From assembly GCA_017303675.1 (NCBI GenBank), contig JAFLBX010000002.1, positions 1,204,488-1,268,487 of the forward strand: a stretch of DNA of 64,000 nt, read 5' to 3'. Of the stretch, positions 1-64,000 are shown one piece after another (position 1 is the stretch's first letter; the number at the start of each line of letters is the position of its first letter). The notes under the pieces were generated by a model. That model made no database searches and was not told where the DNA came from. It saw only the letters and a list, made by a program, of their open reading frames with translations. Source of the DNA: Ignavibacteria bacterium (GTDB taxonomy: Bacteria > Bacteroidota > Ignavibacteria > Tepidaquicellales > OLB5). Made by a program: the position numbers and the translations under genes.

Positions 1-1358
1 GTGTCAGTAGCAATTCTGACCCTGTAAGATGAAGCAATAGTTATTGTATCCCATCTTAAAACAGGCGTGATATTAACTGTAGAATTATTAGCAGGCAGTA
101 ACAGATTCGGCGCGTAAACTTCTGGCAAAGCTGTTCTGAAATTGCGAACGCTTGACCAGCTTGCACTTTCACCCACCTGGTTGGTAGCTCTGATACGCCA
201 GTAATATTGAGTGTTGTATGCAAGAACTCCCGGAGGCATAACATATTGTGAAACATTTATACCTGCAACATTATAAACTATATTCGTAAAGTTCTGGTCA
301 GTTGCTATCTGCAGCCTGTAATTACATACCGGCGGGAAAACATCAGACCAATCAAGAGTACCTGTAGTACTGAAACATGTTGCACCGTTTGAAGGAGCAC
401 TTAGTGATGCCGCACCCGGTAATAACCAGCCCCCTGTTGTGGTTTTAATGATCGTTCCGTTTATTCCAACAGCCCAGCCTATACTTGTATCTACAAATGA
501 TACGGCAGTTAACATACTAGATGTATTGCTAGTCTGGCTGTACCAGTTGGTACCACCGTTGGAAGTTTTCCTGATAGTACCGTAATCACCTACGAGTACA
601 TAAAAATTCTGATTCTTTACAGAATTAGCCATAAGCCAGTTACTTGTTCCGCTGGACTGGCCACTCCATGTGTTGCCAAGGTTAGTTGATTTACGAATAA
701 ATCCGCCTTCACCAATTATAACGGCTTCATTAGTTGCCGTAAAGTTTACCATTTCAATTTGTGATGATGTACCGCTTGAGATCTCAGACCAGTTAACACC
801 GCCGTTTGTAGTTCTTATAAGCTTGCCGAACTGCCCTGCTGCAAACCCATTACTTGCATCTGCAAAGCTTACGCTTGTCAGGTTTGTTGTTAAACCGGTT
901 GAGTAAGAAACCCAGTTAGTTCCGGCATTGGTGGTACGAAGGAAAGTACCATACCATCCTGCTGCAAAGCCGGTGGCTGAGTTAATAAAGCTTACTGAAC
1001 GAAGCTGGTACCCCACACCTGTCGGCTGATTGTTCCAGCTTGAGCCTCCGTTGGTTGTGCGCAGAATAACACCCACATCTCCAACAACCCAGCCGGTATT
1101 TCCGTTAATGAAATATACAGCGAACAAATGGACATTTGTACCGCTGGATACTGCAGCCCAGTTCGTACCACCATTGGTGGTTCGCAGAATTGTACCGGAT
1201 TGACCTACAATAATTCCGGTTGATGCGCTGGCAAAATAAACTCCGTTTAAATTATTACTTGTTCCGCTAGTCTGCGTGAACCATCCGTAAGGCTGAGAAT
1301 AAAGTTTAACACATGCTAAAATAAAAAAAACTAAAACAAAGATTGTAGACTTTTTCAT
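1..1358 (-). CDS. Secreted Ycf48/BNR-like seven-bladed beta-propeller protein followed by an FN3-like region (N-terminal part; gene continues past the left edge)
   Basis: Own translation from ATG at 1358-1356 gives signal peptide MKKSTIFVLVFFILACVKLYSQ, then seven repeats of the pattern G.I(L/I)RTTNGG.NW. Spot-translated segments (about 1358-900, 900-661, 300-1) are in one frame with no stop down to position 1; the stretch in between was not re-checked. It is missing from the ORF track only because no stop codon lies in the window. Confidence 0.7.
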   Translation of the reverse strand, partial: MKKSTIFVLVFFILACVKLYSQPYGWFTQTSGTSNNLNGVYFASASTGIIVGQSGTILRTTNGGTNWAAVSSGTNVHLFAVYFINGNTGWVVGDVGVILRTTNGGSSWNNQPTGVGYQLRSVSFINSATGFAAGWYGTFLRTTNAGTNWVSYSTGLTTNLTSVSFADASNGFAAGQFGKLIRTTNGGVNWSEISSGTSSQIEMVNFTATNEAVIIGEGGFIRKSTNLGNTWSGQSSGTSNWLMANSVKNQNFYVLVGDYGTIRKTSNGGTNWYSQTSNTSSMLTAVSFVDTSIGWAVGINGTIIKTTTGGWLLPGAASLSAPSNGATCFSTTGTLDWSDVFPPVCNYRLQIATDQNFTNIVYNVAGINVSQYVMPPGVLAYNTQYYWRIRATNQVGESASWSSVRNFRTALPEVYAPNLLLPANNSTVNITPVLRWDTITIASSYRVRIATD

Positions 1359-1583
1359 AAAATTTCTCCCCCTATAAAGAAATTTATACTGATTATTACT
1401 ACTGAATAATACTATACTAAGTAACGTTATTCACTAACTGATTTATGTAAACATAATATTTTATGTATCAGATAGCAACAGTTTACCCTAGCTTTTTTCG
1501 TGATTTATTTCAAATGACAGTTTTACGGTAGAAATTCAAATAAGAGTTAAATTCGAAAGAAACATGTTTAATTTGGAAGTGGG

Positions 1584-1622
1584 AAAAAAAATAAAAAACC
1601 CGTTGAAAATATTCAACGGGTT
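1584..1622 (-). terminator. Rho-independent terminator downstream of folP
   Basis: Hairpin AACCCGTTG-AAAATATT-CAACGGGTT at 1597-1622. On the minus strand it is followed by a long T-run (complement of the A-run at 1584-1598). Confidence 0.7.
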
Positions 1623-1646
1623 AGTTATCTGAATTTAAATATACTA

Positions 1647-2489
1647 CTATGCTTTTCTGTATGCGTCAATGATTCTTGCTGTTCTAACTCCTTCTTTTAC
1701 ATCATGTACCCTGATAATATGAGCACCGTTCAATACTCCAATTGTATTGAGCGTAATAGTACCTTCGTGCCTGTCATTAACATCCTCGTTATCAAGTATC
1801 TTGGCAATCATGCTTTTCCTTGAAACACCTATCATTATAGGAGTATCAAGTCTTTTTAAGTCACTCAGATTTTTAAGTATCTGCAGATTATGTTCAACCG
1901 TTTTACCGAAACAAATTCCCGGATCGATAATTACCTGTTTAATACCAGCTACATTTGCTTTCCATGCAACATTTTCAAAATAAGTTATTATCTCAGCCAT
2001 AAGGTCATCATACTTTGGGTCATTCTGCATATCTTTAGGTGTACCTTTGATGTGCATCGCAATTGCTGAGGCTTTATGCTTTGCAATTGTTTCAGCCATA
2101 ACGCTTTCAAACCCGAATGCGCTGATATCATTTACAATTAACGCGCCTGCTTTCAGAGCCTCATCTGCGACTTCAGCGCGATAGGTATCAACACTTATGG
2201 GAATGCTTACCTCTTTTGCAAGTGCTGTTATCACAGGTAAGACCCTTTTTAATTCTTCTTCAGCGGATACTTCATCTGCACCGGGTCGAGTGGAAGCCCC
2301 GCCAACTTCGATAAAATCAGCGCCAAGCTTTTCCATTTCTTTGCCATGAGCGATTGCTGCTGCAGGATCCATAAATTTTCCGCCATCGCTGAATGAATCA
2401 GGTGTAACATTTATAACACCCATTACATGGGTCCTTGCGCTCAGATCGTAAACTTTTTTACCGAATGTATATGAATAATTATCGTTCAT
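1647..2489 (-). CDS. folP: Dihydropteroate synthase
   Basis: 280-aa ORF with the pterin-binding signature GVINVTPDSFSDGG near the N-terminus and DHPS-typical length and layout. Confidence 0.95.
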   Translation of the reverse strand: MNDNYSYTFGKKVYDLSARTHVMGVINVTPDSFSDGGKFMDPAAAIAHGKEMEKLGADFIEVGGASTRPGADEVSAEEELKRVLPVITALAKEVSIPISVDTYRAEVADEALKAGALIVNDISAFGFESVMAETIAKHKASAIAMHIKGTPKDMQNDPKYDDLMAEIITYFENVAWKANVAGIKQVIIDPGICFGKTVEHNLQILKNLSDLKRLDTPIMIGVSRKSMIAKILDNEDVNDRHEGTITLNTIGVLNGAHIIRVHDVKEGVRTARIIDAYRKA

Positions 2490-2517
2490 TAAATGATTTT
2501 ATATTTAGATTATTGTA

Positions 2518-4179
2518 TTAATTTTCAATTTCAGTATCTTCAATTTTTGTAAATAAAATTTCCGGTTTGTTCAGCTTATGGCCGCCTTTAAGAAGCATTT
2601 CATATGAGCTGTTCCAGCTGTTACCTTCAGGAGATATATTCAGCATTCTGAACAGCTTTTCTGATGCAAAAGGCAAAACCGGGTTGAATAAAACGGCAAA
2701 TGCTCTGCAAAGCTGAAGGCAGGTATTTATAATTGTACCGCATCTTGTTTTATCATCTTTAATTACCTTCCATGGCTCTGTATCATTAAAATACTTATTC
2801 GCTTCGCGGACAAGATTCATAGTTTCACTTACTGCGTCCTTAAATTTGTAATTTTCATAATAAGATGCAATACTTGATGTATATGATTTTATGCTGTTTA
2901 TAATATTACTGTCAATTTCTTTGTATTCACCGGCTTCAGGAACTACTCCTTCAAAGTATTTTTCCGCGAATACGAATGTACGGTTAACAAAATTTCCGAG
3001 AATTGCACCAAGCTCGTTGTTATTTTTAGCCTGCAGGTCTTTCCAGTAGAAATCGGAATCTTTATTCTCAGGCAGGCTTGTTGCAAGAGCGTACCTGACG
3101 CTATCGGGGTTATATTTACCAACAGCATAAGCTACATCTATCGAGTGTCCCCTGCTTTTTGAAAGCTTGCCGCCTTCAAAATTGAGGAATTCATTCGCCG
3201 GAACGTTATCTGGAAGAATAAGATCACCATGCGCCATTATCATGGCCGGAAAAAAAATAGCGTGAAATATAATATTATCCTTACCAACAAAGTGAACAAG
3301 CATAGTATCATCCTTACACCAGTAATCTTTCCATTTTTCAGGAGTACCCAGTTCTTCAAAATATTCCTTTGTGATAGATATATAACCTATAGGCGCTTCG
3401 AACCAGACATAAATCACTTTGCCATCGTTTCCTTCAACGGGTACAGGAACTCCCCATGCCATATCACGTGTAATTGCCCTGTCATGAAGTCCCGTTTTAA
3501 ACCAGCCATTGCAGTAATTCACAACATTTGGCTTCCATTCACCGTGTGAAGCAATCCATTCCTTTAATCTATCCTGGAACTTTGACAGCGGGAAAAAGTA
3601 ATGAGTTGATTCTTTTACAACAGGTGTATCACCAGTAATTTTGGAACGCGGATTAATGAGCTCCAGCGGTGAAAGCGCGCTTCCGCAATTTTCGCATTCA
3701 TCTCCCCTGGCTTCTTCGAAGCCGCAGACCGGACATGTGCCGATTACATAACGGTCAGCCAGAAAGCGCTGTTCCTTTTCGGAATAAAGCTGCTTTTCAG
3801 TTTTTTTGTAAAGAAGATCTTTACTGTAAAGATTAAGGAAAAAATCCTGTGCGGTTTTTTTATGCATTTCTGTTGAAGTACGGGAATAAATATCAAATGC
3901 GATACCCAGATCTTCAAAAGCCTTTTTATTGGCAAAGTGATACTTATCAATTATCTCTTTTGGTGAAACACCTTCCTGCAGCGCAGACATTTCAATGGCT
4001 GTGCCGTGTTCATCGGAGCCGCAGATGAAAACTACATCTCTGCCTGCAGCCCGTAAATAACGGACATACATATCCGGCGGAAGGTATGCTCCCGCTATGT
4101 GCCCTAAATGGATATTTCCGTTGGTATAAGGTAAAGCAGCTGTAACTAAGATCCTGTTGTATTTTGTTGATTTTTCCAT
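2518..4179 (-). CDS. metG: Methionine--tRNA ligase (short form without C-terminal tRNA-binding appendix)
   Basis: 553 aa. HIGH-type motif (NIHLGH), KMSKS-type motif (KLSKS) and Zn knuckles CPVCG...CENCG, as in MetRS. Confidence 0.95.
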   Translation of the reverse strand: MEKSTKYNRILVTAALPYTNGNIHLGHIAGAYLPPDMYVRYLRAAGRDVVFICGSDEHGTAIEMSALQEGVSPKEIIDKYHFANKKAFEDLGIAFDIYSRTSTEMHKKTAQDFFLNLYSKDLLYKKTEKQLYSEKEQRFLADRYVIGTCPVCGFEEARGDECENCGSALSPLELINPRSKITGDTPVVKESTHYFFPLSKFQDRLKEWIASHGEWKPNVVNYCNGWFKTGLHDRAITRDMAWGVPVPVEGNDGKVIYVWFEAPIGYISITKEYFEELGTPEKWKDYWCKDDTMLVHFVGKDNIIFHAIFFPAMIMAHGDLILPDNVPANEFLNFEGGKLSKSRGHSIDVAYAVGKYNPDSVRYALATSLPENKDSDFYWKDLQAKNNNELGAILGNFVNRTFVFAEKYFEGVVPEAGEYKEIDSNIINSIKSYTSSIASYYENYKFKDAVSETMNLVREANKYFNDTEPWKVIKDDKTRCGTIINTCLQLCRAFAVLFNPVLPFASEKLFRMLNISPEGNSWNSSYEMLLKGGHKLNKPEILFTKIEDTEIEN

Positions 4180-4210
4180 AATAATCTACAAATATACCCA
4201 TCATAAAAAT

Positions 4211-4237
4211 AAAAAGCCTGCCATAAATACGGCAGGC
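4211..4237 (-). terminator. Terminator hairpin between the sugar dehydrogenase gene and metG
   Basis: GCCTGCC-ATAAATAC-GGCAGGC at 4216-4237, followed by a T-run on the minus strand. Confidence 0.6.
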
Positions 4238-4288
4238 GGTTTTAAACATTAAAACAGAAGATTCCTGCTTCCGCAATAACGACAAATT

Positions 4289-5647
4289 TTATTTCACCAA
4301 TACCATTTTTTTTCTTTCTGTAAATTCACCCGCACTCAGCTCATAAAAATATACACCGCTTGGGAAATTGGTGCCATCCCAATTAACATCATAACTGCCC
4401 TGCTTTTTGTTTTCATTAACAATGGTACTAATTTGTACTCCAAGTGAATTATAAATCTTCACTGTAACAAATGAACTCACAGGAATTTCATACTTGATAT
4501 TTGTTACAGGATTAAACGGGTTAGGATAGTTTTGTGAAAGTGAAAAGTTTATTATATAGTTATTATTGCCAATTGAAGTTATATAAGGCTTGACCCTGAT
4601 AAAAGTGCCTTCATTTGTAAAACCATAATTAAGAACATATATATTTCCGTCCGTCCCCTGTGAAACAGAAACAGGCCTGCCTGTAGCAGCCCAGGGAGTT
4701 ATGTATTCAATAGAATCAAGTGAAGAATTTAAAGTGGCTGTATATAACGATTGAAAGCTATAGCTGCCGAATATCACTTTACCGGAAAGCGTGGGGAACT
4801 GTGTACCATTATATATAATTATACCTGTAGGCACGTAAGCATTCAATGCGAACATCGGCTGTTTCAATGAATCAATGTAAGGTGAGCAATACCCCTGGCA
4901 AACAGGCCAGCCGTAATTTTTCCCTTTTCTGATGAAATTCAGCTCATCTACTGAGCTTCCGTTTTCCGTTGAATATAAAGAATCATTAAAAGGACTGAAA
5001 CAAAAATCAAAGGTATTTCTTAAGCCGCGAGCCCATATCCTGTCATCACTTCCGGTCAAAGGATTACCATCATCATAAAACGGATTGTTGACAGGTATAG
5101 TACCGTCCCTGTTTATTCTTAGTATCTTACCACGCGGAGAGTTCAAAAGCTGCGCATCATTGTTATTGCTGCCGGTACCTACAGAAACATATAATTTATC
5201 ATCAGCTCCAAAGTGCATATTTCCCCCGTAATGAATTCCCGATTGAGCCTGCAGAATATTGAGTATTATTACCGGTGATGTACCGGTATTATTATTTTCT
5301 GTGAACCTTATCACCCTTATTGATGGCGGCGAGAGATGTGTATAATAAACATATACGTAATGGTTTGAGTTAAAGCCGGGGTCAGTACAGACACCCAGCA
5401 CTCCGCTTTCCTGGCCGGAAAAATAAAGTGAATCTCTGAAATTCCAGAAGGTTTTAATGAAGGAACCGTTTTGATTATATACTCTTACCGTACTGTCTTT
5501 TAAAGTTATTAACAATTTATCTGAATCCATAAAGGAAAATGCAACAGGTTTTGGGAGTCCTGTGATCAGGGTATCGATAGAATATGACTGCGAAAAAACA
5601 CAGTAATGAATAAATAAAAGAAATATTCCGTGAAAAATTTTTGGCAT
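4289..5647 (-). CDS. PQQ-dependent sugar (glucose/sorbosone-type) dehydrogenase beta-propeller with T9SS type-A C-terminal sorting domain
   Basis: 452 aa with a signal peptide and the NYGWP motif typical of soluble sorbosone/glucose dehydrogenases. The C-terminus QNYPNPFNP...SGVYFYEL...KKMVLVK is a T9SS sorting domain. Confidence 0.8.
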   Translation of the reverse strand: MPKIFHGIFLLFIHYCVFSQSYSIDTLITGLPKPVAFSFMDSDKLLITLKDSTVRVYNQNGSFIKTFWNFRDSLYFSGQESGVLGVCTDPGFNSNHYVYVYYTHLSPPSIRVIRFTENNNTGTSPVIILNILQAQSGIHYGGNMHFGADDKLYVSVGTGSNNNDAQLLNSPRGKILRINRDGTIPVNNPFYDDGNPLTGSDDRIWARGLRNTFDFCFSPFNDSLYSTENGSSVDELNFIRKGKNYGWPVCQGYCSPYIDSLKQPMFALNAYVPTGIIIYNGTQFPTLSGKVIFGSYSFQSLYTATLNSSLDSIEYITPWAATGRPVSVSQGTDGNIYVLNYGFTNEGTFIRVKPYITSIGNNNYIINFSLSQNYPNPFNPVTNIKYEIPVSSFVTVKIYNSLGVQISTIVNENKKQGSYDVNWDGTNFPSGVYFYELSAGEFTERKKMVLVK

Positions 5648-5687
5648 ATAGATAAATAATTCGGATAAAATACAGATTATTTATTAA

Positions 5688-5723
5688 TAAAAAAAGCGTT
5701 CAAAGGGATTGAACGCTTTTTTG
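5688..5723 (-). terminator. Terminator between the two dehydrogenase paralogs
   Basis: AGCGTTCAA-AGGGA-TTGAACGCT at 5695-5717, flanked by A- and T-runs. Confidence 0.7.
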
Positions 5724-5758
5724 TTTAGTAGCTTATAATTACTACTTATACTTACAAA

Positions 5759-7198
5759 TTATTTTACCAGCACCATTTTCTTTTCAACAGACTGGCTGCC
5801 ATTAATTGTCATCTTATAGAAATAAACACCGCTTGGCATATTAAGCGCATTCCATTCAATTGAATACCTGCCTGCAGCTTTGGTTTCATTAAGCAGCACG
5901 GATACTTCTTTTCCTGTCATATCATATACAGCGATATTAACAAATGCATTATCACCAATATTGAAGTTAATGCTTGTTGCGGGATTGAACGGATTCGGGT
6001 AGTTCTGTTCCAGTGAAAATCCGGCAGGCAATTCATTTGAATTGCCGTTTATGCCTATTAAAGCATCCTGCAGCTTAAAAATAGTACCGCTTGAACCTAC
6101 AATATATAGTTCATTATTCTGGTCAACACCAAAAGAAGGAACACCCTGAGGAGCAATACCTATTATTGAATTATCACTTACTGTTCCGCCGTTCAGCAAT
6201 AATTTCCATACTTTTCTGCTGCCGTAATCTGCATAAATATATCTTCCTACCAGCCAGGGAACTCTGGACCCGCGGTAAACGTAACCGCCGGTAATGGATA
6301 TATCAGAACCCGAGTTGGGATATGTAGCTATCGGGAAAGTATAAGTACCTATAGCCTGGCAGCCGCTGGTATTATAAGGCTGATTGCCCTCATAACATCT
6401 CCACCCGTAATTTTTACCTACTGCCAGAGTATCCACTTCTTCAACGGCATCCTGGCCAACATCACCGCAGTAAATTGTGCCTGTAACTGCATCTCGTGAA
6501 AAACGCCATGGATTTCTCATACCAGTAGCATAAATTTCCGGCGCTCCGCCGCCTGTTGCAAACGGATTTGTAGGCGGAATGCTGTAATTGTTTCCGCCGC
6601 TGGGAGTGTTAACATCAATTCTTAATATTTTACCTAATAGTGAATTTACATTCTGCGCATTATTGTTCGGGTCACCGCCTGAGCCGCCGTCACCTGTCCC
6701 GATGTAAAGGTTACCTTCTCCGCCAAACATCAGGCATCCGCCGTTATGATTGGTATATGTGGGATGCAGTATAGTAAGCATGTTAAGCTCGCTTAATGAA
6801 TCAGCTTTATTCGGGTTACCTGACTGGGTTGTGAACCTTGAGATCCTTAACGCTCCATCGCTTGAGCGGGTATAGTAAATATAAAAATACCTGTTTGATG
6901 TATAATTGGGATGGAATGCTAACCCGAGCAAGCCTCTTTCATTTCCGGACTGGCTTACTAAGTTGGTTACATCCAAAAATGTCTGCACATTTGTTGTCAT
7001 TGAATCATTCGGGAAAACTCTGATAAGTCCGCGCTGCTGAACAACAAATATGCGGTTTGTTCCATCACCGGAATGAGTTAAAAACAAAGGAAGCGAAAAG
7101 GAAAGATTCGGGAACGCATTCACAAAGTTTACCTGAGAGTAAACCTGCGCCGCCGCGAAAAACAACAGGATAAGCAGTAATTTAATATTTTTTATCAT
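5759..7198 (-). CDS. PQQ-dependent sugar dehydrogenase beta-propeller with T9SS type-A C-terminal sorting domain (paralog of 4289..5647)
   Basis: 479 aa with a signal peptide, HNGG and NYGWR motifs, and the C-terminus EQNYPNPFNP...SGVYFYKM...KKMVLVK. Confidence 0.85.
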   Translation of the reverse strand: MIKNIKLLLILLFFAAAQVYSQVNFVNAFPNLSFSLPLFLTHSGDGTNRIFVVQQRGLIRVFPNDSMTTNVQTFLDVTNLVSQSGNERGLLGLAFHPNYTSNRYFYIYYTRSSDGALRISRFTTQSGNPNKADSLSELNMLTILHPTYTNHNGGCLMFGGEGNLYIGTGDGGSGGDPNNNAQNVNSLLGKILRIDVNTPSGGNNYSIPPTNPFATGGGAPEIYATGMRNPWRFSRDAVTGTIYCGDVGQDAVEEVDTLAVGKNYGWRCYEGNQPYNTSGCQAIGTYTFPIATYPNSGSDISITGGYVYRGSRVPWLVGRYIYADYGSRKVWKLLLNGGTVSDNSIIGIAPQGVPSFGVDQNNELYIVGSSGTIFKLQDALIGINGNSNELPAGFSLEQNYPNPFNPATSINFNIGDNAFVNIAVYDMTGKEVSVLLNETKAAGRYSIEWNALNMPSGVYFYKMTINGSQSVEKKMVLVK

Positions 7199-7239
7199 TT
7201 AGTATAAATAGTTAATTAATTTGTTTTCAGAATAAAATT

Positions 7240-7953
7240 TTAGTTCCTTCTGCCCAGCAGCCTTAACAGGAAGAGGAACAGGTTAATGAAGTCAAGATAA
7301 AGTGTTAATGCACCCATGATGGATGCTTTTTTACCGTCTTCGGAAGCTGCGTCAATTCCGCCAGCCATATTTTTGATCTTCTGGGTATCGTAAGCCGTTA
7401 AGCCCACAAAAAGTACGACACCAACGAATGAAATAATCCAGCTCATCATGCTGCTGTTCAAGAACAGGTTAACAACCATGGCAACTATGAGTCCGATGAG
7501 AGCCATAGTCAAATATCCGCCGAACTTAGTAAGATCCATTTTAGTAATGAACCCAAGAATACTTGTTCCGCCGAACATCATTGAGCAGATCAAAAATGTA
7601 GAAAATATTGATGCACCCGTATAAATTATAAAGATAGGTGAAAGTGTTACTCCGTTTAAGAACGAATAGAACAGGAATGCAAGTAGTCCCAAAATCGCAG
7701 GCATTTTATTTATCAGGAAAGAAAGCCCGAGTACAATAAGGAATTCAACTATCATTAATCCGTAGAATACATATATATACTCCGATATAAGATTAATAAA
7801 TTGTGTTTCAGAAAGTATTAAAAATGGTGCAACTGAAACACCAGCTGTAATAAAAAGACCCAAAGACATCCACATATATACCTTAAGTATGAATGTTCTG
7901 GCTGAATCCTGTGCCCCGGTATATGAATCCTGCATTACAGGAATTGGTTCCAT
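7240..7953 (-). CDS. Bax inhibitor-1/YccA family membrane protein
   Basis: 237 aa with about 7 hydrophobic helices and the characteristic YDTQKI motif before the last helices. Confidence 0.85.
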   Translation of the reverse strand: MEPIPVMQDSYTGAQDSARTFILKVYMWMSLGLFITAGVSVAPFLILSETQFINLISEYIYVFYGLMIVEFLIVLGLSFLINKMPAILGLLAFLFYSFLNGVTLSPIFIIYTGASIFSTFLICSMMFGGTSILGFITKMDLTKFGGYLTMALIGLIVAMVVNLFLNSSMMSWIISFVGVVLFVGLTAYDTQKIKNMAGGIDAASEDGKKASIMGALTLYLDFINLFLFLLRLLGRRN

Positions 7954-8081
7954 AATAAAAATCTCCTCTAAATTGATTTAAGACTGAAAATTATGTAGTA
8001 TTAATGACAAAATATAAATATTTTTAGTTATATAAAACTGCCATATTTATATTTAAAAAGTAGTAATTTCAGTTAATTATA

Positions 8082-9455
8082 GTGATAATATCTAAAATAA
8101 AAGATTTCTTTAAATCGTTCCGTAACAAAGTAATAGTAATTATTGCTTTAATTGCTGTAACAGGTTCTCTTCTGATTTCAAAATACATGCTTTCAGAAAG
8201 CACTGATCAAAAACCGAATTCTATTAATATTCCTGGTGAAAATAAACAGAATTCAAACGGCAAAATAGACCCTGAACATCTTAAAAGTTTTCTATCACAG
8301 GGAGTGGATTCAGTTTTAAGGAATTTCGGTGTAAAAAGTGAATGGGTAACTTTAAACAACGAAGAAAAACCACAGAAAAAACCTGCAAAAAATGAGTCTA
8401 AAGATGCATCACTGTTTTCTAAAAACATACTTATTCCAAATGATCTTACTTCAATAGAAGTAAATGCAGAACTTAACTCATTTTTTAATCATTATGGCTT
8501 TGTTACATCAGTTTACGAGGATATCATTACAAAAGATGTAATGATAAGTGTTAACGAAAAAGATACTACTTCCGGTAAATTGCCTCTTATAAAGTTAAAT
8601 ATAATTCACTCCGATAAAGTTCACAGGGAAAGCGCAATTGTTTGTGTAATAATCAATAATATCACTGATTATGAAAATGAAGAAATTGATAAGCTCCTTA
8701 TGAACAAGCAGGAGTTCAGCTTTGTATTCCCCCGGAACCTGGATGAAATAGACCTGCAGAACAAGTTGCTGCATCATAAAAAGGATGTGATAATCAATCT
8801 GACTGTTGGACAAAAAGAGAATTACGAAACTGATTTCAATGCTTCAATGGATGAAAAAGCAATTCGCGAGCGTGTTAAAAGCTTCAGTGTGGATTTCCCA
8901 ACCGTTACAACGGTTATATTAACAAGGAAAGATAACGATATAAATCCCGCATTTTTAACCATGGTTCAAAATGAGCTGAATTCATATAAGATCCGTGTCA
9001 TAAATGATCACGAGCTTTCAGCTCTTTTCAAAAAAGCCGAAGAAGAAGCCGAAGATAAATACGGCGCTTTTGCATCAAACCTAAGAACAAAAGGAAGTCT
9101 TGCAAAAAGTATAGTAACTTCAATTTCAGTAAATAAAGATGATTTTGAAAAATTTTATGATGAAGTACTAAAGCTGAAAAAGCTTGGTTACAAATTCTAT
9201 AACTTCGCTGAGTTTTCAGCCAAAAAAGATGCTTTTGAAAAAGCAGAAAACGAAAAGCAGGAAAAGATAAAAGAAGAACAGCAGAAGAAACTTAACGAAA
9301 AGAAAATTATTGAAAAAAAGCAAACTGATAAGAAAACAGAAAAGAAAACCGATATTAAGAAAAAGACTGACGTAAAGAAAAAAACTGATGTAAAAAAACC
9401 GGTTGATAAAAAGAAAACTGAACCTAAAAAGAAAAGTGATGTTAAGAAAAAATAG
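8082..9455 (+). CDS. Membrane-anchored protein with a YibQ-like (divergent polysaccharide deacetylase) layout that lacks the expected catalytic residues, plus a Lys-rich repetitive tail
   Basis: GTG start and an N-terminal TM helix. The central region aligns block-wise by eye to E. coli YibQ (AIVCVIINN / HHKKDVIINLTV / PTVTTVILT / YKIRVIND), but the Asp/His positions are substituted. The C-terminus is KKTDVKKKTDVKK-type repeats. Confidence 0.4.
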   Translation: MIISKIKDFFKSFRNKVIVIIALIAVTGSLLISKYMLSESTDQKPNSINIPGENKQNSNGKIDPEHLKSFLSQGVDSVLRNFGVKSEWVTLNNEEKPQKKPAKNESKDASLFSKNILIPNDLTSIEVNAELNSFFNHYGFVTSVYEDIITKDVMISVNEKDTTSGKLPLIKLNIIHSDKVHRESAIVCVIINNITDYENEEIDKLLMNKQEFSFVFPRNLDEIDLQNKLLHHKKDVIINLTVGQKENYETDFNASMDEKAIRERVKSFSVDFPTVTTVILTRKDNDINPAFLTMVQNELNSYKIRVINDHELSALFKKAEEEAEDKYGAFASNLRTKGSLAKSIVTSISVNKDDFEKFYDEVLKLKKLGYKFYNFAEFSAKKDAFEKAENEKQEKIKEEQQKKLNEKKIIEKKQTDKKTEKKTDIKKKTDVKKKTDVKKPVDKKKTEPKKKSDVKKK

Positions 9456-11604
9456 CCTGTTTCTGAGCGCAGCTAAGTATCTCCTTCTACTAACAATACT
9501 AACCTGTATTTCGGCATTTTCACAAAAGCTAAATGGTGACGAAAAATTAATACTCGAATTAAAAGACACCAGAACATTCGGGAAAGACAATCAACTTCTT
9601 GAAATGCTGAGATCTTCTGATAATGATAAGGCTTCCCTGGCTGCGTTTGCGCTTACAAACATCAACGATACCTCTATTATTGATATACTTGGTGAAAAAC
9701 TCCTGGATCCCTCAACAGACCAGTTTGCAGCAAAAATGTCAGCTTTTGCATTGGGACAAATTTACAGCCCCAAATCTCCGGTTTTTCTTAAAAAGAAGTT
9801 AAATGAAATTATTTATGAGGATAACAAGACACTGTTAATTATAGAAATCATTAACAGTCTGGGTAAAACAGGAAATGAAGAAGATCTGAATATACTCGTA
9901 AAATTGAATTCAGAAAATCGGCTGATAAATTCAGCGATTGCAATGGCAATTGCAAGATTTGGAATGCGCAAAATAAAAAATGATGCGGGTTTTAGAAAAC
10001 TTGCTGAGTTGTTTGAACAGTCTGCTGATTCCACTCTGCGAAGAAATGTAATTTTTGCATTCAACCGCATTGGCGATAAGGATGCATTGATAGCGTACAA
10101 TACTGAACTTGTTATATCAGCAACCTCGCCTGACCCGATCGCAAGAATGTGGGCATTTTCATCACTGGGGAAACAACAGGATACATCCTCGATTGAATTT
10201 TTGCTCGAGGCACTCGCTAAAGATAACGACTGGCGGGTAAAGGTCAGCATAATAAATGCGCTTGGGAATTACAAAATTGATATGAACTCTCCCCTTCTTG
10301 ATAAAACCGTTAACGCATTGGTTGATCTTGCTGTAAAAGATCCTTCGGTCCATGTATCAATAGTAAGCTGGCAGGCATTGGGTAAAATCTTTGCCGGAGC
10401 TGATACACGCAATCCCTTTGCACGAAAAATTCAGCAGGAAATATTATTTATTACAGCACCCGGCAAGGCGTATGACTGGCAGATAAAAGCCGAAGCTATC
10501 AGAACATACGCTAAGATTTTTAAGGATGAAGCTAAAGCTGATATGTTCGCGATATTCAACGCAACGGATAATTACGATATAAAATCAGCGGTAGTTGGTT
10601 CATTTGGCTCGTTTGATGATCCGATGGTATATAAAGAGCTGCGCGAAAATGTCAGCAATGATGTTATGGAGTATAATGAAGTTAACCCGAATAAAGACGG
10701 CTCTATGATAGGCTCTAATGACCTTGCTAAAATGTACCGCGCTTTTGTTAGCGCGCTTACAGAGCTGGATGATAAAATGGATAAGGAAAACCGAAATATT
10801 ATACGTTTAATATTATCTGAATTCGCTTCATCAAAAGACGCTCCGTTAACCGATATTTGCTTATCAAACCTTCAGGATTCCATTTACCTTGAGTATCGTG
10901 CAGAAACCTCTCAGATAATGACATTTGACTGGCAATCATTTACACTGCCAAAAGATAAAGATGTAATGCTGATGTATATAGAAGCCTGGGGTAACGTGAA
11001 GTATGACGGCGCAAAGGATATTCTGACAGCAAACTTAAAAAGCAGCGACTACGATATTGCCAAAGCGTCAAGCGACGCTTTGCAGAAAATTACCGGAGAA
11101 GATAAATCCGAAATTATAACAGCCCCCAAATACCGAACTGATTTTGATTGGGCTTTCATAGAAAAGCTTGATCAAAAAAAATTCGCAACCATTAAAACAA
11201 ATAAGGGTAATATTGTAATTGAGCTAAATGAAACTTTCGCACCTTTCACCGTGCAGAATTTTGTAAAGCTTTCAGAAAAAGGTTATTACAATAATACAAT
11301 ATTTCACCGAGTTGTGCCTAATTTTGTGATACAGGGCGGCGACACTACGGGAACAGGCTATGGGGGTCCGGGTTATTCAATACGCAGCGAATTCTCCCCC
11401 CTGCCCTTTGATGAGTACACGGTGGGAATGGCTTCAAGCGGCAAAGATACCGAAGGCAGCCAGTTCTTTATCACGCATTCACCGCAGCCGCATTTGGATG
11501 GCAGGTATACAATGTTCGGGAAAGTTGTGGATGGATTTGATGTTGTTGATAAGATCCAGTTAGGTGATGTTATAGAGACAATAACATTTTCAGCAGGCAG
11601 ATGA
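9439..11604 (+). CDS. HEAT/ARM-repeat protein fused to a C-terminal cyclophilin-type peptidyl-prolyl isomerase
   Basis: I prefer the ATG at 9439, which gives signal peptide MLRKNSLFLSAAKYLLLLTILTCISAFSQ. About 560 aa of helical repeats follow, then the cyclophilin core FHRVVPNFVIQGGD...GMASSGKDTEGSQFFIT...MFGKVVDG. Confidence 0.85.
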   Translation: MLRKNSLFLSAAKYLLLLTILTCISAFSQKLNGDEKLILELKDTRTFGKDNQLLEMLRSSDNDKASLAAFALTNINDTSIIDILGEKLLDPSTDQFAAKMSAFALGQIYSPKSPVFLKKKLNEIIYEDNKTLLIIEIINSLGKTGNEEDLNILVKLNSENRLINSAIAMAIARFGMRKIKNDAGFRKLAELFEQSADSTLRRNVIFAFNRIGDKDALIAYNTELVISATSPDPIARMWAFSSLGKQQDTSSIEFLLEALAKDNDWRVKVSIINALGNYKIDMNSPLLDKTVNALVDLAVKDPSVHVSIVSWQALGKIFAGADTRNPFARKIQQEILFITAPGKAYDWQIKAEAIRTYAKIFKDEAKADMFAIFNATDNYDIKSAVVGSFGSFDDPMVYKELRENVSNDVMEYNEVNPNKDGSMIGSNDLAKMYRAFVSALTELDDKMDKENRNIIRLILSEFASSKDAPLTDICLSNLQDSIYLEYRAETSQIMTFDWQSFTLPKDKDVMLMYIEAWGNVKYDGAKDILTANLKSSDYDIAKASSDALQKITGEDKSEIITAPKYRTDFDWAFIEKLDQKKFATIKTNKGNIVIELNETFAPFTVQNFVKLSEKGYYNNTIFHRVVPNFVIQGGDTTGTGYGGPGYSIRSEFSPLPFDEYTVGMASSGKDTEGSQFFITHSPQPHLDGRYTMFGKVVDGFDVVDKIQLGDVIETITFSAGR

Positions 11605-12155
11605 TCACACTTGAAACTGAAAGGCTGAAGCTTATCCCTTTGACGCTTGAACAGGCTGAAATGTTCACGCATTTAGACAGCCGGCTAGAAGATTCCTTAG
11701 GGCTGGAGCGGGCAGAGCGTGAGCTGACCCTGCAGTACCGTGATGCCATAAGAAAGTACACTTTGAACTGGATGAAAGAAGACCCTGATAATTATTTATT
11801 TTCAACCATATGGGTAATTGCAGAAAAACAAAGCAACACAATCTGCGGCGATATCGGGTTCAAAAGAAAAGCTGATAGTAACGGTTATATTGAAATAGGT
11901 TATTCAACCCAGCCGCGCTTCAGGGTACAGGGTTACATCACAGAGGCAATCGGGCAAATGGTTGAATGGGCATTCACCCACCCGGAAGTAAAAGCTGTAA
12001 TTGCAGAAACCCGTGAAGATAATATAGCCTCAATTAAAGCGTTAAAGAAGAACGGGTTTTATGAGTTCAAACATACCAAAACGCCTGAGCCTGCGCATCT
12101 TGCATCTATGATGAGTGATGTAAAAATGCTTTGGCATATAAGGGAACGCGATTGA
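11601..12155 (+). CDS. GNAT family N-acetyltransferase (RimJ/RimL-like)
   Basis: 184 aa. ATGA overlap with the upstream stop. N-terminus has the RLKLIPLT pattern, and the core shows the EIGY...GY.TEA...W pattern of RimJ-like GNATs. Confidence 0.8.
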   Translation: MITLETERLKLIPLTLEQAEMFTHLDSRLEDSLGLERAERELTLQYRDAIRKYTLNWMKEDPDNYLFSTIWVIAEKQSNTICGDIGFKRKADSNGYIEIGYSTQPRFRVQGYITEAIGQMVEWAFTHPEVKAVIAETREDNIASIKALKKNGFYEFKHTKTPEPAHLASMMSDVKMLWHIRERD

Positions 12156-12667
12156 ATAATGATATTCCCTTCAGCAGCAGGATCAAACTGCTTCCGCTAA
12201 GCAGAGATGAAATGTTTTTGTACATAAAAGATGATAATGAACTTACCGATAAGCTTAGTTTAAATCCCGGCAAACGGGTTATCTCCCGGGGTCTTTTGAA
12301 TTCTTTCAAAGATCCGATTTTGAAATATATTGATGAAAACCCTGACTATGTACTTTTTGCGGTTATCTGGCTGGTTATTGATTCACGACTGAACAGGATA
12401 ACCGGTCATTTTCATTTTAAAGGGAATCCTGATAAAGACGGAATGACAGAGATTGGGTACAGGATATATGATGAATTTCAAAATAATGGTTATGCAACAG
12501 AAGCTTTGGGTTTAATCATTCAATGGGCATTTTCTGATGAAAATGTTAAAATTATTAACGCCTTTACAGAAATTAATAATTTCGCATCTCAAAAAGTATT
12601 GGAAAAATGCGGATTCAAGATATATAATAAATCTGAAAGTGAGATCGAATGGAGAAAAATGAAATAA
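12131..12667 (+). CDS. GNAT family N-acetyltransferase (tandem paralog)
   Basis: 178 aa with the same block pattern as 11601..12155 (IKLLPLS, EIGYRI, GYATEALGLIIQWAF). The start may instead be the TTG at 12152, which overlaps the upstream TGA. Confidence 0.75.
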   Translation: MAYKGTRLNNDIPFSSRIKLLPLSRDEMFLYIKDDNELTDKLSLNPGKRVISRGLLNSFKDPILKYIDENPDYVLFAVIWLVIDSRLNRITGHFHFKGNPDKDGMTEIGYRIYDEFQNNGYATEALGLIIQWAFSDENVKIINAFTEINNFASQKVLEKCGFKIYNKSESEIEWRKMK

Positions 12668-13419
12668 ATCCTGAAGAAAAATCTGCTAATAATAACAGCG
12701 TAAAACATCACTATGATTATTTACTTTCAGATATTTACAGCTGGATGTCAGGTGATTTCCGGGTACAGGTAAACCAAACCCGCGAATATTTCATCAAAAA
12801 TAATATAAAACCCTCCGAAACTCACTCAGCTATAGATCTCGGTTCAGGCCACGGCATCCAGTCAGCCGCCTTAATAGAACTTGGATTTAATGTAACTGCC
12901 GTAGACCAAAGTGAAAAACTGCTGGCTGAGCTGAAACAAAATTCATCAAATAAAGTAAAAACAATAAACGGGGATATTGCAGAATTCAGCTATCCCGGTA
13001 ATATTAAGCCTGAATTGATAGTGTGCATGGGTGATACCATCACTCACCTTCCTACTGCGGATGATGTGCGCAAAATGATAAAAAATGCTGCAGAAAACCT
13101 GATAATTAACGGAAAGCTGGTGTTATCATTCAGGGATCTATCAAATGAGTTAAAGGGAGTATCAAGGGTTATTCCCGTAAAAAGTGAACCCACGAGGATA
13201 TTAACCTGTTTCCTGGAATTCGGGAAAGAAAAAGTAAATGTTAATGACATTCTGCATGAATTTGTTGATGGCAGGTGGGAAATGAAGGTAAGCTCATACA
13301 GCAAGCTGAAGCTTTCAGCCGGTGAAATATCAGAAATGCTAAAAACTGCGGAGTTAGATTTAATTCATTCAGAAAAGCTAAAAGGTATGGAATTCATTAT
13401 AGCACAAAAATTAAAATAA
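12649..13419 (+). CDS. Class I SAM-dependent methyltransferase
   Basis: 256 aa with SAM-binding motif I (IDLGSGHGIQS) and an acidic residue after beta-2 (VTAVDQS). Overlaps the upstream gene by 19 nt. Confidence 0.8.
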   Translation: MEKNEINPEEKSANNNSVKHHYDYLLSDIYSWMSGDFRVQVNQTREYFIKNNIKPSETHSAIDLGSGHGIQSAALIELGFNVTAVDQSEKLLAELKQNSSNKVKTINGDIAEFSYPGNIKPELIVCMGDTITHLPTADDVRKMIKNAAENLIINGKLVLSFRDLSNELKGVSRVIPVKSEPTRILTCFLEFGKEKVNVNDILHEFVDGRWEMKVSSYSKLKLSAGEISEMLKTAELDLIHSEKLKGMEFIIAQKLK

Positions 13420-13446
13420 ATCATATACAATAAACGAAAGGTAAAT

Positions 13447-13914
13447 ATGAAACTGTATAAATTTACAATTGCTTTATTGCTTTTGATATTCGCTGTAAAT
13501 GTGAATATAAAAGCAGATGACCTGAACAAAAAAAAGATGGAGCAGGCTACTAAAGAAATCCTCGAAATGATGGTTAAAGGTGATAACGCTTCAGAAAAGC
13601 TCCGCAAGTATATTTCTGAAGACTGGCTGGAATCCAAAAGGCTAAATGTTAAAAAATATCTCATAAATAATTACTCACCTGAATTTTACGAGATCATATA
13701 TTCCGGCGGCGATGTTTGCATTGCTACTATTGGCGGTTCATCATGGCAGCATTTATTGGTATTTAAATATACAGAAGAGTATGGGGCTTACAAAGTGATA
13801 CCAAGGGGAATTTCAGAAGCATCCAGCGATTACATTGATCCATGGAATTATGTAAAAGATTATATTTGTTCATCAAAAGATATGGAAGAACCTCTTCCGC
13901 CGGAAGAAAAATAA
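13447..13914 (+). CDS. Hypothetical secreted protein
   Basis: 155 aa with a signal peptide (MKLYKFTIALLLLIFAVNVNIKA). No recognisable motif. Confidence 0.5.
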   Translation: MKLYKFTIALLLLIFAVNVNIKADDLNKKKMEQATKEILEMMVKGDNASEKLRKYISEDWLESKRLNVKKYLINNYSPEFYEIIYSGGDVCIATIGGSSWQHLLVFKYTEEYGAYKVIPRGISEASSDYIDPWNYVKDYICSSKDMEEPLPPEEK

Positions 13915-13970
13915 TGAATATCTTTTTTTTTAAGAATATGTAAATTATCATATTTAGGAATGATTTTTAA

Positions 13971-14007
13971 ACCTCATTTTTACCCCAAAAATGAGGTTTT
14001 TTGTTGT
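13971..14007 (+). terminator. Rho-independent terminator
   Basis: AACCTCATTTTT-ACCCC-AAAAATGAGGTT followed by TTTTGTTG. Confidence 0.7.
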
Positions 14008-14053
14008 TATATTTGTGCTTTATGTTTTAAATTTAATTTGAAAGCAGTATAAA

Positions 14054-14869
14054 GTGAGCTTATTACCAAAAGTTAAGTATAATGTAGCGGTATCTTCAGG
14101 CAAAGGGGGAGTTGGTAAATCAACAGTTGCAGTAAATCTTGCTGCCGCTTTGATAAAAGAAGGATATAAAACGGGAATTATTGATGCTGATATTTACGGA
14201 CCTTCAATTCCTACAATGCTCGGTGTTACTGAAGAAAAACCGAAGCTGGTAAAAATAAATGAAAAGAACAGGCTTCTGCCGGTAGTAAAATACGGTCTTA
14301 AAATGATGTCAATCGGTTTTTTGGTTGATGCAGCAGAAGCAGTAGTTTGGCGCGGACCCATGGCAGCCAGTGCGTTAAAGCAGTTTATGAGCGATGTTGA
14401 GTGGGATGAACTGGATTTTCTGTTATATGATATGCCTCCGGGCACCGGTGATATTCAGCTTACTTTAACACAATCGCTGCCGCTTACAGGCGCGGTGATA
14501 GTTACTACTCCCCAGGAGATCAGCCTGATAGATGCCCGCAAAGGTGCAAAGATGTTTGAGAAAGTTAATGTTCCCGTGCTGGGAATCATTGAAAATATGA
14601 GTTATTATTCAAACAAGGATGGTTCCAAGGAATACATTTTTGGCGAAGGAGGCGGCAAAAAGCTTGCTGAAGAAATGAAGTTAAACTTCCTTGGAGAAAT
14701 TGCTGTTAATACAGATGTAAGGATTGGCGGAGATGAAGGAAAGCCTATTGTACTGGGAAAACCTGATTCTGCAGAAGCATGGCAGTTCACAACAATAGCA
14801 AAACGCCTTACAGATGATATTATTTCCAAAGCGAAGCTGCAGCCTAAGCTGCCGGTTATAGAGATCTGA
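14054..14869 (+). CDS. Mrp/ApbC/NBP35-family Fe-S cluster carrier ATPase
   Basis: 271 aa with deviant Walker A SGKGGVGKST, DMPPGTGD and the IIENMS motif. GTG start. Confidence 0.9.
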   Translation: MSLLPKVKYNVAVSSGKGGVGKSTVAVNLAAALIKEGYKTGIIDADIYGPSIPTMLGVTEEKPKLVKINEKNRLLPVVKYGLKMMSIGFLVDAAEAVVWRGPMAASALKQFMSDVEWDELDFLLYDMPPGTGDIQLTLTQSLPLTGAVIVTTPQEISLIDARKGAKMFEKVNVPVLGIIENMSYYSNKDGSKEYIFGEGGGKKLAEEMKLNFLGEIAVNTDVRIGGDEGKPIVLGKPDSAEAWQFTTIAKRLTDDIISKAKLQPKLPVIEI

Positions 14870-14885
14870 TTTAATATTGGATTGA

Positions 14886-14907
14886 GATTGCTTCGCTGCG
14901 CTCGCAA
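14886..14907. repeat. Short GC-rich motif GATTGCTTCGCTGCGCTCGCAA (related in inverse orientation to 21254-21286)
   Basis: The core GCTTCGCT(G)CGCTC is shared with the reverse complement of GTCATTCTGAGCGAGCGAAGCGAGTGAAGAATC at 21254-21286. It lies directly after the mrp stop. Confidence 0.4.
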
Positions 14908-15027
14908 ATTTTATAACTGGTTTTATTTGGCAGCATGAGTGATAAGGTATATTTACATTAATGATTTTTTAATAAAGTTTTCTTATTTTTGCGGAGCTAA
15001 TGCTCTGATGGAGCAAAGGTCTTTTAA

Positions 15028-15279
15028 ATGTTAGTGACTGAAAAAACAGCGGAAATTGAAGCTAAAATAAATTCAGTGCTGGAGCGTATCAGACCTTACC
15101 TGCAGATCGATGGCGGTGATGTAATGCTTGATAAGATAAGTGATGAAGGAATTGTAGAATTAAAGCTTCTTGGTGCCTGCAATACCTGTCCGCTTAGACC
15201 CATGACACTAAGAGCGGGAATTGAACGTGCTTTAATGCATGAAATCCCGGAAATTAAAAGAATTGAGTGTTTTAACTAA
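15028..15279 (+). CDS. NifU-like (Nfu C-terminal domain) Fe-S scaffold/carrier protein
   Basis: 83 aa with the pattern IRPYLQIDGGD...GACNTCP typical of Nfu/NifU C-terminal domains. Adjacent to the Mrp-like gene. Confidence 0.85.
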   Translation: MLVTEKTAEIEAKINSVLERIRPYLQIDGGDVMLDKISDEGIVELKLLGACNTCPLRPMTLRAGIERALMHEIPEIKRIECFN

Positions 15280-15333
15280 CGTTTTAGTGATATTAAGACT
15301 GTTATTTAATTAAAGAGTATTGTATATTAGAGT

Positions 15334-16050
15334 ATGTTATATTTAATTATAATAATTGCATTAAGTTATCTTGTGGGTTCTTTCCCCACAGCCCTTGTTT
15401 TCGGCAAACTTTTTAAAGGTGTTGATATCAGGCAGCATGGCAGCAAGAACATGGGCAGCACCAATGCTTTCCGTGTGCTTGGCTGGAAGATCGGCGTACT
15501 TGTTCAGCTGGTTGATATTGCCAAAGGATTCATAGCAACACTTTTGATATCCAAATTATTTTATGGAAGCCTTCCATTTGAAAACCGCACACCGTTCCAG
15601 GATATTACAATAGTACAATTAATTGCAGGTATTTCAGCCATCATTGGGCATGTGTGGACAGTCTTTGCGGGATTTAAAGGCGGCAAAGGTATTAATACAA
15701 CTGCGGGGATGCTGCTTAGTCTTGCCCCGGTTGACGCGACAATTGCTATTGGAATGTTCATAGTGGTGCTTATGTTTTCAGGATATGTATCGCTTGGTTC
15801 AATAGTAGCCGCATATTCCTTCCCCAGCGCGATGTTTATAAGGGAAAATGTTTTCGGGGTTGATATTGACGGCTACCATACGCTTATTTACTTTAGCCTT
15901 GCCGTGTGCATATTTTTAACGTACAATCACAGGGCAAATATAAAGAGGCTGCTGTATGGTGAAGAGAACAGGTTTGAAAAATGGTGGAAGGTCCGCTGGA
16001 TACAAATAGACGCGCCGTTTAAGCGAAAGAAAAAAGTAAAGGATTTATAA
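15334..16050 (+). CDS. plsY: Glycerol-3-phosphate acyltransferase PlsY
   Basis: 238 aa membrane protein with GSFPTA, HGSKNMGSTNAFRVLG and GFKGGKG motifs. Confidence 0.9.
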   Translation: MLYLIIIIALSYLVGSFPTALVFGKLFKGVDIRQHGSKNMGSTNAFRVLGWKIGVLVQLVDIAKGFIATLLISKLFYGSLPFENRTPFQDITIVQLIAGISAIIGHVWTVFAGFKGGKGINTTAGMLLSLAPVDATIAIGMFIVVLMFSGYVSLGSIVAAYSFPSAMFIRENVFGVDIDGYHTLIYFSLAVCIFLTYNHRANIKRLLYGEENRFEKWWKVRWIQIDAPFKRKKKVKDL

Positions 16051-16058
16051 AAATATAC

Positions 16059-16083
16059 AGCCCGGGAAACCGGGCTTTTTATT
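16059..16083 (+). terminator. Rho-independent terminator after plsY
   Basis: AGCCCGG-GAAA-CCGGGCT followed by TTTTTATTT. Confidence 0.75.
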
Positions 16084-16255
16084 TGCTGCATATAAATAAA
16101 AACAGAGCAATAAATTTTCATTTACTGCTCTGTCTGGTCAATTATCACATAAGAGACTTTTTTTCTTGCTAGGCCTTCTTCGGGTGCATCCGATATATCC
16201 GGAATAATTACTGCTAATACTTGTTTAATTAAGGCCTGAATCATTTTAAGAGAAA

Positions 16256-16477
16256 TTATCTTACAATGAACATATTCTCTTTTATCACCTGTTTATTCAG
16301 TTCTATCCTGTAGTTCAGCACACTGCCCGAAAGATTGTATTTCGGCTTCCAGAACACCGTGTGATCCCCCACTTCAAGATGTCCGGCCGGAAGTTCATCT
16401 ATCTTTAAGCCAATCAGGTTGTAAATTTCAAGGGTAACATTTCCGGGCTTATCTATGCTGAATTTAATTTTTGACAA
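16256..16477 (-). CDS. Small ORF resembling an isolated, degenerate T9SS C-terminal sorting domain (possible gene remnant)
   Basis: 73 aa with a TTG start and no signal peptide. The pattern VTLEIYNLIG......G.H.VFW......SG(V).NYRIEL resembles a type-A CTD. Confidence 0.3.
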   Translation of the reverse strand: MSKIKFSIDKPGNVTLEIYNLIGLKIDELPAGHLEVGDHTVFWKPKYNLSGSVLNYRIELNKQVIKENMFIVR

Positions 16478-16496
16478 ATCAGTTTATCTTTTTAAT

Positions 16497-16712
16497 TTAA
16501 AAGTTTTCTTCTACATATTTTGTTACAAATGTGCCGTCTTCTTCATAAACATAAACCCATATTGCTCCGTCTTCATATACTTTTACATAGATCCTTGAAC
16601 CGTTTGAATATTCTGTATTTGCTGCGTTAGTTTCTGATGCAAATGTGTTAACTGCTGAAAATCCGGTTAAAAGGCTAAGGGTTAAAGCGAGTGTTAATAA
16701 TGTCTTTTTCAT
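16497..16712 (-). CDS. Small secreted protein
   Basis: 71 aa with signal peptide MKKTLLTLALTLSLLTGFSAVNTFA and a short beta-rich body. Confidence 0.45.
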   Translation of the reverse strand: MKKTLLTLALTLSLLTGFSAVNTFASETNAANTEYSNGSRIYVKVYEDGAIWVYVYEEDGTFVTKYVEENF

Positions 16713-16948
16713 TTTTTTTGTTATTATAGGGTTTTATTATTTGTTTGTTTGTTTAATTTCTTATCTGTTCAAACATAACTCTTAAAGATTGACCCTGCCA
16801 CCACTTTTTAGACCTTAAGTTGCTTATTTTTTCCTATTACGAACACAATTTTATCGAATTTTTGCTGATTTCATCATTATTTTTAACAATATTTACTATT
16901 GATTCCTGAATTTGAGTTGCTTATATTTACATATAAATAAAATTAAAA

Positions 16949-18454
16949 ATGCTTGATTACGCGTTTATTGAATTGCTGGAATCCCTTACCAGAGAAGAAA
17001 TAAAATCTTTAAGAAAATTCATAATTTCGCCCTATTTTAACAAAAGCGCTAAAGTAGTGAAATTATTTGATGCAATCATCAAATATCACCCGAATTATGA
17101 AAATCCAAGGCTGAAAAAAGAGGAACTACATAAAAAAGTATCCCCTGAGCTGCCATATAATGAAGTTACAATGAGAAGGCTGCTGTATGACCTGCAGCAA
17201 TTGATCTCCAAATTTATCCGCCAGCAGTATATTGAGCGCAAAGAGGCTGAATCAACCCTTTACACCATTGAAGAGCTTGCAATAAGGGGCTCTGAGAGGA
17301 TGCATGCAATAACTATCCGCGAAGCTGAAAAGCTTCTATCATCGGTTCAGCTTGTTGATGCCGATACATGTCTTAATAATTTCAAGCTTGAGACCGAAAA
17401 GTTCTATTTCGGAATGATAAATGATAAAATAACCAAAAAGAGCTTTGTTGATACCGAAGCAGGCAAACTGATAAATGGGATCACTTATTTTATCAGCTAT
17501 TTTATGCTTGAGGCAATTAAGCATAATGATACACTGCTAAACTACTCGCGTTCATTCAATATAAACAGGAATAAGAAATTCATATCACAGTTTCTCAACC
17601 TGTTTGATTTCCAGAGGCTTGAGATCTTCATGAAGACCCATTCAATGGCGGGATCAGAAATAGTCCGCGCTTATATAAATTCATTAAAGGCTTATCTTTA
17701 TTTTGAAAATGACGATATATACAGAGAGCTGAAAGAATCCGTTATCAGAAATCTTGATAAGTTCAGCCAGACCGATAAACATTTCCTTTTTTCAAAGCTC
17801 AGCGGGTACTGCATATTAAAGCGCGAAAAGCTTGACCCCGATGATATGAGATATGAAGGTGAGCTGTTTGAGATATACAAAATACTGCTTGAGAATAAAT
17901 ATTATACCACCGAAGCTAATAAATACGTACCTGTAGATCTTTACCGCAATATCCTGCTTCAGGCAGTAAAAATGAAAGAGCTGAGATGGCTTGAAGATTT
18001 TATAGATGAATACAGCAATGAGCTCCATCCTTCAAGGAAAACGGATATTCAGAACTACAGCCATGCATTCCTGAATTTTGCCCGCGGCAACTTCCGCGAT
18101 TCATTAAAGTGGCTGAGCAAGATCCGTATGGAAGAGTTCGCTTTTCATCTTGATATACGAAGCCTTTACATTATGATTTATTATGAGCTTGAAGAATACG
18201 AATCAGCCTTATCGGCTGCTAAAGCATTCAAAAAATTCCTTAAAGAAAACCAGATGATAAGCGATGAAAGAAGAACCGGTTACGATAACCTTTGTACATA
18301 CATTATAAAGCTTATAAATTACCAGGGGTCCAATTCCAAGACAGATCTTTCTGCATTGGCTCTCCAGCTTAAAAAATGCAGAAATATTACCTCGAGAAGC
18401 TGGCTCCTTTCAAAAACTGAACATCTTGATCCTGCTGTACGAAAAGCAGTCTGA
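16949..18454 (+). CDS. Hypothetical all-helical (TPR-like?) protein
   Basis: 501-aa uninterrupted ORF in a region where spurious ORFs are short. No signal peptide and no motif I recognise. Confidence 0.6.
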   Translation: MLDYAFIELLESLTREEIKSLRKFIISPYFNKSAKVVKLFDAIIKYHPNYENPRLKKEELHKKVSPELPYNEVTMRRLLYDLQQLISKFIRQQYIERKEAESTLYTIEELAIRGSERMHAITIREAEKLLSSVQLVDADTCLNNFKLETEKFYFGMINDKITKKSFVDTEAGKLINGITYFISYFMLEAIKHNDTLLNYSRSFNINRNKKFISQFLNLFDFQRLEIFMKTHSMAGSEIVRAYINSLKAYLYFENDDIYRELKESVIRNLDKFSQTDKHFLFSKLSGYCILKREKLDPDDMRYEGELFEIYKILLENKYYTTEANKYVPVDLYRNILLQAVKMKELRWLEDFIDEYSNELHPSRKTDIQNYSHAFLNFARGNFRDSLKWLSKIRMEEFAFHLDIRSLYIMIYYELEEYESALSAAKAFKKFLKENQMISDERRTGYDNLCTYIIKLINYQGSNSKTDLSALALQLKKCRNITSRSWLLSKTEHLDPAVRKAV

Positions 18455-18518
18455 TAGGCTTTATAGCAGTTTTTGAGCCGCAATTTAACATTTTATAAGT
18501 AAATTTTTATAGATAAAT

Positions 18519-19523
18519 TTGCTTATGAATATTTGCATACTCGGTTCAGGCGGTTGGGGTACTGCCCTTGGAATTATACTCCACAATAACAGGCATAAAG
18601 TGACTTTATGGGAGTTCGATAAAGAATATGCCCATACTTTAAGTGAATTCCGCGAAAATTTTTATTACCTTCCAAAGATAAAGATCCCCGAAAAAATTGC
18701 AATAACCAGTGATATCCACTCAGCTATTGAAGGTAAAGAATTAATAGTGGTAGCAACCCCTACACAATACATCCGCAGCGTAATTGAAAAAATAAAAGAT
18801 ATTGATTTTAAAGGAAGGGTGATACTAAGTGTATCCAAAGGCATTGAAAATCATACTTTAATGACCGTTTCACAGATCTTTCAGAATGTTTTTAACAATA
18901 TAGATAAACGTAACATCACAGTACTATCCGGTCCTTCACATGCAGAAGAAGCCGCTAAACAGATACCTACTGCAGTAGCAGCAGCAGGCTTTGACGAAAA
19001 AAACACCGAAATAGTTCAGAAGGCATTTTCCAATAAATATTTCCGAGTTTACAAAAGCAGCGATGTTGTTGGAGTTGAGCTTGGCGGAGCTTTAAAGAAC
19101 GTAATAGCAATAGCCGCAGGCATTGCCGATGGTGCCGGGTTCGGAGATAATACAAAAGCCGCAATAATGACAAGAGGTTTAAGGGAAATTACAAGGTTTG
19201 GCATGAGATTCGGCGCACAGGAACATACCTTCATGGGACTCTCAGGCATAGGCGATCTTATTGTAACATGCATGAGCAAACACTCACGCAACCGCTTTGT
19301 TGGCGAAGAAGTTGGCAAAGGTAAAAAGCTGAAGCAGGTTCTGGCAGAAATGAAAATGGTGGCAGAAGGAGTTGCTACTACAGAATCGACACACGAGCTC
19401 GCAAAAAAGCTGGGAGTAGAGCTTCCAATAATTGAACAGGTTTACAAAGTACTGTTCCAGGGTAAAGACCCGCATCATGCAACAGAAAAGCTTATGACCC
19501 GAAACCTGAAGGATGAAAAATAA
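18519..19523 (+). CDS. gpsA: NAD(P)H-dependent glycerol-3-phosphate dehydrogenase
   Basis: 334 aa with Rossmann motif ILGSGGWGTALG and the GALKNVIAIAAG and MTRGL.E blocks. Confidence 0.92.
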   Translation: MLMNICILGSGGWGTALGIILHNNRHKVTLWEFDKEYAHTLSEFRENFYYLPKIKIPEKIAITSDIHSAIEGKELIVVATPTQYIRSVIEKIKDIDFKGRVILSVSKGIENHTLMTVSQIFQNVFNNIDKRNITVLSGPSHAEEAAKQIPTAVAAAGFDEKNTEIVQKAFSNKYFRVYKSSDVVGVELGGALKNVIAIAAGIADGAGFGDNTKAAIMTRGLREITRFGMRFGAQEHTFMGLSGIGDLIVTCMSKHSRNRFVGEEVGKGKKLKQVLAEMKMVAEGVATTESTHELAKKLGVELPIIEQVYKVLFQGKDPHHATEKLMTRNLKDEK

Positions 19524-21093
19524 AACTCCCTCCCCTGTTTCAGCCTTATATATAAATGCGAAAGTATGGCAGCCCGATGGTATATTCACCGAATGCTTTG
19601 GTGTGAACAGCGGGCATTTCGATTTTACCGGTTCAAATAAAGAAGCTGATACCCTTAAGAAAAATTATAAAAAAATTATCGATCTTAACGGGAAAACTGT
19701 GTTACCAGGATTAACTGACGGCCACCTTCACCTGGTTAACGGCGGTATAATGATGAAAAGGCTGGATTGCTCCCTGATCAGTTCAGTAACAGAGCTAAAG
19801 GATGCAATTAACGATTATACCAGCAGAAATAAAGTAAGCTGGGTTATTGGGGGAAACCTGGACCTTAACAAAGTTTTCACCGGACATGATACAACCCGGG
19901 GAAATATCATTGATGATATATTCAGTGAGCTGCCTTTATATATTACAAATTACGACTATCACTCAGCAATTTGCAACAGCAAAGCCTTGGCTTTGGCCGG
20001 CATTGACGTGAACGATAACAATTTGCCGAAAGATGAAATTGAAATTTCATCAACGGGGAAATTTACCGGCTTTGTTACAGAAGGTACAATGTACAGGGTT
20101 TATAATACCATTACTCCGCCTTCACTCAATGTTAAATGTGATGCGGTATATGACTGCATAAAGATGCTGCATTCATATGGCATTACTTCAGTAGGTGATA
20201 TTACTTTACCCGAAGATATTGATGTTTATGTAAATCTGTACAAACAGGGCAGACTGAATATAAGGATAAACTCCTACATTCCGTTTGATGAATTTGATAA
20301 CCTGCAGTATTTCCTGGATAAAACAGCAGAAATAGATAAAGATTACTTTTCCATTAAAGGATTTAAAGCTTTCTGGGATGGGGCTCTTGGTTCAGAAACC
20401 GCGCTGTTCACCCGTAACTACAAAGGCAGAGATCATAACGGATATACGACGGAAATTGTCAGATCGGGAAGGATCTATGAACTTGCCCAAAAAATAGATG
20501 CAGCAGGTATGCAGATGATAATTCACGCAATAGGTGATAAAGCAGTAAGTGAAGTACTTGAGTTATATGCGGGGCTGCCAAATACTAAAAAGCTGCGGCA
20601 CAGAGTTGAACACGCACAGCATATTCAACCGGAGGATATGGAAAAATTCGGGAAGTATGGAATAATCGCATCGGTGCAGCCATTGCACCTTAAATATGAT
20701 GCCCGTACTGTTTTTGAGAAGATTCCTGCGAAATTGATCCCGTTTACACATAATTACTTTCATATATTAAAATCCGGCGGGGTAATGAATTTCGGCACTG
20801 ATTTCCCAATAGTTGAAGCTGACCCGTTTGAAAACATAAGGCTTGCGGTAACCCGTAATACGGAGCATGGAGAATTCACTCCTGAACACAGTATACCGCT
20901 TCAAGAATGCCTGCGTGCATATACTATCAACAATGCTTTTGCAAGCCATAATGAATATGCCGCTGGGAGTATAACAAAAGGAAAAGTTGCTGATTTTATA
21001 GTCTTAAATGAGGATATTTTTGAAATGGAAGATGAAACTATAAGTACAATTAAAGTTTTGGAAACGTATGTTGGGGGTAAATCCGTTTACTAA
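19513..21093 (+). CDS. Amidohydrolase-family metal-dependent hydrolase (YtcJ-like)
   Basis: 526 aa with PGLTDGHLHL metal-binding motif, later HAIGD and VEHAQ blocks, and GTDFP near the C-terminus. Confidence 0.85.
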   Translation: MKNKTPSPVSALYINAKVWQPDGIFTECFGVNSGHFDFTGSNKEADTLKKNYKKIIDLNGKTVLPGLTDGHLHLVNGGIMMKRLDCSLISSVTELKDAINDYTSRNKVSWVIGGNLDLNKVFTGHDTTRGNIIDDIFSELPLYITNYDYHSAICNSKALALAGIDVNDNNLPKDEIEISSTGKFTGFVTEGTMYRVYNTITPPSLNVKCDAVYDCIKMLHSYGITSVGDITLPEDIDVYVNLYKQGRLNIRINSYIPFDEFDNLQYFLDKTAEIDKDYFSIKGFKAFWDGALGSETALFTRNYKGRDHNGYTTEIVRSGRIYELAQKIDAAGMQMIIHAIGDKAVSEVLELYAGLPNTKKLRHRVEHAQHIQPEDMEKFGKYGIIASVQPLHLKYDARTVFEKIPAKLIPFTHNYFHILKSGGVMNFGTDFPIVEADPFENIRLAVTRNTEHGEFTPEHSIPLQECLRAYTINNAFASHNEYAAGSITKGKVADFIVLNEDIFEMEDETISTIKVLETYVGGKSVY

Positions 21094-21157
21094 AAAATTC
21101 TGCCAATCTAAGCAAGCTATGACACGAAATGCCCCTCTAAATCTAAACTAAAATCTT

Positions 21158-21281
21158 TGATAAATAGGTTTTCTTTAATTATCGTCTGGATGCTTCCTTC
21201 TCGTGCTTCGCACTATAAGGCAAGCACTTCGTTCAGCATGACAAATAATTTTTGTCATTCTGAGCGAGCGAAGCGAGTGAA
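21158..21281. repeat. GC-richer ~124-bp insertion bracketed by 18-nt direct repeats; contains the motif GTCATTCTGAGCGAGCGAAGCG
   Basis: AATCTAAACTAAAATCTT (21140-21157) versus AATCTAGACTAAAATCTT (21283-21300) match at 17 of 18 positions. The right copy is the last codons plus the stop of the trmH-like gene. Confidence 0.45.
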
Positions 21282-21285
21282 GAAT

Positions 21286-21834
21286 CTAGACTAAAATCTT
21301 ATGATGATGACACTTCCTTACCAGCTCCATTACAGCGATACCATATGCAACAGATACATTAATTGAATGCTTAAAGCCGTATTGAGGTATCTCAATTGAA
21401 AAATCTGCCATTTCAATGATTTCATTAGATACGCCTGTAAGTTCATTTCCCAAAACCAGGCATAACGGGAAGTCACCTGCTTCTATTTCTGAATAATTCC
21501 TGCTGTTATTTGTAATTTCAAGAGGAACTATCTTAATTCCATTTTCCTTTATCTTTTTTACTGCTTCAACAGGATCTCTTACATATTCCCATGGCACAGC
21601 TTCTGTTGCACCAAGCGCGACTTTTTCAATTTCCTGACGTGGGGGGTATGGAGTATACCCGGTTAAATAAAGCTTCTCGATAAGCGCTGCATCGCTTGTG
21701 CGGAAAATGGAACCGACATTATAAATGCTGCGGATATTATCAGCCACCGCATATATCGGATGCCTTTTAATTGTCCTTGTTTCATCTAGAGAAATTCGTT
21801 TTTTCCCAACTTCTTCGTGTGTAAGTTTTCTCAT
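21286..21834 (-). CDS. SpoU/TrmH-family RNA 2'-O-methyltransferase
   Basis: 182 aa with SpoU motifs LVLGNELTGVS and IPQYGFKHSINVSVA. Confidence 0.85.
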   Translation of the reverse strand: MRKLTHEEVGKKRISLDETRTIKRHPIYAVADNIRSIYNVGSIFRTSDAALIEKLYLTGYTPYPPRQEIEKVALGATEAVPWEYVRDPVEAVKKIKENGIKIVPLEITNNSRNYSEIEAGDFPLCLVLGNELTGVSNEIIEMADFSIEIPQYGFKHSINVSVAYGIAVMELVRKCHHHKILV

Positions 21835-21905
21835 GTAATAATAATTTAATTACCCTCAAAAAAAAAGGGTGTTCTGCTTTTAACAAGCTGAAGTGTATAA
21901 AATTT

Positions 21906-24900
21906 CTAGAAATAAGCTCTGATCTCAGCAGTTCCGGTGTGAATTACCTTTGACCTGTCTTCTGCCCTGCCAAAATAGTTAATTGTTGCCTGGATAAAAT
22001 TACTTATCCTGTATTCAAAATTCACTGACCAGAAATAGCTTTTACCTGCAACCAGCCCTTTTGTTAGATCAAACGGAATAAACGCCGGGTTGGAATTTAA
22101 TATTACTTCATTCCTTGATATTTCACTGCGCAATGTTCCTTTGCCTGAAAGAGAGTACGTAAGCCTGAAAGTCTGCACATTAATATCTGCCTGGGTTGGC
22201 GAAGCCGGGTAAAAATCATTTGCCCTTTTTATCTGAACTTTAAAACCGGTTTCAATCAGCTGGTTAGGCTTGTAAATTATTTCCGAAGTTACACCTTCTG
22301 TGTTGATATTCCAGTTGCGTATTTCAACATCAGGGGCTGCATTGCGTTCGATCTGTGTAACATAATCGGTAATAAGAGCCAGGTCCGGAGTAAATGAAAG
22401 GCGCAGCCTGCCGGTTCTTTCAACATTTAATACCCTTTCATTCCCCGAAAAATACTGTATAAATCCTCTGCGCTGAACAAAGCGCAGCTTAATGCCAAAG
22501 TAATCGTAATTTTCAAATATCCCTATATCCTGCTGAACCGTTGTTGAGCCTGTGATCGTATTTTCATCATTCTGGAAAGTGCTGAACTTAAGCAGGTATA
22601 TATTTCTCTGCAAAGGATCTTTGCTCTTTTCTGATACGCTTACATAAGTATCAGAGGTTATGTTATTAAGTACTGTTTTCACCGCTCCGCTTCCCATAGA
22701 AGCTAAAAATCTCGAAGGCACAAGGTTTAATGATGCCGAGCTTTGCAGATCTGTTGTGGGGAAGAGCTGATCGGTTGGCCTTAAAATTTTTATATAATCT
22801 CCGTCGAAACTGGTTAATACAAATTCATTTTCATCCTGCAATCCGTTGCCGTTCAGATCTCCGATGTATTTATAATTACCCTGCCCCAGCGGCACGGAAA
22901 TAAATACCACTTCCTGTTTAGCAGTACGCTCGCTGGATACTTTATAAAAAAGGTTAGTATTAAATCCCCTGTTAAGGAACCATAAGTTGCTTTGCGAGGT
23001 AACAAGAATTGTGCGGCTATCTGCAAATCCTTTGCTCTGGAACTCAGGAGTATATTTTTTATCGTAAACTATCACATCACCTGTTGCAGAAATAAAATCC
23101 AGGTTCTTAAGCCTAATGCCGGCTGTACTGGTGTAAGAATTTGATTGCCTGGCAAGAGAGCCGGCTGAAAACTGGTCATCAAACCTGTAACTGAACTGGT
23201 AAATAAGATCAATGTTAAACAGATCAGAAATTATAAATCGGGGCTTGAATTCATAAAACCTGAAACTGCCGGTGTTTGTGGTATCAAAACTCAGTGAACG
23301 TGTTTGTTTATCTTCCCCGTTAAATTCAGCGGCTAGATTATACTTTCCAAGTCTTGGGTCTTTGAACAGCCTGAATTTATAATCAACTGAACCGTACTGC
23401 CTTATCCATTTGCCGCCGTAATCAAGTGAGTTATCTTTGCTTGTGATATAATCAGCATAATAAACTACCGATGGCACCAAAAGGCTATCGCCTGCGAACT
23501 TAAGATCAACCGCCCCCCTTAATGAATTAAATGTATCTCCCCTTTTGATCCTTCCTGCCGAGGTAACAACACGGAAATACTTTCCGGGATTTATGCTTAA
23601 GCCTGCTTCTGTAGTAACTTCTGTCAGCTTACTCGAATCCTGGATATCCCATACCCTGTTATACTCAACCCTGTTAAGCCTGTCAACGGCATTATAGAGC
23701 TTATTCACAACACGCTGCCTTACGTTCAGCTGAACTTCACCAAGTGAAAGCTTTCCTAATTTCAGGTTTTTGGGATTAAAAATAAGTGTTGAAGAAAATG
23801 CCCCGCCTTTATTTTCAGTATCGTCAGCATCGCTTAGCAGGTTAGCATCAAAATCACTGGCTGTACCTTCCATCACAAGTGAAAGGTCCTTTGATATTTT
23901 GAAATTAAGGCCAACATCCGCTGACTGGTATGCCACAGGCAGGGGGAAAAATATTAAAGGAAGGTAACTTCCCTGTCCCAATCCGGCAAATACATAAGCA
24001 CTGCTGCTTAAACTGTTATAGTCACCTTTTCCAATGCCTACGAACGAAAAAGTAACCTGGTAAAGGGCATTTGTATCACCCGGGGAATATATATATTTTG
24101 TGTAGCTTTGTGAGTTTATTAGTGTATCACGCTGAATATATAATCCAAGTGAATTTCCGGCAGTATCTCTGCCAACAAATACCACCCCGCTTTTTGATGC
24201 AAGAAATTTATTATCACCGGCATCAGATATAATTGTCTTATCGGTATCAGAAAGTACAAAATCAATTGGTTTATCGGGGTCGTCACGCTCGCGTATATAA
24301 GAAAACGAGAGTTTAAGCCTTTCATTAATTACAGCAGTGCGGGTTTGACCCGCTATAAAGCTTCGGGAATACTTTTTATCGGAATATTCGAAATCTACAA
24401 CAATTCGCGAAGCATTGGTAATCAGCCTGTAGTTTGTAAACTTTATCTGACCGTTGGAATAATCGATGGTGTAATCATTGCTTTCGCCGCGTGTCATTAA
24501 AATACCATCAAGGTAAACACGCTCACTTCCCGCTATAACAACGATATTAACTTCATTATCAGCGCCGATAAGACGGTAGGGACCCTGGACGCCATCCTGC
24601 CCGTTAAACGAGTTACTGTTGAATCTGCCCCTGCTTAAGGCGCCGGTTAAGAAAATATCGGTCTTATCAAAACCCGCAAAGCCTTTTGCACCCTGCAGCT
24701 TTTTATTGAAATTAAAAAATTCACTTCCTGAAAAATTCACTTCAATATCGCCAAGTGTTGTGGTAATATTGCTTGAGCGAAGCTCAACGAATACTTTGTC
24801 AATTTCCTGCAGTTTTTGAGTGTTGCCTTCCGGCTGTATGGGAGTATTTTCATCGGTCAATGCGGCAGTTATATCGATATCATTTGAGAGCTTGCCGTTC

Positions 24901-25439
24901 AACTGCAGGCGGAAGCCTGACTGCAGGGATAGATCCCTGTTATTACCAAGGGTGAACCCGCGGAAAATACTGCCTGATTTCTGCAGGTCAGTTCCTGCGA
25001 ATATATCTTCAACAAAATCACTTTTGATTTCTGCTACTTTAACACTGTCGCCGGTAGCAGTATCAAGCCGGCTCAGAACTTCAAACCTCGAATACGAATC
25101 GGCAATATCGAAAGGGTAATTTTTGTATGTAATTATAAGCTGCAGCCTTTCAGGCTGACCGCTTTTGATAATATCATCAATGAAAGATTTATAAAGCCTG
25201 ATCTTCCCGAAGCGGTAATCTACGTAAAAGTTCGAAGGACTGACCTCGGTAGAATCAGAATACAAGGTAAGGCTTCCGAACTTAATGAACTTATCTGGGA
25301 GCGAGATAAGTGAATCTTCACCCGCCACGGTAGTTACAAATTTTTTATAATTAATATCGCCAAAGGTATTTGGCTGAGAATAGATTATTCCAGATATGAT
25401 AAAAAAGAAAAAAAACGCAATTTTGGGAATTTGCTTCAA
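21906..25439 (-). CDS. Very large outer-membrane beta-barrel candidate (possibly distantly SprA-like)
   Basis: 1177 aa with a signal peptide, long runs of alternating-polarity strands rich in Y/F/G/N/S, and a C-terminal ...AEIRAYF ending in an aromatic residue as in OMPs. Confidence 0.55.
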   Translation of the reverse strand: MKQIPKIAFFFFFIISGIIYSQPNTFGDINYKKFVTTVAGEDSLISLPDKFIKFGSLTLYSDSTEVSPSNFYVDYRFGKIRLYKSFIDDIIKSGQPERLQLIITYKNYPFDIADSYSRFEVLSRLDTATGDSVKVAEIKSDFVEDIFAGTDLQKSGSIFRGFTLGNNRDLSLQSGFRLQLNGKLSNDIDITAALTDENTPIQPEGNTQKLQEIDKVFVELRSSNITTTLGDIEVNFSGSEFFNFNKKLQGAKGFAGFDKTDIFLTGALSRGRFNSNSFNGQDGVQGPYRLIGADNEVNIVVIAGSERVYLDGILMTRGESNDYTIDYSNGQIKFTNYRLITNASRIVVDFEYSDKKYSRSFIAGQTRTAVINERLKLSFSYIRERDDPDKPIDFVLSDTDKTIISDAGDNKFLASKSGVVFVGRDTAGNSLGLYIQRDTLINSQSYTKYIYSPGDTNALYQVTFSFVGIGKGDYNSLSSSAYVFAGLGQGSYLPLIFFPLPVAYQSADVGLNFKISKDLSLVMEGTASDFDANLLSDADDTENKGGAFSSTLIFNPKNLKLGKLSLGEVQLNVRQRVVNKLYNAVDRLNRVEYNRVWDIQDSSKLTEVTTEAGLSINPGKYFRVVTSAGRIKRGDTFNSLRGAVDLKFAGDSLLVPSVVYYADYITSKDNSLDYGGKWIRQYGSVDYKFRLFKDPRLGKYNLAAEFNGEDKQTRSLSFDTTNTGSFRFYEFKPRFIISDLFNIDLIYQFSYRFDDQFSAGSLARQSNSYTSTAGIRLKNLDFISATGDVIVYDKKYTPEFQSKGFADSRTILVTSQSNLWFLNRGFNTNLFYKVSSERTAKQEVVFISVPLGQGNYKYIGDLNGNGLQDENEFVLTSFDGDYIKILRPTDQLFPTTDLQSSASLNLVPSRFLASMGSGAVKTVLNNITSDTYVSVSEKSKDPLQRNIYLLKFSTFQNDENTITGSTTVQQDIGIFENYDYFGIKLRFVQRRGFIQYFSGNERVLNVERTGRLRLSFTPDLALITDYVTQIERNAAPDVEIRNWNINTEGVTSEIIYKPNQLIETGFKVQIKRANDFYPASPTQADINVQTFRLTYSLSGKGTLRSEISRNEVILNSNPAFIPFDLTKGLVAGKSYFWSVNFEYRISNFIQATINYFGRAEDRSKVIHTGTAEIRAYF

Positions 25440-25487
25440 ATAATACCAGCGGATAATTGAGGTAATTCCGTTATGTAAAATTACCTT

Positions 25488-26642
25488 TTATTTTGTCTGT
25501 GAACCCTGAAGAAGATCAGCAAAATAGTATTTTTCGTAATCCTTGTGATCTGAGATCAGGCTTTCAACAATTGGTATTAGTTTATCATCACTTAGCTGGA
25601 ATTGGTTTGGTTTATGTTCTGCTTTATATTCTGCAACAATATTTTCAACAGTAGAAAATATCATAAGTTCTTCCCTGTCAAACTTGCTCCAGCGGTTTCC
25701 GCGGGCATAGCCGTAAACATCCTTAAAGAAAATAATATAATCACCGTATGAATCAGTGCCTATCTCAAAAGTTTTATACTTTATCCTTACCGGGAATTTC
25801 TGTTTTTCTTCTTCGGTGAAGTTATACATCATGGATTTTTTGCTGTTAGCCCAAAAGCTGAGGTCCTGGCTTGTGACCATTTTCTTCACTATGAACTTCT
25901 TCATCTTATCAATATTGCCGTTATCATTCCTTACACAGCCATGAGAAAGAGCGCGGTATTCATTCTTAAGCAGTCCGTTTTTATTTGTGCCGTGGAAATA
26001 GCGCAGTGAGTTCTCATCATAGTGCGCGGCAAATAAACCCAGCGGGTTGCCCGGTCCGGGCGGAGTTCCCGGTTCAAGCGGGTCGCTTTCGGGGTCCTTC
26101 CATGTTGGCCAGTTGCGAAGCCTGAAAATATTATAATAGCCGGTATAGGTTTTGGTTGAAGGTGCGCCAACCACATTTGGCCAGATTGTTATTAATATTG
26201 TATCGCTATTATATATCTGGTAAATACGTGATGTAAATTCGGGGATGTTAAGCTCCCACAGCATCGTTGGTGCTGGATCGAGGTAATGCTCAGGCACATT
26301 AATTGTTAAGCTGAACTCAACATGTCCCAATGTATCGTTAACAAGCTTTTTGGAAATATCCTTGCTGCCTTTAATAGCTTCTATCTCTTCATCGCTCATT
26401 ATAGGCCAGAGATCGAACAAATAGTCTTCAATCTGCGCATCGATGTTTTCAACATCTTCTATAGGCAGGGTTACTTTTTGATAACCTTTAACATTTGAAG
26501 TGTTTGTAATTACTTCCGGTTCAGTGATCTTTGTGGACTTATTGGCTTCCTGGCCGTAATCAGCCTGTGTATACAGAAGCCCTGCCAGTATAATTACCGT
26601 AAAAATGCTGAAAAACTTAAATTTTGAAGACTTTTTTAACAT
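25488..26642 (-). CDS. L,D-transpeptidase (YkuD) domain protein
   Basis: 384 aa with a signal peptide and the catalytic motif FHGTN...ALSHGCVRN. Confidence 0.8.
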   Translation of the reverse strand: MLKKSSKFKFFSIFTVIILAGLLYTQADYGQEANKSTKITEPEVITNTSNVKGYQKVTLPIEDVENIDAQIEDYLFDLWPIMSDEEIEAIKGSKDISKKLVNDTLGHVEFSLTINVPEHYLDPAPTMLWELNIPEFTSRIYQIYNSDTILITIWPNVVGAPSTKTYTGYYNIFRLRNWPTWKDPESDPLEPGTPPGPGNPLGLFAAHYDENSLRYFHGTNKNGLLKNEYRALSHGCVRNDNGNIDKMKKFIVKKMVTSQDLSFWANSKKSMMYNFTEEEKQKFPVRIKYKTFEIGTDSYGDYIIFFKDVYGYARGNRWSKFDREELMIFSTVENIVAEYKAEHKPNQFQLSDDKLIPIVESLISDHKDYEKYYFADLLQGSQTK

Positions 26643-26751
26643 ATTTTTAAATTAGAACCGTAAATTTACTTTAAATTCCTCACTATTTCAAACCATATTA
26701 ATATGATAGATAATTCCTGAGTAAACTGTAAAATTAATTAAAATTGGTGAA

Positions 26752-26852
26752 ACACACCCCGTCCGCCTTCGGCGTCCACCCCTCTCGAGAGGAGAATTAA
26801 GATTCAGATTCCCCTTATGAGAGGGGAAGAGCAATTGCATTTATGCAATTGC
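26752..26852 (+). repeat. Intergenic cluster of three GC-rich stem-loops (box ACACACCCCG + CCCCTCTCGAGAGG; CCCCT-TATGAG-AGGGG; GCAATTGCAT-TT-ATGCAATTGC)
   Basis: Read directly. GC-rich island in an AT-rich spacer. The first unit resembles the intragenic copies at 27244-27290 and 27547-27590. Confidence 0.6.
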
Positions 26853-26942
26853 GAAGAGGTTTGTTAACATAATTTTGAATACTACCCGTAAAACATAGAA
26901 TATATCATTATATCATAAATAGCTATATTTGTTCCGCAATAT

Positions 26943-27647
26943 ATGCCGGACTATAAACAAAAATTCTATGATGTTACCTCGCTGATACAGCAGGAATTTG
27001 ACCGCAATATGGAGCTTTACGGCGAAAAGATCCAGTGCCGCAAAGGCTGCAGCAAATGCTGCTCGCAGATTTTTCATATCACTTTAATTGACGCTTATAT
27101 TATTAAGGAGCACATCCGGTCACTGCCGCTAAAGCGGCGTGAAGAACTTCAGCAAAAGGCCAGGGATTATTTAACAAATCTCCCCCTGACAGGGGGAGAA
27201 AAAGAACATACCGCAGGTATGTTCGCAGAGGGGGTAATTAGTTCAGACCACCCCGGCTCTTCGAGCCACCCCTCCTTAAAAAAGGAGGGGAGCAATAATC
27301 TCCCCTGCCCCGCTCTTGGCACCGAAGGCGAATGTACAATCTACGAAGCACGCCCTGTAATTTGCCGCAGATTTGGAATGCCGATTTATGATTATAAAAA
27401 TCCCAAAAACGTACATGCATGCGAGCTGAACTTTTCAGATGGCGATGAGATAACAGATGAATTGCTTGTACCGAATCAGACTGAAATCGGCATGAAGTGG
27501 GATGAGTTGAAAGAGGAGTTTAACAATGAACAAAATAATTTAACTTCAGACCACCCCGCCCTGCATGCACCTCTCCTTGGTAAGGAGGGGACAAAAGCTG
27601 TTGAAATCAAAGGCACAACCATTGCTGTGGCAATAGCAGGTGCGTAA
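26943..27647 (+). CDS. YkgJ/UPF0153-family CxxCxxCC cysteine-cluster protein carrying intragenic stem-loop repeat insertions
   Basis: 234 aa with CRKGCSKCCSQ and a later CPALGTEGECTIYEARPVICRRFG block. The segment between the blocks and the C-terminal tail are encoded by palindromic repeat DNA. Confidence 0.7.
   Translation: MPDYKQKFYDVTSLIQQEFDRNMELYGEKIQCRKGCSKCCSQIFHITLIDAYIIKEHIRSLPLKRREELQQKARDYLTNLPLTGGEKEHTAGMFAEGVISSDHPGSSSHPSLKKEGSNNLPCPALGTEGECTIYEARPVICRRFGMPIYDYKNPKNVHACELNFSDGDEITDELLVPNQTEIGMKWDELKEEFNNEQNNLTSDHPALHAPLLGKEGTKAVEIKGTTIAVAIAGA
27180..27290 (+). repeat. Three consecutive stem-loops inside the YkgJ-like ORF
   Basis: CTCCCCCT-GAC-AGGGGGAG (27180-27198), GAACATACC-GCA-GGTATGTTC (27204-27224), and CAGACCACCCCG...CCCCTCC-TTAAAAAA-GGAGGGG (27244-27290). 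Confidence 0.65.
27547..27590 (+). repeat. Second intragenic copy of the box + hairpin element
   Basis: CAGACCACCCCGCCCTGCATGCACCTCTCC-TTGGTAA-GGAGGGG, in the same orientation as 27244-27290 and 26752-26793. Confidence 0.55.
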
Positions 27648-27655
27648 AATGGAAA

Positions 27656-27958
27656 TCAGGAAAGAATTTGTTTGGGGTCTTGTGAAGTATGGAATATTCT
27701 CGATATTGTAACTTTTGTACCCTTTATTCTGTATACAATTTTATAACTCCACGCAACAACATACCTGTATTCAAATTTCTTGTGTGATAAAAAGGGTTCA
27801 GCTTGACCCATTTTCGGAAAATCGCTTAGATTTCTTGTGGCTGTGAGAATTTTATTCAAAACAATTTCAGCGTAAGAAGGACCTTGTTCTTCCACAATAT
27901 ACTTTACTGATCTTTCAAGCTGAGATAAAGCTTTTTTAGTCCATATTACCTGAGCCAT
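27656..27958 (-). CDS. RelE/ParE-family type II toxin
   Basis: 100 aa with typical size and pattern (W...A...L......YI.......A..........L..FP..G...........R.......Y.I.Y.......V.I.RI.H). Overlaps an upstream 63-aa ORF by 13 nt. Confidence 0.75.
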   Translation of the reverse strand: MAQVIWTKKALSQLERSVKYIVEEQGPSYAEIVLNKILTATRNLSDFPKMGQAEPFLSHKKFEYRYVVAWSYKIVYRIKGTKVTISRIFHTSQDPKQILS

Positions 27959-28137
27959 TGCTTAGATATCTTCTCAACCTCTTCCTGAGTGACTACTTCA
28001 CCACGGGCTTCCTGCTCTTCGGACTCTTCAATATCTGAGAGGAAAGCAAGTTGTTTGTAAATATCTTCAAGGGTAGTCTCTGGCTCAACCCTTTCTGCGA
28101 TCTTTAAAAGTGATTCCTTTAGTTTAGTACTTTCCAT
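27946..28137 (-). CDS. Putative antitoxin of the RelE/ParE-like toxin
   Basis: 63-aa acidic ORF immediately upstream of the toxin gene and overlapping it. Confidence 0.55.
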   Translation of the reverse strand: MESTKLKESLLKIAERVEPETTLEDIYKQLAFLSDIEESEEQEARGEVVTQEEVEKISKQWLR

Positions 28138-28286
28138 GTACTAATATAAATAATACTTTTGATAAAAAAACGGTATTCACCCGCTCTAAAGTAAATGCCT
28201 TGTCTAAATCCATACTTTACGCTAAATTTGTAGCTAAATCATAAAAAACAGCAAAAAATTAATAATTCTTCATCCGTCAAATACCT

Positions 28287-28562
28287 ATGTATGAATCAGA
28301 TAAAATAATGTTCGAAATATACCGCGATAAGCAGTACAACGAAAAATTCCACGTGGTATATTATACAGAACTTAATGAGCACAATAAGCATGTTGAAATA
28401 AACCGCGCGCTTGCGGGCGAAAGCTACTTCGATGGCTTTATTAAAGATTACAAAAAAGAAGAAGCAAAACAGATAATCGAAGATATTGTTAAACAGCTTA
28501 ACGAGGGCAATACCGTCGAAAAAGCGGCTATAAAGGAAAAGTTAAAGGATTATACTCCATAA
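28287..28562 (+). CDS. Hypothetical small protein
   Basis: 91-aa ORF with a K/E-rich helical C-terminal half. No recognised motif. Confidence 0.4.
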   Translation: MYESDKIMFEIYRDKQYNEKFHVVYYTELNEHNKHVEINRALAGESYFDGFIKDYKKEEAKQIIEDIVKQLNEGNTVEKAAIKEKLKDYTP

Positions 28563-28568
28563 GTTAAA

Positions 28569-28684
28569 GTTTACAAGTTTCAGGTTTCAAGTTAATCAGT
28601 TAATAAATTGATTAGTCTATTAATTCGTTAAAGACTCAAAAATTCTTTCGTTTCACTTTTGACGTTTCACGTTTCACGTTTCAC
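28569..28684 (+). repeat. Word-like low-complexity repeats: GTTTACAA/GTTTCAG/GTTTCAA (28569-28593) and tandem GTTTCAC x3 plus a degenerate copy (28649-28684)
   Basis: Read directly from the spacer upstream of 28700..29389. Confidence 0.6.
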
Positions 28685-28699
28685 AAACAATTTCTCGCC

Positions 28700-29389
28700 T
28701 TGGAACACACACACAATAACATATTCATTGATGAGTTAAGCACACACTGGAAATTCACAGCAGGAGCTGTTGTAATTTCAGGTATAATTATTGCTTTATT
28801 AAAGCTCACCATTTTCCCCGAAGCAGCGCCTGAAACCGAACACCTTTTCGAAGGATTTTTTATCTCTCACTTATTTTTTGCCGCGCTTACACCTGCATCA
28901 CTGCTGGCTAAATATAAAAAAGCGCTTTGGCTCGGGGTTTTTGTGGCTATTGCAACCTCTTCTGTAACCTGTACCCTCAGTGATATTGTACTGCCCTATC
29001 TTGGCGGGCTTGCTTTGGGCTATGACATGCACTTTCATGTTTGTATAATCGAAGAGCCGGTAACTGCATGGAGCTTTGTTATTGGCGGAGCCCTGTTGGG
29101 GTTCCTGCTTTCAAATTCTGTTAGGAAACTCTCGCGCTACACACACGGACTGCATATTTTCCTGAGCTCAACAGCAGCAGGCATGTACCTGATAACATAC
29201 GGAGTAGAAGTAATATCGCTAAAAGCTCTAATTTTCCTTCCGATACTTGTCGTATCAGTACTGATACCATGTGTACTTAATGATATAGGTGTACCAAGTT
29301 ACATTGTATCAATTAATGCAGGCTCAAAAGCCAATAAACGCGAGCTGCTTGATGAAATTCATCATGAGCATCATGATCATCACCACTGA
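28700..29389 (+). CDS. Integral membrane protein (about 6 TM) with His-rich termini, possible metal-binding/transport role
   Basis: 229 aa with a TTG start, N-terminus MEHTHNN and C-terminus EIHHEHHDHHH. The stop codon sits in the loop of hairpin TCACCAC-TGA-GTGGTGA (29380-29396). Confidence 0.55.
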   Translation: MEHTHNNIFIDELSTHWKFTAGAVVISGIIIALLKLTIFPEAAPETEHLFEGFFISHLFFAALTPASLLAKYKKALWLGVFVAIATSSVTCTLSDIVLPYLGGLALGYDMHFHVCIIEEPVTAWSFVIGGALLGFLLSNSVRKLSRYTHGLHIFLSSTAAGMYLITYGVEVISLKALIFLPILVVSVLIPCVLNDIGVPSYIVSINAGSKANKRELLDEIHHEHHDHHH

Positions 29390-29473
29390 GTGGTGAGATA
29401 ATGAAATAGTGAGAAAGTGAAATGGTATAGTTGTGGAATTGGTGAGTGATTGAGTAGGTGAGTTGGATGTAGA

Positions 29474-29523
29474 GATATTTTGATATTTGATATTTGATAT
29501 TTGTTATTTGTTATTTGTTATTT
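29474..29523 (+). repeat. Heptamer tandem array: GATATTT x4 (one unit offset by an extra T) then GTTATTT x3
   Basis: Read directly. It forms the end of a 134-nt tract (29391-29524) with no C on the plus strand and overlaps the last codons of the convergent flippase gene. Confidence 0.85.
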
Positions 29524-30950
29524 GCTTTAAAAACTCTTTTCACCTTATACAATTCTGCTATTGATATAACCGCGCCTGCCAGAACTGCCGCAAAAATTAT
29601 CCTGTAAATAAGATCAAGTCCACCGAAGGTGTAAAAGAACACTGCTATTGCCGCGGTATCTATAGCAAGTATCAGCAAAACCTTGTTGATTTGATACTGT
29701 ACCGGGTAGAATTTTTGCGATACTATATAGATATACACTGCCATTGCAATGTAGCTGATAAGTGTTGATACCGCACCGCCGGTTATTCCCAAAACAGGGA
29801 TAAGCAAAAAGGCTGAAGCGATATTCAGCACCGCGCCTAATCCCGTAATTAACGGCAGGTACTTGGTTTTCTTTTCAATGTAAATTCCAGCAATAAGATT
29901 GGTATAAATACCGAGGAATAAATATGCAAAAAGCACTATCGGCACAATTACAACACCGCTCCAGTAACCGGGTCCAATAATATACCCTTTAAATGGCAGC
30001 GGGATTTTCACAATATCCTGGATCGTGAATGTAAGCAGTATCAAAACCACCGAAGCTCCGCCGGTAAACAGTGTAAGGATCCTTGCAAAGAGCGCTTTGG
30101 CATTGGGGTCTTTGGCATTATTCAAAAAGAAAGGCCGCCATGCATATTCGAACATTGATACAATTAGCATCATAAAAATGCCAAGCTTATAGTTAGCGTT
30201 ATAGATTCCCACTGTTTTGACATCAACAAGGTATCGCAGAATAATGATATTAAGGGTCTGCACCACCATTGATGCAAGCGCAGCGGGCAGGTAAGGTATA
30301 GAGAATTTCCAAAGCTCATTGAACAGCTGCCTGTGATAACTGAATGAAATGTTCTTTAATATATTAGGAAGCAGTATAAGCAGGGTAACCAGCGATGCAG
30401 CGAGGTTACTTATGAATACAGCTTCGAGCCCGAATTTAAATATAAGTATAAGTACAAGATTCAGGGTTACATTTACTGTAATATTTATAAGTTTAATAGA
30501 AGCGAATACCTTTGCTTTATTTTTAAGCCTGAGGTATGCAAAAGGTATCAGCGCAAGCGCATCAAAGAATAAAATGAACGCTGAGTATATAACAATGGAT
30601 TCATCCTTAACCCCTATCAATGCAGCTATGCTGCTGTGGAAGATAAGTATTAGACCCGATATTATGAGGCTGTTTATTGTGATGAGAAAAAACGGGTGTG
30701 TGAAGTTTTGCTTTTCATCGCCAACTTCTTTGGCAGAAGCGAAACGGAAATAGCCGGCTTCGAATCCGAAAGAATACACGATATTAAGGAATGCAATGTA
30801 GGCAAACACTACGGCAACAACGCCGTATTCCGCCGGCGGAAAAACATTGGTATAAAACGGTACGAGAATAAAATTCAGAAAGCGGCCAATAATAGTGCTT
30901 GTGCCGTATATCAGGGTTTGTTTGGAAAGACTTTTAATTTTATCGAGCAT
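29511..30950 (-). CDS. MOP-superfamily oligosaccharide/polysaccharide flippase (Wzx-like)
   Basis: 479 aa with 12-14 hydrophobic helices. The N-terminus SLSKQTLIYGTSTIIGRFLNFILVPFYT is typical of polysaccharide biosynthesis (PST) family proteins. Confidence 0.8.
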   Translation of the reverse strand: MLDKIKSLSKQTLIYGTSTIIGRFLNFILVPFYTNVFPPAEYGVVAVVFAYIAFLNIVYSFGFEAGYFRFASAKEVGDEKQNFTHPFFLITINSLIISGLILIFHSSIAALIGVKDESIVIYSAFILFFDALALIPFAYLRLKNKAKVFASIKLINITVNVTLNLVLILIFKFGLEAVFISNLAASLVTLLILLPNILKNISFSYHRQLFNELWKFSIPYLPAALASMVVQTLNIIILRYLVDVKTVGIYNANYKLGIFMMLIVSMFEYAWRPFFLNNAKDPNAKALFARILTLFTGGASVVLILLTFTIQDIVKIPLPFKGYIIGPGYWSGVVIVPIVLFAYLFLGIYTNLIAGIYIEKKTKYLPLITGLGAVLNIASAFLLIPVLGITGGAVSTLISYIAMAVYIYIVSQKFYPVQYQINKVLLILAIDTAAIAVFFYTFGGLDLIYRIIFAAVLAGAVISIAELYKVKRVFKANNK

Positions 30951-31016
30951 TCAGCTACAAATATAGCTAAAATTATGGTTTTTTATAAGTTGCCGGTTTT
31001 TGCGGGAGGGATTTAG

Positions 31017-31064
31017 AACACGGATTGAACTGATTTGACTGATTTTCGCGGATTTATTCAGTTT
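31017..31064 (+). repeat. Truncated copy of a CACGGAT...CTGAT...GCGGATTTA element (full copy at 33042-33121)
   Basis: 42 of 48 identical positions with 33040-33087 when aligned by eye. The similarity stops exactly where the REP doublet begins at 31065. Confidence 0.6.
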
Positions 31065-31827
31065 CGCCGTCGTTGGTGTTTTCACCAACGACCAAAAGTA
31101 TTCGTCGTTTATTACGCCGTCGTTGGTGTTTTCACCAACGACCAGAATATACCGTCATTTATGCAAGGTTGCAACCGTTGTTTTTAACCCGTAAACGATT
31201 AAACATATTCTGCACCAAGATTGCTCAAGAAACCAAAATCATCTATACCTTCATAGTAAAACCGAGCTGACGAATACTTATAATCAACTATCGTCTGTGC
31301 AAGATTCCACTTGGGATGAATTGGATTAGAATGGATGTAATCGATCTTTTGTTTAATCACATTTAGACTTAACAGCTCAACTGATAGTGGATCTCTTTCC
31401 CAGAATTGAAACTCCCTGTCCTTCGCATTGACCCTATAAGATTCCAAATTTTCAGGGTTTTCTGTTACAAGCTTTGCTTTCATCTTTTGCGCAGTAAATT
31501 TGAGAAAATCTCTTTGAACATTTTGTAGTAAATGAGGTTCATGGATCCGCCAGACAAGATGGATATGATTCGGCATAATAACAAAAGCATAGATCTTTAC
31601 TCTTTCATCTTTGACAAGAAATTTCATGCTGTGGGTGATAATCTCCTTATATTCATCGTTTTTTAATAGATGTTTCCATTCAAGAATTGTGGCAGTAAAG
31701 AAAAAGAGATTTGTTGACATATTGGATTTTAAGATTTTGTGGCAGTAAAATAGCAAAAGTTTTTGATAGTCGAAATCCTAAAGAACTCTTAAGTATTTTG
31801 TCGTTGGTGAAAACACCAACGACGGCG
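31065..31827 (-). mobile_element. RAYT-REP module: Y1/HUH transposase gene flanked by inverted REP hairpins
   Basis: CGCCGTCGTTGGTG-TTTT-CACCAACGAC occurs at 31065-31092 and 31115-31142. Its exact reverse complement is at 31800-31827 on the other side of the gene. Confidence 0.85.
31199..31720 (-). CDS. REP-associated tyrosine transposase (RAYT; IS200/IS605 TnpA-like Y1 HUH enzyme)
   Basis: HUH motif PNHIHLVW, catalytic Tyr region IDYIHSNP and about 170 aa in size. The likely start is the ATG at 31720 (MSTNLFFF...) rather than the track start at 31756. Confidence 0.85.
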   Translation of the reverse strand: MSTNLFFFTATILEWKHLLKNDEYKEIITHSMKFLVKDERVKIYAFVIMPNHIHLVWRIHEPHLLQNVQRDFLKFTAQKMKAKLVTENPENLESYRVNAKDREFQFWERDPLSVELLSLNVIKQKIDYIHSNPIHPKWNLAQTIVDYKYSSARFYYEGIDDFGFLSNLGAEYV

Positions 31828-31834
31828 GGAAATT

Positions 31835-32965
31835 TCATTTTTTATTACCAATCCATAAAGTAGAATTTTCAATGTTAATTTCTGAATAAGCTTGTAATAC
31901 TGTATATGTATTTTCATCAATAATATTTGATAAAAAGTTTAAAAATGGAGATGGGCTAGCATAATAACTCAGTCCCATTTCCAAACTTAATTTACTTCCA
32001 TTCCAATGCGTAATTCCTCTCCTGTATGGCGGTACGAAAAGGAAATCCTCCGAAACTTCCACTAAAAACAAAAAATTTTGTAAATTTGCACCTACTGGGT
32101 TAATTCCGTAAGTTGGGGCTACATAAACAATTTTCTTATTAAAACAAATAGCATCATAAAAGTTCATACCGTTAAAACCATCCAGACATATTGTTTGTTC
32201 ACTGGAATTGAATTGGAGACCAATTTTCATACCGTTTAAATGAGCTAGATAAGTATGTGGTGTGTCATAAGAATATAAATATTGAGTAAACACGTTTTCG
32301 AAAGTGGTATCCTTTAATCTGTAAAGTGATTGTTTTGTATATGCTGTATCAAATCTAATACCTATATACTCAATCATATTTTCATTTGAGACATAAAACA
32401 AATCCGGAATTAATGTCGGATCATCATATAAGTAATAATGTAATTTACTGCCGTCATATTTTATTATACCTCCTTTAGAAATTGCCCAAACCTCGTTCGA
32501 ATTTCTTACGCAACCTCTGACAGGATATTCATCAATTGCATCAATTTCTGAATCAATAAACTCAAAGCTTGCCCCGTTGTATTTAATGATAGATAATTTT
32601 CGACCTGGGAATTTAGTGCCAAATAAATAAATTTCATTATTTGAAATTCCTTTTAAATCTGTTAGATAATAATCAGGACTTACAATGTTTACTGTAGTTA
32701 CGCCATTATCTACTTTGTATAATGAATTATTGTTATTATTTAATAAAAAAATATTATTCGTATCTGTTCCCCAAAGCCCGGCAAAACCATGATATGGAAT
32801 ATCAACACTCCTCCAGATAAATCTCGGCGGGTCGAATTCTTCGTCTACGACCGTAACAGAGTCATCACCGCAGGCGCAAGTATATAATGCTAATAATACA
32901 ATAATAATAGAATTTATTTGTTGTAAGAATTTCTTGATGTTGATATTTTTGTGGGTAAATATCAT
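31835..32965 (-). CDS. Hypothetical lipoprotein, beta-propeller-like
   Basis: 376 aa with a lipobox-like LALYTCACG. The body is rich in N/Y/I, looks more AT-rich than its neighbours, and shows repeated strand patterns. Confidence 0.5.
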   Translation of the reverse strand: MIFTHKNINIKKFLQQINSIIIVLLALYTCACGDDSVTVVDEEFDPPRFIWRSVDIPYHGFAGLWGTDTNNIFLLNNNNNSLYKVDNGVTTVNIVSPDYYLTDLKGISNNEIYLFGTKFPGRKLSIIKYNGASFEFIDSEIDAIDEYPVRGCVRNSNEVWAISKGGIIKYDGSKLHYYLYDDPTLIPDLFYVSNENMIEYIGIRFDTAYTKQSLYRLKDTTFENVFTQYLYSYDTPHTYLAHLNGMKIGLQFNSSEQTICLDGFNGMNFYDAICFNKKIVYVAPTYGINPVGANLQNFLFLVEVSEDFLFVPPYRRGITHWNGSKLSLEMGLSYYASPSPFLNFLSNIIDENTYTVLQAYSEINIENSTLWIGNKK

Positions 32966-33041
32966 ACTGGTTTTAGGTAATTTTATTATTCAAATATAAG
33001 ATGATGTTATGCAGAAAGCAAATACAAAAAAGCCGGAAACA

Positions 33042-33121
33042 GAACACGGATGACACTGATTAGACTGATTTTTGCGGATTTAATCAGTGTTTATCAGCAC
33101 AATCTGCGTTATCAGAGTTCC
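33042..33121 (+). repeat. Full copy of the CACGGAT...CTGAT element
   Basis: GAACACGGATGACACTGATTAGACTGATTTTTGCGGATTTAATCAGTGTTTATCAGCACAATCTGCGTTATCAGAGTTCC, with internal ATCAG/CTGAT inverted motifs. Confidence 0.6.
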
Positions 33122-33140
33122 ATTTGTTTTTTTTTGCCAA

Positions 33141-33163
33141 TAAAAAAGCCCCGCAAGCGGGGC
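33141..33163 (-). terminator. Rho-independent terminator after 33190..33579
   Basis: GCCCCGC-AA-GCGGGGC (33148-33163), followed on the minus strand by a T-run. Confidence 0.75.
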
Positions 33164-33189
33164 TGTGAAATATAAGCTAAACTTAAATA

Positions 33190-33579
33190 CTATCTCCAGT
33201 TAATTCTTACACTGCCTGATGTAAGCCTGTAGTCGAAGCAGTCATATACATCAAATGAATACCTGCCTGCATCATAAAATGTGATCTTTTTCCAGAACCA
33301 AACCCAGTTCTTTTCTGTATCAACATAAACTGTGTTATCGTAATTTCCGTCTTTGTAGATCTCAAATCTGACTGAGCGGCAAGCAACTTCATACGGCAGC
33401 CTGACGAGCACGTAAACATAACCGCCGCCTGAACCGATATTGAATGTGGAGCTTTCTGTTATCGGGTAACCGTCATCGGTAACGCCTTCACAGAAATAGA
33501 TTGACTGCGCGTTTGAGCTCTGCCCAACAAGCATAAGCGCCAGCGCGAATAATGAAGCTGTGAGTAATTTTTTAATCAT
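33190..33579 (-). CDS. Small secreted protein with an uncharacterised ~100-aa beta domain
   Basis: 129 aa with a signal peptide. The domain is shared with 33706..34245 (IYF.E....G, IG..GGY, F(Y/H)TFY.AG.Y, SG.V.I). Confidence 0.55.
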   Translation of the reverse strand: MIKKLLTASLFALALMLVGQSSNAQSIYFCEGVTDDGYPITESSTFNIGSGGGYVYVLVRLPYEVACRSVRFEIYKDGNYDNTVYVDTEKNWVWFWKKITFYDAGRYSFDVYDCFDYRLTSGSVRINWR

Positions 33580-33705
33580 TTTATTAAATGATCCTTTCCT
33601 TCTGAATTAATTTCCTTTTTAATATGTTTCGTTGTAAAACTTTATCCGTTTAAACACCACAGGCATCCCTTTTTAAAAGATGCCTGCAGTTAATATACGA
33701 ACTTA

Positions 33706-34245
33706 TTACCTCATTGAAATTTTCACTTCGCCTGATGCAACCGGTGTGCCGTCAGGTTTTAAAGCTGTAACTTTGTAGTCGCCTGCTGAATAGAATGTAT
33801 GGAATTTATCGAAGAAGATATAATCCCAGTCAGGCTGTACATCAAATTTTTCTGTTGCAATAATTTTTTCGCTTGGTCCAAGCTTTGTAATTCTGAGCTC
33901 AAGCTTGCCTACGCCGATCTTCTTGCCAGTGCCTCTCATATCGATCATACATGTAAAATATCCGCCGTTCTTTCCGATAATGAACTCATCTGATCTGCCG
34001 ATCTCTTTACCGCCGGTGTATTCTTCAACAAAATACAGCTTTACATCACTTGATGAAGTTTCATCGGTCTTTCTTTCATCAGTTTTTCTCTCATCGCTCT
34101 TTGTATCTTCCTTCTTTGTATCCTCTTTCTTTGTATCTTCCTTTTTGTCCTCTTTTTTGTCATCTTTGTTTGAGCTGCATACATAGCCAACCGCAAACAT
34201 AACCATTAAAGCAATTAAAAACTTTAACTTGTGGTTGTTTAACAT
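33706..34245 (-). CDS. Lipoprotein paralog of 33190..33579 with a KKEDT/ERKTD repeat linker
   Basis: 179 aa with a lipobox-like VGYVCSS, then the linker KDDKKEDKKEDTKKEDTKKEDTKSDERKTDERKTDE, then the shared domain. Confidence 0.55.
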   Translation of the reverse strand: MLNNHKLKFLIALMVMFAVGYVCSSNKDDKKEDKKEDTKKEDTKKEDTKSDERKTDERKTDETSSSDVKLYFVEEYTGGKEIGRSDEFIIGKNGGYFTCMIDMRGTGKKIGVGKLELRITKLGPSEKIIATEKFDVQPDWDYIFFDKFHTFYSAGDYKVTALKPDGTPVASGEVKISMR

Positions 34246-34420
34246 TTTGTTTTCTCCTTTAGAAAAGTTGTTTTGAATTGAAATAATTTAAAAATTTGCA
34301 AATACCCCAAGTGATGCGTTATAGAAATGTGAGTTAATGATTTGAATTCTAATCAAAATTATGCATTTTTTGGAAAATAATCAATAATGAATTGTAATAT
34401 TTAGTAAAATTTCAGATTTA

Positions 34421-35302
34421 TTAAAATTCGAGCGAAAAGTCACAGCTTTTGTATGAATGTGTTAAAGCGCCCAGAGAATAAAAATCGACCCCTTTTTGCT
34501 GATATTTTGCAAAATTTGAAGCATTTATGCCCCCGGAAAGCTCAATTTTAAACTTATTTGCCTTAAGCAACTCTATAGCCTTTTTAAGCTGTGCAGGCTT
34601 GAAATTATCCAGCATTACAATTTCTATGATTCCCCTGCCAAATTTTATTACCAATTCAAGCTCATTCATTGTTTTTACTTCGATCTCAAATTTTTGTTTC
34701 AGCCTGTATGGAATATTTTTACGCAGCAGGAAGTCAATTGTGTTCGCCATTCCGCCAAGCGCTTCAATGTGGTTATCTTTAATCATTACAGCTGAGCCTA
34801 AATTCAGCCTGTGGAAATCACCGCCGCCGGTTTTAACCGCAGCAGCTTCAAAAACCCTGAAGTTTGGTGTGGTTTTTCTGGTGTGAAGTATCTTTGCGTT
34901 TTTATCTTTCAGTTTCGTTACAAAAAAGTTCGTCATTGATGCAATACCGCTCATTCGCTGAAGGAAATTCAAAGCGGTACGCTCACCCCGCAGCAAAACG
35001 CTCCTGCTTGCGGTCAATTCCAGAACCTTCTTCCCTTTTTTTATAAACTGCCCGTCTTTGGCAAAATCTATGAACCTGACATTTTTATCTATCAGCCTGT
35101 ATGTTTGTTTGAATATTTCAATACCTGCTAAGATACACTCCTGCTTACAAAGCAAAACCGCTTTAAGCCTGCTGTTACCCGGTTTACCGGAAAGCAAAAG
35201 CTCTGTTGTAACATCGCGGGTTATTTTATCTTCAGCCAGCGCTTGTTTTATTTTTGTCTCAATTTCACCGGCATTAATTTTGTAATACTGCTTTAATTCC
35301 AT
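34421..35302 (-). CDS. nadC: Nicotinate-nucleotide pyrophosphorylase (quinolinate phosphoribosyltransferase)
   Basis: 293 aa with the blocks ERTALNFLQRMSGIAS, TRKTTP, IKDNH and VMLDNF. Confidence 0.92.
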   Translation of the reverse strand: MELKQYYKINAGEIETKIKQALAEDKITRDVTTELLLSGKPGNSRLKAVLLCKQECILAGIEIFKQTYRLIDKNVRFIDFAKDGQFIKKGKKVLELTASRSVLLRGERTALNFLQRMSGIASMTNFFVTKLKDKNAKILHTRKTTPNFRVFEAAAVKTGGGDFHRLNLGSAVMIKDNHIEALGGMANTIDFLLRKNIPYRLKQKFEIEVKTMNELELVIKFGRGIIEIVMLDNFKPAQLKKAIELLKANKFKIELSGGINASNFAKYQQKGVDFYSLGALTHSYKSCDFSLEF

Positions 35303-35505
35303 TATGATCTTTTATAACACTTAAGTTCTTCAATTCTGCTTACGCCTTCCGGCAGTACTGCGTCATCTATCAGCAGCAATGGGATGCCTTCAGCTACGGG
35401 AAATTTAGCGCCGCAATTGGTACATTCAAGAAAGTCACCTTCAGGTTTCAGCGGATACTTTCCGAGCGGGCAAACCAGGTCATCAGTAAATTTTACTTCG
35501 TTCAT
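35302..35505 (-). CDS. Trm112/YcaR (UPF0434) family small zinc-ribbon-like protein
   Basis: LVCPLGKYPL...LECTNCGAKFPVAEGIPLLLIDDA. I prefer the ATG at 35505, which avoids overlap with the upstream thioesterase gene. Confidence 0.75.
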   Translation of the reverse strand: MNEVKFTDDLVCPLGKYPLKPEGDFLECTNCGAKFPVAEGIPLLLIDDAVLPEGVSRIEELKCYKRS

Positions 35506-35509
35506 ATAT

Positions 35510-35914
35510 TTATTTAAAATGCGGCGAAACGATTTCAACAAAATCCTTAGGAGGGCGAACAGGCTTCATAGTGCCGAGATTAATAAAAGAATGCACGGTA
35601 TAACCTGTTACTATCAGCCTTTCATTCACATAAAGCCCGTAATCTATTTTAACGCGCACGCCTGGCATGGCCTGCAGCATAGCTTTAACGGTAACTATAT
35701 CATCATATTTAGCTGTGGAAATGTAATTTGCGTGCGCTTCGATAACGGGCAGTCCGTAATTCAGCTTTTCAAGCTCAGTGTAAGGATAGCCCAGCTCACG
35801 CAGCAGTGTATTCCTTCCTGCTTCGAAGTATTCAAGGTAACGCCCGTTATTCACAATACCCATATTATCGGTATGCGCATAGAGTACTCTTATATTTACT
35901 TCAGATTTTATCAT
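35510..35914 (-). CDS. YbgC/4HBT-family acyl-CoA thioesterase (hotdog fold)
   Basis: 134 aa with VLYAHTDNMGIVNNGRYLEYFEAGR, typical of YbgC-like thioesterases. Confidence 0.85.
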   Translation of the reverse strand: MIKSEVNIRVLYAHTDNMGIVNNGRYLEYFEAGRNTLLRELGYPYTELEKLNYGLPVIEAHANYISTAKYDDIVTVKAMLQAMPGVRVKIDYGLYVNERLIVTGYTVHSFINLGTMKPVRPPKDFVEIVSPHFK

Positions 35915-35946
35915 ATAATTCGCATTTTAAAAGATAAAAATACTTT

Positions 35947-36102
35947 ACCACAGAGGGCACAGAGGTTTTACTTTTAGTTTGCATAGTTTTTTTACCTGAA
36001 TAAACTCAAGTAAAAAAATTTTCATTAATCCTTTACAATTAATGCATTCTTTCATTTTTAAAGATCAAATAAGCTCTCTGTGTACTCTGTGTTCTCCGTG
36101 GT
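35947..36102 (+). repeat. MITE-like element, copy A (terminal inverted repeats ACCACAGAGGGCACAGAGG ... CTCTCTGTGTACTCTGTGTTCTCCGTGGT)
   Basis: Read directly. Shares its termini and internal blocks (ACCTGAA.AAACTC, AAATTTTCATTAA) with copy B. Confidence 0.7.
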
Positions 36103-36137
36103 TTATACTTTTGACTTTCGCCCGTTTTCTGAATTGA

Positions 36138-36530
36138 TCAAAGAACAAACCTTTTAAGTCCGTTTTTCAATAGAGTTACATTGAAGTTGATTAACAAACC
36201 CAAATTGCATTTAATCAATTTCATGTGAGTTAGAATTTGAGCCGGATCAATAGGTGAAAATGCTCTAACTGCTTTTAACTCAACAATCAATCTATCTTCA
36301 ATAAACAGATCTGCTCTATAAGCAACATCGATAACAACATCATAATATTTAACTGGAACAGGCTTCTGCCTTTCAGCTTTTAAACCGGCTTTGATCAATT
36401 CATAAAACAAGCAAGCCTCATAAACTGATTCAAGGAGTCCGGGACCTAGTTCTTTATGAACCTTTATAGCCAGTCCTATAACTAATTCAGTAAGTTCATT
36501 ATCTGTTAGTATTTTTTTCTGGTCGTGCAT
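36138..36530 (-). CDS. GxxExxY protein (PD-(D/E)XK nuclease-like fold family)
   Basis: 130 aa with the eponymous motif in GPGLLESVYE and later DLFIEDRLIVELKAV, typical of this family. Confidence 0.85.
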   Translation of the reverse strand: MHDQKKILTDNELTELVIGLAIKVHKELGPGLLESVYEACLFYELIKAGLKAERQKPVPVKYYDVVIDVAYRADLFIEDRLIVELKAVRAFSPIDPAQILTHMKLIKCNLGLLINFNVTLLKNGLKRFVL

Positions 36531-36558
36531 TTATGTTTTTACGAAGTTCTGTTTTTTT

Positions 36559-36728
36559 ACCACAGAGAGCACAGAGGCCACGGAGGGCCTTACCGTTAAT
36601 CTGGCAATCACTTGTGACCTGAAAAAACTCTTAAAAAATAAATTTTCATTAAAACTGATTAAGCTAAAGTTGTTTTAAATTTCAAAATGATCCAATATTT
36701 TCTCTGTGTACTCTGTGTCCTCTGTGGT
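36559..36728 (+). repeat. MITE-like element, copy B (ACCACAGAGAGCACAGAGGCCACGGAGGG ... TCTCTGTGTACTCTGTGTCCTCTGTGGT)
   Basis: Same orientation as copy A. The flanking similarity continues about 18 nt past the right terminus (TTWATRCTTTTG..TTCGC). Confidence 0.7.
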
Positions 36729-36753
36729 TAATGCTTTTGTTTCGCAATCCACA

Positions 36754-38145
36754 TCAAAATATCTTGCCCGGATTTAAAATATTATTCGGGTCGAAGGTTT
36801 TTTTGATATTACGCATAAGTCCGAGCTCTGCTTCTGATATTGCTATAGGCAGGTATGACTTTTGAGAATAACCTATACCATGCTCACCGGATATCATTCC
36901 ATCAAGCGATACAGTAAGCGTGAAAATTTCACGTATTGCTTTATCCAGGTTCTCTTCCCAGCTTTTTTCATCAAGCTTATCCTTTAAAATATTTACATGT
37001 ATATTACCATCCCCTGAGTGTCCGTAACAGATAGTGGTTATTCCGTAACGTGCTGAAATTTCCTTAACTCCCCGGATAAGCTTTGTCATATTAGCCCTTG
37101 GGACAACTGTATCTTCTTCCTTATAGGCTGAAATTGACTTCACCGCTTCGCCTATTCCGCGCCTGAGTGACCACACATCCTGTACCTTCTGTTCATCTTC
37201 GGCAAGCACCATATCAAGCGGGTTGAACTCTTCAACTACTTCTGCAATTTGTTCTATATCCTTATCCAGCAGTTCGGGGTAGTTGCCGTCAACTTCTATG
37301 AAAAGCTGCGCTTCAGCATCGCTGTTGGGGAATTTTTTATTCTGCCGCTCTTCTGCTGCACGGACTGCTGCTTTTTCCATGAACTCAATTGCCGAAGGCG
37401 TTATCCCCCTCTGGAAGATCCTTGCAACCGCATCGGTTGCATCTTCAAGCGTACCGAAAGCAGCAAGTATAACTTTTTTGTACTTTGGTAAAGGTATCAG
37501 TCTGAAATTTATTTTTGTTATTACAGCAAGTGTACCTTCGCTGCCAACAATAAGCTGCGTTAAATTGTAGCCGGTAACATTCTTTAATACCCTCCCGCCG
37601 GTGTTAATAATTTCACCTGTGGGCAGCACGGCTTCAAGACCCAGCACGTAATCTTTGGTAACCCCATATTTTACAGCCCTTGGACCCCCGGAACACTCCG
37701 CCAGATTGCCGCCTAAATGACAGGAACCTCTTGAAGCCGGGTCAGGCGGGTAGAACAGCCCAAGCTTTTCGACTTCTTCCTGGAACACCTGAGTGATAAC
37801 ACCTGGCTGAACTGTTGCCTGGAAATTCTGAGTATCGATATTAATTATTTTATTGAAGCGTACCATACTGAGGCAGATACCGCCGTGAACCGGCAAGGCT
37901 CCACCTGAGAGTCCGGTTCCCCCGCCTCTTGGAGTAACGGGAATATTATACTCATTGGCAATTTTAAAAATAACTGAAATCTGCTCGGCGCTAACAGGCT
38001 TAACAATTATTTCCGGGGGAAAGCTGAGATCTTCGGTTTCATCTTTTGAATGGAGCTTAAGGGATTCATCATCGCTTAATATATTTTCGCTTCCAACAAT
38101 TCCGGAAAGCATTTCTATGATCTGTGGAGTTACCTTGCTGTACAT
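36754..38145 (-). CDS. FAD-linked oxidase (GlcD / D-lactate dehydrogenase family)
   Basis: 463 aa with FAD-binding PRGGGTGLSGGA and the C-terminal GEHGIG block. Confidence 0.88.
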   Translation of the reverse strand: MYSKVTPQIIEMLSGIVGSENILSDDESLKLHSKDETEDLSFPPEIIVKPVSAEQISVIFKIANEYNIPVTPRGGGTGLSGGALPVHGGICLSMVRFNKIINIDTQNFQATVQPGVITQVFQEEVEKLGLFYPPDPASRGSCHLGGNLAECSGGPRAVKYGVTKDYVLGLEAVLPTGEIINTGGRVLKNVTGYNLTQLIVGSEGTLAVITKINFRLIPLPKYKKVILAAFGTLEDATDAVARIFQRGITPSAIEFMEKAAVRAAEERQNKKFPNSDAEAQLFIEVDGNYPELLDKDIEQIAEVVEEFNPLDMVLAEDEQKVQDVWSLRRGIGEAVKSISAYKEEDTVVPRANMTKLIRGVKEISARYGITTICYGHSGDGNIHVNILKDKLDEKSWEENLDKAIREIFTLTVSLDGMISGEHGIGYSQKSYLPIAISEAELGLMRNIKKTFDPNNILNPGKIF

Positions 38146-39024
38146 TTAAGCTCCGCGTGAAAGTTTATGTATGGCAATAAGCTTCTTCAGCAAAGCCGGT
38201 ATCTTATCAAGCTTTAACATACTGCTTGCATCGCTTAATGCTTTTGCGGGATTTGGATGTGTTTCAATAAATATTCCGTTTATTCCGACTGCTACCGCTG
38301 CTTTTGCAAGCGGCTCGATGAATTCCGGATTGCCCCCGGAAACACCGCCTTCTTTGGAAGGCATTTGCACTGAATGTGTAGCATCGTAAATTACGGGACA
38401 GCCGAATTTTTTCATTATTTCAAGCGAGCGCATATCAACAACAAGATTATTATAACCGAATGTTGAGCCGCGTTCAGTAACCATAACCTTGCTGTTGCCT
38501 GCTGCGGTAACTTTTTTGTACTGGTACAGCATATCTTCAGGTGCAAGGAACTGGCCTTTTTTGATATTCACTATCCTCCCGGTTTCCGCAGCAGCTTCCA
38601 GCAGCTCGGTTTGCCTGCAAAGAAAAGCAGGTATCTGCAGTACATCTGCATATTCAGCAGCAATTTCCGCTTCAATTTCTGAATGTACATCTGTAAGTAC
38701 GGGTATATTAAGCTTTTGGCGTATATTACCCAGGATATCGAGTGATTCCATCACACCAATTGAACGAAATGACGAACCGCTTGTCCTATTGGCTTTTTTA
38801 TATGATGCCTTGAAAATAAACGGCATATTCAGACGGGCTGTAATATCTTTCAGCCTTTTGGCAATTTCAAAAGTTATCTTTTCTGTTTCAACTACGCATG
38901 GACCTGCAATTAAAAAAAGATCTTTGGTGTTATTTAAAGTAAAGGTCTTTGAACCGTTAGTGATCTTTATATCCTGCTTTTTTAACAGCGGTTTAGCTGA
39001 TTTGCTGCCGGGTTTATTCTTCAA
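38146..39024 (-). CDS. kdsA: 3-deoxy-8-phosphooctulonate (KDO-8-P) synthase
   Basis: 292 aa with AGPCVVE, FKASYKKANRTS and DATHSVQ blocks. The stop abuts the glcD-like start (TAAATG). Confidence 0.9.
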   Translation of the reverse strand: MKNKPGSKSAKPLLKKQDIKITNGSKTFTLNNTKDLFLIAGPCVVETEKITFEIAKRLKDITARLNMPFIFKASYKKANRTSGSSFRSIGVMESLDILGNIRQKLNIPVLTDVHSEIEAEIAAEYADVLQIPAFLCRQTELLEAAAETGRIVNIKKGQFLAPEDMLYQYKKVTAAGNSKVMVTERGSTFGYNNLVVDMRSLEIMKKFGCPVIYDATHSVQMPSKEGGVSGGNPEFIEPLAKAAVAVGINGIFIETHPNPAKALSDASSMLKLDKIPALLKKLIAIHKLSRGA

Positions 39025-39173
39025 TGTATTCTTATTTTAGACCCAAAATTAAAGATTATTCGCTATTTTAACAACGCAATTTATTTTGCGATAACCCTTA
39101 TATAGGGATTGTTTTTACAAACTTAGTTCATTAAAATAACATTCATTCATCACATAATTAGTAAAAAGTTAAT

Positions 39174-39821
39174 ATGAAAAAATTAATTTTATTAACAGTA
39201 TTTTTTGCCCTCTCAGCATCAGTTTTTGCACAAACATCTGATTCACTTAAGCCCAAAGTTAAATTCAGAAAAGAACCGCAGAACAGCTGGTCAATTAATT
39301 TAACATTTTCTGATAACGGATTTGGACTTGGAGCTACCAAATACTTTAATTTATCAAGGGATATTTCTCTTCAGGCAGGTATATTATTTTCAGGAGCTAA
39401 GGATGACAGGGAATTTGAACAGTCTGATTTTTTTGGAAATTCAGTTACACCATTCAAGGTAAACAGGCTTTTTATGTTCCCGGTTTTAAATATAGGTATG
39501 CAGTACAGGCTGTTCAGGGATGAAGTCACCTCTGATATGAGACCGTTTATAAATTTCGGTGTATCACCGGCTGCAATTGTTTACACTCCGTATAATGAAT
39601 CATTTTTTTCAAGCTTCAAATATGCAAGAGCCAAGTATACACTTGGCGGATACGCCGGTGTTGGCCTGGATTACATGACAAGCCGTACCTCGGGTCTCAG
39701 CTTTAACCTTCGCTACTATTATTTAAGATTATTCGGGGAGGGTATTCAGAGTATATCCACCGCTGAGATGAAAAGCTTCGGGGGGATATTTTTTGTTTTC
39801 AGCTATAATTTTGTGAAGTAA
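39174..39821 (+). CDS. Small outer-membrane beta-barrel protein
   Basis: 215 aa with a signal peptide, alternating strand pattern and aromatic-rich C-terminus FFVFSYNFVK. Confidence 0.55.
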   Translation: MKKLILLTVFFALSASVFAQTSDSLKPKVKFRKEPQNSWSINLTFSDNGFGLGATKYFNLSRDISLQAGILFSGAKDDREFEQSDFFGNSVTPFKVNRLFMFPVLNIGMQYRLFRDEVTSDMRPFINFGVSPAAIVYTPYNESFFSSFKYARAKYTLGGYAGVGLDYMTSRTSGLSFNLRYYYLRLFGEGIQSISTAEMKSFGGIFFVFSYNFVK

Positions 39822-39894
39822 GAGAATTTTGAGTTTAAAAGAAATACTTAATTAAAAGCTCAGATTCAAAAAGATTTGTTGAACATTTTCTAAA

Positions 39895-39916
39895 GATTCC
39901 TACCTTCGCAGGAATC
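39895..39916. repeat. Hairpin GATTCCT-ACCTTCGC-AGGAATC
   Basis: Read directly in the convergent spacer between the OMP gene and ligA. Confidence 0.5.
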
Positions 39917-39967
39917 ACAAAAAAAGAGAATGTTTACCTTTTTAAGGCGGTCACAGTGCTTCTTTTT

Positions 39968-40009
39968 GTCTTTTTACTTTTGTCTTTTTACTTTTGTCTT
40001 TTTACTTTT
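39968..40009 (+). repeat. Tandem 14-mer GTCTTTTTACTTTT x3
   Basis: Three exact units ending 3 nt before the ligA stop codon (40013-40015, minus strand). Confidence 0.85.
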
Positions 40010-40012
40010 GCC

Positions 40013-42034
<2,022 letters not shown>

Positions 42035-42068
42035 TCAGGAGTTTAGTTCAAAGCATCCCCAAATAAGC

Positions 42069-43001
42069 TTACTGCGGCTGGATGCCTTCTTTGGTTATTA
42101 TGAGATTTTTAATGGAAGAACCCGGTGTGATACCGGATTTTTTAAGGTATTTGCCGTTTAAGTACAGGTCTACATTCTGGCTGGTATTTGCGCTGAAACG
42201 GAATTTATCTTTAGCGGTAAAAACAATTGAATCTTTGGCTGAAATATTCTCATCATAAGGTTCTGCGCCGTCATCAATATAAAGCTTAATTTTAATATCC
42301 TTAACAGCTTTTATTACAAGAGTAAGCGAATCCATAGCCGCCAGGGTCTTAAGTGAATCCTTGATCCTTGCAGAATCAACAAGCTTGCTGTTTATTTTAT
42401 TTTCATAATCACTGGAGATCTCGTTGAATGTTTTAGGCTTAACATCACTTTTTTTATCTCCGCTGTTATTCAGATAATCTATGAGGAAATATATGCCTAC
42501 GCCAATTGCTGCAATAAGTACACCCAGTAAAATTTTCTGGGTTATCGATCTGTTTGAAAATTCCGGTGAGCTGTCTTCATAAGATCTTTCTGCCTTTGGC
42601 TTCATGTAGTCAGGCTTATCCTGCTCAATACTTTTTGAATAAACCGGTTCATCGCCGGTTTCATCTTCTTTTTTTACCGGGTGATCTAAAACAGAAATGC
42701 GCAGCTTTGAATCAGGTGCGCTGATATCCTTGGCATCATCGGTTGCAAATTTCCTTCTAGCATAGAAACCTGCTTTAGCTTTATCGTAATCGTTAAGTAT
42801 CTGGTTTTCATTTTCGTTAAGGGCTCTGGCATATGCTTTAATGAATGAACGGATATATGTTTCAGGCTGGAAATCAAAATTGCCGGCTTCAAGCTGCTGC
42901 AGGAATTTGGTATTAATTCTGCTTTCTGCGGATATTTCAGCTATTGAAATACCTTTTAGCTCGCGCAGTTTTTTCAGATCCAGTCCAAATTCCTTAAGCA
43001 T
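42069..43001 (-). CDS. RodZ-like cytoskeleton protein (HTH + TM + DUF4115-like C-terminal domain)
   Basis: 310 aa with an N-terminal XRE-type HTH (LRELKGISIAEISAESRINTKFLQQLE), a single TM helix and a beta-rich C-terminal domain. Confidence 0.7.
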   Translation of the reverse strand: MLKEFGLDLKKLRELKGISIAEISAESRINTKFLQQLEAGNFDFQPETYIRSFIKAYARALNENENQILNDYDKAKAGFYARRKFATDDAKDISAPDSKLRISVLDHPVKKEDETGDEPVYSKSIEQDKPDYMKPKAERSYEDSSPEFSNRSITQKILLGVLIAAIGVGIYFLIDYLNNSGDKKSDVKPKTFNEISSDYENKINSKLVDSARIKDSLKTLAAMDSLTLVIKAVKDIKIKLYIDDGAEPYDENISAKDSIVFTAKDKFRFSANTSQNVDLYLNGKYLKKSGITPGSSIKNLIITKEGIQPQ

Positions 43002-43235
43002 TCATTACTTTTGATGGAGTTTAAAAAATATCAATTTGGTAAAAATAACGCAACTTTATTTTAATTTCAATTGATTAATTGAGAAAATCGTTACTTTTAA
43101 AGAATTTTTTCAGGTTACCTAATTACCTTTTCCTCAGGATAATTTTTATTCGATCTGACAAAATACCAATGCAGAATAAACGATATAATTTAATAAATTG
43201 AATAACATATCAAAAACAGGTATATTTACAGATTA

Positions 43236-44189
43236 ATGCTTAATTTTTATAGATTATCTCAGGATTATTTAAAATTCACAGGAAATGAAAGGCTTGATCT
43301 TATTAACAGGCTTTCAACTAACCTGGTAAAACCGGCCGGCAAATTTCAATATGTTAATACTGTTTTAACATCCGATAAAGGAAGATTTATAGACCTGCTT
43401 GGGATTTTTGATCTTGGAGATCTGGTTTTCGCAGAATGTTCTTTTAGGAATTCGGCAAATGTCATTACTCACCTTGAAAAGTATACTATAATGGATGACT
43501 TTAATGCTGAGAATTTAAGCGGCTCTCATGAAGCTGTACTTTTTATCGGCAATAATGCAGCATCTTTTTTAGAAGATATAACCGGGATTAAAGTTTCTGA
43601 ACAGGGAGAAAATGTATTTTCAGTTACAGCATCACATGATGCCATAATTGTTAAAAATAATAATGCTGCGGGCGGCTTCAAATTCATTTATTCATTAAAT
43701 GATAAAGCATACTGGGATTCAGTTCTATTTACCCCTGAAAACTTCAGTAAATATACGCTAAAAGAATTAAGTGATAATGAATATGAAACCTTAAGAGTTG
43801 AGCTTGGGATACCGGCATTTGGTAAAGAAATGAGCGACCTGACAAATCCGCTTGAATGCGGCATGGAAAGATTTGTAAACTTCACAAAAGGATGTTACAT
43901 AGGGCAGGAAGTTATTGCAAGACTTGATGCATATGACAAAATAAGCAAACACCTTATCGGCCTGAGGCTTGATTCACAGGATAAAGTATTGTCTGAAGCT
44001 TCCGGGAAGATATATATAGAGGGCAAAGAATGCGGCTTTATTACAAGCTCTGCATATTCAGAAAAATTCGGAAGCATAGCATTAGGATTTGTAAAAACTA
44101 TTTTTTTGAACTACGATAAAACTTATTTAATAAAAATTAATGAAAGCAGCATTGAGTGCAAACTTACCAGGCTGCCTTTTACAATGTAA
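43236..44189 (+). CDS. YgfZ/GcvT-like folate-binding protein
   Basis: 317 aa with the hallmark KGCYIGQEVIARL motif. Confidence 0.8.
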   Translation: MLNFYRLSQDYLKFTGNERLDLINRLSTNLVKPAGKFQYVNTVLTSDKGRFIDLLGIFDLGDLVFAECSFRNSANVITHLEKYTIMDDFNAENLSGSHEAVLFIGNNAASFLEDITGIKVSEQGENVFSVTASHDAIIVKNNNAAGGFKFIYSLNDKAYWDSVLFTPENFSKYTLKELSDNEYETLRVELGIPAFGKEMSDLTNPLECGMERFVNFTKGCYIGQEVIARLDAYDKISKHLIGLRLDSQDKVLSEASGKIYIEGKECGFITSSAYSEKFGSIALGFVKTIFLNYDKTYLIKINESSIECKLTRLPFTM

Positions 44190-44216
44190 ATATATAACAG
44201 CAGGAGAGATACTACA

Positions 44217-45278
44217 ATGGCAGTAAATATTAAAGAACTATTGGGAAGCGATGCATCGCTTCTTGAACATAAATGCGAAACTATTTCCAAAGATGAACTT
44301 CATTTACCAGGTCCCGATTTTGTTGACCGGATCTGGAAGGATTCAGACCGCTCACCTCAGGTTTTAAGGAATATGCAGACTATTTTTAACGCAGGCAGGC
44401 TTAAAGGCACAGGATATTTATCAATTTTACCCGTTGACCAGGGAATTGAACATTCTGCAGGAGCATCTTTTTCACCAAATCCAATATATTTTGACCCTGA
44501 AAATATCGTAAAGCTGGCAATTGAAGGCGAGTGCAACGCAGTAGCTTCTACGCTTGGAGTTCTCGGTTCTGTTTCCCGTAAATATGCGCATAAAATTCCT
44601 TTTGTGCTTAAAATTAATCACAATGAATTCCTTTCATACCCCAATAAATATGACCAGATACTTTTTGCCAGTGTTGAGCAGGCTTATAACATGGGTGCAG
44701 CAGCAATTGGTGCTACAATTTATTTCGGCAGTGATGAATCAGCAAGACAGATTCAGGAAATATCCGCAGCATTCCAGTATGCGCATGAATTCGGAATGGT
44801 TACTATATTATGGTGCTATTTAAGGAATTCAGCATTTAATGTGAAGGGCGATAAAGACTATCACGTTTCTGCTGATCTAACCGGACAGGCAAACCACTTA
44901 GGTGTTACCATTGGCGCAGATATTATAAAACAGAAAATGCCTGAAAACAACGGCGGTTACAATGCTCTGAAATTCGGTAAAACCAGCAAGCTGGTTTATG
45001 ATAAGCTTTCAAGCGATAACCCGATTGACCTGACACGTTACCAGGTTGCAAACTGCTATATGGGCAGATGCGGGCTTATCAATTCAGGCGGCGCTTCAAC
45101 AGGCAAGGGCGATTCTGACCTGAAGGAAGCAGTTAAAACTGCAGTTATTAATAAACGCGCAGGCGGTATGGGACTTATTTCAGGCAGAAAAGCTTTCCAG
45201 AAACCTATGAAAGACGGTGTTGAATTACTGCATGCAATACAGGATGTTTATATTGATAAAGATGTAACCATTGCTTAG
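44217..45278 (+). CDS. fbaB: Class I fructose-bisphosphate aldolase (FbaB/DhnA type)
   Basis: 353 aa, collinear by eye with E. coli FbaB along its whole length ([50 protein letters not shown]). Confidence 0.92.
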
Positions 45279-45308
45279 AATAATTTTTTTATAAACCATA
45301 AAATTAAA

Positions 45309-45410
45309 ATGAACAAAAAATTAAAAAAAGTAGCAGGCAAACACAGGAAAAAACAGGCAAAAGCTAAAGCAAAAATAAAAGAATCAAAAGCTAAAGCAAC
45401 CAAAAAATAA
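45309..45410 (+). CDS. 33-codon Lys-rich small ORF whose stop overlaps the downstream start codon
   Basis: Own translation: MNKKLKKVAGKHRKKQAKAKAKIKESKAKATKK. The TAA stop shares its last A with the ATG of the EamA gene (TAATG). It is below the ORF-track length cutoff. Confidence 0.35.
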   Translation: MNKKLKKVAGKHRKKQAKAKAKIKESKAKATKK

Positions 45411-46291
45411 TGAAAAACATTATGCTGCTGGTGTTTATAACACTGGCAGCAACTTTTACACCCATATTTGCCAAGCTAAGTGTTGCAGAAATATCCCCGC
45501 TTTCGCTGGGATTTTTCCGTTTTTCACTTGCAGCAGTCTTGTTTTATTTAACATTAAAATTCCGGAAGCTAAACCTTAAATTCGAAAAAAAAGATTATCC
45601 AAGGTTAATACTGCTGGCTTTGCTTTGCATTCCGCTAAACCAGTTCTTTTTCTTAAGCGGCATCAAGCTTTCATATGCATCGCATAGCGGAATAATATAT
45701 TCATTAAACCCTGTTTATGCTTATGTAATCGCTGTAATTTTCCGATATGAAAAATTCTATTATTCCAAGCTGTTTTCAATATTGTTGACTGTCGCAGGTA
45801 TCTTTTTTATATTTTACGAGGGCTTAACGCAGGCGAATGTTGACAGCAGCGTTATTAAAGGGGATATTCTGCTTTTGTTCGCTGTTTTGACTTTTTCGAT
45901 GTACCTTACATTAGGCAAAAAAACCATTGAAAAATACGGCGCACTTAAAACTTCTACGTTCGTTTTTTTGGCTGGAAGCGTTTTTTACATTCCCCTTTTT
46001 ATATACGATCTTCCGAATTTTACGCTTGAAAACTTAACTTACAAAGGGATAATTGGGTTTATATACCTTTCTGTTGTTGTTGCATACCTGGCTTATTTTG
46101 TATGGTACTATGCTTTGCGGAGCATTGCCGTAAGCAAGCTTACAACACTCTCAAATATTTCTCCACTGCTTACGGTTTTATTTTCTATTATATTTCTTGG
46201 TGAGTATATTTCTTTATATTTCATTATAGGTTCAGTAATAACACTTCTTGGAGTGTTTATTATGCACCGTGTCAGCATCGATATTTCATAA
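45410..46291 (+). CDS. EamA/DMT-superfamily transporter
   Basis: 293 aa with ten hydrophobic helices in two EamA-like halves. Confidence 0.85.
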   Translation: MKNIMLLVFITLAATFTPIFAKLSVAEISPLSLGFFRFSLAAVLFYLTLKFRKLNLKFEKKDYPRLILLALLCIPLNQFFFLSGIKLSYASHSGIIYSLNPVYAYVIAVIFRYEKFYYSKLFSILLTVAGIFFIFYEGLTQANVDSSVIKGDILLLFAVLTFSMYLTLGKKTIEKYGALKTSTFVFLAGSVFYIPLFIYDLPNFTLENLTYKGIIGFIYLSVVVAYLAYFVWYYALRSIAVSKLTTLSNISPLLTVLFSIIFLGEYISLYFIIGSVITLLGVFIMHRVSIDIS

Positions 46292-47300
46292 CGAATTTCT
46301 TATTAAATTGGAAGAAAAAAGATTAAATATAGGTTTAGCAGGCTGCGGCCATCTTGGGAAGATCCATTCAAAATTAATAAATGAAATCACTCTCACTGAT
46401 CCCCGTGTTAACTTTATGGGTATTTATGACCTGGATAAAAGCATAGCAGAATCAGTGAGTTCCCAATACAGCGTAAAGGCATATGAATCACTTGACGCAA
46501 TGCTTTCAGAAATAAATACCCTTGTAATAGTGACGCCAACTTCAACACATTATGAAACTGCTGTAAAAGCTCTTGAAAAGAATATAAATATTTTCATAGA
46601 AAAGCCTGTTACCAGCTCGCTGAAAGAAGCAGAGTCATTGATACAAAAAGCTGAAGGCAAGCAGGTAAAGATACAGGTCGGGCATGTTGAAAGGTTTAAC
46701 CCCGCTTTGGTTGCGCTTGATAAATTCGAGATCAAGCCTATGTTCATTGAATCACACAGGCTTTCACAGTTCAATCCGCGCGGTACAGATGTATCTGTGA
46801 TACAGGACCTGATGATACATGATATTGATATTATACTTCATCTTGCTAAATCAAAAGTAAAGAAAATTGATGCTAACGGTGTTGCTGTCATATCAGATGA
46901 AATAGATATTGCAAATGCGCGCTTAACGCTTGAAAGCGGATGTGTTGCTAATTTAACTTCCAGCAGAATTTCACTGAAAAAAATGAGAAAAATGAGAATT
47001 TTTCAGAACAATGCTTATATTTCAGTGGATTTTCTTAACAACAAATCAGAAGTTTTCAGGCTAACAGGTAAAGATACAGAAACCTCAGGCATGACATTCG
47101 ATATTTCTGATACAAAAAAAATAGTATATGATGAACCAAAACCTGATAACCCGGAAAATATCAACCCTATAAAGAATGAGCTTGAATCGTTCTTCAGCAG
47201 CATTATAAATAATCAGCCGGTAAAAGTAACTTTAAGCGCCGGCAAAGAAGCTGTCGAAGTTGCCGATAAGATCATACAGATAATTAAAGAAGGAAATTAA
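46248..47300 (+). CDS. Gfo/Idh/MocA-family NAD(P)-dependent oxidoreductase
   Basis: Rossmann motif IGLAGCGHLG, then the EKP block (IFIEKPV). The true start probably lies downstream of 46248, which overlaps the EamA gene. Confidence 0.8.
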   Translation: MECLLCTVSASIFHNEFLIKLEEKRLNIGLAGCGHLGKIHSKLINEITLTDPRVNFMGIYDLDKSIAESVSSQYSVKAYESLDAMLSEINTLVIVTPTSTHYETAVKALEKNINIFIEKPVTSSLKEAESLIQKAEGKQVKIQVGHVERFNPALVALDKFEIKPMFIESHRLSQFNPRGTDVSVIQDLMIHDIDIILHLAKSKVKKIDANGVAVISDEIDIANARLTLESGCVANLTSSRISLKKMRKMRIFQNNAYISVDFLNNKSEVFRLTGKDTETSGMTFDISDTKKIVYDEPKPDNPENINPIKNELESFFSSIINNQPVKVTLSAGKEAVEVADKIIQIIKEGN

Positions 47301-47306
47301 CAGCAA

Positions 47307-48725
47307 TTGATGGATTTTACAGGCTCAAATAAATATCTTGCCAGAATATCACGCATAGCGGTAAAAAACAATATTACCGCTTATGTAGTAGGCGGTTATG
47401 TACGTGATAAGCTGCTTGAGCTTGATAAAACTGATATTGATATAACAGTTATAGGTGATGGTATAGCATTTGCTGAAATTGTCAGCCGCGATCTGAACAA
47501 ACCTCTTTCAGCAATTTACAAAAAGTTCGGAACAGCTCTTCTGGAGCTTGATGATACCAAAATTGAATTTGCATCTGCCCGAAAAGAAAGCTACAAAAGC
47601 ACGTCCCGTAAACCGGTAGTTAAGTTCGCAGATCTTGAAGCTGATCTTTCGCGGCGTGATTTCACTGTAAACGCGCTGGCTGTATCACTAAACAGTGGTA
47701 CCAATGAAGTAATTGATCTTTTTGACGGCCTTACGGATCTGAAGGAAAAAATTCTGCGCACACCGCTTGAGCCTGAAAAAACTTTCAGCGATGACCCGCT
47801 CAGAATGATGCGTGCCTGCAGGTTTGCTTCACAGCTTGGATTTGAAATAGCCGGCGATACTTTCCACGCAATAAAACAGATGCGTGAGCGGATTAGAATT
47901 TCAAAAAACAGTGATAATGTTGTTTCCCAGGAACGCATTACTGATGAATTCCTGAAGATACTGGCATCAAAAAAGCCTTCTGTTGGATTAAAGCTGCTTT
48001 TTAAATCAGGGTTAATGGAAATTATTTTCCCCGAAGTGCATAACCTTGAAGGAATTGACCAGCGCAAGGATTTTCATCATAAAGATGTTTTCTGGCATAC
48101 ACTACAGGTTGTTGATAATATATCTGAAAAGACAGATAATTTATGGCTAAGGTTTGCGGCATTAATGCATGATATAGCAAAACCGCCTACTAAAAAATTC
48201 ATCGAAGGAACTGGGTGGACATTTCACGGGCATGAGGATCTTGGAGCAAGATGGCAGAAAAAAATTTTCACAAAGCTCAAGCTTCCATTTGATAAGCTGC
48301 CCTATGTAGAAAAGCTCGTCAGGCTGCATTTACGGCCAATAGCGCTGGTAAATGAAAAGGTAACTGATTCCGCAATTCGCCGACTAATATTTGATGCCGG
48401 TGATGATATAAATGACCTGTTCACATTGTGCAGGGCTGATATTACCTCCAAGGATCCATCTAAAGTCAAAAAATACCTGGAAAATTTTGATATTGTTGAA
48501 AAGAAAGTAGCTGAAGTAGAAGAGCGTGATAAGATTCGCAACTTCCAGTCACCTGTCCGCGGTGAAGAAATAATGAAGATATGTAATTTAGAGCCTTCAA
48601 GGGCTGTAGGCATGCTTAAAACAGCTATCGAAGAAGCAATTCTTGACGGTATTATTCCTAATGATTACGATGCTGCATTAAAATATTTGTATGAAATAAA
48701 AGATGATATTTTGAAGGATAGATAA
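47307..48725 (+). CDS. CCA-adding enzyme / poly(A) polymerase-family tRNA nucleotidyltransferase with HD domain
   Basis: 472 aa with GGYVRDKLL, DIDI, the RRDFTVNAL motif and a later HD region (HHKDV...HDIAKP). Confidence 0.85.
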   Translation: MMDFTGSNKYLARISRIAVKNNITAYVVGGYVRDKLLELDKTDIDITVIGDGIAFAEIVSRDLNKPLSAIYKKFGTALLELDDTKIEFASARKESYKSTSRKPVVKFADLEADLSRRDFTVNALAVSLNSGTNEVIDLFDGLTDLKEKILRTPLEPEKTFSDDPLRMMRACRFASQLGFEIAGDTFHAIKQMRERIRISKNSDNVVSQERITDEFLKILASKKPSVGLKLLFKSGLMEIIFPEVHNLEGIDQRKDFHHKDVFWHTLQVVDNISEKTDNLWLRFAALMHDIAKPPTKKFIEGTGWTFHGHEDLGARWQKKIFTKLKLPFDKLPYVEKLVRLHLRPIALVNEKVTDSAIRRLIFDAGDDINDLFTLCRADITSKDPSKVKKYLENFDIVEKKVAEVEERDKIRNFQSPVRGEEIMKICNLEPSRAVGMLKTAIEEAILDGIIPNDYDAALKYLYEIKDDILKDR

Positions 48726-48778
48726 TGCGAACTTTGGCTTACAATTGAAAATTTCCACTTCGTTTTGGATGTATATGA

Positions 48779-49705
48779 TCATCCCCTGGGATGAAATTCC
48801 TTATGAACCTGCTTAAGATACGTTATATCAACATGAGTATATATTTGTGTAGTGCTGATATCGGCATGGCCAAGCATTTCCTGAATAGAACGCAGGTCTG
48901 CCCCGCCTTCAAGCAAATGCGTAGCAAATGAGTGTCTTAAAATATGGGGGTGAATCTGCTTTTGTATTTTTGCCATTTTGGTATATTTATTAATTATATC
49001 CCAAATAGCCATCCTTGAAAGCTTTCTGCCGCGCCAGTTAAGAAATAAATATTCTTCAGAATATGGTTTTGCCAGTGTTACCCTGGCTTTTTCAAGATAT
49101 AGCTTTATCCATTCAAGCGCAGATGATGCAACAGGAACAATTCTTTCCTTGGAGCCTTTACCTGTTACACGTATAACTTCATCTGAATACAGAATATTTG
49201 TGGTCTTTACGGTCAATACCTCGCTAACCCTTAAGCCGCAGGCATACATTAGTTCCAGAATTGCTTTATCCCTTAAGCCCAGCACTGAATTTTCATCAGG
49301 CTGCGCCAGCAGCGTTTCGGTTTCTTCAACAGTAAGAACATCCGGCAGCTTTCTTGCCAGGCGGGGTGAATCGAAAAATTTAAGCGGATTTATTTTAATT
49401 TCACATGTTTTGGAATCGATCAAAAAATCATAGAACTGCCTTAAGGCTGAAAGCAGCCTTGCAGTCGATGCAGCTCTTAATTCCTTTTTAAGCTTTGCAA
49501 GGAATTTTTCAATATGTGTATCATTAACATCTTCAAATCCCCTGATATCCAGCCCGTCCAGGAAATCCCGGAATTTTTCGAGATCAAAGTTATATGAGTT
49601 GATCGTATTGGGAGAAAGGGATCTTTCCAGCTCGAGGAAAAGCATAAAGCTTTGAATTTGCCGCTTTTTTAAATCATTATTATTGACCGTTTCATTCTTC
49701 ATCAT
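48779..49705 (-). CDS. xerD: Tyrosine recombinase XerC/XerD family (XerD-like)
   Basis: 308 aa with RLLSALRQFY, GLRVSE and HILRHSFATHLLEGGADLRSIQEMLGHADISTTQIYTHV. Confidence 0.85.
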   Translation of the reverse strand: MMKNETVNNNDLKKRQIQSFMLFLELERSLSPNTINSYNFDLEKFRDFLDGLDIRGFEDVNDTHIEKFLAKLKKELRAASTARLLSALRQFYDFLIDSKTCEIKINPLKFFDSPRLARKLPDVLTVEETETLLAQPDENSVLGLRDKAILELMYACGLRVSEVLTVKTTNILYSDEVIRVTGKGSKERIVPVASSALEWIKLYLEKARVTLAKPYSEEYLFLNWRGRKLSRMAIWDIINKYTKMAKIQKQIHPHILRHSFATHLLEGGADLRSIQEMLGHADISTTQIYTHVDITYLKQVHKEFHPRG

Positions 49706-51917
49706 CAGCGGATTCAGGATATTTTATTCTGTGGTGATGAATTCCGACTATGGTTTTCAGGAAGCTTTGTTTTATTTTGATGAGGTCTTTTAATGTCAGG
49801 TCGCATTCATCAAGCTCTCCGTCAAGAAATCTTGCCCTGATAATTTCACTTATCTGGGTTTCAAGCTTTGCAGGTGTGGGGTCTTCAATGGAGCGTGTTG
49901 CTGCTTCAACAGAATCAGCAAGCATTACAATACCGGTTTCCTTGGTTTGCGGCTTTGGTCCCGGGTAACGGTATATATATTCATGCGTTGTATCAATTTC
50001 ACCTTCTTCTGTCCTGGCTTTTTCATAGAAGTAAGAAACGAGGTTTGTACCGTGATGCATCGGGATAAAATTGATAATTTCCTTTGGCAGCCTGTATCTT
50101 TCAGCAAGCTTTATCCCGTTCTTAACGTGAGCGATGATCATCTTTGCGCTGAGTGATGGATTAAGCTCCTCATGTTTATTGGAATCCATCTGGTTTTCGA
50201 CAAAATAATCGGGATTTACGATTTTACCTATATCATGATAATAACAACCTACCCTTGCAAGGATCTGGTTTGCCCCTATCTCTTTAGCTGCCTGTTCTGA
50301 AAGATTTCCCATAATTATAGAATGGTGAAATGTTCCCGGAGCTTTTGATGAAAGATCACGCAGTAATGGATTATTAAAATCACTTAACTCAAGGAAAACC
50401 AGGTCAGTAGCAACCCTGAATACTTTTTCATAAAATATCAGCAGACCGTAGGCTAATATTGGTGAAAGCATTGCATTCAAACCGGCACCAATAAGCTGGT
50501 TCTTTATCATATTGATATCCTCATATCGCTCAAGTCCAATTGCAGTAATTGCAGCATAATATCCCACCAAAATGTAGATCATGGATACAAATATCTGCGA
50601 GCGTTTTTTAATATCCCTTACCGAATAAACAACAAGTACTGAAGCAGCAAAATTCGGTATTAGGATATCATAATCTCCTCCCCTTACAGCTGATACCAGT
50701 ATACATATTATCATAATGGCATAAACGGCAACACGTGAATCAAAAATTATTGTAAGCAGCATAGCTGCTACAGGTACAAAGATTATGTATTCTATTGGAT
50801 AATTTATCTGGAGCTGCAGGCTTAAATATGAAAGCAGGCATTGCAGTAGCACTATTGTAGAAATCAGGATAAGCTTAAGGTTATCTTCGAATATTGAAAA
50901 ACGCATTTTATACAGGAATATTCCAAGCAGAAAAATCATTAAAGTAACGAACAAAAACCTGCCTACCTGCTGAAGGTAAAAATCACGGGATCCCATTTGT
51001 TCATTACGGATCTTCTTGTATGATTCGAGCTTTAATTTAGCTGCTTCATTGATTGGTTCATGCTTGCTGATGATCCTTTCATTTTCCCTTACTAAACCAA
51101 ATGTTTTCGGAACAGCCTCTGTAACTGATGACAGGATCTTTTGAGTTTCAGCTTCGTTATATACATAATCAGGGTAGATATAAAGCCTGGCTATTTTCTG
51201 TGATATACTTACAAGCTCTGGATTTTTATAGAAACTGGAAAAATCGTTATTTAATATTTTCTCTACTTCAGTAAGATCTCTAACTTCACCAAGGTCAACA
51301 CTTTCTTCTATTTTATTCTTAATAAAAGAAATTTTGCCTGATGTTATTTTTGATTTTGAAAGGTCAATTATCTTTTTATCGTATACCTGGTTAATGGACT
51401 GAATGATCTTTTTTTTGAAAGCATCTGCGGCTTGTGGATTACTTAATGTACTTTTAAGGCTGCTCCATTCCGCTTCAGTCAAAGTAAAGCTTAACTCTGA
51501 TTTTAGCTTGTTCAGTGCCTGTTCACTTGTAGTTCTTTTTTCTTCAGGAAGGCTTTTTTCTTTTTCAAGCTCATTTTCGTATTCGCTGATCCTAAGCAGC
51601 CGAGCAAATTGAATGTTAAGTGAATCTAGCCAGTTATTATCCGCAGCTTTACTTATGTTCACATCAAAGACAGGGTAAACCTTGCTCCTGGCTTCATCAA
51701 CCTCTTTACGGTAAACAGATTCACTTTTATACACAGGAAAGCTGAAAGGAGCAATGAGATCCTCTTTGCTCCAGACCATACCGGTCATATAATCAGTTTC
51801 AATAGTTTCGGTTTTAGGGAACATAGCTGTAATAAGGATCACAGTAATAAAGGCAATAAAGAACTTTACCGTCTTATCGGTTTTAAAATCCGTTTTATTT
51901 TTGCTGAGTTTTGCCAA
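49692..51917 (-). CDS. 7TM-receptor HD/HDIG phosphohydrolase (PgpH/YqfF-like)
   Basis: 741 aa with an extracytoplasmic N-terminal domain, a seven-helix block and an HD domain (HSIIMG, YYHDIGK, HHG). Confidence 0.85.
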   Translation of the reverse strand: MAKLSKNKTDFKTDKTVKFFIAFITVILITAMFPKTETIETDYMTGMVWSKEDLIAPFSFPVYKSESVYRKEVDEARSKVYPVFDVNISKAADNNWLDSLNIQFARLLRISEYENELEKEKSLPEEKRTTSEQALNKLKSELSFTLTEAEWSSLKSTLSNPQAADAFKKKIIQSINQVYDKKIIDLSKSKITSGKISFIKNKIEESVDLGEVRDLTEVEKILNNDFSSFYKNPELVSISQKIARLYIYPDYVYNEAETQKILSSVTEAVPKTFGLVRENERIISKHEPINEAAKLKLESYKKIRNEQMGSRDFYLQQVGRFLFVTLMIFLLGIFLYKMRFSIFEDNLKLILISTIVLLQCLLSYLSLQLQINYPIEYIIFVPVAAMLLTIIFDSRVAVYAIMIICILVSAVRGGDYDILIPNFAASVLVVYSVRDIKKRSQIFVSMIYILVGYYAAITAIGLERYEDINMIKNQLIGAGLNAMLSPILAYGLLIFYEKVFRVATDLVFLELSDFNNPLLRDLSSKAPGTFHHSIIMGNLSEQAAKEIGANQILARVGCYYHDIGKIVNPDYFVENQMDSNKHEELNPSLSAKMIIAHVKNGIKLAERYRLPKEIINFIPMHHGTNLVSYFYEKARTEEGEIDTTHEYIYRYPGPKPQTKETGIVMLADSVEAATRSIEDPTPAKLETQISEIIRARFLDGELDECDLTLKDLIKIKQSFLKTIVGIHHHRIKYPESADDEE

Positions 51918-52039
51918 ATTTATATAGATACTTCCGGACTAAATTAATGATAAAAATATTTTTTATGTGTCCAGATATAAAGGTATAGCAGCAATTTCAG
52001 CCAATTCTGCAAATATCTCCGGAAAAAACAGTTAAGTTA

Positions 52040-52342
52040 TCAGTTAACTTCGTAAAAAGTAAAATACCTGGTTTTTCCGTCTACTACATACTGGCTAAGT
52101 ATCTTAGTGGTAAGACCGTAAATGGTATCATCCATTTCATCTTCCAGACCTTCAAATTCAGCCTCATCTTTAAGTATATAAACTTCTGTAAAACTATTAG
52201 CTTTGTTCTTATCTTCAACAACCATATAATTATGGTCTGTATTTGATCTCATGTAAGCTTCAAGTTCTTTGGCAGCTGCCAGGTATTCATCCCTTTTCTC
52301 GGGATATACATCGTAATTTATTTGAAATAATATTCTGCTCAT
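52040..52342 (-). CDS. Hypothetical small acidic protein
   Basis: 100-aa ORF with no recognised motif. Confidence 0.4.
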   Translation of the reverse strand: MSRILFQINYDVYPEKRDEYLAAAKELEAYMRSNTDHNYMVVEDKNKANSFTEVYILKDEAEFEGLEDEMDDTIYGLTTKILSQYVVDGKTRYFTFYEVN

Positions 52343-52530
52343 AGCAATGCAATATAATTTTATGATTTTTTAATTGAAAGTGCAATTTTTAGGTAATTGT
52401 TTAATTACAATTATTGTTTTTACAGTCAAAAAATATGTATATAATTTTAAGTTTTTTAATGAATTTGAATTTGTTAACTTTACTGATTGTGTTATTCAAT
52501 TAACACTATTTCTAACTAAACTTTAAAGTA

Positions 52531-54441
52531 ATAAGTACTGAGCATACACATAGTAATTCGGGGCAAAATACCCAGTCTAAGAAAAGCTTAAAATATCTTC
52601 TTTATTTATCTTTAGGCGCATTAGGAGTTGTTTATGGTGATATTGGTACAAGTCCTTTATACGCTTTAAAAGAATGTTTCTCACCGCTTCATGGTGTAAA
52701 ACCTGACCATGATAATGTGTTAGGAGTTCTGTCTCTGGTTTTCTGGGCTTTGATCATTGTTATTTGTATTAAATATCTACTGATAGTGATGAGGGCAGAT
52801 AATGAAGGAGAAGGCGGAATTTTAGCTTTAATGGAACTTGTCAGACCCAAGAAACAGGGTCTCGGATTTATGATAATTATCAGCCTGGGTTTGTTCGGAG
52901 CAGCTTTACTTTATGGTGATGGTATCATTACTCCGGCAATTTCGGTTCTTTCAGCAGTAGAAGGTTTACAAATTGCCACGCCCGCCCTTGAACATTATGT
53001 TATCCCTATTACGATCATTATATTATTCCTGCTATTTTATTTTCAAAAAAGAGGAACAGGCAAAGTTGGCTCAGTTTTCGGGCCTATCATGATAATCTGG
53101 TTTTTATCAATTGCATTGTTAGGGGTTGGAGCTATTATTAAAAACCCTGAAGTTCTGCAGGCAGTTAATCCGGTATACGCTTATAAATTTTTTATAGAAA
53201 ATGGCTTTCATGGATTCGTAATTTTAGGTTCGGTTTTCCTTGTTGTAACAGGTGGTGAGGCATTATATGCTGATATGGGACATTTCGGTCCTCGTCCTAT
53301 TAGATTTGCATGGTTTACACTTGTCCTTCCATGTTTATTGATGAATTACTTTGGCCAGGGTGCAATGATGCTTCAAGACCCTAAAGCAGCTTTAAACCCT
53401 TTTTACTTTCTTGCACCTGAATGGGCGTTATATCCAATGGTTGCTATTTCAACAATGGCCACAGTAATCGCTTCGCAAGCGCTGATTTCAGGGGCTTTCT
53501 CAATCACTCAGCAGGCATTGCAATTGGGATTTTTGCCAAGGGTAAGAATAATTCATACATCACAGGAAGAACGAGGCCAGATTTACATTCCTCAGCTTAA
53601 CTGGCTGCTGTTTATTGGTACTATATGGCTTGTTTTGAGCTTTAAAACATCAAGCAACCTCGCTGCTGCATATGGTATTGCCGTTACTTCAACAATGGTT
53701 ATAACAACAGTTTTGGCATTTGTTGCAATGACTAAATTATGGAAATGGTCATTTCCTCTTGCCGTAGTTATTTCTGTATTTTTCATAATAATTGACCTGG
53801 CTTTTTGGGGAGCGAATCTTTTGAAGATCCTCCATGGTGGATGGGTACCTCTTGTAATTGGCATGGGCATTTACCTCGTCATGACTACATGGAACTGGGG
53901 CAGAAAGCTGCTTCTGAAAAAAATTGAAGAGGAAACTCAGCCTATTGAAAACTTTATAAATGAAGTAATGAGCGTTAGGCTGGTCACTACACCGGGAACA
54001 GCTATATATATGTCTAGTAACCCAAAAGGTACTCCCCCGGCTCTGGTTAAGAACATGAAACATAACAGGGTACTTCATAAACAGATAATAGTGCTCAGTA
54101 TTATTTTCAAAAAAATACCGCACATCAGCATTGAAGAAGGAATACAAATTGAAAATCCAACCGAAGGGTTTTACAGGGTTATTGCTTCGTATGGGTTTAT
54201 GGATAATGCAAATATTCAGCAGGTAATTGAAGCGCTTAATTCTAAAGGCATTGAAATTAATATCAATAAAACAACATTTTTCCTGGGAAGGGAATTAATT
54301 GTAGCTAAAGAAAAATATGGATTTACAAGGCTGCGCAAAAAGCTTTTTATTCTTCTTTCCAGAAATTCACAAAGAGTTACTGAATTTTTTAATATTCCTA
54401 ACGACAGGGTTTTTGAGGTCGGTTCACAAATTGAAATTTAG
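52531..54441 (+). CDS. kup: KUP/HAK/KT potassium transporter
   Basis: The conserved N-terminal motif GVVYGDIGTSPLYALKE is encoded in frame upstream of the track start (GTG at 52717). The frame is open from 52516, and no ATG, GTG or TTG occurs before 52717. 52531 is an ATA codon given as a provisional start. Confidence 0.8.
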   Translation: MSTEHTHSNSGQNTQSKKSLKYLLYLSLGALGVVYGDIGTSPLYALKECFSPLHGVKPDHDNVLGVLSLVFWALIIVICIKYLLIVMRADNEGEGGILALMELVRPKKQGLGFMIIISLGLFGAALLYGDGIITPAISVLSAVEGLQIATPALEHYVIPITIIILFLLFYFQKRGTGKVGSVFGPIMIIWFLSIALLGVGAIIKNPEVLQAVNPVYAYKFFIENGFHGFVILGSVFLVVTGGEALYADMGHFGPRPIRFAWFTLVLPCLLMNYFGQGAMMLQDPKAALNPFYFLAPEWALYPMVAISTMATVIASQALISGAFSITQQALQLGFLPRVRIIHTSQEERGQIYIPQLNWLLFIGTIWLVLSFKTSSNLAAAYGIAVTSTMVITTVLAFVAMTKLWKWSFPLAVVISVFFIIIDLAFWGANLLKILHGGWVPLVIGMGIYLVMTTWNWGRKLLLKKIEEETQPIENFINEVMSVRLVTTPGTAIYMSSNPKGTPPALVKNMKHNRVLHKQIIVLSIIFKKIPHISIEEGIQIENPTEGFYRVIASYGFMDNANIQQVIEALNSKGIEININKTTFFLGRELIVAKEKYGFTRLRKKLFILLSRNSQRVTEFFNIPNDRVFEVGSQIEI

Positions 54442-54447
54442 TTGCTG

Positions 54448-54822
54448 TTAATATCCTGCAGCCCTTACCTGGTCTTCATCCATTCCGAAATAATGTGCAA
54501 TTTCATGTATTAATACTTCCCTGATCTTTTCTTTAAGCTCAGCCTCATTGTCACAAAATCTTTCGATATTCTTCTGGAATAAAATGATCCTGTCCGGGGT
54601 AGTATTCATATAGTATGTATTTCTGTGAGTATAAGGTACTCCTGAATAAATTCCCAGCAACGAATATTTATCATCTAATCCAACTCTTCCCAGGTCACTT
54701 TCAGAAGGATATGGTAAAGCCATAAATGCAAGATTCTCTATTTTTTCCTTGAAAGGGCTTGGTATATCATGCAGCGCTTCCTCCATCATTTCACCGAATT
54801 TTTCTTCACTTACTGAATACAT
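54448..54822 (-). CDS. Small zincin-like metallopeptidase family protein
   Basis: 124 aa with HEIAHYFG near the C-terminus. Confidence 0.7.
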   Translation of the reverse strand: MYSVSEEKFGEMMEEALHDIPSPFKEKIENLAFMALPYPSESDLGRVGLDDKYSLLGIYSGVPYTHRNTYYMNTTPDRIILFQKNIERFCDNEAELKEKIREVLIHEIAHYFGMDEDQVRAAGY

Positions 54823-54847
54823 ATTCTAACTTTATATTTTTAAATAT

Positions 54848-55546
54848 TTATTTTATGAAAGGCTGCGTTATATTTACAACTCTGAATTTTTCGCTGTATT
54901 TGTATTTCCCGGTATAGCTTGAAAGATGGGTTCTTACCCATTCACTCATTGAATCATGATCACTGAATTGAGATCTGTGTGCTGCAATCAGTCTTATCTT
55001 GTCATTAATGAACTTAGTGATGTTTTCGTAATAATTAGGCTTATCGCAGCCGAAAAACCTGAACTGTTTTACTGCAAAGGATTGCCCCGGATATAAATAC
55101 CGGTTCCTTGCTGCAAAAACTGCATCAAACACCGCCTCAGCTATAACTCTGTGATCACGATGCAGCAGGTTAACACTTTCAAAAGATCTGTTTGCAGGAT
55201 CAAAGGAAAATATTATTTCAGGTTTCACCTGTTTAATGATCATGGAAAGTTTTTTTCTCAGGTTATCATCATATTTAAGAAAACAATCTTTATAATTCAG
55301 GAAAAAAACCTTTTTAGCCCCCAATATTTTCGCTGCACTTAGCTGTTCTGCATGCCTGATCCTTACTCTTTCAGCCCTCGGCTTATGATCTATTTTAAAT
55401 CCGTTTTCACCATTAGTGGCAACAGCAAAATATATTTCATAACCTTCTTGCTTATACTTGAACATAGTACCGCCGCAGGAAAACTCAATATCATCCGGGT
55501 GAGCAGAAACAGCCAGAATAGTTTTCTTAACTTTTATATCTGTCAA
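54848..55546 (-). CDS. PIG-L/LmbE-family N-acetylglucosaminyl deacetylase
   Basis: 232 aa with AHPDDIEFSCGGT and a later HRDH block. Confidence 0.85.
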   Translation of the reverse strand: MTDIKVKKTILAVSAHPDDIEFSCGGTMFKYKQEGYEIYFAVATNGENGFKIDHKPRAERVRIRHAEQLSAAKILGAKKVFFLNYKDCFLKYDDNLRKKLSMIIKQVKPEIIFSFDPANRSFESVNLLHRDHRVIAEAVFDAVFAARNRYLYPGQSFAVKQFRFFGCDKPNYYENITKFINDKIRLIAAHRSQFSDHDSMSEWVRTHLSSYTGKYKYSEKFRVVNITQPFIK

Positions 55547-56267
55547 GCTTAAATGTTTCTCCTAAATATAATTTTCTTACCATCTCATCACCTGCAAGGG
55601 CATCAGATGAACCCTGCCTGAAGATCTTTCCTTCAATCAGGATATAGCCCCTATCCACTATAGAAAGAGTTTCATGGACATTATGGTCTGTAATTAAAAC
55701 ACCAATACCTTTATTTTTAAGCTTGGCAACAATTTTCATTATTTCTTCTACTGCAATAGGGTCAATACCAGCGAAAGGTTCATCAAGCAAAATGAATTTT
55801 GGGTCGCTTGCTATAGCACGAGCAATTTCAGTGCGTCTGCGCTCTCCGCCTGAGAGAACAAATCCTTTGCTGGAAGCAATATGAGTTATTCCGAACTCCT
55901 TCATCAGCTCATTTGCTTTATCTTCCCTTTCACTTTTATCCATTGCCATGAATTCAAGAACAGAATAAATATTCTGGTAAACGCTCATTTTTCTGAAAAT
56001 AGATGCTTCCTGAGGAAGGTAACCGATGCCGAGCCTTGCTCTTTTATACATAGGTTCGAGTGAAATATCTTCATTATCAAGCAAAATTTCACCTGAATTT
56101 GGCTTGATCATGCCGGTAATCATGTAAAATGTAGTGGTTTTGCCTGCACCATTAGGTCCAAGCAAACCTACTATTTCGCCCTGTTTAACGGAAACACTTA
56201 CGCCATCAACAACAGTTCTTTTACTGTATTGTTTTACCAGGTTAGTAGCTTTTAAAATTGATGGCAT
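55527..56267 (-). CDS. lptB: LPS export ABC transporter ATP-binding protein
   Basis: 246 aa with Walker A GPNGAGKTT, YLPQEASIFRKMSV, signature LSGGERRR and Walker B ILLDEP. Confidence 0.88.
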   Translation of the reverse strand: MPSILKATNLVKQYSKRTVVDGVSVSVKQGEIVGLLGPNGAGKTTTFYMITGMIKPNSGEILLDNEDISLEPMYKRARLGIGYLPQEASIFRKMSVYQNIYSVLEFMAMDKSEREDKANELMKEFGITHIASSKGFVLSGGERRRTEIARAIASDPKFILLDEPFAGIDPIAVEEIMKIVAKLKNKGIGVLITDHNVHETLSIVDRGYILIEGKIFRQGSSDALAGDEMVRKLYLGETFKLDRYKS

Positions 56268-57008
56268 TTAATTCCTTAGTATTTTAATTTTATTTACAAG
56301 TTCAACAAGTATATCACCGCTTCTGCCTTTTAAAGTTTCATTAAGCTCAAATGAAATTGCTGTTGGATTAATATTTATTTCCACAGTATATGCGCCGGCT
56401 CTTTTTGCAATAACCGGCAGCATTGCTGCCGGGTAAACTTCAGCTGAAGTACCTATGGAAAAAAATACATCTGAATTTTCGGCGCATTCATTTGCAAACT
56501 GAAGGGCATTGTAAGGCAGCATTTCACCGAACCAGACTACATCAGGTCTTATCAATCCTCCGCAAGCTTCGCATTTTAATACTTGTTTTTCTTTAATATC
56601 TATTTCACTATAAAAAGTTCGGCATGATATACAAAAATTCCTTTCTATATTACCGTGAAGCTCTGTTACCTTTTTACTTCCTGCCCTGAAATGCAGATTA
56701 TCAATATTTTGAGTTACAAGATTGAAATTGCTGAATAGTGTTTCCATTTCGGCAAGTGCATAATGACCAGGATTAGGTTCAACATCCCTCATTATTTCAC
56801 GGCGATGCTGGTACCAGCTCCAGACAAAATCCGGGTCCCGCATAAATGCTTCAAAATTTGCAAGTTCTTCAGGTTTGAATTTTTCCCAAATACCGCCCGG
56901 ATCTCTGAAGGTCGGGACTCCGCTTTCAGCCGAAACCCCTGCACCGGTTAAAACAGTAACATTTTCCGCTGATTTCAAACGATTCAATAATGTATCGGAA
57001 AATTTCAT
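56268..57008 (-). CDS. cobB: NAD-dependent protein deacylase (Sir2/CobB)
   Basis: 246 aa with GAGVSAESGVPTFR, TQNIDNLH and Zn ribbon CISC...CEACGG. Confidence 0.9.
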   Translation of the reverse strand: MKFSDTLLNRLKSAENVTVLTGAGVSAESGVPTFRDPGGIWEKFKPEELANFEAFMRDPDFVWSWYQHRREIMRDVEPNPGHYALAEMETLFSNFNLVTQNIDNLHFRAGSKKVTELHGNIERNFCISCRTFYSEIDIKEKQVLKCEACGGLIRPDVVWFGEMLPYNALQFANECAENSDVFFSIGTSAEVYPAAMLPVIAKRAGAYTVEININPTAISFELNETLKGRSGDILVELVNKIKILRN

Positions 57009-57730
57009 TATTGTCTTATTCTTCGAATAATTTCTATCATATCCTTAACAGCAGAATCAAGCCCCGAAAATACAGCCCTTGCAATAATTGAATGCCCGAT
57101 ACTAACTTCATCAATTTCCTGAATATTGGCAATAGCAGTTATATTACGGTAGTTTAATCCATGACCGGCATTTACCCCTAAGCCAAGTTCTTTGGCAATA
57201 GAAGCCGTTTGTCTTACTTTCTCTAATTCAGCGATAATATCATCAGGGGAAGTCATTCGCGCATACTTTCCAGTATGTATCTCTATCATATCTGCGCCGA
57301 ACTCTAATGACTGGTCTACACTTTCCGGATTTGGTTCAATGAACAGGCTGGTTTTTATACCTGCATCTTTAAGCTTTTCTATTGCGGGTGTAATCTTAAA
57401 TTCAACTGCATTAAGGTCCAATCCTCCTTCAGTTGTTAATTCCTGCCTTTTTTCAGGGACTAAAGTAACCATATATGGCTTCACTTCGCAGGCTATTTTA
57501 ACCATTTCATCAGTTGCAGCCATTTCAAGATCAAGCTTTGTTTGTACAGTATCCTTCAGGATATAAATATCCCTGTCTATCATATGCCGCCTGTCTTCCC
57601 GCAGGTGGCATACGATACCATCTGCCCCTGCAAGCTCGCAGATTGATGCTGCAAATACAGGATCGGGCTCTTTTTCCAGCCTAGCCTGCCTTAAAGTTGC
57701 TATATGATCAATATTTATACAAAGTCTCAT
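57008..57730 (-). CDS. pdxJ: Pyridoxine 5'-phosphate synthase
   Basis: 240 aa with INIDHIATLRQAR, HLREDRRH and NAGHGLNY. Confidence 0.93.
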   Translation of the reverse strand: MRLCINIDHIATLRQARLEKEPDPVFAASICELAGADGIVCHLREDRRHMIDRDIYILKDTVQTKLDLEMAATDEMVKIACEVKPYMVTLVPEKRQELTTEGGLDLNAVEFKITPAIEKLKDAGIKTSLFIEPNPESVDQSLEFGADMIEIHTGKYARMTSPDDIIAELEKVRQTASIAKELGLGVNAGHGLNYRNITAIANIQEIDEVSIGHSIIARAVFSGLDSAVKDMIEIIRRIRQ

Positions 57731-57742
57731 AATTATTAAATA

Positions 57743-58510
57743 TTAATTTACAAAAAGTTTAATAAATGCATCAATTCCGATACCATAGGACTGCGATTTA
57801 TATCTTAATACCGATATAACATCAACAAAGATCATAACAGCCCAGTGAACGAGAAAGCAATAAATAAAAGAATTAGAGCGCCAAGCCTGTACACCTAATA
57901 TAAGCCCGGCAAATATTGAAGCAAAGGTTTCTATATCCGGCTTTCCCCTGTGTAATATAAAAAACGGAATCATTTGGATAAAAATTGCATAGTAACCGAA
58001 TTTTTGTTTTAAGCCAAAAAGCATATACCCTCGCCAGAAAAATTCCCAGGCGAGCATATAAAATCCAACAAAAAGCTCGTAGTAAAACAATACGGAAATA
58101 TTTTCCCTTACGAATGGTCCGCCCTGCGGGTAGGTTCTGGCAAAGCTTTCGTTACCTGATACTATCCACAAAAACGGAAGCATCACGACAACAAACAGAA
58201 GTGAAGATTTTAAACCAAACTTATAGTCACCGAGCCTGAAACCATAATCAGAAAGTTTACCTTTAAGTACAAGTGGTATCAGTATAATGGGAATAATAAA
58301 CATCAGGAAACCATCTGCTGTACACCAATACAAAAAAGAATAGAACTTATCATCACTGGTATCAAATACCTTCCTGAAGAAATTTGGTGAAGCATAATGC
58401 ATAGAAAGAAAAGTAATGACAGATACTGAAAGAAAAATAAAAGTTTCTTTGAAGCTGAGCGTTTTAACAGCTTCTAATAGGGATTTAAGTTCAAGTTTGA
58501 AGGAATTCAA
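57743..58510 (-). CDS. CPBP-family intramembrane glutamic endopeptidase (CAAX protease-like)
   Basis: 255 aa polytopic protein with motif 1 WEFFWRG, motif 2 FFILH and motif 3 FLVHW. Confidence 0.75.
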   Translation of the reverse strand: MNSFKLELKSLLEAVKTLSFKETFIFLSVSVITFLSMHYASPNFFRKVFDTSDDKFYSFLYWCTADGFLMFIIPIILIPLVLKGKLSDYGFRLGDYKFGLKSSLLFVVVMLPFLWIVSGNESFARTYPQGGPFVRENISVLFYYELFVGFYMLAWEFFWRGYMLFGLKQKFGYYAIFIQMIPFFILHRGKPDIETFASIFAGLILGVQAWRSNSFIYCFLVHWAVMIFVDVISVLRYKSQSYGIGIDAFIKLFVN

Positions 58511-58527
58511 GAATTTCTGATAATTAT

Positions 58528-59451
58528 TTAATATTTCTTTTTAATAACATACTGAATGGTTTCCGGCTTAACTGAAATTACAGTACAACCGGGTGGAATT
58601 TCAAATACCGGCGTCAGAGAACCTGTAGAATCTGCAAGAATTTTCCTGAAATCAATTTGAGCTGAAATTGTAGCCGGATCTGTATTAGCAAGCTGATTAA
58701 CTCCGCCTTTCAACTGAATGGTAACTGCCTGGGGAATTAAGAGTACTTCTTTATCATCCGGTAATTCTGAAACTTTAATTTCTATATTACTAAATACTTT
58801 TTCAGCTGTCGGCTCAATTTCAACTTTCAGATTAATTTCGTTTTGCGAAAACCATAATATATTTGAAAGACTGTCAGAAACATTGATCTTCCGTGTGATT
58901 CCAGCATTTACATTTTCAAATATCAGATTGCGGGTATTTAAATGGTCAAGTGTCCTTAAAATTTCAAATGCTCCACCTATTTTTATACTATCTGGTTCAA
59001 GTAATGGTTTTCCAACAACCTGGTAACCTTCCATGCAATTAATCTGAAGCTTGGGGTTAAGCTTAACGTATTTTTCTTCATAATTATCTATCTTTACATT
59101 CAGAGTTTCAGGGAAAACAGCAGTTATCTGTAAATTTTGGCTTAAACCCAAATTATTATCAAGGTACTCCTTCGTCAAGATAGTGAACTGATCCTTCTTT
59201 TTGGCATTCACATCATAATTAAATTCCAGATTAAATGAAGTAAACAGCCTGATCAAGTTCCAGCCTGTTCCTCTGAATTTTACCTCAAGGTATAAGGGAA
59301 TATTACCGGATACTGCATATGGCTTATTGACAATGATCTTAACAGGTACTGTTTTTTCAATTTCATACACCTGGTTTAAATTCAGGCTTAGCCACAGGAC
59401 TGCCGAAAGTATAAATGAAGCTATTACTATATGGTATCTGAATTTAAACAC
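58528..59451 (-). CDS. YbbR-like (CdaR-type) repeat-domain protein
   Basis: 307 aa with an N-terminal TM anchor followed by repeated beta-domain patterns (V.V.....P.......V.V.G....L..L) typical of YbbR repeats. Confidence 0.6.
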   Translation of the reverse strand: MFKFRYHIVIASFILSAVLWLSLNLNQVYEIEKTVPVKIIVNKPYAVSGNIPLYLEVKFRGTGWNLIRLFTSFNLEFNYDVNAKKKDQFTILTKEYLDNNLGLSQNLQITAVFPETLNVKIDNYEEKYVKLNPKLQINCMEGYQVVGKPLLEPDSIKIGGAFEILRTLDHLNTRNLIFENVNAGITRKINVSDSLSNILWFSQNEINLKVEIEPTAEKVFSNIEIKVSELPDDKEVLLIPQAVTIQLKGGVNQLANTDPATISAQIDFRKILADSTGSLTPVFEIPPGCTVISVKPETIQYVIKKKY

Positions 59452-59523
59452 TTTTTTATATAAAATTGAATATTCACAAATATCAGTATTATATTTATTT
59501 GTTTAAATCCTAAAATTATCTCA

Positions 59524-59548
59524 TAAAAAAAGCCCCTTAAGAGGGGCT
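59524..59548 (-). terminator. Rho-independent terminator after the GWxTD gene
   Basis: AGCCCCTT-AA-GAGGGGCT, followed on the minus strand by TTTTTTT. Confidence 0.7.
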
Positions 59549-59557
59549 TTTTAAAAT

Positions 59558-60925
59558 TTATCTGATAGTTATCTTATCCCGCCAATTCTCATCACTAATT
59601 TCATTTTGGGCAGTTGAGTGAGCCAAAATAAAATCGCCAAATCCTGTGCTATTATCAATAAATACGAAAATCACACCGCCCTGAAGCTTATTATAAGTCC
59701 ATATTTCATATGCCCTGGTTGAACCTTCATAGGGAAATCTTTCAATTTCATCATATTTTCCGAATAATGCCATAATTCTTCCTCTATCAGTTTTCCAGCC
59801 TTCACGAAGATCGCTTTTGAAATTCTTATTTGCAAAATCAATTCTGGACATGTACTCTTTTTTGGAAATATATGCAGAAATACCTCTCCAATAATTGAAC
59901 ATGAACATTCTTTTTTCATCTAATGTTTTTAGTGATTCATAGTTTTCCTTCTGTTGATCACTCATTAAATAAATAACTTTGTTGAATTCATCATCAACCT
60001 GCTTTTCGGAAAGCTTGGGGTATTCACTTAACAAGTATTGATTTTCAAGCTCGGTTAAATTTTGATTGGAACTTATAGAATCACTGCTAAATACGTAAAA
60101 ATATTTATAAGCCCTCATTAATTCATTATCACCGCTATCCAGCAATTTTATCAGTAATTGATAAGTATTCGAAGGTAAACCTTTAATATCTACTGAACCG
60201 TATTCAACTTTTGAACTGGATTTTAGTTCATATTTTTTAGTTTCTGAATTTATTTCAGTGCCATCCTTATTGGCAATAACGGTAACAATTGAATATTTAT
60301 CACCAAGCTCCGCATTATTCAGGTTATACAGCTCTATATAATAATAAAGCTTAGATAAGTTGTTACCGAATAAATTGGAAGGATTTGGAATTACTTCCAA
60401 AGTGTTTTTATAAAAGATATTACTTTCATCGGTACTTTTGGATATACCTGTACTCAGTTCAACCGTACTCATAATTACTTTATTTAATGGAAATGGCTTT
60501 AAAATGATTTCCTCTTCAGCTTTATTAACTTTTGAACTGTTATTAAAATCAGAAGCTGTCATTTTTACGATGTACGTTCCGGAATCAAGCAGCAGGTTTA
60601 TCTGCCCGGTTAATTTAAAATCCTTTTTATTTCCCGATGTATCATCAAGAATGACAGGTACTTTAAAGTCTTTTGCGACGTAGATCTTGCCGGTGTTCTT
60701 TTCCGATACATCAAGCTGTAATTTCCCACTGGCTTCAAATCCGCCTGTAGTTTTTACAAATAACATCTCCTGGGGTGAAAATGAGTAATATAGTTCAAGA
60801 AATACTTTTGTTCCTTCATCCCTGAAAATTGCATAATCGTAATCAAATGAAAAATCATTTTGAGCAAATATAGCTGTTGAGACTAAAAAAAATAGAATTG
60901 AGAGTTTTTTTAACGGGTTCGACAT
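59558..60925 (-). CDS. GWxTD domain-containing protein
   Basis: 455 aa with a signal peptide and the C-terminal block REGWKTDRGRIMALFGKYDEIERF...YEIWTY. Confidence 0.85.
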   Translation of the reverse strand: MSNPLKKLSILFFLVSTAIFAQNDFSFDYDYAIFRDEGTKVFLELYYSFSPQEMLFVKTTGGFEASGKLQLDVSEKNTGKIYVAKDFKVPVILDDTSGNKKDFKLTGQINLLLDSGTYIVKMTASDFNNSSKVNKAEEEIILKPFPLNKVIMSTVELSTGISKSTDESNIFYKNTLEVIPNPSNLFGNNLSKLYYYIELYNLNNAELGDKYSIVTVIANKDGTEINSETKKYELKSSSKVEYGSVDIKGLPSNTYQLLIKLLDSGDNELMRAYKYFYVFSSDSISSNQNLTELENQYLLSEYPKLSEKQVDDEFNKVIYLMSDQQKENYESLKTLDEKRMFMFNYWRGISAYISKKEYMSRIDFANKNFKSDLREGWKTDRGRIMALFGKYDEIERFPYEGSTRAYEIWTYNKLQGGVIFVFIDNSTGFGDFILAHSTAQNEISDENWRDKITIR

Positions 60926-60950
60926 AATAAGAAAAAATTTAAGTAACAGA

Positions 60951-60981
60951 AAATGCCATTTACATTTGTAAATGGCATTTT
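60951..60981 (-). terminator. Palindromic hairpin between the PorV-like and GWxTD genes
   Basis: AAAATGCCATTACA-TT-TGTAATGGCATTTT is a perfect 14-bp-arm palindrome. The terminal A/T runs are part of the arms. Confidence 0.5.
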
Positions 60982-61009
60982 CGTTTAAAAAGTTTATTTT
61001 TTCACAGAA

Positions 61010-62074
61010 CTAAAAGCCCATCGTGAAAGAAAACCACTGGTTAGGCTGAAAACGTTCAGTCATTCTGTATGAATAATCCAGTCCAAGTTTTACTGTTCCA
61101 AAAGGATACTGTAAGCCTACACCAAATGAAGGACCGAAGAGATTTTGATCTTTCTTTGTAATACCATCTTCAGTTTTGTAATCAGGTGTAAATGCATAAG
61201 CACCTCTTAAAAATACATAGTTGTTATAGTTGTATTCTAGACCAACTCTGTATTCATCACTTGAAAAGTTATTATTCTGAAATGTTGAAGAAAGCTGTAC
61301 GTTGTTTTTCTTTCCAATAGGCACATCATAGGAAATACCTATTTCCAGTGTAGTTGGCAAAGAAAAGTCATTAAGAACAATTCTTCTTGGCTCAGGTGTA
61401 GAACCTGAAGGGGTTCCATATGGTTCATAGTAAGCATCAAGACCACTACCGTCAAATGTCATTGATGGGCCGAAATTCTTTAACGCTACACCGAATTTAA
61501 GACCAGATTTACCCGCGAGATACTGAAGACCAAAATCTACAGCAAAACCTGTAGATGATACAGTCAGAACCTGCTCATAAATTACTTTTACAGTTGCACC
61601 GAACAAAATCTTATCTGACATTTTCCTAGCATAGGAAATTGATGTAGTAAGATATGTTGGCGACCATACTTCACCTGTTCCGTTGGGACTTTCAAGTGTG
61701 GTTACAAGTTCATCACCAAAGCTGAGTGATTTTAAACTTGCCCCTATTACACCTAAATTACCCATATCTACTGCACCTGCAACATAATTTATATTGATAT
61801 CTGCAATGTACTTCATGTGAGAAGCCAGCACCTCAGTTTTATTATTCATTAAAGAAAGACCTGCCGGATTCCAATACATTGCGTCTACACCGGAAATTGA
61901 TGAGATCATTGAGCCACTTAAAGAAGTGCCTCTCGATCCGACCGGAATAAGTAATTCCGGTGCTGCAGAAGTACCGTATCTGCTGCGGTCTCCTGCAAAA
62001 CTAATACTGCCTAACAGCAATGTAAATATCAATGCTGATTTAGCAGCTGTTTTTATTTTATGATATAATTTCAT
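61010..62074 (-). CDS. PorV/PorQ-family outer-membrane beta-barrel protein (T9SS-associated)
   Basis: 354 aa with a signal peptide. The N-terminal block GTSAAPELLIPVGSRGTSLSGSMISSISGVDAMYWNPAGL matches the PorV/PorQ signature pattern. C-terminus is ...WFSFTMGF. Confidence 0.7.
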   Translation of the reverse strand: MKLYHKIKTAAKSALIFTLLLGSISFAGDRSRYGTSAAPELLIPVGSRGTSLSGSMISSISGVDAMYWNPAGLSLMNNKTEVLASHMKYIADININYVAGAVDMGNLGVIGASLKSLSFGDELVTTLESPNGTGEVWSPTYLTTSISYARKMSDKILFGATVKVIYEQVLTVSSTGFAVDFGLQYLAGKSGLKFGVALKNFGPSMTFDGSGLDAYYEPYGTPSGSTPEPRRIVLNDFSLPTTLEIGISYDVPIGKKNNVQLSSTFQNNNFSSDEYRVGLEYNYNNYVFLRGAYAFTPDYKTEDGITKKDQNLFGPSFGVGLQYPFGTVKLGLDYSYRMTERFQPNQWFSFTMGF

Positions 62075-62111
62075 TTTTTTAAGCTCCTTATTGATTTATT
62101 TACAATACTGT

Positions 62112-64000
62112 TTAGAACGAATCAATTCTTTCCTGCGGAGTAAATATCGCAAGCTTTATGGTCTTGGTTCCAATACCCGGTGCATCTATAAATGCTATAT
62201 AAATTCCGCTAGCTACTGGAATTCTGTCAGTATTTAATAGATCCCAATTGATCGTTGTTGAGTTATCATCTTTATTGATTTGTCTTACAAGATTTCCATT
62301 CAATGAATAAATGTAGATAGTTGCTGTTTTTGGCATATTCATGAATTTAATAAATCTGTCAAACGGGCTTGATTCCTGAGCATGACCGCCATAATATGGA
62401 TTTGGTACTACTCTTACGCCTGATAACTCACCTCTTTGTGATGCTAATTCAGTACTTCCAATTGTTGGAGCTGTTGAACTTCCGGTTTCCACAACAGTAA
62501 CTGTTCCGGGTGACTGCTGATACTGTAACCTTGTATATGGTACAATTTCAAGAACATCACCGTTATTGTAAGCAGGTCCGCTTGTAAGTAATCTTGGCTG
62601 CCAGATATAAGAAATATCCATTAACCTGAATTGTACACCGACCTGGATATTCTTTGTTGTATAGAATGTATTCGGGTTAGCATCATATGTTGAATACATT
62701 ATATAAACAAATTCATAACCGCCATCAGGTGTATTTTTTGGATTCCATGTACCGCTTGAGTCATAGTCATAGAAAGCAACGTTTAACTGACGCGGAACCG
62801 TGGAATTTGTATCTAATGGATCATCTAATTCTACTTTAAACGGAACATCTACATAGTCCTGGTAAGGAGCATTAATACTGCTTCCTCTGTACCTGTACGC
62901 TTTTTGTGTTGTTCCGAAAGTTATCTTAACATTTTTCAATGCAGATGTTTTTAAGAATGAGGCTGTGTCTATTTTACTTGTATAATTCAATCTATAATTA
63001 TTACCTGAAGGCCAGCTAAGTCCCATTGATAAGCTTTGTGGAGCTCTATATGTTGTTGAGAACAAAGTTCTTAAAGAAGCTGTATCTGCGCCGCCTAAGT
63101 TCAATGTTCCTCCTGTATAATTCCAGCCTCTATTTACAGATTGGGAACCGGTTACCGGATCCTTTATAACACCATAGTTAAAGATTGAAATAGTATCTGC
63201 TTTAAACATCAATCCATCTGCTACAAAAGCATTTGGATCTGAGAAGCTCTTCCCGATCATATTACCAAGGATAGTATCTACCTGGGCATTCTGTATTCTT
63301 ACGACTTTCCATGTTGCATCTGATGTCCAAACCATCTTATATTTTGCCGTAACAACCTTTGACGGATCTACAACAATAGCACCAAACACTTTATCAGGTC
63401 TGTTAATCGATAATGTATCGAATTGTTTATTGATAAAATTTGTGCCTATCATCGGGAAATTAGGAGTAACGTTTATCAGCTGTGAAGATACCGGATTTTC
63501 GAGTACTTTAAACGGCTTACCGGCATTTAAATTTACACCATATGCTGTAACTGCGAAGCGATATGTTGTTCCGTTGATAAAGAAGTTGTTAACTCCTGTT
63601 GGATACTGGTTTGCTGTTAATGATATAATTCTGCTTACACCATTATCATTTCCAAATGCAACCGGTTTATATTCATCTTCGGTAGTACCGCTTGGCTGAA
63701 TTGTCCTTACAGTATCATATACAACTTTTATACCGTCTTTAATATCATAAACTGCAAGTAAAGTTCTGTCAGTAACATTATCACCTGATGTTCCGGGTTT
63801 TACCTGGTAAATATTGTAGCCCTGGAATCTCCATGAACCTGTTTGGCCTAATGAGTCGAACACATTGTAAGACTCAGACCTGGAACCCCAGTAAAGTGTA
63901 ATTTTACCGTCACCATTTGCTACAGCACTAACCTGTGGTGTTGGCGGAAGCGGTGTAGCTGCAAAGTTTGAATTGTAAAATTTCTGAACTCTCGAACCTG
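62112..64000 (-). CDS. Large secreted protein with a variant C-terminal sorting-domain-like module (C-terminal part; continues past the right edge)
   Basis: The frame stays open upstream of the track start (GTG at 63863) to position 64000 (my own translation: ...ITLYWGSRSESYNVFDSLG...). The C-terminus is VRVVPNPYYGG...ATIYIYSLNGNLV...SGIYIAFI...KLAIF. Confidence 0.7.
   Translation of the reverse strand, partial: GSRVQKFYNSNFAATPLPPTPQVSAVANGDGKITLYWGSRSESYNVFDSLGQTGSWRFQGYNIYQVKPGTSGDNVTDRTLLAVYDIKDGIKVVYDTVRTIQPSGTTEDEYKPVAFGNDNGVSRIISLTANQYPTGVNNFFINGTTYRFAVTAYGVNLNAGKPFKVLENPVSSQLINVTPNFPMIGTNFINKQFDTLSINRPDKVFGAIVVDPSKVVTAKYKMVWTSDATWKVVRIQNAQVDTILGNMIGKSFSDPNAFVADGLMFKADTISIFNYGVIKDPVTGSQSVNRGWNYTGGTLNLGGADTASLRTLFSTTYRAPQSLSMGLSWPSGNNYRLNYTSKIDTASFLKTSALKNVKITFGTTQKAYRYRGSSINAPYQDYVDVPFKVELDDPLDTNSTVPRQLNVAFYDYDSSGTWNPKNTPDGGYEFVYIMYSTYDANPNTFYTTKNIQVGVQFRLMDISYIWQPRLLTSGPAYNNGDVLEIVPYTRLQYQQSPGTVTVVETGSSTAPTIGSTELASQRGELSGVRVVPNPYYGGHAQESSPFDRFIKFMNMPKTATIYIYSLNGNLVRQINKDDNSTTINWDLLNTDRIPVASGIYIAFIDAPGIGTKTIKLAIFTPQERIDSF

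Follow-up and report, generated by a model that had tools for sequence, protein, structure and literature searches.

The window (the whole stretch of 64 000 nucleotides that was analysed) contains an intact gene for a YkgJ-family cysteine-cluster protein, separated by a spacer from a divergent YkuD gene. The translated reading frame matches PF03692 (CxxCxxCC) with an E value of 1.5e-7 and a score of 32.4 bits (cutoff 23) and has 250 homologues of 159–276 residues, chiefly from Ignavibacteria/Chlorobi MAGs. In an alignment of 35 of these homologues 53 columns are invariant, including every cysteine (C32, C36, C39, C40, C122, C131, C141 and C160). The dN/dS ratio over 151 core codons is 0.07–0.13 against six syntenic relatives, in which the order of the surrounding genes is also conserved. 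Judged from these comparisons, the gene is functional and under strong purifying selection. The exact sequence of the protein is not on record, nor is that of P0168, and no tRNA or tmRNA gene is found within the 64 kb window. Two sites in the gene and a block in the spacer carry clusters of GC-rich hairpins, the components of which are listed in Table 1.

Table 1. Features of the YkgJ gene and the adjoining spacer, in window coordinates
Feature	Position	Strand	Details and basis
Block of 138 nt in the spacer between the divergent YkuD and YkgJ genes	26720–26857	+	Absent from loci L008 and L009 (spacer alignments)
Element B, spacer copy, degenerate	26751–26798	+	R1 15.0 bits, E = 0.02
Partial inverted copy with only hairpin 2, directed towards the spacer copy	26808–26826	-	Inverted repeat I1, 19 nt, 79% complementary
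AT-rich palindrome GCAATTGCA-TTTA-TGCAATTGC in the inserted spacer block	26831–26852	.	Alignment and fold
Host gene, YkgJ-family CxxCxxCC cysteine-cluster protein	26943–27647	+	234 residues, intact; ORF and PF03692 match
Variable site 1	27171–27299	+	Residues about 77–119; protein and codon alignments
9-nt direct repeat AATCTCCCC	27177–27185 (left), 27297–27305 (right)	+	Repeat search, family D20
Element A, partner type, box at the 3' end	27179–27235	+	Encodes LPLTGGEKEHTAGMFAEG
Element A, constant hairpin TCTCCCCCT-GAC-AGGGGGAGA	27179–27199	+	Inner arms CTCCCCCT-GAC-AGGGGGAG at 27180–27198
Element A, variable hairpin GAACATACC-GCA-GGTATGTTC	27204–27224	+	
Element A, G-box GGGGGT	27230–27235	+	
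First box CAGACCACCCCG	27244–27255	+	CCCCTCC(TT)-loop-(AA)GGAGGGG at 27269–27290
Element B, site-1 copy, pristine	27246–27294	+	R1 50.1 bits, E = 3e-12
Site-1 element B, hairpin 1 GGCTC-TTC-GAGCC	27255–27267	+	
Variable site 2	27522–27614	+	Residues 194–224; protein and codon alignments
Second box	27547–27558	+	Site 2; imperfect hairpin at 27570–27590
Element B, site-2 copy, decaying	27549–27594	+	R1 22.6 bits, E = 1.7e-4

The repeating unit, of which the element B copies are examples, is ∼45 nt long and consists of a single-stranded box (GACCACCCCG), a variable hairpin 1 with covarying arms and a constant hairpin 2 (CACCCCTCC-loop-GGAGGGG), usually followed by AAT; the consensus starts with GACCACCCCG and finishes with GGAGGGGAAT. 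A covariance model of the unit (R1), trained on 15 copies that all come from phyla other than that of the window, finds three copies in the 64 kb window, all on the plus strand in the orientation of the gene, and none beyond these. A weak R1 match at 24180–24208 (11 bits, E = 0.28) lies inside a gene of 1177 codons and lacks hairpin 2, and was taken as chance.

At site 1, elements A and B form an inverted doublet, arranged box to box and 10 nt apart. In the B copy the box GACCACCCCG is followed by GGCTC-TTC-GAGCC, by hairpin 2 (CCCCTCCTT-AAAA-AAGGAGGGG) and by AGCA, and the encoded peptide is DHPGSSSHPSLKKEGS. The extended prefix TTCA-GACCACCCCG of this copy is common to copies from Prevotella, and an orthologous B copy occupies site 1 of locus L004, as in the window. 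The design of element A (CTCCCCCT(T)-loop-(A)AGGGGGAG, a small variable hairpin and GGGGGTC) recurs at both sites of homologues and also adjoins B-type copies in three Prevotella/Pseudomonadales loci (L128, L053 and L025). R1 gives no minus-strand match at element A, and its relation to B is based on architecture and co-occurrence, which suggest a related partner subfamily. Between the window and loci L001 and L007 only the last base of A differs, with pS values of 0.44–0.56 in the core of the gene; such near-identity where the synonymous sites of the relatives are saturated may point to a selected function and not to recent spread.

The remaining copies are eroded to different degrees. In the site-2 copy, which encodes DHPALHAPLLGKEG, hairpin 1 is broken (GCCCTGCATGC, compared with GCCCTGCGGGC in L007) and one mismatch interrupts hairpin 2 (CACCTCTCC); the L007 orthologue scores 37.5 bits with R1. 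The spacer copy consists of AACACACCCCG, hairpin 1 (TCCGCC-TTCG-GCGTCC), hairpin 2 (ACCCCTCTC-GA-GAGAGGAG) and AATT, and its orthologues in L001 and L004 (23–25 bits) have a longer hairpin 1 that is entirely different from that of the window.

An earlier sequence-only reading of this DNA had described an ORF with two YkgJ blocks separated by hairpins, and all of these features lie where it placed them. It had treated the central hairpins as one series of three placed back to back; the first two, together with the G-box, instead form a single element, inverted relative to the box and hairpin unit beside them. The hairpins exceed what chance provides: the window has 12 perfect GC-rich ones with seven or more base pairs, three of them in the site-1 insert, compared with 0–3 in shuffled sequences. 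The reading missed GGCTC-TTC-GAGCC, which lies between box and hairpin. The three related copies that it placed in one orientation are indeed co-oriented by R1, with the qualification that the spacer copy is degenerate. Folding energies, which it had suggested computing, set two of the regions apart from shuffled sequence, namely the 126-nt central block (−60.4 kcal/mol, z = −7.0) and the spacer block (z = −5.7); the site-2 (C-terminal) copy by itself gains nothing over shuffled sequence (z = +0.3), because it has decayed relative to the copy in L007.

Comparison with uninserted homologues gives a net gain of 40 codons at site 1, where L010 has just KKG, and of 27 codons at site 2 (GEGS in the uninserted form). 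Homologues of 159–170 residues are without either insert, yet keep every invariant residue; others carry, at these two positions, A only, B only, A and B or different hairpin modules. The 34 loci examined yielded 19 site-1 alleles and 13 site-2 alleles, and the length of every one is a multiple of three nucleotides. In the AlphaFold model, residues 82–117 and 202–222 have pLDDT values below 50, and both inserts are thus predicted to fall in disordered segments.

The alleles differ through replacement and not by simple insertion, so that the insertion boundaries are ambiguous, and neither an unambiguous target-site duplication nor an exact pair of empty and filled alleles emerged among the insert alleles compared. 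The AATCTCCCC repeats bracket the entire site-1 insert and may represent a target duplication or microhomology; the right copy overlaps the invariant LPC codons and the repeat also overlaps an arm of an element hairpin, which leaves the reading as a target duplication ambiguous. The G-rich arm of element B pairs as well with CTCCCCT of the host gene (hairpin at 27286–27306). Loci L001–L007 derive from bioreactor and sludge samples. Of these, L001 and L004 share 99.7% identity in YkuD and 99.1% in the spacer, with wholly different cassettes at both sites; the total length of site 1 is equal in the two (99 nt) despite the swap. Divergence between them also climbs downstream of site 1, and the swap could have occurred by homologous recombination between alleles instead of fresh transposition.

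The element pattern was found at 120 or more loci when GTDB species representatives were scanned; these span many phyla and include isolates, and the family is known from at least a dozen phyla. Cultured carriers include Prevotella sp. ne3005, Salinimicrobium HB62 and Epilithonimonas caeni. In 709 kb of fetched loci R1 finds 187 copies, often as inverted pairs. Hairpin 1 shows two-sided compensatory changes in four of its five base pairs, with 93% of cells paired, and its covariation score of 0.206 compares with 0.061 in shuffles (exceeded in none of 500) and with at most 0.037 when the partners are slid. The flanks of copies other than the site-1 insert show nothing but palindromic AATT. The three residue classes of core length modulo 3 contain 30, 42 and 66 copies, so that a length of 3n is not enforced and preservation of the frame is therefore not intrinsic to the unit. 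A scan of IMG/VR returned 11 stretches only, and phages are not an obvious carrier. No Rfam family matches the 64 kb window at its gathering score, and a search of 26650–27750 at E ≤ 10 gave best E values of 0.17–7.3 for unrelated families, far under their cutoffs. Full-text searches of the literature with the element sequences returned only unrelated eukaryotic primers, and those on intragenic MITEs, Vsr-like nucleases and Ignavibacteria returned background papers only.

Residence inside genes is widespread. Half of the copies (69 of 138) sit in ORFs that run for 150 codons or more from stop to stop and, in loci of less than 50% GC, 16 of 64 lie deep within ORFs of at least 200 codons, in every phase, ten of them co-oriented with the ORF and six opposite. 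Hosts verified with Pfam are AspRS, RecJ, a DNA methylase, peptidase U32, peptidase M15, methylmalonyl-CoA mutase, TGT and PurL; the insert in Tgt has no counterpart among solved structures. Coding DNA nevertheless holds fewer elements than random positions would (25% versus 58%), and intragenic residence is accordingly tolerated and not preferred. A stop codon in any given frame occurs in only 11–24% of copies.

Among the matches listed, DUF559 is the sole recurrent neighbouring gene family (11 of 120 loci). The usual cassette consists of one or more reverse elements, the DUF559 gene and one or more forward elements, although several loci deviate from this order; the domain is confirmed by Pfam, and in one case the whole cassette lies in frame within HsdR. 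Peptides encoded by the element occur in 82 of 120 DUF559 homologues and in none of the shuffled tails, while two DUF559 loci with peptide-free proteins have two and seven high-scoring copies around the gene. DUF559 has been grouped with the superfamily of Vsr-like nucleases (PMC3424549), members of which act as homing endonucleases (PMC2677866, PMC3239194, PMC3424549). The papers found to mention DUF559 describe no mobile element, and its link to the element appears to be undescribed. Since neither the 64 kb window nor ∼107 kb of syntenic Ignavibacteria DNA contains a DUF559 gene, any mobilizing enzyme would have to act in trans from elsewhere.

We conclude, with a probability of roughly 0.7, that these clusters represent copies of a small, structure-dependent, REP/MITE-like mobile element that are tolerated in frame in a functional YkgJ gene and in its spacer. 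Copies would have settled in two insertion-tolerant loops of the protein and upstream of the gene; the A and B doublet at site 1 has the layout of the DUF559 flanks minus the gene and thus resembles a MITE or REPIN. The DUF559 protein, as a Vsr-like PD-(D/E)XK nuclease, might cut DNA or recognize the folded hairpins, after which copies would spread or be exchanged by repair or gene conversion, a mechanism that we put at somewhat below even odds. The frame would survive where selection retains only stop-free insertions of 3n nucleotides in tolerant loops, and the Pro/Gly/Ser/Glu-rich peptides would be passengers and not selected features. Tolerated colonization of the gene by elements of the REP/MITE type, with added surface loops as the result, was among the possibilities raised by the sequence-only reading, and the insert-free homologues, the 3n lengths, the predicted disorder and the occurrence across phyla all favour it; the homologue alignment that it proposed confined the inserts to two sites. 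The dispersed family that it suspected exists as many copies in other genomes and phyla and as only three in the window, and it had seen neither the pan-bacterial spread nor the tie to DUF559.

The same reading had considered regulation at the RNA level, in which the hairpins would be cis-acting mRNA structures selected for pausing, processing, stability, translation rate or insulation from antisense transcription. Such a role would fit the very stable folds (z about −7), the orientation shared by the gene and the three B copies and the near-invariance of element A while the synonymous sites of relatives are ∼50% diverged. It would also fit the prediction of terminator-like hairpins with T-runs in the insert on the antisense strand only (in 26500–27800 all six such sites are on the minus strand, and no intrinsic terminator is predicted on the sense strand). 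That it is a conserved role is improbable, given that the inserts are missing or different in most homologues, that 99%-identical strains are wholly different at both sites and that the family sits in spacers, in all frames and in both orientations to its host genes; the lack of a sense-strand terminator and of a matching Rfam family points the same way. Incidental effects of the elements on the mRNA are conceivable. Selection might instead act on the protein, the inserts being flexible Pro/Gly/Ser/Glu-rich linkers or interaction loops for which palindromic DNA was just the source and the elements were exapted. We consider this quite unlikely, although the inserts lie between the cysteine blocks and before the C-terminal helix, are predicted to be disordered and, where they are intragenic B copies, are read in one frame (S/T-DHP...HPS...KEG) in every YkgJ homologue with such a copy: insert-free homologues of 159–170 residues retain every invariant residue, unrelated peptides fill these sites in different homologues, the element DNA is translated in different frames and from the opposite strand in other proteins, and the compensatory base changes in hairpin 1 alter the peptide.

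A further reading holds that the two sites are hypervariable cassettes driven by the host, in which recombination between alleles or a diversification system benefits the host and the hairpins are recombination signals, not selfish elements. The complete exchange at both sites against a 99%-identical background with an unchanged site-1 length of 99 nt, and the wholesale replacement of hairpin 1 in the spacer copy, are of the kind that such a system would produce. Neither the window nor the syntenic loci have a reverse transcriptase, a template repeat, an invertase or a store of silent cassettes near the gene, a cytoplasmic-type cysteine-cluster protein has no obvious reason to vary and housekeeping enzymes across phyla carry the same elements, and we regard this reading as highly improbable. 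The proposal, also made earlier, of a decaying relic gene whose frame is open by chance draws on the stop-poor character of the GC-rich inserts, which are stop-free in most frames (11–24% of copies with a stop in any given one). It is refuted by the dN/dS of 0.07–0.13 over the 151 core codons in six relatives, by the 53 invariant columns with all of the cysteines, by the 3n length of each insert allele and by the conserved synteny.

In-frame intragenic palindromes have been known mainly in Rickettsia and in a small number of REP families, and the tolerated-element reading suggests that one conserved element of ∼45 nt enters genes across many phyla (Tgt, AspRS, PurL, RecJ and HsdR). We tentatively propose, as possible rather than probable, that the unit and DUF559 constitute an unrecognized pan-bacterial class of ultra-small elements, REP/RAYT-like with a different enzyme, in which an autonomous form of ∼0.5 kb has structured inverted repeats of 45 nt and non-autonomous arms routinely colonize coding sequences in frame, reshaping loops of housekeeping proteins across phyla. 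DUF559 would then gain a function. If the link is causal, one of the very common 'domains of unknown function' would acquire a role, a compact new nuclease/hairpin mobile system would be open to study, and an explanation would exist for many unusual insertions rich in Pro/Gly, for C-terminal tails and for spurious small ORFs found in genome annotations. The element could serve as a marker of strain-level variation and is a likely cause of artefacts in annotation, alignment and structure prediction.

The palindromic repeats of Rickettsia (RPEs; Ogata et al. 2000, 2002; Claverie & Ogata 2003; summarized in PMC3733652) are similar in being short, palindromic and in frame in genes that still function, to which they add short peptides; both families also occur between genes and neither has a transposase inside the element. 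RPEs are longer and have been described from Rickettsia, with analogues reported in Wolbachia, whereas the family described here is GC-rich, has ∼45 nt per unit with a box, a variable hairpin and a constant hairpin, occurs in many phyla and is tied to DUF559; the distinction is drawn by description.

REPs are defined as single palindromes of 20–40 bp that bear a conserved GTAG or CGTC tetranucleotide at one of their ends, and some of them lie in ORFs, single or dimeric, where they encode 20–30 residues (PMC3733652). Like the REP/REPIN–RAYT systems, the present family consists of small hairpin repeats, often as inverted dimers, placed in opposite orientations on the two sides of a small nuclease gene. 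It differs in having neither tag at the foot of the stem, in a unit of two hairpins and a single-stranded box instead of one palindrome, in a partner gene for a Vsr-like PD-(D/E)XK nuclease and not a Y1 (IS200-like, HUH) transposase, and in a near-identical consensus that spans phyla, whereas REP sequences are lineage-specific. The window also carries a classical REP–RAYT unit at 31066–31826, the RAYT gene of which is flanked by a different hairpin (GTCGTTGGTG...).

Bacterial MITEs such as Correia/NEMIS, Nezha and Chunjie have been reviewed (PMC10969869). The A and B doublet is MITE-like in that it is non-autonomous and arranged as the DUF559-flanking ends would be after deletion of the gene, and terminal inverted repeats of the MITE type are present in the usual, although not universal, DUF559 cassette (reverse copy upstream, forward copy downstream). 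Single arms are common, however, there is no clear target-site duplication and the presumed autonomous partner is outside the known IS families.

GC-rich hairpin modules are also a feature of fungal mitochondrial DNA, as in the GC clusters of yeast var1, and double-hairpin elements (DHEs) were reportedly described in Allomyces by Paquin et al. in 2000. These resemble the present family as GC-rich hairpins in AT-rich DNA that are polymorphic between strains, tolerated in frame and located near ORFs for mobile endonucleases, but they belong to organelles, have no sequence relationship to it and accompany nucleases of the LAGLIDADG or GIY-YIG type. Vsr-like homing endonucleases (fractured genes, I-Bth0305I; PMC2677866, PMC3239194) belong to the superfamily of DUF559 and are likewise selfish and resident inside host genes. 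They interrupt genes from inside inteins or group I introns, or split the genes, whereas the DUF559 cassette has no intein or intron, is bounded by hairpins and, in HsdR, is read through in frame.

The YkgJ-type CxxCxxCC gene is interrupted by inserts at two positions, site 1 (27171..27299) and site 2 (27522..27614). The box, hairpins and three box+hairpin copies described in a sequence-only reading of this stretch are all present where it placed them; a small hairpin of element B (the box, a variable hairpin 1 and a conserved hairpin 2) was overlooked in its inventory. These hairpin features exceed chance. The central block (z = -7.0, at -60.4 kcal/mol) and that of the spacer (z = -5.7) fold better than shuffles, the elements contain 61-63% GC compared with 32-42% for the window, and perfect GC-rich hairpins of 7 bp or longer number 12 in the window (three in the central insert) compared with 0-3 in shuffles. 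The C-terminal copy alone folds no better than shuffles. The insert hairpins have T-runs after them on the antisense strand only (27179-27306, minus strand) and thus resemble terminators of antisense transcription. An intergenic GC island at 36560-36589 (CCACAGAGAGCACAGAGGCCACGGAGGGCC) consists of short CACAGAG-like repeats unrelated to the hairpin family.

Coordinates of the host gene, its hairpin elements and the REP-RAYT unit
Feature	Position	Strand	Remark
Host ORF	26943..27647	+	234 aa; PF03692 CxxCxxCC match
First hairpin between Cys blocks, CTCCCCCT-GAC-AGGGGGAG	27180-27198		Element A
Second hairpin between Cys blocks, GAACATACC-GCA-GGTATGTTC	27204-27224		Element A
G-run GGGGGT	27230-27235		3' end of element A
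Box (TTCA)GACCACCCCG	27242-27255		Element B, site 1
Small hairpin GGCTC-TTC-GAGCC	27255-27267		Element B, site 1
Hairpin CCCCTCCTT-AAAA-AAGGAGGGG	27269-27290		Element B, site 1
Second box+hairpin copy	27545-27594	+	Site 2
Third box+hairpin copy, degenerate	26751-26798	+	Upstream spacer
Inverted copy of spacer element's second hairpin	26808-26826		3' of spacer copy
AT-rich palindrome	26831-26852		Upstream spacer
IS200-like Y1 transposase ORF (PF01797)	31199..31756	minus	Within REP-RAYT unit
RAYT-flanking hairpin GTCGTTGGTG-TTTT-CACCAACGAC	31069-31092, 31119-31142; inverted 31800-31823		Two on one side, one on the other

The YkgJ homologues (250 sequences of 159-276 aa, chiefly from Ignavibacteria/Chlorobi MAGs) share a core of ~165 aa with 53 invariant columns, all cysteines among them. 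In the alignment, the motifs ..KA.(D/E)Y.. and LPCPALG bound the first of two hypervariable sites (site 1), and WDELKEEF and GTTIAEAIA the second (site 2). An AlphaFold model from the family alignment drops below a pLDDT of 50 exactly over the two inserts (residues 82-117 and 202-222), each of which lies between confident helices. Codon-level comparison of six syntenic and 27 metagenome loci confirmed that insert lengths are multiples of three in all alleles recovered (19/19 at site 1 and 13/13 at site 2), with site-1 lengths of 24 nt (a short uninserted form in loci L010 and L137) up to 174 nt and site-2 lengths of 12 to 93 nt. Compared with six relatives, the gene in the window has a core dN/dS of 0.07-0.13 (pS 0.44-0.72), which refutes the suggestion of a decayed relic gene; the host gene is functional.

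The cassettes turn over rapidly, with modules recurring among the relatives (L numbers) in varied combinations and at either site. Module A (LPLTGGEKEHTAGMFAEGV) occupies site 1 in L001, L007 and L131 as well as in the window, and its first hairpin alone occurs at site 2 in L001 and L131. The window has module B at both sites, L004 has it at site 1 and L007 at site 2. A variant module, CTCCCCCTT-nnn-AAGGGGGAG + TCCGC-GAA-GCGGG + AGGGGGTC, encodes LPLxKGESAKREGV; L134 carries it at both sites, L008 at site 1 and L132 at site 2. The metagenome strains L001 and L004 (10225-10330, 10530-10590) share 99.7% identity in the neighbouring YkuD gene and 99.1% across the spacer, yet have wholly different cassettes at both sites, those at site 1 being equal in total length (99 nt). 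Hairpin 1 of the spacer copy is replaced wholesale between the window and L001/L004 within conserved flanks, and the 138-nt spacer block (26720-26857) is missing in L008/L009. A single base separates element A of the window from that of L001/L007, where about half of the core synonymous sites differ; this near-identity points either to constraint at the nucleotide level or to recent spread. The YkuD-YkgJ spacer of L007 (9480-9943) and L010 (9516-9979) has two small ORFs (72 and 82 aa) in the place of the element block. Immediately downstream of YkgJ (27656-28137, minus strand) lie overlapping ORFs for a ParE toxin (PF05016, 100 aa) and a 63-aa partner; a comparable pair is present in L010, missing in L004, L008 and L009 and replaced by an LRR/Ras-like gene in L001, which makes the whole neighbourhood an indel hot spot.

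The window copies belong to a family of broad phyletic spread. The box + hairpin pattern, scanned over one genome per GTDB species, matched at least 120 loci, including isolates and complete chromosomes; by record titles these include alpha-, beta- and gamma-Proteobacteria, Clostridia, Acidobacteriota, Cyanobacteria, Bacteroidota (Prevotella, Flavobacteriia, Cytophagales), Spirochaetota, Fibrobacterota, Planctomycetota, Chlorobi/Ignavibacteria, Actinomycetota, Chloroflexota, Calditrichia, Deferribacteres and Cloacimonadota. The consensus of module B is GACCACCCCG + variable stem-loop + CACCCCTCC-loop-GGAGGGG-AAtt. A covariance model trained on 15 copies, none from Ignavibacteria, scores the window copies at 50.1, 22.6 and 15.0 bits (all + strand) and detects two more intergenic copies in relatives and 187 copies in 709 kb of fetched loci, with many close inverted pairs and some tandem 43-nt arrays. 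The dispersed palindromic family originally proposed is thus found in many phyla, but the 64-kb window holds no copies beyond the three. In the Candidatus Haliotispira prima chromosome (L069 6076-6236), elements form head-to-tail arrays with a period of 43 nt, and further single copies occur about every 1.3 kb. Hairpin 1 is under structural constraint: among 143 distinct copies, four of its five pairs show two-sided compensatory changes (e.g. CG 54, GC 45, AU 9, UA 8), pairing holds in 93% of cells, and the covariation score of 0.206 exceeds those of shuffles (0.061, 0/500) and of slid partners (at most 0.037). The sequence conservation of hairpin 2 is partly built in, as the search pattern demanded it. 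An Rfam search returned nothing comparable to module B.

Stop-to-stop ORFs of 150 aa or more contain half of the copies (69/138). At loci below 50% GC, 16 of 64 copies are 40 codons or more inside ORFs of 200 aa or longer, compared with 58% expected at random positions; ten of these 16 are in the ORF orientation and six opposite, in all three phases. Residence in genes is therefore tolerated rather than preferred and is independent of orientation, which argues for a DNA-level element and not an mRNA signal. In any given frame, a stop codon is present in just 11-24% of copies, and the element core is not a multiple of three in length, so the frame probably persists through selection on whole insertions and not through unit design. 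Pfam-verified hosts include AspRS, RecJ, a DNA methylase, peptidases U32 and M15, methylmalonyl-CoA mutase, TGT and PurL; in Tgt, the element with its flanks adds 32 aa without a counterpart in any solved Tgt, in which the flanks align to adjacent residues. Tolerated intragenic colonisation, one of the possibilities raised at the outset, is thus supported by the optional inserts in a functional gene and by the variety of hosts.

The family is physically associated with DUF559 (PF04480, Vsr-like PD-(D/E)XK), the sole recurrent ORF family near the 138 copies among the matches listed, in which it occurs at 11 of 120 loci, each time within ~100 nt of a copy. In the usual layout, from which several loci deviate, aattCCCCTCC-loop-GGAGGGGTG-hairpin-CGGGGTGGTC precedes the DUF559 ORF and GACCACCCCG-hairpin-CACCCCTCC-loop-GGAGGGGaatt follows it; the two copies are inverted to each other and the ORF often runs into the right-hand one. 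Element-encoded peptides (e.g. ..NHPALTGTPPEEGN at the C-end, SPPLEGW..GVV at the N-end) occur in 82 of 120 DUF559 homologues from many taxa and in none of the shuffled tails, and two loci with peptide-free DUF559 proteins have two and seven copies (35-62 bits) around the gene. In Advenella faeciporci (L170 2755-3880, in a flagellar gene cluster) the DUF559 gene lies amid seven high-scoring copies, three of them identical and spaced 79 nt apart downstream. Four HsdR genes carry the entire cassette in frame, as ~190 residues that EcoR124I HsdR lacks between its nuclease and helicase parts; the middle of this segment matches DUF559 structure 3hrl. These type I restriction genes, from four lineages (L027 983-4918, L087 3-2060, L089 2770-6864, L111 388-4173), share the insertion position, with a complete DUF559 domain bounded by tandem or inverted copies. 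DUF559 has been grouped with Vsr and a homing-endonuclease family (PMC3424549, PMC2677866, PMC3239194), and sporadic fusions to unrelated enzymes are described (PMC1829167). A literature search that covered few subscription journals found no description of the element or of its tie to DUF559, and an earlier one may exist. The partnership could be the new part of the finding.

Site 1 itself is an inverted doublet in which element A is followed, after 10 nt, by element B facing it. Element A runs from a constant hairpin through a variable hairpin to a G-box at its 3' end, element B has its box at the 5' end, and the two boxes can pair in the fold. The covariance model does not recognise element A as a reverse B, and element A is therefore best named a partner subfamily; A-type units also neighbour B units in Prevotella and a Pseudomonadales MAG, and one such case sits in frame within a peptidase M15. 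The doublet is laid out like the DUF559 flanks minus the gene, in the manner of MITE/REPIN. A 9-nt direct repeat, AATCTCCCC, brackets it, but no clean target duplication was established. Pairing of the G-arm of element B with the host's invariant CTC CCC T codons hints at target mimicry. Site 2 and the spacer each hold one decaying forward copy.

We propose that DUF559 would supply the nuclease step by which copies spread or convert one another, and place the probability a little below one half (about 0.45). The in-frame state is probably the outcome of selection and the encoded peptides are probably passengers. Against DUF559-driven spread stand the absence of DUF559 from the Ignavibacteria DNA examined (window and syntenic loci), the lack of other window copies and the L001/L004 cassette swap, which may be allele recombination. 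Regulation at the RNA level within the coding region, also suggested earlier, is unlikely: the inserts are not conserved among homologues or strains, the family shows no orientation bias and the predicted terminator-like sites are antisense only. Exaptation of the inserts at the protein level is unsupported, as homologues without them keep every invariant residue, and a host diversification system generating the cassettes is at odds with the lack of linked machinery in the window or syntenic loci.

In-frame palindromic repeats are already known as RPEs and intragenic GTAG/CGTC REPs (PMC3733652). The window also contains a classical REP-RAYT unit (31066-31826). In contrast to REPs, the module B family has neither the GTAG/CGTC tag nor a RAYT association, its partner nuclease being DUF559 instead, and it differs from both RPEs and REPs in its architecture and in being common to many phyla.
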